Of a stretch of 26,651 nt of DNA, positions 1-26,651 are shown piece by piece (the first letter of the stretch is position 1; each line of letters opens with the position of its first letter). The notes under the pieces were generated by a model. That model was not told where the DNA came from, ran no database searches, and was given only the letters and a program-made list of their open reading frames with translations. Source of the stretch: Methylibium sp. (GTDB lineage: Bacteria; Pseudomonadota; Gammaproteobacteria; Burkholderiales; Burkholderiaceae_C); contig JBEIRS010000001.1 in the NCBI GenBank assembly GCA_040375795.1, forward strand, positions 1 through 26,651, read 5' to 3'. A program made the position numbers and the translations under genes.

Positions 1-1674
1 CACTTCACCCCGCGTGAAGTCATTCGCTTGATGGTTCAGTTGCTGTTCACTGGCGAGGACGATGTGTTCACACCCGCCATCTCACGCAGCGTGTATGACC
101 CAACTGCGGGGACTGGAGGCATGTTGTCTGAGTCTGAAAAATACATGCTTGAAAAAAACCCTGATGCGAATATTCAGTTGTTCGGCCAAGAATACAACCC
201 CGAGTCCTATGCCATCTGCTGCTCGGATCTTCTGATCAAGGATGAGCCGATCGACAACCTGATCTATGGTGACACTCTGGGCATCAAGGACGCCAAGAAC
301 AAGACCAACGGCTTTGTGCCGTTGGATGGCCACCCGGACAAAAAATTTCACTACATGCTGGCCAACCCGCCCTTTGGGGTGGAGTGGAAGCCAGAAGAAG
401 ACTTCGTGCGCGAGGAGTACTTGACCCAAGGCTTTTCCGGCCGCTTCGGCGCGGGCCTGCCACGCATCAACGATGGCTCGCTGCTTTTTTTGCAGCACAT
501 GATCTCGAAGATGCACCAGCCGCCCAAGCTGGTCGATGGCAAGAACGTCGGCGGTGATGGCTCCAAAATCGCCATCGTCTTCAATGGCTCGCCCCTGTTC
601 ACGGGTGACGCCGGATCGGGCGAATCCAACATCCGCCGCTGGATCATCGAGCGCGACATGCTCGATGCGGTTGTCGCCCTGCCTGATCAGATGTTCTACA
701 ACACCGGCATCTACACCTACGTCTGGATCGTCACCAACAAGAAGCCCGCGCACCGCCAAGGCAAGGTGCAGTTGATCGACGGCACCCGCCATGTCAAGAA
801 GATGGACAAGAGCCTGGGCAATAAGCGCAACGAGCTCTCGGACGACCACATCAGGGAACTGGTGCGCCTGTACGCCGAGCATGACCACAACGGCACCAGC
901 CACGTGCTGGTGGACGGCAAGCCCGAACGCCGGGTTTGCAGCAAGCTCTTCGAGAACCGCGAATTTGGCTTCTTGAAAATCACCGTGGAACGCCCGCTGC
1001 GCTTGAACTTCTGCGTCAGCCAAGAACGCATCGCCACGCTGGACGAACAAAGTGCCTTTACCAATCTGGCGAGCAGCAAAAAGCGAAGGGATGATGCCGC
1101 CTATCGCGCCGACATTGCCGCCGGCCAGGACACGCAAGCGGCGATCAAGGCTGTGTTGCTGAGCGTAGAGAGTGACACCCTCTACCGCAACCGCACCGAG
1201 TTTGAACGCCTGCTGACCGACACCCTGCACGATGCGGGCATCAAAGTCGGTGCGCCAGTCAAGAAAGCGATTTTGGCGGCGCTGTCGGAGCGCGACCCCC
1301 AGGCCGACATCTGCCTAGACGCCAAAGGCAACCCGGAACCGGATGCCGAGCTGCGCGATACCGAAATCGTGGCCCTGCCGGAGGACATTGAATTGCCGTT
1401 ACCGCTCGGCTACGGGGATGGAGGAAGTGGCGAAACCGGCCACGACAAGCTGTTGGCACTGGTGAAAGACCACTGCGAAGACTACCTCAAGGCTGAAGTC
1501 CTGCCCCATGTACCTGATGCTTGGATCGACCACAGCAAGACCAAGGTGGGCTACGAAATTCCGCTGACCCGGCATTTCTACGTCTACCAGCCCCCGCGCC
1601 CGCTGGAAGAGATCGCAGGCGAAATCAGCCAACTGGAGAAAGAGATTGTGGCGATGTTGAGGGAGGTGGTGTGA
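1..1674 (+). CDS. hsdM: Type I restriction-modification methyltransferase subunit M (5'-partial, runs off window start)
   Basis: Frame is open from base 1 (HFTPREVIRLM). Contains SAM-binding motif I DPTAGTGGML, catalytic motif IV NPPF, the LPDQMFYNTGIYTYVW motif and the C-terminal GYEIPLTRHFY. Its stop overlaps the hsdS start (TGATG). Confidence 0.95.
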   Translation, partial: HFTPREVIRLMVQLLFTGEDDVFTPAISRSVYDPTAGTGGMLSESEKYMLEKNPDANIQLFGQEYNPESYAICCSDLLIKDEPIDNLIYGDTLGIKDAKNKTNGFVPLDGHPDKKFHYMLANPPFGVEWKPEEDFVREEYLTQGFSGRFGAGLPRINDGSLLFLQHMISKMHQPPKLVDGKNVGGDGSKIAIVFNGSPLFTGDAGSGESNIRRWIIERDMLDAVVALPDQMFYNTGIYTYVWIVTNKKPAHRQGKVQLIDGTRHVKKMDKSLGNKRNELSDDHIRELVRLYAEHDHNGTSHVLVDGKPERRVCSKLFENREFGFLKITVERPLRLNFCVSQERIATLDEQSAFTNLASSKKRRDDAAYRADIAAGQDTQAAIKAVLLSVESDTLYRNRTEFERLLTDTLHDAGIKVGAPVKKAILAALSERDPQADICLDAKGNPEPDAELRDTEIVALPEDIELPLPLGYGDGGSGETGHDKLLALVKDHCEDYLKAEVLPHVPDAWIDHSKTKVGYEIPLTRHFYVYQPPRPLEEIAGEISQLEKEIVAMLREVV

Positions 1675-3020
1675 TGAAGCAATACCCCGCCTATCCCCAA
1701 TACTCGTCGCAAGGTTTTCCGATTACTTGGGAACGGAAACGCCTGAGATTTTCCGTACAAATGAATCCAAGCAAAAGCGAGATAGAGCTGGGTGATTCTG
1801 ATCTGGTTTCTTTCGTGCCAATGGATGCAGTAGGAGAATACGGGGGAGTCCGTCTGAGCGAACAAAAAGAACTGAGCGAAATTGGTGGCGGCTATACCTA
1901 TTTTTGTGACGACGATGTGGTGGTGGCGAAAATCACGCCGTGTTTCGAAAACGGAAAGTCAGCCTTGGCAAAAGGGTTGACTAACAAAACGGCTTTTGGG
2001 ACCACCGAGCTTCATGTTTTACGTGCACATGTCAATCAGGTTGCGCCGCAATTCTTGTTCTATCTCACCATTTCACACCTATTCCGAAAGCTCGGAGAGT
2101 CGGAAATGTACGGGGCCGGTGGGCAGAAACGGGTACCAGAAGACTTCATCAAGAATTTCCGAGCTGGATTCCCCTCACCAGTTGAACAACAAACCATCGC
2201 CCGCTTCCTCGATTTCAAAACCGCACAAATTGATGCCCTGATCGCAAAGAAAAAAGAGCTACTCGACAAGCTGGCCGAAAAGCGCACGGCGCTCATCAGC
2301 CATGCCGTCACCAAGGGGCTTGATCCGTCCCTGGCGATGAAGGAGTCTAAGGTTGAGTGGCTAGGCTCAATTCCGCAAGACTGGAAGGAAACAAGGGTCA
2401 AATATTTGGGGGATTTGATCCTTGGGTTAACTTATTCGCCAGATGACGTCGTAAGTGATGGTGGCACCCTCGTTCTGCGTTCCTCCAACGTCCAAGAAGG
2501 AAAAATATCCCTTGACGACTGCGTCTATGTCAGTTGCGACATACCAAAGAAGGTCATAACAAAAGCCGACGACATCCTGATTTGCTCGCGAAATGGGAGT
2601 CGCGCGCTTATTGGAAAGTGCGCACTACTAACAGAGGAAGTAAGCAATCAAGCCTTCGGTGCATTCATGACAGTTTTGCGGTCGAGACATGCTCGATTCT
2701 TGTATTATGTTCTCAATTCAACCCTGTTCAAATTCCAGTCTGGCCGATTTCTCACATCAACAATTAATCAGCTAACTACGCAAACACTTGGGGATTTTGA
2801 AATTGCGTTGCCGCCTGAAGAAACGCAAGCAGAAATCGTCAACCATCTCGATAAAGCTACTGCGGCAATTGATGCTCAATGCAGAAAAGCGCAAACCGTC
2901 ATCGATCGGTTGACCGAGTATCGTGGCGCGCTGATAACCAACGCCGTCACCGGAAAAATCGATGTGCGCGGTTTTGAAATTCCACAGACCGTAGAAATTC
3001 AGGAGCCCGCTCATGCCTGA
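1674..3020 (+). CDS. hsdS: Type I R-M specificity subunit S (about 448 aa, two TRDs)
   Basis: ATG at 1674 is coupled to the hsdM stop; the ORF-track start at 1521 is too early. Two repeated conserved helical blocks (EQQTIARFLD..IDALIAKK..LISHAVTKGLD and TQAEIVNHLD..IDAQ..LITNAVTGKID) separate two variable TRDs (KITPCFENGK/GGQKRVP and LRSSNVQ/STINQL). Confidence 0.93.
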   Translation: MKQYPAYPQYSSQGFPITWERKRLRFSVQMNPSKSEIELGDSDLVSFVPMDAVGEYGGVRLSEQKELSEIGGGYTYFCDDDVVVAKITPCFENGKSALAKGLTNKTAFGTTELHVLRAHVNQVAPQFLFYLTISHLFRKLGESEMYGAGGQKRVPEDFIKNFRAGFPSPVEQQTIARFLDFKTAQIDALIAKKKELLDKLAEKRTALISHAVTKGLDPSLAMKESKVEWLGSIPQDWKETRVKYLGDLILGLTYSPDDVVSDGGTLVLRSSNVQEGKISLDDCVYVSCDIPKKVITKADDILICSRNGSRALIGKCALLTEEVSNQAFGAFMTVLRSRHARFLYYVLNSTLFKFQSGRFLTSTINQLTTQTLGDFEIALPPEETQAEIVNHLDKATAAIDAQCRKAQTVIDRLTEYRGALITNAVTGKIDVRGFEIPQTVEIQEPAHA

Positions 3021-4054
3021 TCTCGTGCCCCTGCCGCCCGATTACGCCGCTTGGCTCAGCGAACTCAAAACCCGCATCCATAGCGCCCAGCAGCGTGCCG
3101 CGCTGGCGGTCAACCGCGAACTGGTGTTGCTGTACTGGCAGATTGGGCAGGACATCTTGCAACGGCAAAGCAACGAGGGCTGGGGTGCCAAGGTGATTGA
3201 CCGGCTGTTGCGCGATTTGCGGGCGGCCTTTCCAACGATGAAGGGGTTTTCAGCGCGCAACCTCAAGTACATGCGCTACTTTGCCGAACATTGCCCGGCG
3301 CAGCAATTTGGGCAGCAGCCTGCTGCCCAAATTGCCGTGGTTTCACATCGTGACCCTGCTCACCCAGCTGCAAACGCCCGCGGAGCGGGAGTGGTATGCC
3401 TGCCAGACGGTGCAGCAGGCGTGGTCACGCACCACGCTGGAGCTGCAAATTAAAAGCCGTCTGATGCAGCGCCAAGGCCAAGCGGTGACCAACTTTGGCG
3501 CTCGGTTGCCCGCTCCTGATTCGGGCTTGGCGCATGACACGCTCAAAGACCCCTATCTGTTCGACTTTCTGGGCTTGGGCCATGACGCGCACGAGCGCGA
3601 GATTGAAACCGCTCTGGTGCGCCACATCACCCGCTTTTTGCTGGAGCTGGGCACGGGCTTTGCCTTTGTGGGGCGTCAGCACCGCCTCGAGGTGGCAGGC
3701 GATGAGTTCTTCATTGACTTGTTGTTCTATCACACCCGTTTGAAGTGTTATGTGGTGGTGGAGTTGAAGGCCGTGGCTTTCAAGCCCGAGCATGCCGGGC
3801 AGCTGAACTTTTACTTGGCGGCGGTGGATGCCCAAGTCAGAGGGCCGGACGACAACCCCACCATTGGCCTTTTGCTGTGCAAAACGCACAACCGGCTGGT
3901 GGCGGAATATGCATTGTCGGGCATTGACAAGCCGATTGGCGTGGCCGAATACGCTCTGGTGCGCGACTTGCCCGAGCGCCTGAGCACCAGCCTGCCGACC
4001 ATTGAGGACCTGGAGCAAGAGCTGGGCGATTTGCCGGACGATGCGGCCCTGTGA
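3013..4054 (+). pseudogene. yhcG: DUF1016/YhcG-family PD-(D/E)XK nuclease-domain gene split by a +1 frameshift near 3329-3331
   Basis: The N-half (AVNRELVLLYWQIG..WGAKVIDRL..KGFSARNLKYMR, 3013-3330) and the C-half (LPWFHIV..LKDPYLFDFLGL..FIDLLFYHTRLKCYVVVELK..GQLNFYL..PTIGLLLC) lie in different frames. Removing one A from GCC CAA A TTG CCG TGG restores AQLPW. Confidence 0.85.
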
Positions 4055-4107
4055 ACAGAGTGAATTGGTCCAACAACTTGCTGGACACATGGGAGGAAAA
4101 CGGATTC

Positions 4108-7100
4108 ATGCACAAAGAAATCGACTTTGAAAACGACATTGAGAATGCGAAAATTGAGCTCGGTGTCTACGAAAAAGGTGATCCCCACAAATAAGACCAT
4201 GAAGCGGCCCTGTTTCCGGCAGATGAGATAGCCTTTGTGCAAAAGACGCAGCCCAAGATCTGGACGCGCCTGACTCAGCTCGACGCCGCCCAAGCGCCCG
4301 CGCTGCTGCTGGACAGCTTGGTGAAGGAGCTTGCCGCCAAAGGCGCCTTGGGCGTTTTGCGCGAGGGTTTCAAGTGCGTGGGCAAGACGGTGCGGCTGGC
4401 CTACTTTGCGCCCAACACCGGGCTCGACCCGGCAAGCACCGAGCGTTACGACGACAACCGCCTGACCATCGTGCGGCAGGTGAACACCAAGAGCGGGTCT
4501 ATCCCCGATGTGGTGTTGGCGGTGAACGGCTTGCCCGTGGCCACGCTGGAGCTCAAGAACCCGATGTCGGCCACGCGCTGGAACGTGGAGCACGCCAAGC
4601 ATCAATATCGGTTTGAGCGTGACCCCAAGGAGTTGTTGTTCGCCTTCAAGCAGCGTTGCCTGGTGCATTTTGCCGTGGATACCGAGCTGGTGTTCATGAC
4701 CACCAAGCTGGAGGGCAAAGACACCTTCTTCCTGCCCTTCAATCTGGGGCATGACTTTGGTGCGGGCAACCCGCCAGTGATGAATGACCATGGGGGCGAT
4801 GTGCGCACCTCCTATCTTTGGCACAAGGTGTTGACCCGTGACAGCCTGATGGACATCCTGGCCCGATTCATCCATTTGGACGTCGAGGAAAAGACCATCG
4901 TCACCGACAAGGGCATCAAGCGCCACCGCAAGGAGACGATGATCTTCCCGCGCTACCACCAGTTGGATGCAGTACGCGCACTGACCGACCACGCGCAGGT
5001 GCATGGTTCGGGACACAACTACTTGATCCAGCATTCCGCTGGTTCAGGCAAATCGAACTCGATTGCGTGGCTGGCGCACCGCCTCTCCAGCCTGCACGAC
5101 GCCAGCAACGAGAAGATTTTCCATTCGGTGGTGGTGATCACCGACCGGCGCGTGCTGGATCAACAGTTGCAGGACACGATCTTCCAGTTTGAACACAAGC
5201 TGGGCGTGGTGCAAAAGATCGACGAAAACACACAGCAGTTGGCCAAGGCGCTGGCCGATGGCGTGCCCATCATCATTTCCACCATCCAGAAGTTCCCGTT
5301 CATCACCCAAGCCATTCGCACGATGGAGGCCAACGGCAAAGGGGTCGCCATCTCGACCGCGGGCAAGCGCTTCGCGGTGATCGTGGACGAGGCGCACAGT
5401 TCGCAAAGTGGTGAAACCGCCATGGAGTTGCGCAAGATCCTGAACAAGGACGGCATTGAATCCGCCATTGCCGAGCAGTTGTTAGACATGGACGACGATG
5501 CCTTGAGCGAAGAGGCAAAGAAGGAGCTGCTGCGTGAACAACTCAAGCGTGCCAAACAACCCAACTTGAGTTTCTTTGCCTTCACCGCAACGCCCAAGTT
5601 CAAGACAATGGCCGTTTTCAATGAACCCGGCCCCAACGGCAAAGCGCCTTTTCACCACTACAGCATGCGGCAGGCCATCGAGGAAGGCTTCATTCACGAC
5701 GTGCTGGCCCACTACACCTGCTATAAGCGCTACTACAAGCTGATCCAGAAGGTGGAGGCAGACCCCGAGGTGCCGCGCCGCAAGGCCGCCCGCGCACTGG
5801 CGCGGTTCGTCGAGTTTCACGACTACGAAATCGCACAGAAAGTCGAAGTGATCGTGGAGCACTTTCGCACCCATACCCGCCACAAAATGGGCGGCCGGGC
5901 CAAAGCGATGGTGGTGACCGGCTCGCGCGAACACGCTGTGCGCTACAAGCTCGGGTTCGACAAGTACATCAAGGACAAGGGCTACACCGACGTGAAATCA
6001 CTGGTGGCGTTCTCCGGAGAAATCACGCTCAAAGAGTTCGCCGACAAAAAATTCACTGAAGTCAGCATGAACCACGGCATCAAGGAATCCGAGCTGCCGG
6101 AGAAGTTCAACACCGAGGAATACCAAGTCTTGCTGGTGGCCGAAAAGTACCAGACGGGTTTTGACCAGCCGCTGTTGCACAGCATGTACGTCGATAAGCG
6201 CTTGTCGGGCATCCAGGCGGTACAGACACTCTCGCGCCTGAATCGAATGACACGAGGCAAGACCGACACCTTCGTGCTCGATTTTGTCAACGAGCCTGCC
6301 GACATTTACACCGCCTTCAAGCCCTATTACGAGACGACGGACAGGGGTGATGACACTGATCCGCAACAGCTCAATACCTTGGCGCACACGCTTGCCAACT
6401 GGAAAGTCTATACCGAAGCCGAGGTCAGTGCTTGGTGCGAAATCTGGTTCCGCAATCGTCTGAACCCCACGGGCGGCGAGCACAAAAAATTGAATGGCCT
6501 GCTCGATCTGGCAATGGAGCGGTTCAAAAAGTTCGCGGAAGAAGACCAGAACCTGTTCAAGGGGCAACTCGTCAGCTTTCGCAATCTGTACAGTTTTATT
6601 TCCCAGATCGTGCCTTACCAGGATTCCGATCACGAGAAGCTGTACACCTACGCCCGTTTTCTGCTGACCAAGCTGCCGCGCATCACGGACAACCGGAGGG
6701 TGCAGATCGACGACGAAGTTGAACTCAAGTATTACCGACTGCAAAAAATCAGTGAGGGGGCGATTGATCTGAAAGTGGGCGAGCCAGAAGCCTTGTACGG
6801 GCCAACAGCGGTAGGCACCGGCCACGCTGATGAGGACGTACAGCTTTCCAGCCTGGTTGAAAAACTCAACGAACGCTTTGGAACCGAGTTCACCCCGGCC
6901 GACCAATTATTTTTTGATCAAGTTCGCGAAACCGCGGTGGGCAATGAACAGTTGCGACAGGCCGTCATGGCCAACAGCATCGAAAATTTCGAACCGGTGT
7001 TTAACAAGCAGCTTGAGAACCTGTTCATTGAGCGCATGGATGGCAACGAAGAAATTTTTGTCCGCCTGATGAACGATAAGGCATTTCGGAATGTGGCGGC

Positions 7101-7161
7101 GAGCCATCTGATGCGGGCCGTGTACCAACAAATCCGAACATCCGGCAAGAACGGCGAGTGA
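4108..7161 (+). pseudogene. hsdR: Type I restriction endonuclease subunit R with an in-frame TAA at 4192-4194 (nonsense mutation or sequencing error)
   Basis: GGAGG RBS at about 4092 and ATG at 4108 (MHKEIDFENDIE..YEKGDPHK*DHEAALFPAD) are in frame with ORF 4237-7161. Contains the nuclease motif PDVVLAVNGLPVATLELKN, Walker A QHSAGSGKS, DEAH, FTATPK, QTGFDQP and QTLSRLNR. Confidence 0.9.
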
Positions 7162-7236
7162 CGAGATTGGTCACGATCGTTGATCGAGCCGCTGCGTCCG
7201 GTGACCTGGCTGTTTTTGCCCGCCACATGAGCGGGT

Positions 7237-7531
7237 TCATTCCAAAATCCCTGATGAATTGACAATCCGGTTCCACTCCAGCGCCCGCTTGCGCCAGTAA
7301 CTGACCAGCATGGGGCTGCGCGAGGTACTGCCCCCGGTTTTGCGCACGCAGGCTGCCATCAGGGGCGAGAGACAGACCAAGATTGGCGCCATCCAGCTTT
7401 TCCTCCACCACCACGTCACCCGCCAGCAGTGCCGTCACCTCGTCAGGCGACAGCACCTTGTCGTCACGCGGCGAGCCTTCGCCCAGCCACGCCAGGTGAG
7501 GTGTGTGGGGGAAGCGGAAGAAGTCGGTCAA
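7237..7531 (-). pseudogene. ATP-dependent RNA ligase-family gene remnant with a large internal deletion
   Basis: GAGGA RBS then TTG at 7531 gives TDFFRFPHTPHLAWLG..VVVEEKLDGANLGLS..LRAQNRG..PHAGQ (nucleotidyltransferase motif I KxDG and a motif Ia-like NRG). At 7298/7299 this joins abruptly, in another frame, to WRKRALEWNRI, which I recognise as the C-terminus of this family. The central motifs III-V are absent. Confidence 0.72.
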
Positions 7532-7545
7532 TCGACGATCCTCAC

Positions 7546-8073
7546 TCAGCGCGCCTGTTTCTCGGCATGTTTTTGCCTTGACCATTCTTCAATGATGGGC
7601 TCCAGTAAAACGCTATTGGCCAGAAGTTCAGCCTCCCAGTCATGCCAATCAGTGTCACTGGCAAAAGCAACGCAGCCCTCGCCATATTGCCGGTGTGAAT
7701 CTAGCGCAGCGGCTACCATTTTCTTGTCTGCGTCGTCATGGATCACAGCCAGAAGTGGTGGCTGCAATACGCCGTGCCCATGCTCGTCATAGGTAACATC
7801 GACGTTGTTAACGGCCGCCGTGCTCCACTTGTGGATCACCACCTGAATGCCGAAATCGTTGAAGCCAAGCTTCTTGCTGTATTCCTCGTAGATACCATTC
7901 GCTGAATCCAAAACCATTCGGGATGTGCTGCCCTGAAAATCATTCAACCATTGCCAGATCCGCATACGTAATCGCGGGTCAGCAGGTGTTGCATCAATAT
8001 CCTTGGGATGGGTCGGATCTGCTGCGCTGCCTGCAATCAGCACATTGGTATCGACAATGTAGCGATCCCTCAT
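7546..8073 (-). CDS. PIN-domain (VapC-like fold) putative ribonuclease, 175 aa
   Basis: N-terminal YIVDTNVLIA (D8), GIYEEY (E63/E64), HDDADKKMVAAA (D116) and FASDTDW (D140/D142) give the acidic PIN tetrad in the expected order. Its ATG overlaps the stop of the upstream ATPase (ATGA). Confidence 0.75.
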   Translation of the reverse strand: MRDRYIVDTNVLIAGSAADPTHPKDIDATPADPRLRMRIWQWLNDFQGSTSRMVLDSANGIYEEYSKKLGFNDFGIQVVIHKWSTAAVNNVDVTYDEHGHGVLQPPLLAVIHDDADKKMVAAALDSHRQYGEGCVAFASDTDWHDWEAELLANSVLLEPIIEEWSRQKHAEKQAR

Positions 8074-9371
8074 ATTTTGTTCTCCTGCTGGCGCGTGAAC
8101 ATCAAGCGCGCCTGCTCTCGCGTCTCACCCAAGGCATCGCCAAAGAACCCCTCTGGCCAGTTTTTCACACGCCCGAAATCATCCAGCTCCAGCGGCCGCA
8201 TGCGTGCGGGCATGCGTTCGGCTTTGTCGTCGTCGCGCTCGACGAAATACAGCGCCGCGTCTTTAGGGGTGATTTGCTGCTTGGCGATCAGCGTTTGCAT
8301 GCGCCGGAACAGGTGTTCGGAGTGGGTTTCGACGATGAACTGGACGTTGCGCTCTTGGCTGACCTCTACGAATAACTCAGCTAAAACAGATTGCGCCCGA
8401 GGATGGAGGTGAATCTCTGGTTCTTCCAGGGTGATGGTGCTTCCCTCTGGGGCAAAATAAGCAATGGTCAGCACGGGCAAGACTTGTGATATGCCTATAC
8501 CGACATCGCGTAGGTTTGCTTCAACACCAGCGCGGTGTACCACCAGCTCGTAGCGCGTCGAACGCCCAAGCTGCTTGACCTCCAGTTTATCGGCCACGTT
8601 CATTCGCACCAACCACTTGGAAACGCCTTCAATGATGCGGTTTTGATCGTCGCCTTTCATCAAAGAGCTCGCCAGCAGTACATCAAAAGTCCGATGACCA
8701 TCGCTGCCTACTTCACCGGGTTTGGTCTTATTCCACGGGTAATCTCGTTCAGGCTTACGACGTAACGGGCCGAGATAAACAATATTGTCTAGTTCACGGC
8801 GAATGGACAAGCTTAAGTCCTCAAGCACGGCACCATCTTGTCCCAGCATGGCGATGGCTTCTGCGGACAAGGACACGGAGCGCTCAGGGGATAAATGACG
8901 CCCTTTTTCTCGCGGCAGGCTCTCTTCATCAACCACGATCGAATACGCACCTTTATCGCGGCGCACAGATCTAAATTGACGGTTATCCGTTTTTACCAGC
9001 CAATCTTGAATCGCCACACCACCAGCCGAGTTCTGACCGTAGGTGCAAGAAAAATGGCCGCTGCCAACACGGGCAGGAGCGGGGGATTGAAAAGAGAATG
9101 CCAGCGTAAAATATCTTGGATTCACCGCCCCTTGGCGCAATATGTTGTCAAAGTCGCCGAAATTAAAGAGATCATTGACTTCATCCCCGCCCAAGTTTAA
9201 ATGGATACTGCGATCTGGCGATTGCACTGTTTGTTTAAGTAGCAAAAGACTTTGTATCAACGTGGATTTGCCTGATGAGTTAGTGCCAAGCAGCATGGTA
9301 ACTGGCTTGAGGTCAATATCACCCGTGTTCTCCCAAGCTTTAAAATTAGTGAGTTTTAATCGGGTAAACAT
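8070..9371 (-). CDS. ABC-superfamily ATPase (AAA_21/AAA_15 type) with a C-terminal DUF3696-like tail, 433 aa
   Basis: Likely start is ATG 9371 (MFTRLKLTNFKAW). Contains Walker A GTNSSGKS, YLGPLR, signature-like NLRDVGIGISQVLP, Walker B/D-loop ITLEEPEIHLHP, H-switch IVETHSEH and C-terminal LDDFGRVKNWPEGFFG typical of DUF3696. Confidence 0.9.
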   Translation of the reverse strand: MFTRLKLTNFKAWENTGDIDLKPVTMLLGTNSSGKSTLIQSLLLLKQTVQSPDRSIHLNLGGDEVNDLFNFGDFDNILRQGAVNPRYFTLAFSFQSPAPARVGSGHFSCTYGQNSAGGVAIQDWLVKTDNRQFRSVRRDKGAYSIVVDEESLPREKGRHLSPERSVSLSAEAIAMLGQDGAVLEDLSLSIRRELDNIVYLGPLRRKPERDYPWNKTKPGEVGSDGHRTFDVLLASSLMKGDDQNRIIEGVSKWLVRMNVADKLEVKQLGRSTRYELVVHRAGVEANLRDVGIGISQVLPVLTIAYFAPEGSTITLEEPEIHLHPRAQSVLAELFVEVSQERNVQFIVETHSEHLFRRMQTLIAKQQITPKDAALYFVERDDDKAERMPARMRPLELDDFGRVKNWPEGFFGDALGETREQARLMFTRQQENKI

Positions 9372-9649
9372 CCGTGCAATTCTCCATTGTTCAATTGGTC
9401 CCACGATTCCAACACCAGCCGCTGGGTTCGGTATTCACCGTATTCTCGCAGTTCTTTGTTTTTCAGCACACGGAAAGTTTCGCTGGGGTCATCGTCGCCC
9501 ATCACGTCCGCGGGGTCGAGGATGTAGCGGAGTTCGTCGCGAGTCAGGCCGTAGAGTTTGGCGTAGGTGGCGTCGAGTTCGGCGCGGAGTATAGTATCGC
9601 GCGGCGCTCGGGGTTGAAGGCATAGGGTTGGCCGTCAAAGCCTAAATCC
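9356..9649 (-). pseudogene. C-terminal remnant of a large Eco57I/type IIG-like (DISARM DrmMI-like) DNA methyltransferase
   Basis: Manual translation gives DLGFDGQPYAFNPERRAI / LRAELDATYAKLYGLTRDELRYILDPADVMGDDDPSETFRVLKNKELREYGEYRTQRLVLESWD, a C-terminal signature I recognise from this MTase family. It is cut at 9649 by an IS3 end and frameshifted by a 5-bp duplication. Its stop overlaps the ATPase start. Confidence 0.65.
9588..9597. repeat. Perfect 5-bp tandem duplication AGTAT-AGTAT
   Basis: Seen directly. Removing one copy restores the reading frame RRAILRAELDA of the MTase remnant. Confidence 0.8.
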
Positions 9650-10041
9650 TGACCTTGCCCCTCGTTCCCGGAGTCGTTAACCTGTGGTTTACGCAGCCTT
9701 TTTACGCTGTGCCGTGAACCAGCGTTTCTCGAATTGCATTGGACTGAGGTCGTCCAGTGATGAATGTAGTCTGCGGTGATTGTAAAAAGCGATCCAGTTC
9801 ATCACGGCTTGCAGGGCTTGTGGACGGGTGGTAAATTGGCGCCCATGCACGCTGGCTGTCTTGAGACGGCCCCAGAAGCTCTCCGTGGCTGCGTTGTCCC
9901 AGCAGGTCCCCTTGCGGCTCATCAACGAGCGCATCCCCCAACTCTTCCATGCATCCTGGAATTCCTGACTGCCGTATTGACTGCCTCTGTCGCCATGGAA
10001 GATCAGGCCAGGCTCGGGCTTTCGCCTGAACCAGGCCATGT
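9650..10041 (-). mobile_element. IS3-family remnant: 3' part of the OrfB transposase plus the right terminal repeat
   Basis: MAWFRRKPEPGLIFHGDRGSQY..MSRKGTCWDNAATESFWGRLK..FYNHRRLHSSLDDLSPMQFE is an rve/DDE core, with its stop at 9689. The terminus TGACCTTGCCCC at 9650 has the IS3 5'-TG..CA-3' form. The 5' part is missing. Confidence 0.85.
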
Positions 10042-10219
10042 CTACTACCCCTTGGCGATCCTGCCCACGGCCGCAGAGCAGAGTTTTGATTGGCAATTGC
10101 AATTATTGATGGATCGGAAGCGTAAGCTCGCTTTGAATCTGCTGGCTGCTCCCACGTTCACTAAAGATGACTATGACGGCTTGATATCTGGTATACAAAG
10201 ACGGGCGACTGCAGCCTGA
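10040..10219 (+). pseudogene. Possible C-terminal remnant of an SNF2-family helicase
   Basis: VYYPLAILPTAAEQSFDWQLQLLMDRKRKLALNLL resembles the segment that follows motif VI in SNF2-like defence helicases. The fragment is short and has no catalytic motifs, so the call is tentative. Confidence 0.35.
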
Positions 10220-10228
10220 GGTCACCTT

Positions 10229-10258
10229 TGAGCTGCCCCATCAGACATACCAATCACC
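10229..10258 (+). mobile_element. Possible orphan IS3-family terminal repeat (TGAGCTGCCCC...)
   Basis: Resembles IS3/IS407-type ends (TGAxCTGCCCC). No partner end or transposase follows. Confidence 0.25.
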
Positions 10259-10313
10259 TGGAAAGATGTTCGGGACAGCGATCCAGTTCCTGGTCGCAGT
10301 TATTGCAGACATC

Positions 10314-10511
10314 AGAGCGTGTTAATACTGATCGAAGGTATTATAAAAAGCTCCAATACTGATGGATATGGAACTCAATACTCAACAATACCGACGTATA
10401 GCCGATGCACTCCCTCGGCAGCGCCGCAATCACGTAGAACGCCTGTTTCGCAGGCTGAAGGGCTTGAGGCGCATCTACACTCGCTTCGAAAAACTCGAAA
10501 AATCAATTTGA
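10314..10511 (+). mobile_element. Internally deleted IS5-family (IS427-like) remnant; 47-aa fused mini-ORF at 10368-10511
   Basis: The ORF MELNTQQYRRIADALPRQR|RNHVERLFRRLKGLRRIYTRFEKL joins an IS5 OrfA-like N-terminus to the IS5 C-terminal motif (RN.VERLFRRLK.FRRI.TRFEKL). AGAGCGTGTTAAT at 10314 resembles a left end. Confidence 0.62.
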
Positions 10512-10537
10512 CATCCCCCAACCTCGCCAAGCACAAT
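10508..10537 (+). promoter_or_regulatory. Putative sigma70 promoter of the thi operon
   Basis: TTGACA (10508-10513), an 18-bp spacer, then CACAAT (10532-10537). This places the start site at the 5' edge of the TPP aptamer. Confidence 0.5.
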
Positions 10538-10542
10538 GGAGG

Positions 10543-10636
10543 GCTGCTCCGGGGTGCTGGGAATTGTCCCGGCTGAGATGGCCACTGTGTTCAAACCCGT
10601 GAACTTGAACCGGCTCGCACCGGCGTAAGAAGAGCG
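10543..10636 (+). ncRNA. TPP (thi-box) riboswitch aptamer
   Basis: GGGGTGC..GCTGAGA..ACCCGTGAACTTGA..GG..ACC.GCGTA follows the TPP consensus order, P1 is GCTC/GAGC, and it lies directly upstream of thiC. Confidence 0.9.
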
Positions 10637-10656
10637 ATCGATCCCTCTGCTTGTAA

Positions 10657-12606
<1,950 letters not shown>

Positions 12607-12609
12607 GCC

Positions 12610-13734
12610 ATGGGGGGCGGTTTGAAAATCGGCATTGCCGGGGCGGGCCTTTTAGGGCGCCTCTTGGCTTGGCAATTGTGCCAGCAGGGGCATCATATTT
12701 CTGTTTTTGATCCTGCATCAGATGCCCTTCCTCGCTTTGATGGTCAGGGGGCGGCCGGCTTCACCGCAGCCGGTATGCTCAGCCCCCTGGCTGAACTGGA
12801 TGGCGCCTCACCGCAAGTGGCTTGCCTGGGCTTGCGCTCACTTCTGTTGTGGCCACGCATTCTGGCGACTCTGCCTCAGGCTCCCTTTTTTGCCCAAAAA
12901 GGCAGCCTGCTGGTGGCCCACCGCAGTGACCTTGGCTCTGCCCAACGAGTCCTGTCACGACTAAAACAAGCCCCCCCGGAGATGCCTCAGCCCGAGCCCC
13001 TAGACTCGGCCTATTTGAAGCAACTCGAACCGGCTTTGCATGGGGTGACCCACGCATGGCTGCTGCCCGGCGAGGGGCAAATCGATCCACCTGGCACACT
13101 GGCTGCGCTGTACGAACAAGCCCGCCAAGAGGGGGTGGCATGGCATTGGGGCGTGGCTGTCGAGCAGGTCAAGCCAGGCTGCCTGACCCTCCAGGGGCAG
13201 GGTTCAGCCTTCTATTTTGATTGGGTTTTTGACGTGCGCGGTTTGGGAGCTCGCTCCCCCCAGCGCCCCCCCCAAGTCACAGATCAGCCGCCTCTGCGGG
13301 GTGTTCGTGGAGAGATCATCTGGCTTCACGCGCCCGGGCATGGCCTGACCCGCCCCGTGCGCCTGTTACATCCACGCCACCGTGTGTATCTGGTGCCGCG
13401 CCCTCAGGACACGGTGGTGATTGGTGCCAGTGAAATCGAAAGTGAAGACCGCAGCCCCGTTTCCTTGCGCACCGCCCTGGAGCTGATGTCTGCGGCCTAT
13501 AGCATCGTTCCCGCACTGGCAGAAGCTCGTATCTTACGCATGGATGCCAATTTGCGGCCTGCGCACCCTGATCACGAACCCAGCCTTCATGTCGAACCTG
13601 GCCGGGTCTGTATCAATGGCTTGTTTCGGCACGGTTGGCTGCTGGCCCCTGCCATGATTGAGATGGCACTGGCCAGGCTGGCCGCATGTCACACCACTTC
13701 CTTGGCCCCCCTCAACCCCAAAGGTGTTTGCTGA
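12610..13734 (+). CDS. thiO: FAD-dependent glycine oxidase ThiO
   Basis: GxGxxG (IAGAGLLG), AAGMLSP, RGVRGE, YLVPR, LRPA and NGLFRHGWLLAP; located between thiC and thiS. Confidence 0.88.
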   Translation: MGGGLKIGIAGAGLLGRLLAWQLCQQGHHISVFDPASDALPRFDGQGAAGFTAAGMLSPLAELDGASPQVACLGLRSLLLWPRILATLPQAPFFAQKGSLLVAHRSDLGSAQRVLSRLKQAPPEMPQPEPLDSAYLKQLEPALHGVTHAWLLPGEGQIDPPGTLAALYEQARQEGVAWHWGVAVEQVKPGCLTLQGQGSAFYFDWVFDVRGLGARSPQRPPQVTDQPPLRGVRGEIIWLHAPGHGLTRPVRLLHPRHRVYLVPRPQDTVVIGASEIESEDRSPVSLRTALELMSAAYSIVPALAEARILRMDANLRPAHPDHEPSLHVEPGRVCINGLFRHGWLLAPAMIEMALARLAACHTTSLAPLNPKGVC

Positions 13735-13961
13735 TGAATACTCCTCTTGCCACTGATCACGTCAGGATCACACTGGATGGCCAAGCGCATGATCTTCCTG
13801 CGGGCAGCTCTTTGGCCGATTTGCTTGCCTCCTTGGGTCATGGCGAGGACGCTGTGGCGACGGCTGTCAACCAATCTTTTGTGCCACGCAGCCAACGGGC
13901 GACCACCCTTTTGCGCCCGGGTGATCAGGTCTTGTTCTTTCAAGCCATCGTGGGTGGGTAA
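13734..13961 (+). CDS. thiS: Sulfur carrier ThiS (75 aa)
   Basis: ATG coupled to the thiO stop (TGATG); VATAVNQSFVPR and a C-terminal IVGG. Confidence 0.92.
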   Translation: MNTPLATDHVRITLDGQAHDLPAGSSLADLLASLGHGEDAVATAVNQSFVPRSQRATTLLRPGDQVLFFQAIVGG

Positions 13962-13968
13962 GTTGACG

Positions 13969-14790
13969 ATGACTTCACATTCCATCCCCTCCCCCCCCGA
14001 AGACACCTGGTGTATTGGCCCGGTGACGCTGAGCAGTCGATTTTTAATTGGCAGTGCAGCGTACCCCTCGCCCCAGCACCTGAGTGAGGCCATTGAGGCG
14101 TCAGGCTCGCAAATCGTGACGGTGGGCCTCAAACGCACCCTGGCAGCCGCTGGCGACAACGGTTTTATGATACAGCTCATGCACACCCTCAAAAAACAGG
14201 GAGCATACCTGTTGCCAAATACAGCGGGGTGTCGCAGCGCCCGTGATGCCATCCAACTGGCTCACATGGCTCGCGAGCTTTATGGCACCAATTGGCTCAA
14301 ACTTGAGGTGGTGGGTGATGACTATACTTTGCAGCCCGACCCTTTTGAATTGGTCTTGGCAGCCGAGCAATTGGTGCGACATGGTTTTACGGTGTTTCCT
14401 TATTGCACCGAAGACCTCATCACCTGCCGCCGTCTGCTTGATGCAGGCTGCCCATTGTTGATGCCCTGGGGGGCACCGATTGGCTCCGGGCAGGGTTTGC
14501 TTAACCCCTTTGCCTTGCGCACCCTGCGTGAACGCTTGCCCGACACCGTGCTCATCATTGATGCCGGCATTGGTGCTCCGTCGCATGCAGCTCAAGCCAT
14601 GGAAATGGGCTTTGATGCTGTCTTGCTGAACTCGGCTGTGGCCCAAGCTCAAAACCCTGTTCGTATGGCAAAGGCCTTTTGTCAGGCCATCGAGGCGGGT
14701 CGATCCGCTTTCTTGGCCGGAATGATGGCAACGCAAGATTTTGCGGTCGCCAGCACCCCGGTGGGAGGCCAGCCTTTTCTGGTCAATTAA
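13969..14790 (+). CDS. thiG: Thiazole synthase ThiG
   Basis: LSSRFLIGS, LPNTAGC, WLKLEV (Schiff-base Lys), MPWGAPIGSGQG, IDAGIG and AMEMGFDAVLLNSAVA. The ORF-track start at 13747 overlaps thiS and is too early. Confidence 0.96.
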   Translation: MTSHSIPSPPEDTWCIGPVTLSSRFLIGSAAYPSPQHLSEAIEASGSQIVTVGLKRTLAAAGDNGFMIQLMHTLKKQGAYLLPNTAGCRSARDAIQLAHMARELYGTNWLKLEVVGDDYTLQPDPFELVLAAEQLVRHGFTVFPYCTEDLITCRRLLDAGCPLLMPWGAPIGSGQGLLNPFALRTLRERLPDTVLIIDAGIGAPSHAAQAMEMGFDAVLLNSAVAQAQNPVRMAKAFCQAIEAGRSAFLAGMMATQDFAVASTPVGGQPFLVN

Positions 14791-14829
14791 CCTTTATTTG
14801 TCATTCACAGCACCTTAAAACCTGCTTTT

Positions 14830-16434
14830 ATGCCCTCATCTTCTCGCCCCATCCTCTGGAGCATCGCTGGAACCGACAGTGGTGGCGGTGCAGGCTTGTC
14901 TGCCGATCAACGGGCTTCTGAAGCCTTGCAAGTTCACCTTTGTCCGGTGGTGGCAGCCATCACTGCTCAAAATTCAATGCGGGTCACACGAATTGATTGT
15001 GTCGGTCTTGAATGCTTGAATGCCCAGTTGGAAACCTTGGCCGAAGATATGCCCCCCCAAGTCATCAAGACAGGCTTGATCGGTGATGCGGAACAAATCA
15101 AGTGTCTTGCCCAGTGGATAGATCGTTTGCGACAAAACGGCCCTGTGGCTTTGGTGGTGGACCCTGTTTTGGGCGCAAGCACCGGGGCTTCTTTTGCCGA
15201 CACCTCGACGCTTCGCGCCTACGTTGAGCACCTTCTGCCACGCGCCACCTTGCTCACCCCGAACCACTCTGAAGCAGCCCGGCTGCTTGGGCAAAATCAG
15301 CCGCTCAAAGACATTCCTGCAGCCGCTGAGGCCCTGCGGCAACAAGGCTGTGAATCCGTGTGTATCACCGGAGGAGACACCAAAGCTGCTTCAGTCAACC
15401 CCTCACTGGCCCTTGATTGGCTGGCCACCCCGCAGGCTCATGGCTGGCTGGCTTTACCCCGTGTGAATACCACCCACCATCACGGCACTGGCTGCACTTT
15501 TGCAACCGCCGCCGCCTCTGGCTTGGCGCGTGGGTTTGTCAGTGCCGATGCCTTGGTGTTGGCCAAAATGGCGACCTGGCAATCACTGCGGCAGGCACAG
15601 GCTCTTGGGGGCCTTGGCGTAGGGGCCGGCCCGGTTCAAGCACGGCCCGATTTTATTTTTGATCAAGCCACCCTGCCTCGACTGTCTTGGGGCTTGCAGC
15701 CGCATTTTCCTGCGCCGTCCCGGGTTCACGACAGCAGGCCCTTGGGCCTGTACGCCATCGTTGATTCCCCTGAACGTTTACAGTGGGTTTTAAAGGCAGG
15801 GGTTCGCACAGTTCAATTGCGAATCAAAACATCCTCCAAATCCACCCCCGAGGGGTCTCAGGCCCTGCGCCAAGCCATTCAGGAGGCGGTCAATGCCAGC
15901 CGCAATGCCCAGGCCAGCTTATTTATCAATGATCACTTTCAAGACGCTTTAGAGTGCGGAGCCGAGGGCCTACACTTGGGCCAGGAAGATTTACTCGCAC
16001 TCACCGATGAACAGCGTGACCAGCTTTGTCAACATGTTTCACTGGGCATCAGCAGCCACAGCCTGTGGGAGTTATGCCGCGCCAGTGTTTTGAACCCTAA
16101 GTACATTGCCTGCGGCCCCGTGTGGCCCACCACCACCAAAGAGATGCCCTGGCAGCCCCAAGGCCTCAACAACCTGGCCTGGTGGTGCAAAATGTCTCCC
16201 AGGCCGGTGGTGGCCATTGGGGGCATTCTTGAAACTTGGCAAATTGAGCAAGCCGCCCGCCAAGGCGCTGATGGCGTTTGTGTGGTGAGGGGCCTTGGAA
16301 ACCAGCCCGAAAGCACCGTGCCCTTTTTTCAGCAAGCCTTCGACACAGGACGGGCGTCACAGCGGCCAAGTATCGCCTGGCCGCAGCCCACCTTGATCCA
16401 GGCCCAGGATCCATGCCATGAACCCGCCCTCTGA
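14830..16434 (+). CDS. thiDE: Bifunctional ThiD-ThiE fusion (HMP/HMP-P kinase plus thiamine-phosphate synthase)
   Basis: N-terminal IAGTDSGGGAGLSAD, VVDPV, LLTPN and HGTGCTFA (ThiD); C-terminal VQLRIK, FINDH, HLGQED, YIACGPVWPTTTK and VAIGGI (ThiE). Confidence 0.92.
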   Translation: MPSSSRPILWSIAGTDSGGGAGLSADQRASEALQVHLCPVVAAITAQNSMRVTRIDCVGLECLNAQLETLAEDMPPQVIKTGLIGDAEQIKCLAQWIDRLRQNGPVALVVDPVLGASTGASFADTSTLRAYVEHLLPRATLLTPNHSEAARLLGQNQPLKDIPAAAEALRQQGCESVCITGGDTKAASVNPSLALDWLATPQAHGWLALPRVNTTHHHGTGCTFATAAASGLARGFVSADALVLAKMATWQSLRQAQALGGLGVGAGPVQARPDFIFDQATLPRLSWGLQPHFPAPSRVHDSRPLGLYAIVDSPERLQWVLKAGVRTVQLRIKTSSKSTPEGSQALRQAIQEAVNASRNAQASLFINDHFQDALECGAEGLHLGQEDLLALTDEQRDQLCQHVSLGISSHSLWELCRASVLNPKYIACGPVWPTTTKEMPWQPQGLNNLAWWCKMSPRPVVAIGGILETWQIEQAARQGADGVCVVRGLGNQPESTVPFFQQAFDTGRASQRPSIAWPQPTLIQAQDPCHEPAL

Positions 16435-19400
16435 GCCACAATTATCCACACCAGACGGCCCGCCCCAGCACCACGAGCCATCATCCGCTCACCATGTGCG
16501 TATTTTTTCAGCCTGGGCCGGCGCCTTCAAATTGTTATTGTTCATCATCGTTTTTGGGCTTTTGCTTCACGCCAGCCTGATTTTTCTGGTGCCATGGGCT
16601 TTACAAGGCCCGATCGCCCAGGAACTTTCAGTGCAACTGGGGCGGCAGGTCAGCATTCAAAGCGCTCAATTCAACCCCTTTCAACTCAAGCTGATACTGA
16701 ATCAGATGTTGGTAAAAGAGGGGTCCCCAAGCTCTCCAGCGCTTTTTTCAGTCGGGCAGATATTCATTGACGTATCGGCTCAATCTTTGATGGCGATGGC
16801 CCCCATATTGAACCGAGTCACTCTCACTGAACCCCGCCTGCACTTGGTACGCCAGCCCGACGCGAGCTTCAATGTGTCTGATCTGGCTGTCAAATGGGGG
16901 GCTGACCACAGCAAGGCGTCCAGCGCACCTGCGCGTTTTTTGATTCGAAACCTTGGCCTTCATCGTGGCACCATTCATTTTGACGACCAGTACCAAGCCA
17001 GCCAGCATGTGATCGAGGGTATTGAGTTTTTTCTTCCCTCAATCACCACCCTCACCGACCCAGCCAACCAAGCCATCGCGCCACGCTTGACCGCTCGCTT
17101 GCACGGTGGTGAAATTCAATGGTCTGCTCAGGCCAAGCCGTTTGCCGCCAGCCCAGAAGCCTCATTCCATTTGGTGATCAAGGGCCTGCATGTCGCCGAT
17201 GCGCTCAAAAACACCCGCTCCATGATGCCTTGGTCTATTCGCCAAGGCCGGCTTGATTCCGAGTGGACGGGCTTGCTTCAAAGCCATTCGGTGGCCCTCC
17301 AAAACGCCCAGCAAGGTCAGGCAACATCGCGCCAAGGCGCACTGTCAATTCAGGCCCACGGTGATGCTTTGTTACAGTCTCTTCAGCTTGCCGGCCCCGT
17401 TGGTCAAGGCTTGAGGCTGGCGCAAGCCAAACTGAAGGGCTTGACTTTGGAGCTTGATTTTCCCACAGGGGGCCCAAAATGGTCAGCCCAAGCCGCCCAA
17501 ACAGCCTTGGCTGAACTTGAAATACAAGGACACGGTGATACCGCCGCGCCGCTGTCAATTCATCAGGTGTTACTGAGCAGGCTCCAAGCCAACAGCATAC
17601 ACAAAACCCTCAGATTCGCGTCGGCTCAGATCGAGGGGGCGCAACTTCGGCTCAAGCGGCAGGGTGATGGTTTGATTGATTTTCCAGCCCAGATCGCCGC
17701 GCTCACCAGTCACACGGCAACGTCACCCCAACCCTCCCCCCCAGCGAACCCTCTGACGCCTGAAAAGCCCTGGAAATTCGAACTCGATCGCTTGGATGTT
17801 TCTGATATCAACGCTCACTGGCGCGACGAATCAAGCCAGCCCCCGATCGACTGGAGCCTTGAAAAGCTCCAGGGCCAGCTTCAGTCTCTTTCAATCCCCC
17901 CAAGCCAAGCCCTGACTTTTGATTTACAAACTCAAATCAAAAATGGCGGAAGTCTGGCGGTGCAAGGCCAGAGCGAGCCCCACTTAGGCCGCCTCGACAC
18001 CGCCCTTCAACTGAAAAACTTTAACCTGAATGCCCTCAAGCCCTCCCTCTCAACTTTCCTGAACCTCGATGTGGCCACAGGATATCTGGATCTGGACGGG
18101 CATCTTGGGGTCGAATCGGCCACGACACCCAATGTCCGCCTTCGTTTGAGAGGCACAAGCCATATCCACAAGCTGGACACCCGCGAACCGCACACCGACG
18201 ATCATTTCCTTGGCTGGCGCCAATTGAAGATCAAAGACCTAGACATTGACCTGCACCCCCTCACCCCCTCATCGAAAGATCACGCGAACATCGGGGCCAT
18301 CGAAATTCAAGATTTGTTCGCCAAAATTGTCATCAATCCTCAAGGTCGATTCAACCTCCAAGACCTCCTTCGACACGATCCTTCCAGGCGCTCAGCCCCA
18401 GACGCCCAAGCCTCGTTCATATGGCCCCCGTGGGCCATTGGCGGCATTGGTATTTCAGGGGGCAGACTGAATTTCACGGATCGCTACATCCAACCTCATT
18501 ACCACACCACCATCACGGATCTCAACGCCACCCTCTCCTCATTATCGATGGCAGGGCCCCCAGCGCAACTTCAGCTTCAAGGCCGCATTGAAGGCGATGC
18601 CCCGTTGCTGGCCGAAGGAAAAATAGACCCTTTCGGTGACTCGCTATTTCTCGATCTTACGGCCAAAGCACGCGGCATTGACCTCCCGACCCTCTCGCCT
18701 TATTCTGCCAAATATGCAGGGTACCCGATTGTTCGTGGCAAGCTTTCAATGGAAGTCAACTACCGCATTGAGCAGGGTCGGCTTGAAGCTCAAAACTCCA
18801 TTTTTCTTGACCAGCTCACGTTTGGTGAACGCATCGAGAGCCCCAAAGCCACTCAGCTTCCCGTACTGTTTGCTGTTGCCCTTCTCAAAAACAGCCGAGG
18901 CGAAATCAAGCTTCATTTACCTATTTCAGGTTCCTTGAATGACCCTCAATTTTCAGTGGGATCCGTGGTCGGCAAAGCACTTTTTAACCTTGTCAAAAAA
19001 GCCATTGCGTCTCCCTTTACTTTTTTAGCCTCGATCTTCGGCACGGGGACAGGTGATTTCAGTAGTGCCGAATTTATTCCTGGCACGGCTGAATTGTCAC
19101 CCGAAGCTCTGCCCCGGCTGGAAAAACTGGCCCAATCATTGAAAGACCGGCCCGCACTCAAGCTCGACGTGGCTGTTCATATCCACACCGACCTTGAGCT
19201 CGGTGAATGGCGCAAAGTCCAGCTCATGGAGCGGCTTCTGGCGGCACGCCATCAAGATGGCGCCACATCCGACCCCTTTGACCCCAACCCGCGCCACTGG
19301 AGCGAAAAAGATTACACCTTCTGGATTCAGCGGCTTTATGACAACACGCCCATCATCCAGCCACCCCGCAATGCCCTGGGCCTGCGAAAAGTAATTTCTG

Positions 19401-19642
19401 TCACAGAAATGGAAACACTGTTGTTGGCTGCCATCAACCCCAGTGAGGCCGAATGGCAGGAGTTGGCCCAAGAACGAGCCCATACCATCCGATCCGTCTT
19501 GAGTGCACAAATTTCGATTGATCGCATCTTTACACTCGCTCCGGTCATCTCAGCGGCCACTCCCCCTTCTGACCCTGAAGGCACAGCCTCACAAACCCCA
19601 TCTGAATGCTCATCCGCCTGTGCTGTTTTCGGCCTTCATTGA
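16418..19642 (+). CDS. DUF748 (AsmA-like) envelope protein with a C-terminal OmpA-like region, 1074 aa
   Basis: N-terminal transmembrane segment followed by LGRQVSI..FNPFQLKL. Repeated beta-rich units, SPYSAKYAGYPIVRGKL, LPVLFAVALLKNSRGEIKLHLPISGSLNDPQF and LAQSLKDRPALKL. Confidence 0.85.
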   Translation: MNPPSEPQLSTPDGPPQHHEPSSAHHVRIFSAWAGAFKLLLFIIVFGLLLHASLIFLVPWALQGPIAQELSVQLGRQVSIQSAQFNPFQLKLILNQMLVKEGSPSSPALFSVGQIFIDVSAQSLMAMAPILNRVTLTEPRLHLVRQPDASFNVSDLAVKWGADHSKASSAPARFLIRNLGLHRGTIHFDDQYQASQHVIEGIEFFLPSITTLTDPANQAIAPRLTARLHGGEIQWSAQAKPFAASPEASFHLVIKGLHVADALKNTRSMMPWSIRQGRLDSEWTGLLQSHSVALQNAQQGQATSRQGALSIQAHGDALLQSLQLAGPVGQGLRLAQAKLKGLTLELDFPTGGPKWSAQAAQTALAELEIQGHGDTAAPLSIHQVLLSRLQANSIHKTLRFASAQIEGAQLRLKRQGDGLIDFPAQIAALTSHTATSPQPSPPANPLTPEKPWKFELDRLDVSDINAHWRDESSQPPIDWSLEKLQGQLQSLSIPPSQALTFDLQTQIKNGGSLAVQGQSEPHLGRLDTALQLKNFNLNALKPSLSTFLNLDVATGYLDLDGHLGVESATTPNVRLRLRGTSHIHKLDTREPHTDDHFLGWRQLKIKDLDIDLHPLTPSSKDHANIGAIEIQDLFAKIVINPQGRFNLQDLLRHDPSRRSAPDAQASFIWPPWAIGGIGISGGRLNFTDRYIQPHYHTTITDLNATLSSLSMAGPPAQLQLQGRIEGDAPLLAEGKIDPFGDSLFLDLTAKARGIDLPTLSPYSAKYAGYPIVRGKLSMEVNYRIEQGRLEAQNSIFLDQLTFGERIESPKATQLPVLFAVALLKNSRGEIKLHLPISGSLNDPQFSVGSVVGKALFNLVKKAIASPFTFLASIFGTGTGDFSSAEFIPGTAELSPEALPRLEKLAQSLKDRPALKLDVAVHIHTDLELGEWRKVQLMERLLAARHQDGATSDPFDPNPRHWSEKDYTFWIQRLYDNTPIIQPPRNALGLRKVISVTEMETLLLAAINPSEAEWQELAQERAHTIRSVLSAQISIDRIFTLAPVISAATPPSDPEGTASQTPSECSSACAVFGLH

Positions 19643-19688
19643 TCAAACTTTTTGCGCACTGCTTACACATAATGGGGTTTAGCTCCAC

Positions 19689-20375
19689 CTACTTAGCTGC
19701 CACAACCAGCTCAGTTGTATGGCCGTTGATTCGCTCAGTTTGAGAGTGGTTGCTGTAAGTCGGCCAGTCTGGGTAATATTCTTCAGACTGATCACCCCAT
19801 ACCTGCCAGCCTGGACGAGCACCACGGGCGAACATTTCCAGATAAGGGCCAGGACTGCATGATTCGACTATCTCGTAAAACTCATCCGGCTTACGAGAAT
19901 GCTCCCGCTTCCGCGTTGCCAAGAAATTGACCTGGCTTCGACCTGGATCAAGGGTACGAGCATTCTTACCTCTCACACCAAACAAAATTAGCTCGGTGAC
20001 ATTGCGAAAATAGAAACCCACACCGCGCCCGTCTGGGCCTCCATCTTTGCGGATCTTGTGCCACACTAAATTGCTCTTGTATTGGAACCCCCAAGCCTCC
20101 ATTACACGCAATCCGTCAGGCAATAGCGCATTAGGAACCCAGAGGTATAAGTGTGCTGTGTCCTCGGCAAGTTGTTCCACTGGCAAGGCCATAATATCTT
20201 CAAGCTGCATCGTGTCATAGCGTGAAAGGCGCTTGTGCTCCGGGGCTACCTTGCCTGTACGATTTTGAAATTGCCACGGCGGGTCAGCAAGAATTGTTGA
20301 AAAACGCTGTCCGCTATGCGCGGTCAATAATTCACGCGCTGCATCAGGGGCAGCATCTGCTTTTTGTTTTGTCAT
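19689..20375 (-). CDS. MT-A70-family (MunI/METTL3-like) DNA N6-adenine methyltransferase, about 228 aa
   Basis: TILADPPW (motif IV), HLYLWVPNALL, AWGFQY, RNVTELILFG, HSRKP and YLEMFAR (permuted motif I). ATG 20375 overlaps the upstream stop (ATGA). Confidence 0.93.
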   Translation of the reverse strand: MTKQKADAAPDAARELLTAHSGQRFSTILADPPWQFQNRTGKVAPEHKRLSRYDTMQLEDIMALPVEQLAEDTAHLYLWVPNALLPDGLRVMEAWGFQYKSNLVWHKIRKDGGPDGRGVGFYFRNVTELILFGVRGKNARTLDPGRSQVNFLATRKREHSRKPDEFYEIVESCSPGPYLEMFARGARPGWQVWGDQSEEYYPDWPTYSNHSQTERINGHTTELVVAAK

Positions 20376-21193
20376 GATGGTGATTTCCAATCTGTAATCA
20401 ATTTCGGAGTAATTCCGAACACCAACACAGGACAGCCGCCATGCCTTCCGGCGTTAAGCCGGTAAAGTAGCTTTCCCATCCATGTAGTGCTCGCTCCATA
20501 TTTCGCTCTCACGCTCTTTCCAACGGGATTACCGGATCTATCCAGTTGTGGCACAACTTCAAAGACCGCATTCAAACTCGCGCTACGCGTCACCATGACA
20601 CCCGCGCTGATAAGACCACAATCATGGAAAGCACGAAGGGCATAGAGATCACGGTCGAAGGTTTGATCCTTCGAGTTCCATTCCAAGTCAAAAGCCACAC
20701 GCCCTTTCACATAATCAATCTTGTGGCCGTCAATAAAATTCTCGATAATGCGGGGCGTACTCTCTGAACGCTTCACTTTTTTTACTTTCCCCTCTGCTGG
20801 AAATAGTTCGTCGTACTCTTGCATCCGCACAAGTAAATCGCCTTGGATACGAGTCTCAACCCAGCCAGCAGGACGCAATGTGCGAGAAAATTTCTTTGGC
20901 ATATCGGACTCATTGCCTCCGGGCGTACCAATATCCCGCACGGTAATTCGGAATTCAAGCAAAGCACGCTCAATTTCCTTTAATTCTTCAGGGAAAGAAT
21001 TAGCGAGAATTGCAGCAGCGTGGCGGTAGCTGTACACGTCATAAAGCGCCCTAACTTCAGCGCTGATATACCGCTCAATATCGGCAGGATGGTCAGCATT
21101 GGAGCCAGGCCGCAGCGCTACGTCCTCGACTATTTCGATATCTTGCTCTTTGACCTCGCTTGCAGTGAGATCTGGATCTTCTTGTTGGGTCAT
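20372..21193 (-). CDS. BglII/BstYI-family type II restriction endonuclease (5' end uncertain, possibly frameshifted)
   Basis: YSYRHAAAIL, GGNES, HKIDYVKGRVAFDLEWNSKDQTFDRDL, GVMVTRS and GGCPVLVFGI; coupled to an MT-A70 MTase, a known pairing. The annotated ATG lacks an adjacent RBS. Confidence 0.85.
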   Translation of the reverse strand: MTQQEDPDLTASEVKEQDIEIVEDVALRPGSNADHPADIERYISAEVRALYDVYSYRHAAAILANSFPEELKEIERALLEFRITVRDIGTPGGNESDMPKKFSRTLRPAGWVETRIQGDLLVRMQEYDELFPAEGKVKKVKRSESTPRIIENFIDGHKIDYVKGRVAFDLEWNSKDQTFDRDLYALRAFHDCGLISAGVMVTRSASLNAVFEVVPQLDRSGNPVGKSVRAKYGASTTWMGKLLYRLNAGRHGGCPVLVFGITPKLITDWKSPS

Positions 21194-21244
21194 GTAAAGT
21201 GCTCGTAGCCATAGCTTGCCTCCTTAATAGGCTGGTTGTGGTTA

Positions 21245-21278
21245 GGCAAGCGCAGCGGTTACAGCCGTTGCACTTGCC
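21245..21278 (-). other. Intergenic stem-loop between the resolvase and the endonuclease
   Basis: On the minus strand GGCAAGTGCA..TGCGCTTGCC forms a 10-bp stem with one G-U pair plus an inner CGG/CCG. No U-tract follows. Confidence 0.5.
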
Positions 21279-21293
21279 GCCTGGTTTTCTTAA

Positions 21294-21866
21294 TTACCTT
21301 GACGAAACATGTGCTCCGTCAAGGTTTTTATAAAGCGTTGTGCGTGACACGCCGTAGCGTTTTGCTATGTCCGTCACTGGGACTGTCTTCGCGTCGTAGA
21401 GTGCTTGAATCTCCCGACGCTCCTTATCACCAATCTTTGGCTTCCTGCCTCCAGTTCGCCCCCGTGCGCGTGCAGCAACAAGCCCGGCCTGTGTGCGTTC
21501 TCGAATCAGATTGCGCTCAAACTCCGCCAATGCCGCGAACATGTGAAACACCAGCTTCCCCGTTGCATTGCCGGTATCGATTTTTTCCGTCAAGCTTTCA
21601 AAACCGATACCAGCCTGCTCTAACTCGGTCACGATCTGCACCAGGTCAGACAAAGAACGGCCTAACCTGTCGAGCCGCCACACTACCAGGGTGTCACCTG
21701 CCCGTAACGCCTTGCGGCATTGCTCAAGCTCGGGGCGGATAGCAGTCTTGCCGCTGGCCGACTCCTCGTAGATCAAACTGCACCCGGCCTGCGTCAGCGC
21801 ATCACGCTGTAAATCAAGGAGCTGATCATCCGTTGAAACACGGGCATACCCAATGCGTTGATTCAT
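21294..21866 (-). CDS. Serine recombinase (resolvase/invertase, Hin/Pin/TnpR type), 190 aa
   Basis: IGYARVST (catalytic Ser11), RPEL, GDTLVVWRLDRLGRS, FERNLIRERTQAGL, GRTGGRK and a C-terminal HTH IAKRYGVSRTTLYK. Confidence 0.95.
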   Translation of the reverse strand: MNQRIGYARVSTDDQLLDLQRDALTQAGCSLIYEESASGKTAIRPELEQCRKALRAGDTLVVWRLDRLGRSLSDLVQIVTELEQAGIGFESLTEKIDTGNATGKLVFHMFAALAEFERNLIRERTQAGLVAARARGRTGGRKPKIGDKERREIQALYDAKTVPVTDIAKRYGVSRTTLYKNLDGAHVSSR

Positions 21867-21928
21867 GAACAGTACCAGAACATAGAAAAATTGACGGCTA
21901 TATTAACAGATTACCAGAGCTAAAAGCA

Positions 21929-22013
21929 TGAAAAATGCAATTTTTCAGACTGTCCAGAAAACGACCGTTTAATGGACAAAATACCTTCTTTTGTCCAAAT
22001 TTGAAAATTTGGA
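21929..22013. promoter_or_regulatory. Putative res/crossover region: cluster of inverted repeats upstream of the recombinase
   Basis: TGAAAAAT-gca-ATTTTTCA (21929-21947); TGTCCA-ga-AAACG-ac-CGTTT-aa-TGGACA (21951-21978, hix/gix-like architecture with a 2-bp core); TGGACAAA..TTTGTCCA (21973-21997); TCCAAATTT-ga-AAATTTGGA (21994-22013). Confidence 0.65.
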
Positions 22014-22367
22014 ACAGCACAGTTCTTTATGCAACATATTGAGTTTAGAAAAAACCAGCAGGGCAAGAAAACGCATTTATGCGACAAATGCAGACCGTAA
22101 AGCGTCGCTTAACGCATTCGCACGTAACATGACGAAAACGCTTCAATTATGATGTTTGGCAAGTCTGGGTAATTCGGCGGGCGGTTCACGGCCACCTACA
22201 GTTTAGTGCGGCGATAAACAATATCGCGGCAAAGATTTTGGCAAGTAATTTTTAGGGACGCACGCGTGACTCACTTTAATATTTCTATCAGCAATTGCCT
22301 AAGTCGACAACTGAGGACGTAACCCCATAAAATGGGTGACGATGGTCTTGACTGGCTTGTGGGGCTT

Positions 22368-23351
22368 TCAGCGCAAGCCTGCGGCATGGGCTTGCTGATC
22401 CGCATGGTAACTGGATCGCACCATCGGCCCGACCGCAGCGTGAGTAAAGCCCATGTGGTAGGCCTTGGCCTCGAACATTTTGAATGTGTCGGGGTCAACG
22501 TAACGACGCACGGGCAAATGGTGCGCACTTGGCGCCAAATACTGGCCAAGGGTCAGCATCTCAATGTCATGATCTCGCATCTCTTGCATGACTTGCAAAA
22601 TTTCTTCATCGGTTTCTCCCAAGCCGACCATGATCCCACTTTTGGTCGGCACGTGAGGGGCATACTCTTTGAAGCGCTTCAGCAAATTCAAACTGAAAGC
22701 ATAATCAGAGCCAGGTCGAACCTCTTTGTATAAACGTGGCACGGTTTCAAGGTTGTGATTCATCACATCCGGAGGCGCTGACTGAAGGATCTCTAAGGCA
22801 CGGTCGATCCGGCCCCGAAAGTCGGGGGTCAGGATTTCAATACGGGTTGCCGGGCTTTGTGCACGGACCTCCTCAATGCAAGCTTTGAAATGAGCAGCCC
22901 CACCGTCTTTGAGGTCATCGCGATCAACACTGGTGATCACCACATACTTGAGCTGCAAGGCCGCGATGGTTTTGGCGAGGTTGGCGGGCTCGCGTTCGTC
23001 GAGGGGGTCGGGACGGCCATGACCCACATCACAAAATGGACAACGGCGGGTGCATTTATCACCCATGATCATGAAGGTGGCTGTGCCTTGACCAAAGCAT
23101 TCGCCGATATTGGGGTATGAGGCTTCTTCACAGACCGTGTGCAAGTGGTGTTCACGCAAAATCTGCTTGATTTCATAAAAGCGGGTGCTTGGAGACCCCG
23201 CCTTCACGCGAATCCAGTCAGGCTTTTTCAAGGTTTCTGCAGGAATGATTTTGATAGGGATGCGGGCAGTCTTTGCCTGAGATTTTTGCTTCGCAGAGGC
23301 ATCATAGGACTCAGCATCCTGGGCTTCGCGGATCACATGATGGGTTGCCAT
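22368..23351 (-). CDS. lipA: Lipoyl synthase LipA (with a Cys>Tyr change in the auxiliary-cluster motif)
   Basis: KPDWIRVK, radical-SAM motif [36 protein letters not shown] and RSSY. The CX4CX5C motif reads C74-EEAS-Y79-PNIGE-C85. Confidence 0.97.
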
Positions 23352-23386
23352 GAAAAACTTTCTGAAAAAATGCCCCTCTGAAAACG

Positions 23387-24124
23387 TCAGGGGCTCAAGT
23401 GGGAGGCCAGCTTTTCCGCCAGATAAGTCGCAGCCTCAGCGGGTTGGATTTCAATGCCCAGTGTAGCCAAGTCAACTGTTTTCAAACCCACATAACCACA
23501 AGGGTTAATCTGTGAAAAGGGGGCGAGATCCATGGCAATGTTGAGCGCCACGCCATGGTAAGTGCAGTGACGGCTGACCTTGATGCCTAAGGCCGCAATT
23601 TTTCCAAGCCCCTCAAAAATGCTGACATCACCCCCCTTGACGCCTTCACGGTACCTGGGCTCCTGAGCCAACAAGGGAGTGTGACTGAAGGGGTCATCCA
23701 GCCGCACATAGATACCTGGCGCCCCTGGCACCCGGTGCCCGGTGACACCCACATGTTCAAGCGTTTTGAGAAGACAGTGCTCCAGGCGGTAAACGTACTC
23801 TTTGACAAAAATACCCAGGCGCCGAAGATGAATCAACGGGTAAGCCACCACTTGGCCAGGGCCGTGATAAGTCACTTGCCCCCCCCGGTTGGTGGATACC
23901 ACGGGAATGTCACCCGGCTTGAGAAGATGGCGATCATCTCCGGCCACCCCTTGCGTGAAAACGGGAAAATGCTCACAAAGCCAAATTTCATCAGGGGTAT
24001 GGGCTTGACGCTCCTGCGTGAATGCTTGCATGGCTTGCACGGTCGGGAGGTAATCCAGCCGACCCAGAAACCGCACCATGGCTGGCGCTGAGTGAGGCGG
24101 GCTCATGCGAGTGTCTCGTTGCAT
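23387..24124 (-). CDS. lipB: Octanoyltransferase LipB (start may be 24106 or 24079)
   Basis: [47 protein letters not shown] and INPCGY. Confidence 0.96.
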
Positions 24125-24299
24125 CAGCCTGGCGACAGCGCGCGGATTGGCAACGCCACGCCCGGGGCGCCAGGCCGCTCGAATGTTGCAAGACGTATGA
24201 AGCTAAACACTAGACACTCATCCTTGCAAAAGAAAAGCCTTGATCTAAAAACGCCACCAGCCCGTGCCAAGCCAAAGCCATAAAAAACTTTTGCCCCCA

Positions 24300-24581
24300 T
24301 CAAAGCACCATTTTAACCAAAGGATGGGTGCTCAAAGTACGGTACAGTTCATCAAGCTGGGAGCGGCTGGTGGCGGTGATGGTGAGGGTCACCGCCAAAT
24401 ATGTATGAGCCGAACTGGCCCGAGTCTGGATGGCATGGGGCCCTAGACCCGGGTCAAATTGCAAGGCCATGCGGATCACGGCATCAGTAAAACCATCGAC
24501 ATTCAGCCCCATGACTTTGATCGGAAACTGGCAGGGGTAAGTGATCAATGATGAATCAGCGGGGGGATTGTTCATGGCCAT
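24300..24581 (-). CDS. ybeD: YbeD/DUF493-family protein
   Basis: LITYPCQFPIKVMG, SSAHTYLAVTLTI and QLDELYRTLSTHPLVKMVL; conserved dac-ybeD-lipB-lipA order. Start taken as ATG 24581 (or 24575). Confidence 0.88.
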   Translation of the reverse strand: MAMNNPPADSSLITYPCQFPIKVMGLNVDGFTDAVIRMALQFDPGLGPHAIQTRASSAHTYLAVTLTITATSRSQLDELYRTLSTHPLVKMVL

Positions 24582-24592
24582 GCCTGTACGCG

Positions 24593-25741
24593 CTATTTGA
24601 TCCACAACCTCATGGCATCCCAGGCACGCCCGAACCAACTGGCCTCGTCCACAGGCTCCATCACCAGCAAAGGCACTTGCGCCACCACCACACCCTCTTC
24701 ATTGCTAACCTTCACGGAGCCCACCGCCTGCCCTTTGCTCAAAGGAGCCACCAGGGGGTCGGTGCGCTCAAGATGGGTTTTCAATTTGCCACTGTCCCCG
24801 CGTGGAACACTCAAAAAAACTGATCGGGCTGGCGCGAGGTTCACACTCTTGACCGTGCCTTTCCAGATTTCTGGGGTGACCAGGGCTTTGCTTGGATCGA
24901 GCAAAGTGATGAGGTCAAATGCTTGAAAACCCCAGTTCAATAATTTTTGACTCTCCCCGGCCCGAGCTTCCATTGATGCGGTTTTGAGCACCACACTCAA
25001 TAGGCGACGCTTTCCGCCCGGGACATCACGCTGAGCACTGGCAATCAGGCAATAACCAGCCGCTTCGGTGTAGCCAGTCTTCATGCCATCAATTGTGGGG
25101 TCACGGCGCAACAAGAGATTGCGATTGGGCTGGGTAATGTTGTTGTATTTATATTCTTTGGTTGAGTAATAAGAGTAAAACTCAGGAAAATCACGAATGA
25201 TGCGGGCAGCAATCACGGAAAGGTCGCGCGCTGTGCTGGTGTGCCCTGGCTCAGTCAAACCAGTCACATTTTTAAAATTCGTATTTTTAAGCCCGAAAGC
25301 CTGAGCTTGGCGGTTCATCATGGCCACAAATTGGGCTACGGTTCCACCGACCGCTTCGGCCAAAGCCACCGAAGCATCATTGCCGCTCTGGACAATCATG
25401 CCATAAAGCAGCTCCTGTACTTTGGGCATCATGGTGGTGTCAATGAACATCAAAGACCCCCCTGCCTTACGCTCATCCCAGGCCAGTTTTGAAACCGCCA
25501 CGGTCTGCTCCAGGGTGAGACGTTTTTCACGAATGGCGTTAAATACCACGTAAGCAGTCATCAATTTGGTCAACGAGGCCGGGTCGGAGGGGGCATCGGC
25601 ATTGCGCTCAGCCAAAATCTGATTGCTGCTCATATCCACCAAAACAAAAGCACCCGCAGCCACCTCGGGAGCTTGGGGCGCCAGCGCCGAAGCGGCACTG
25701 ACCCCCCAAAAAAGACATATTGTGGCAAAAAATCGTTTCAT
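24593..25741 (-). CDS. Serine D-alanyl-D-alanine carboxypeptidase (PBP5/6, DacA/DacC family)
   Basis: Signal peptide, SxxK (ASLTK), SxN (SGND), KTG (MKTGYT) and a C-terminal PBP5_C region. Start is 25741 or 25750. Confidence 0.95.
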   Translation of the reverse strand: MKRFFATICLFWGVSAASALAPQAPEVAAGAFVLVDMSSNQILAERNADAPSDPASLTKLMTAYVVFNAIREKRLTLEQTVAVSKLAWDERKAGGSLMFIDTTMMPKVQELLYGMIVQSGNDASVALAEAVGGTVAQFVAMMNRQAQAFGLKNTNFKNVTGLTEPGHTSTARDLSVIAARIIRDFPEFYSYYSTKEYKYNNITQPNRNLLLRRDPTIDGMKTGYTEAAGYCLIASAQRDVPGGKRRLLSVVLKTASMEARAGESQKLLNWGFQAFDLITLLDPSKALVTPEIWKGTVKSVNLAPARSVFLSVPRGDSGKLKTHLERTDPLVAPLSKGQAVGSVKVSNEEGVVVAQVPLLVMEPVDEASWFGRAWDAMRLWIK

Positions 25742-25799
25742 GAGAACCATTTCTTTGAAAAGAGAAGCCCTGCTGATCTTGGCAACAGTGCCATGTTGA

Positions 25800-26432
25800 T
25801 CAGATCAGGCCTTCAGAAGACTTCAATTGCTGTAAAACCACGTTTTTCAGTAAGCCCAGTTGACCATGAAAGAAATGACCCACCCCTGGAAAGACAATCA
25901 CGGGCAAGTGCTGGGGCCTGGCCCAATCCAGGGTGGCTGACAAAGGAACCACCTCATCAGCTTCACCGTGAATCACCACGGTATGGCCAGGCACATCAGC
26001 CATGCGCTGCCGCTGGGTTGAGGGGCCCACCAACACCATACGCAAGGGCTTTTGTGCTTCAGGCAAACGCGCAGCAGCCTCAGCCGCCACATAAGCACCA
26101 AATGAAAACCCACCCAACATCAGGGGAAGCGTGGCACTGCGAAACGCTTGAATGGTGGCGAGGGCGTCATCGACCTCGCCGCGACCCTCGTCCCAGACCC
26201 CCTCAGAAGCCCCTACCCCACGGTAATTAAAGCGCACCGCCCGCCACCCCCACTGCAAAAAAACCCTCGCCAGGGTTTGAACCACTTTGTTGTGCATGGT
26301 TCCGCCGTGTTGTGGGTGCGGATGGCACAACACAGCCACGCCACGGTATGCCCCTTCTGAAGGGGTATCGAGGGCACACTCCAAGAGGCCCGCAGGGCCC
26401 ATGATGGTGTGCTGAAGAGTTTGAGAATTCAT
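25800..26432 (-). CDS. Alpha/beta-hydrolase superfamily protein
   Basis: HPHPQHGGTMHNKVV, RFNYRGVGASEG, nucleophile elbow GFSFG, HGEADEVV and GHFFHG. Confidence 0.9.
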   Translation of the reverse strand: MNSQTLQHTIMGPAGLLECALDTPSEGAYRGVAVLCHPHPQHGGTMHNKVVQTLARVFLQWGWRAVRFNYRGVGASEGVWDEGRGEVDDALATIQAFRSATLPLMLGGFSFGAYVAAEAAARLPEAQKPLRMVLVGPSTQRQRMADVPGHTVVIHGEADEVVPLSATLDWARPQHLPVIVFPGVGHFFHGQLGLLKNVVLQQLKSSEGLI

Positions 26433-26451
26433 GCTGCCACCACCCCCTTAT

Positions 26452-26651
26452 TTAACGCCCCACCTCGGTGGGCAACACCAGCCGCTCAACCACTGTCCCT
26501 TCTTTGAGGTGGGAATCAATGATTTCATCGATGTCAGACTCATCCAGGAAGGTATACCAGACCCCCTCGGGGTACACCACCGCCACAGGCCCTCCAGCAC
26601 AGCGATCCAGGCAGCCAGCCTTGTTGACCCGCACCCCACCCGGGCCAGCCA
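26452..26651 (-). CDS. Thioredoxin-like [2Fe-2S] ferredoxin (5'-partial, runs off window end)
   Basis: VRVNKAGCLDRCAGGPVAVVYPEGVWYT..DIDEIIDSHL. Confidence 0.88.
   Translation of the reverse strand, partial: AGPGGVRVNKAGCLDRCAGGPVAVVYPEGVWYTFLDESDIDEIIDSHLKEGTVVERLVLPTEVGR

What the first reader, a model, noticed from the sequence alone, without database searches (positions are those of the whole stretch)
7546..9371. Candidate undescribed two-gene defence system: DUF3696-type ABC ATPase translationally coupled to a PIN nuclease
Seen: two intact ORFs with an ATGA overlap, a complete set of ABC motifs (Walker A, signature-like, Walker B, H-switch), a full PIN acidic tetrad, and a position between a type I R-M locus and a type IIG-like MTase remnant. 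Known: ABC-ATPase sensor plus nuclease effector is the architecture of PARIS (AriA+TOPRIM), Septu (PtuA+HNH) and Gabija GajA/OLD, and DUF3696 ATPases occur in Menshen with a DUF262 partner. Here the effector is a 175-aa PIN protein, there is no DUF262, TOPRIM or HNH partner, and no VapB-type antitoxin is present. Inference: the ATPase holds the PIN RNase inactive and releases it on sensing a phage protein (for example an anti-restriction DNA mimic), giving abortive infection that backs up the adjacent R-M. I cannot match this pair to a named system from memory.
Basis: partly seen in the sequence, partly recalled or inferred. Interest (0 to 1): 0.85.

Follow-up and report, generated by a model that had tools for sequence, protein, structure and literature searches.

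The report
Known HEC-03 defence pair, ligase broken
The two genes are a real but divergent copy of HEC-03, a sensor ATPase plus RNA-cutting PIN nuclease already shown in 2024 to protect bacteria from phages. Here the pair sits in a decayed island where its usual third gene, an RNA ligase, has been destroyed by a 404-base internal deletion.

Summary
Observation confirmed. An ABC ATPase (8070-9371, minus strand, 433 aa) and a PIN protein (7546-8073, 175 aa) overlap by ATGA.

The claim "undescribed" is wrong.
- The ATPase best matches PADLOC's HEC-03 ATPase model (E 1.8e-87). The PIN matches the HEC-03 PIN model weakly (E 7.7e-7).
- A profile-profile comparison with canonical HEC-03 PINs gives 99.4% probability.
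- HEC-03 (Payne et al., bioRxiv 2024) protects E. coli from phages and needs both genes.

What the finding missed:
- In this branch the pair is part of a larger cassette. The ATPase is adjacent in 73 of 74 loci.
- An Rnl-type RNA ligase follows in 61 of 66 loci, and an HNH_2 gene follows in about a third.
- In the window the ligase is a pseudogene with a 404-nt internal, frame-shifting deletion (pieces 7531-7299 and 7298-7237).
- The deletion joint also occurs in an independent freshwater sample. A second contig of the same assembly carries the intact allele.
- The upstream methylase is a DISARM-type (DrmMI-like) C-terminal stump cut by an IS3 remnant.

This scan has already reported HEC-03 plus ligase in at least 19 other genomes. 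It is a new member of a known kind, of low to moderate interest.

The parts
8070..9371 (-). HEC-03-family ABC ATPase, 433 aa from ATG 9371: OLD/AAA_15-type head with a DUF3696 C-terminal tail. Intact.
   Evidence: ORF. Pfam AAA_15 3e-25, AAA_21 6e-22, DUF3696 1.4e-14. PADLOC HEC-03 ATPase model PDLC04148 at 1.8e-87, ahead of NsnB at 1.4e-62. Motif positions. Start codon agrees with 82 of 82 homologues. All invariant columns of 62 homologues are kept.
7546..8073 (-). PIN-domain nuclease, 175 aa, the HEC-03 effector; acidic residues D8, E64, D116, D142. Intact.
   Evidence: ORF with ATGA overlap. PADLOC PDLC04147 at 7.7e-7. hhalign against canonical HEC-03 PINs gives 99.4%, E 1.2e-21. AF2 pLDDT 97.1. 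VapC21 Z 9.9, and the 41 best matches are PIN-like folds. 32 of 69 family members touch Pfam PIN_3.
7299..7531 (-). RNA ligase pseudogene, 5' piece: TTG start at 7531 and 77 codons, including motif I (EEKLDGAN, the adenylylation lysine).
   Evidence: Pfam RNA_ligase 3e-6 on the N-terminal part only. tblastn to full-length ligases covers residues 1-79. DNA alignment shows homology ends at 7299. Junction mapped against contig C144.
7237..7298 (-). RNA ligase pseudogene, 3' piece: the last 20 codons and the stop, in another frame. The 404 nt between the two pieces are deleted, removing motifs III, IIIa, IV and V.
   Evidence: C144 positions 467-535 match window 7298-7230 and positions 1-62 match 7360-7299. 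Translation of this piece ends like the C-terminus of intact ligases. The joint is bridged by a contig from an independent sample (X4 record 23, 7222-7530, no gap).
9359..9654 (-). C-terminal stump of a DrmMI-like (DISARM/type IIG-like) methyltransferase; its last codons overlap the ATPase start.
   Evidence: tblastn to the 1417-aa methylase of L014 covers residues 1326-1417. That methylase hits PADLOC DrmMI at 4e-77. Reading frame.
9689..10102 (-). Fragment of an IS3-family transposase (integrase core only) that ends the methylase stump.
   Evidence: Pfam rve_3 7.5e-16, rve_2 and rve, C-terminal part only. Raised and variable depth with loose ends in the source sample.
4237..7161 (+). hsdR of the neighbouring type I R-M locus, convergent with the cassette. 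Context only, not part of the system.
   Evidence: Pfam HSDR_N, SWI2_SNF2, ResIII and T1R_D3-like. Not a neighbour of the cassette in the related loci whose gene content was examined.

Best explanation
The pair is a divergent member of the HEC-03 anti-phage family. It is the surviving core of a larger cassette (ATPase, PIN nuclease, RNA ligase, often an HNH_2 nuclease) that once sat behind the methylase of a DISARM/Hma-type operon.

Shown:
- Both proteins are homologous over their full length to HEC-03 proteins.
- The two genes are almost always adjacent and overlapping.
- The PIN keeps its four acidic residues.
- The ATPase keeps all nucleotide-binding motifs, but residues 61-270 and 361-390 are hypervariable.
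- HEC-03 from Pseudomonas cichorii protects E. coli and needs both genes.

Inferred mechanism. An oligomer of the ABC ATPase holds the PIN nuclease through its DUF3696 tails, as predicted for the homologous NsnB tails and the PIN-like domain of NsnC in Menshen. The variable inserts of the ATPase sense a phage cue. The nuclease is then released or activated and cuts RNA, most likely tRNA or rRNA as VapC enzymes do, which stops translation and aborts the infection. A metal-dependent cut is expected to leave 3'-OH and 5'-phosphate ends. Those are exactly what an ATP-dependent Rnl-type ligase seals, so in intact cassettes the ligase probably reseals leaky or post-infection damage.

In this window that ligase is dead (404-nt frame-shifting deletion), the HNH gene is gone apart from its first codons, and the upstream methylase and its promoter region are lost. 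At best a ligase-less two-gene HEC-03 remains.
For: Family assignment: PADLOC HEC-03 ATPase model at 1.8e-87, the best of 147 hits, and the HEC-03 PIN model at 7.7e-7. hhalign of the window's PIN clade against canonical HEC-03 PINs gives 99.4% over 162 columns with the DTNV, EY, DxxDRK and TDxxW motifs aligned.

Published function of HEC-03.

Linkage:
- ATPase adjacent upstream in 11 of 11 genome loci and 73 of 74 metagenome loci, ending 4 nt into the PIN gene in most loci.
- Ligase adjacent in 61 of 66 loci, all full length, and found further downstream in four of the other five.
- The triple stands alone between housekeeping genes in L015 and L016.
- HNH_2 is a fourth gene in about 30 of about 100 loci.

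PIN fold and residues.

Ligase: all nucleotidyltransferase motifs are conserved in 42 intact relatives. Its model (pLDDT 91) matches NgrRnl, Rnl3, REL1 and T4 Rnl2 at E 6e-8 to 3e-6.

Deletion in the window.

Hypervariable ATPase inserts beside a conserved PIN: in L004-L007 the ATPase is 46-47% and the PIN 81-83% identical to the window's.

DUF3696-PIN docking precedent: PMC12065111. End chemistry of metal-ion nucleases: PMC12409363. An earlier computational proposal that an RNA ligase neutralises the nucleases in PIN_3/ATPase/HNH/ligase operons is summarised in PMC5499597.
Against: - No experiment exists on this clade. The tested HEC-03 shares only about 35% (ATPase) and 25% (PIN) identity with it.
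- The PIN match to the PADLOC model is weak, and Pfam does not call a PIN in the window protein.
- The substrate (RNA or DNA), the trigger and the stoichiometry are all unknown.
- The only complex prediction I ran gave no answer.
- No promoter-like site was found upstream of the ATPase on the minus strand after the methylase was cut (a weak consensus scan only), so expression here is uncertain.
- Loss of the ligase, HNH and methylase suggests a locus in decay.
Confidence: 0.8

Rival explanations
1. The pair is a relic with no present function. The ORFs are still open, but the operon has lost its promoter, methylase, ligase and HNH gene and is on its way to pseudogenisation.
For: The methylase is cut by an IS3 fragment. 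The ligase carries a 404-nt deletion. Only the first codons of HNH_2 remain. No sigma-70-like promoter was found on the minus strand between 9372 and 10300. A neighbouring YhcG gene is also frameshifted.
Against: Both ORFs are full length and keep every invariant residue of 62 and 69 homologues, and good Shine-Dalgarno sequences remain. The same ligase-deleted allele is present in an independent sample, so it has persisted and spread. The tested HEC-03 works as two genes.
Confidence: 0.2
2. The pair is chiefly a toxin-antitoxin or addiction module that stabilises the island: the PIN is the toxin and the ATPase the antidote. Phage defence would be incidental.
For: The PIN fold is closest to VapC toxins. 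Pfam AAA_21 is annotated as related to a type IV TA component. HEC-03 expression was toxic on induction. The cassette moves horizontally: the PIN is 70-87% identical across Nitrosomonas, Aeromonas, Delftia, Shewanella and Pseudomonas.
Against: There is no VapB-type gene. HEC-03 reduced plaquing by orders of magnitude and needed both genes. The ATPase inserts are hypervariable as expected of a sensor. The cassette is embedded in DISARM-like defence loci.
Confidence: 0.1
3. The pair is a reduced Menshen system (NsnB plus an NsnC-like protein) that has lost NsnA.
For: The ATPase hits the NsnB model at 1.4e-62 over its whole length and carries DUF3696. NsnC has an N-terminal PIN-like domain predicted to dock on DUF3696.
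Against: The HEC-03 ATPase model scores much better, 292 against 210 bits. No DUF262/GmrSD_N was found anywhere in the assembly, though it is only 77.8% complete. NsnC PIN-like domains lack the D-E-D-D residues and carry a C-terminal nuclease. This protein keeps the residues and has no extra domain. No NsnA-like gene lies next to the pair in the loci annotated with Pfam.
Confidence: 0.05
4. The nuclease acts on DNA rather than RNA, for example on phage replication intermediates, and the ligase seals nucleic-acid nicks in general.
For: Some PIN-like superfamily members are DNA or flap nucleases (PMC5499597). An HNH_2 DNA-type nuclease often joins the cassette. DNA ligases appear lower in the ligase fold list.
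Against: The closest folds for the PIN are VapC RNases and for the ligase are RNA ligases, with DNA ligases 3-4 orders of magnitude weaker. The authors of HEC-03 class the PIN as VapC-like.
Confidence: 0.12

Closest known systems
HEC-03 (Hma-embedded candidate 03; Payne, Hughes, Fineran, Jackson, bioRxiv 10.1101/2024.01.29.577857; PADLOC-DB models PDLC04147 and PDLC04148; tested pair from Pseudomonas cichorii ATCC 10857)
   Same: An ABC ATPase with a DUF3696 tail is followed by an overlapping VapC-like PIN gene of 157-180 aa with the same DTNV, EY, DxxDRK and TDxDW motifs. Both families sit embedded behind helicase-methylase defence operons. Both window proteins are homologous over full length.
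   Different: This is a distant branch: the ATPase is about 33-36% and the PIN about 25% identical to canonical members. In this branch an RNA ligase almost always follows (61 of 66 loci) and an HNH_2 gene often does. The paper and PADLOC define HEC-03 as two genes, and the ligase hits no PADLOC model. In the canonical branch the ligase follows in 3 of 6 testable loci. In the window the ligase is a pseudogene.
PIN_3 / ATPase / HNH / RNA-ligase conflict operons predicted by Burroughs and Aravind (NAR 2016), as summarised in Matelska et al. 2017 (PMC5499597)
   Same: The gene content matches the full cassette in relatives: ATPase, PIN, RNA ligase and HNH_2. The proposed logic also matches, namely that the ligase neutralises the nucleases' damage. 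32 of 69 family members touch Pfam PIN_3.
   Different: I could not read the original paper, so identity of the families is not verified. That work is computational only.
Menshen (NsnA-NsnB-NsnC; PMC12065111)
   Same: The NsnB ATPase is homologous, with DUF3696 (E 1.4e-62). The effector carries a PIN-fold domain predicted to be clamped by two DUF3696 tails.
   Different: There is no NsnA sensor. The PIN here is catalytically complete and is itself the effector, whereas in Menshen it is an inactive adaptor fused to another nuclease.
PARIS (AriA ABC ATPase plus AriB TOPRIM tRNase) and Septu/Gabija
   Same: The logic is the same: an OLD-type ABC ATPase scaffold is paired with a metal-dependent nuclease released on sensing a phage cue. 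AriB cuts tRNA leaving 3'-OH and 5'-phosphate.
   Different: The effector fold differs (PIN, not TOPRIM or HNH). AriA models score far lower, 8e-28. No trigger is known.
VapBC toxin-antitoxin modules
   Same: The nuclease fold and acidic active site are those of VapC.
   Different: There is no VapB antitoxin. The partner is a 433-aa ABC ATPase encoded upstream.

Membership tests
HEC-03 | ABC ATPase matching the HEC-03 ATPase profile | tested here: met
   PDLC04148 at E 1.8e-87 (292 bits), the best of 147 PADLOC hits; next are NsnB at 1.4e-62 and PDC-M55A at 4.8e-62.
HEC-03 | PIN-domain partner matching the HEC-03 PIN profile | tested here: met
   PDLC04147 is the only PADLOC hit, at E 7.7e-7 over 5-160 of 175 aa; this is weak. 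hhalign against seven canonical HEC-03 PINs gives 99.4%, E 1.2e-21. PIN fold at Z 9.9.
HEC-03 | The two genes are adjacent and co-oriented, with the ATPase first | tested here: met
   ATGA overlap in the window. Same order in 11 of 11 and 73 of 74 related loci.
HEC-03 | Anti-phage activity that needs both genes | not testable with these tools
   Shown only for the P. cichorii pair.
HEC-03 | Found embedded in Hma or other multi-gene defence operons | tested here: inconclusive
   The window keeps only a DrmMI-like methylase stump. Relatives sit behind an SNF2 helicase plus methylase, but only 12 of 52 metagenome loci have the methylase upstream.
Menshen | NsnA (ParB/DUF262) sensor gene in the operon | tested here: not met
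   No PF03235 match in the whole assembly, which is 77.8% complete. None is adjacent in the annotated relatives; a separate GmrSD-type gene lies further downstream in L012.
Menshen | NsnB ABC ATPase with DUF3696 | tested here: met
   NsnB model at 1.4e-62 and DUF3696 at 1.4e-14.
Menshen | NsnC: an inactive PIN-like domain fused to a C-terminal nuclease | tested here: not met
   The protein is a 175-aa single domain and D8, E64, D116 and D142 are conserved. The definition comes from PMC12065111.
VapBC toxin-antitoxin | A small VapB antitoxin gene directly upstream of the PIN toxin | tested here: not met
   The gene upstream is the 433-aa ATPase, and no small ORF lies between them.
PARIS | AriB TOPRIM effector next to an AriA ATPase | tested here: not met
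   The partner has a PIN fold. AriA models reach only 8.4e-28.
PIN/ATPase/HNH/RNA-ligase conflict operon (Burroughs and Aravind 2016, via PMC5499597) | An intact RNA ligase and an HNH nuclease in the operon | tested here: not met
   In the window the ligase has a 404-nt internal deletion and only the first codons of HNH_2 remain. The feature is met in relatives.

The most novel reading that the evidence does not exclude
The RNA ligase could be the system's own reset enzyme, resealing the 3'-OH/5'-phosphate cuts made by the PIN nuclease so that the growth arrest is reversible. On that reading, the ligase-deleted allele seen here is a natural variant that turns the system into an irreversible, suicide-type defence. 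The deleted allele is also present in a second, independent freshwater sample, and the intact allele occurs on another contig of the same assembly. The two alleles would then coexist because they trade cell survival against the stringency of defence.
Probability: 0.2. Interest if true: 0.6.

Novelty: new member of a known kind. Interest (0 to 1): 0.25.

Why it matters
For annotation, the pair should be labelled HEC-03-family (ABC ATPase plus PIN), not a new system. The ORF after it should be labelled an RNA ligase pseudogene.

The wider point is not specific to this window, and this scan has already reported it in at least 19 other genomes. Most members of this branch carry a dedicated Rnl-type RNA ligase that neither the 2024 paper nor PADLOC includes, and whose role has never been tested. 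A defence system that carries its own repair enzyme would be a clear case of reversible, self-limiting immunity.

This window adds a natural ligase-null allele, with an intact allele in the same community. That pair is a ready-made comparison for testing the idea.

Tried and rejected
- Complex prediction, ATPase plus PIN at 1:1 with my own alignments: score 0.00, verdict 'no answer'. This is evidence neither for nor against binding. A 2:1 or 4:2 design, which the Menshen, PARIS and Septu precedents suggest, exceeded the 1000-residue limit without cutting conserved ends.
- Sequence searches of the PDB found nothing useful, either with the PIN profile or with a full-length ligase. Foldseek on the PIN model was only marginal. 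The exhaustive structural search was needed.
- The scan of viral contigs found no relative of the PIN protein, so there is no sign that phages carry the cassette.
I repeated it with the closer alignment A2.
- I first read the ligase as simply truncated by the type I R-M locus. I rejected that after contig C144 showed an internal 404-nt deletion with the gene's 3' end still present.
- I considered misassembly at 7298/7299. The source sample's Logan contigs break there (7297 and 7311), but a contig from an independent study spans the joint without a gap, so the deletion is real.
- The original Burroughs and Aravind 2016 and Krishnan 2020 papers are not held. I used only the secondary summary in PMC5499597.
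- The apparent ATPase-PIN fusion P0125 is not a Rosetta-stone fusion. It is a deletion derivative joining ATPase residues 1-313 to the PIN.
Full report
**1. Observation**

On the minus strand there are two intact ORFs. One is an ATPase (8070..9404 from a GTG, 8070..9371 from the ATG). The other is a 175-aa protein (7546..8073). The ATPase stop overlaps the next start in ATGA at 8070-8073.

Pfam gives AAA_15, AAA_21 and DUF3696. The ATPase motifs are:
- Walker A GTNSSGKS, 29-36
- YLGPLR, 199-204
- signature-like DVGIG, 289-293
- Walker B LEEPE, 315-319
- H-loop ETHSEH, 348-353
- tail NWPEGFFGD, 404-412

Their key residues are invariant in 62 homologues.

The small protein has no Pfam hit of its own. 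In an alignment of 69 diverse relatives from a 1.8-billion-protein library, D8, E64 and D142 are at least 90% conserved and D116 is invariant. Its AlphaFold2 model is very confident (pLDDT 97.1). Foldseek is only marginal (VapC E 0.022). An exhaustive structural alignment against 48,161 PDB chains puts PIN or PIN-like domains in the first 41 places (VapC21 Z 9.9, VapC15 and VapC11 Z 9.1). In addition, 32 of 69 family members touch Pfam PIN_3.

**2. What it is**

The ATPase's best hit by far is the HEC-03 ATPase model (PDLC04148, 1.8e-87; NsnB 1.4e-62; AriA 8e-28). The small protein's only hit is the HEC-03 PIN model (PDLC04147, 7.7e-7).

Because that second hit is weak, I took seven canonical HEC-03 loci from a 401-genome sample of the class. 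I extracted their PIN genes and compared profiles. The result was 99.4% probability, E 1.2e-21, over 162 columns, with all four acidic motifs in register.

HEC-03 is described in Payne et al. (bioRxiv 10.1101/2024.01.29.577857) as an ABC ATPase plus a VapC-like PIN protein found embedded in Hma systems. The Pseudomonas cichorii pair reduced plaquing of at least two phages by orders of magnitude in E. coli, needed both genes, and was toxic when induced. The system is therefore named and validated. The window's copy is a distant member: the ATPase is 33-36% and the PIN about 25% identical to the canonical branch. Note that the paper calls the ATPase HEC-03A, whereas the PADLOC model named HEC-03B is the ATPase.

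**3. The real unit is larger**

Behind the PIN gene the window has an ORF whose first part matches Pfam RNA_ligase, with motif I EEKLDGAN. I surveyed related loci.

| Feature | Count |
|---|---|
| ATPase directly upstream, genome loci | 11 of 11 |
| ATPase directly upstream, metagenome loci with enough flank | 73 of 74 |
| Full-length RNA ligase (225-248 aa) directly downstream | 61 of 66 |
| Ligase found within 2.1 kb in the other five loci | 4 of 5 |
| Ligase follows, canonical HEC-03 branch, testable loci | 3 of 6 |
| HNH_2 gene follows the ligase | about 30 of about 100 |
| Relatives of the PIN in viral contigs | none |

- In L015 and L016 the three genes stand alone between yajQ and plsY. 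The ligase therefore travels with the pair, not with a host operon.
- The ligase family keeps motifs I, III, IIIa, IV and V. Its model (pLDDT 91) matches Naegleria Rnl5, archaeal Rnl3, trypanosome REL1 and T4 Rnl2 at E 6e-8 to 3e-6. It hits no PADLOC model.
[quoted passage not shown] That gene content matches this cassette. I could not read the original to confirm it is the same family.

**4. State of the cassette in the window**

- The ligase is not merely truncated. A second contig of the same assembly (C144, 1935 nt) begins inside an intact ligase and continues into an HNH_2 gene.
- C144 bases 1-62 match window 7360-7299, with the first 50 bases exact. C144 bases 467-535 match window 7298-7230.
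- The window allele therefore lacks 404 nt. That removes about 135 codons carrying motifs III to V and shifts the frame. What remains is 77 codons (7531-7299) and the last 20 codons plus stop (7298-7237).
- Only the first codons of HNH_2 (MNPL) remain.
- The source sample's independently built contigs break at 7297 and 7311, as expected at a branch between two alleles. A contig from a different study spans 7222-7530 without a gap, so the deletion is real and not confined to one sample. Other samples hold the intact 3' end.
- Upstream, the last 92-98 codons of a methylase (9359-9654) overlap the ATPase start. They match residues 1326-1417 of the 1417-aa DrmMI-like methylase that precedes the cassette in relatives, where an SNF2 (DrmD/DpdE/HmaA-like) helicase comes before it.
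- The stump ends at a fragment of an IS3 transposase (9689-10102).
- No promoter-like site was found upstream on the minus strand. This is a weak test.
- The type I R-M locus converges on the cassette. It is not a neighbour in the related loci I examined.

**5. How it most likely works**

Shown: homology to a validated defence pair; obligate adjacency and overlap of the two genes; intact catalytic motifs in both.

Also shown is an ATPase whose ABC core is conserved while residues 61-270 and 361-390 diverge sharply. In one group those segments are 17-39% and 46% identical to the window's. In genome loci of that ATPase type (L004-L007) the ATPase is 46-47% identical overall, while the PIN is 81-83% identical.

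Inferred: the variable inserts are the sensing surface, as Payne et al. propose. The DUF3696 tails of an ATPase oligomer hold the PIN protein, by analogy with the homologous NsnB tails that are predicted to clamp the PIN-like domain of NsnC in Menshen. A phage cue releases or activates the nuclease, which cuts RNA and aborts infection.

Metal-ion nucleases are expected to leave 3'-OH and 5'-phosphate ends. That PIN enzymes belong to this class is from general knowledge. ATP-dependent Rnl ligases seal exactly such ends without end-healing, also from general knowledge. So the ligase is best read as a repair or antidote function. The substrate, trigger and stoichiometry are untested. My single complex prediction gave no answer.

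In this window only the two-gene core can still work, and whether it is expressed is unknown.

**6. Comparison and novelty**

- Membership in HEC-03 passes every feature I could test.
- Menshen fails on NsnA (no DUF262 in the 77.8%-complete assembly) and on NsnC architecture.
- VapBC fails on VapB, and PARIS fails on TOPRIM.
- The pair is thus a new, divergent member of a known kind.
- The ligase link is absent from the HEC-03 paper's text and from its held supplements. It appears to have been predicted computationally in 2016.
- This scan has already reported it repeatedly: 20 notes in at least 19 genomes, whose follow-ups reached the same reading. Another note covers this same stretch.
- What this window adds is a natural ligase-null allele with an intact allele in the same community.

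**7. Verdict**

The system is not undescribed. Interest is 0.25.

Noticed in passing
G000 contig C144 (locus L106:1-1935), against window 7230-7360: A second contig of the same assembly starts inside an intact copy of the RNA ligase (from about residue 58) and runs into an HNH_2 gene. It shares an exact 50-nt overlap with the window and then differs by SNPs and by the 404 nt missing in the window. It is either a co-existing strain allele or a second cassette.
   Followed up: partly
window 7530 to 9369 (read-laying run X2, record 11): In another sample a contig joins the methylase end directly to the ligase start, with 139 other letters in place of the 1838-nt ATPase-PIN pair. Relatives therefore exist with methylase then ligase and no pair, which points to modular insertion or excision of the pair.
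   Followed up: no
window 3013-4054 (+): A YhcG/DUF1016 PD-(D/E)XK nuclease gene embedded between hsdS and hsdR is split into two overlapping ORFs (3013..3453 and 3281..4054). DUF1016_N is divided between them, which indicates a frameshift.
   Followed up: partly
window 10540-10648 (+): A TPP riboswitch (Rfam RF00059, 59.8 bits) lies upstream of thiC (10708..12606), followed by thiO-like, thiG and thiD/E genes. This marks the right-hand edge of the island.
   Followed up: yes
window 8070-9371 (-), ATPase residues 61-270 and 361-390: These segments are hypervariable among relatives (17-39% and 46% identity in one group) while the ABC core stays conserved. In genome loci L004-L007, which carry that ATPase type, the ATPase is 46-47% identical overall and the PIN 81-83% identical. 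This looks like recombinational swapping of a sensor region.
   Followed up: partly
protein P0125 (494 aa, metagenomic): This is a derivative in which ATPase residues 1-313 are joined directly to a complete PIN domain, losing Walker B, the H-loop and DUF3696. It is a deletion product, not a designed fusion.
   Followed up: yes
PADLOC-DB models PDLC04147 and PDLC04148 against bioRxiv 10.1101/2024.01.29.577857: The A and B labels are swapped between the two sources. The paper calls the ATPase HEC-03A and the PIN HEC-03B. The PADLOC model named HEC-03B (458 positions) is the ATPase and HEC-03A (159 positions) is the PIN.
   Followed up: yes
window 19689-21866 (-): An MT-A70 methyltransferase, a BglII-like endonuclease and a serine resolvase lie in a row.
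   Followed up: no
window 9341-9582 and 9825-9945: Summed contig depth in the source sample is 4-6 times that of the flanks. This is consistent with the conserved methylase C-terminus and the IS3 fragment being shared with other genomes or copies in the community.
   Followed up: no
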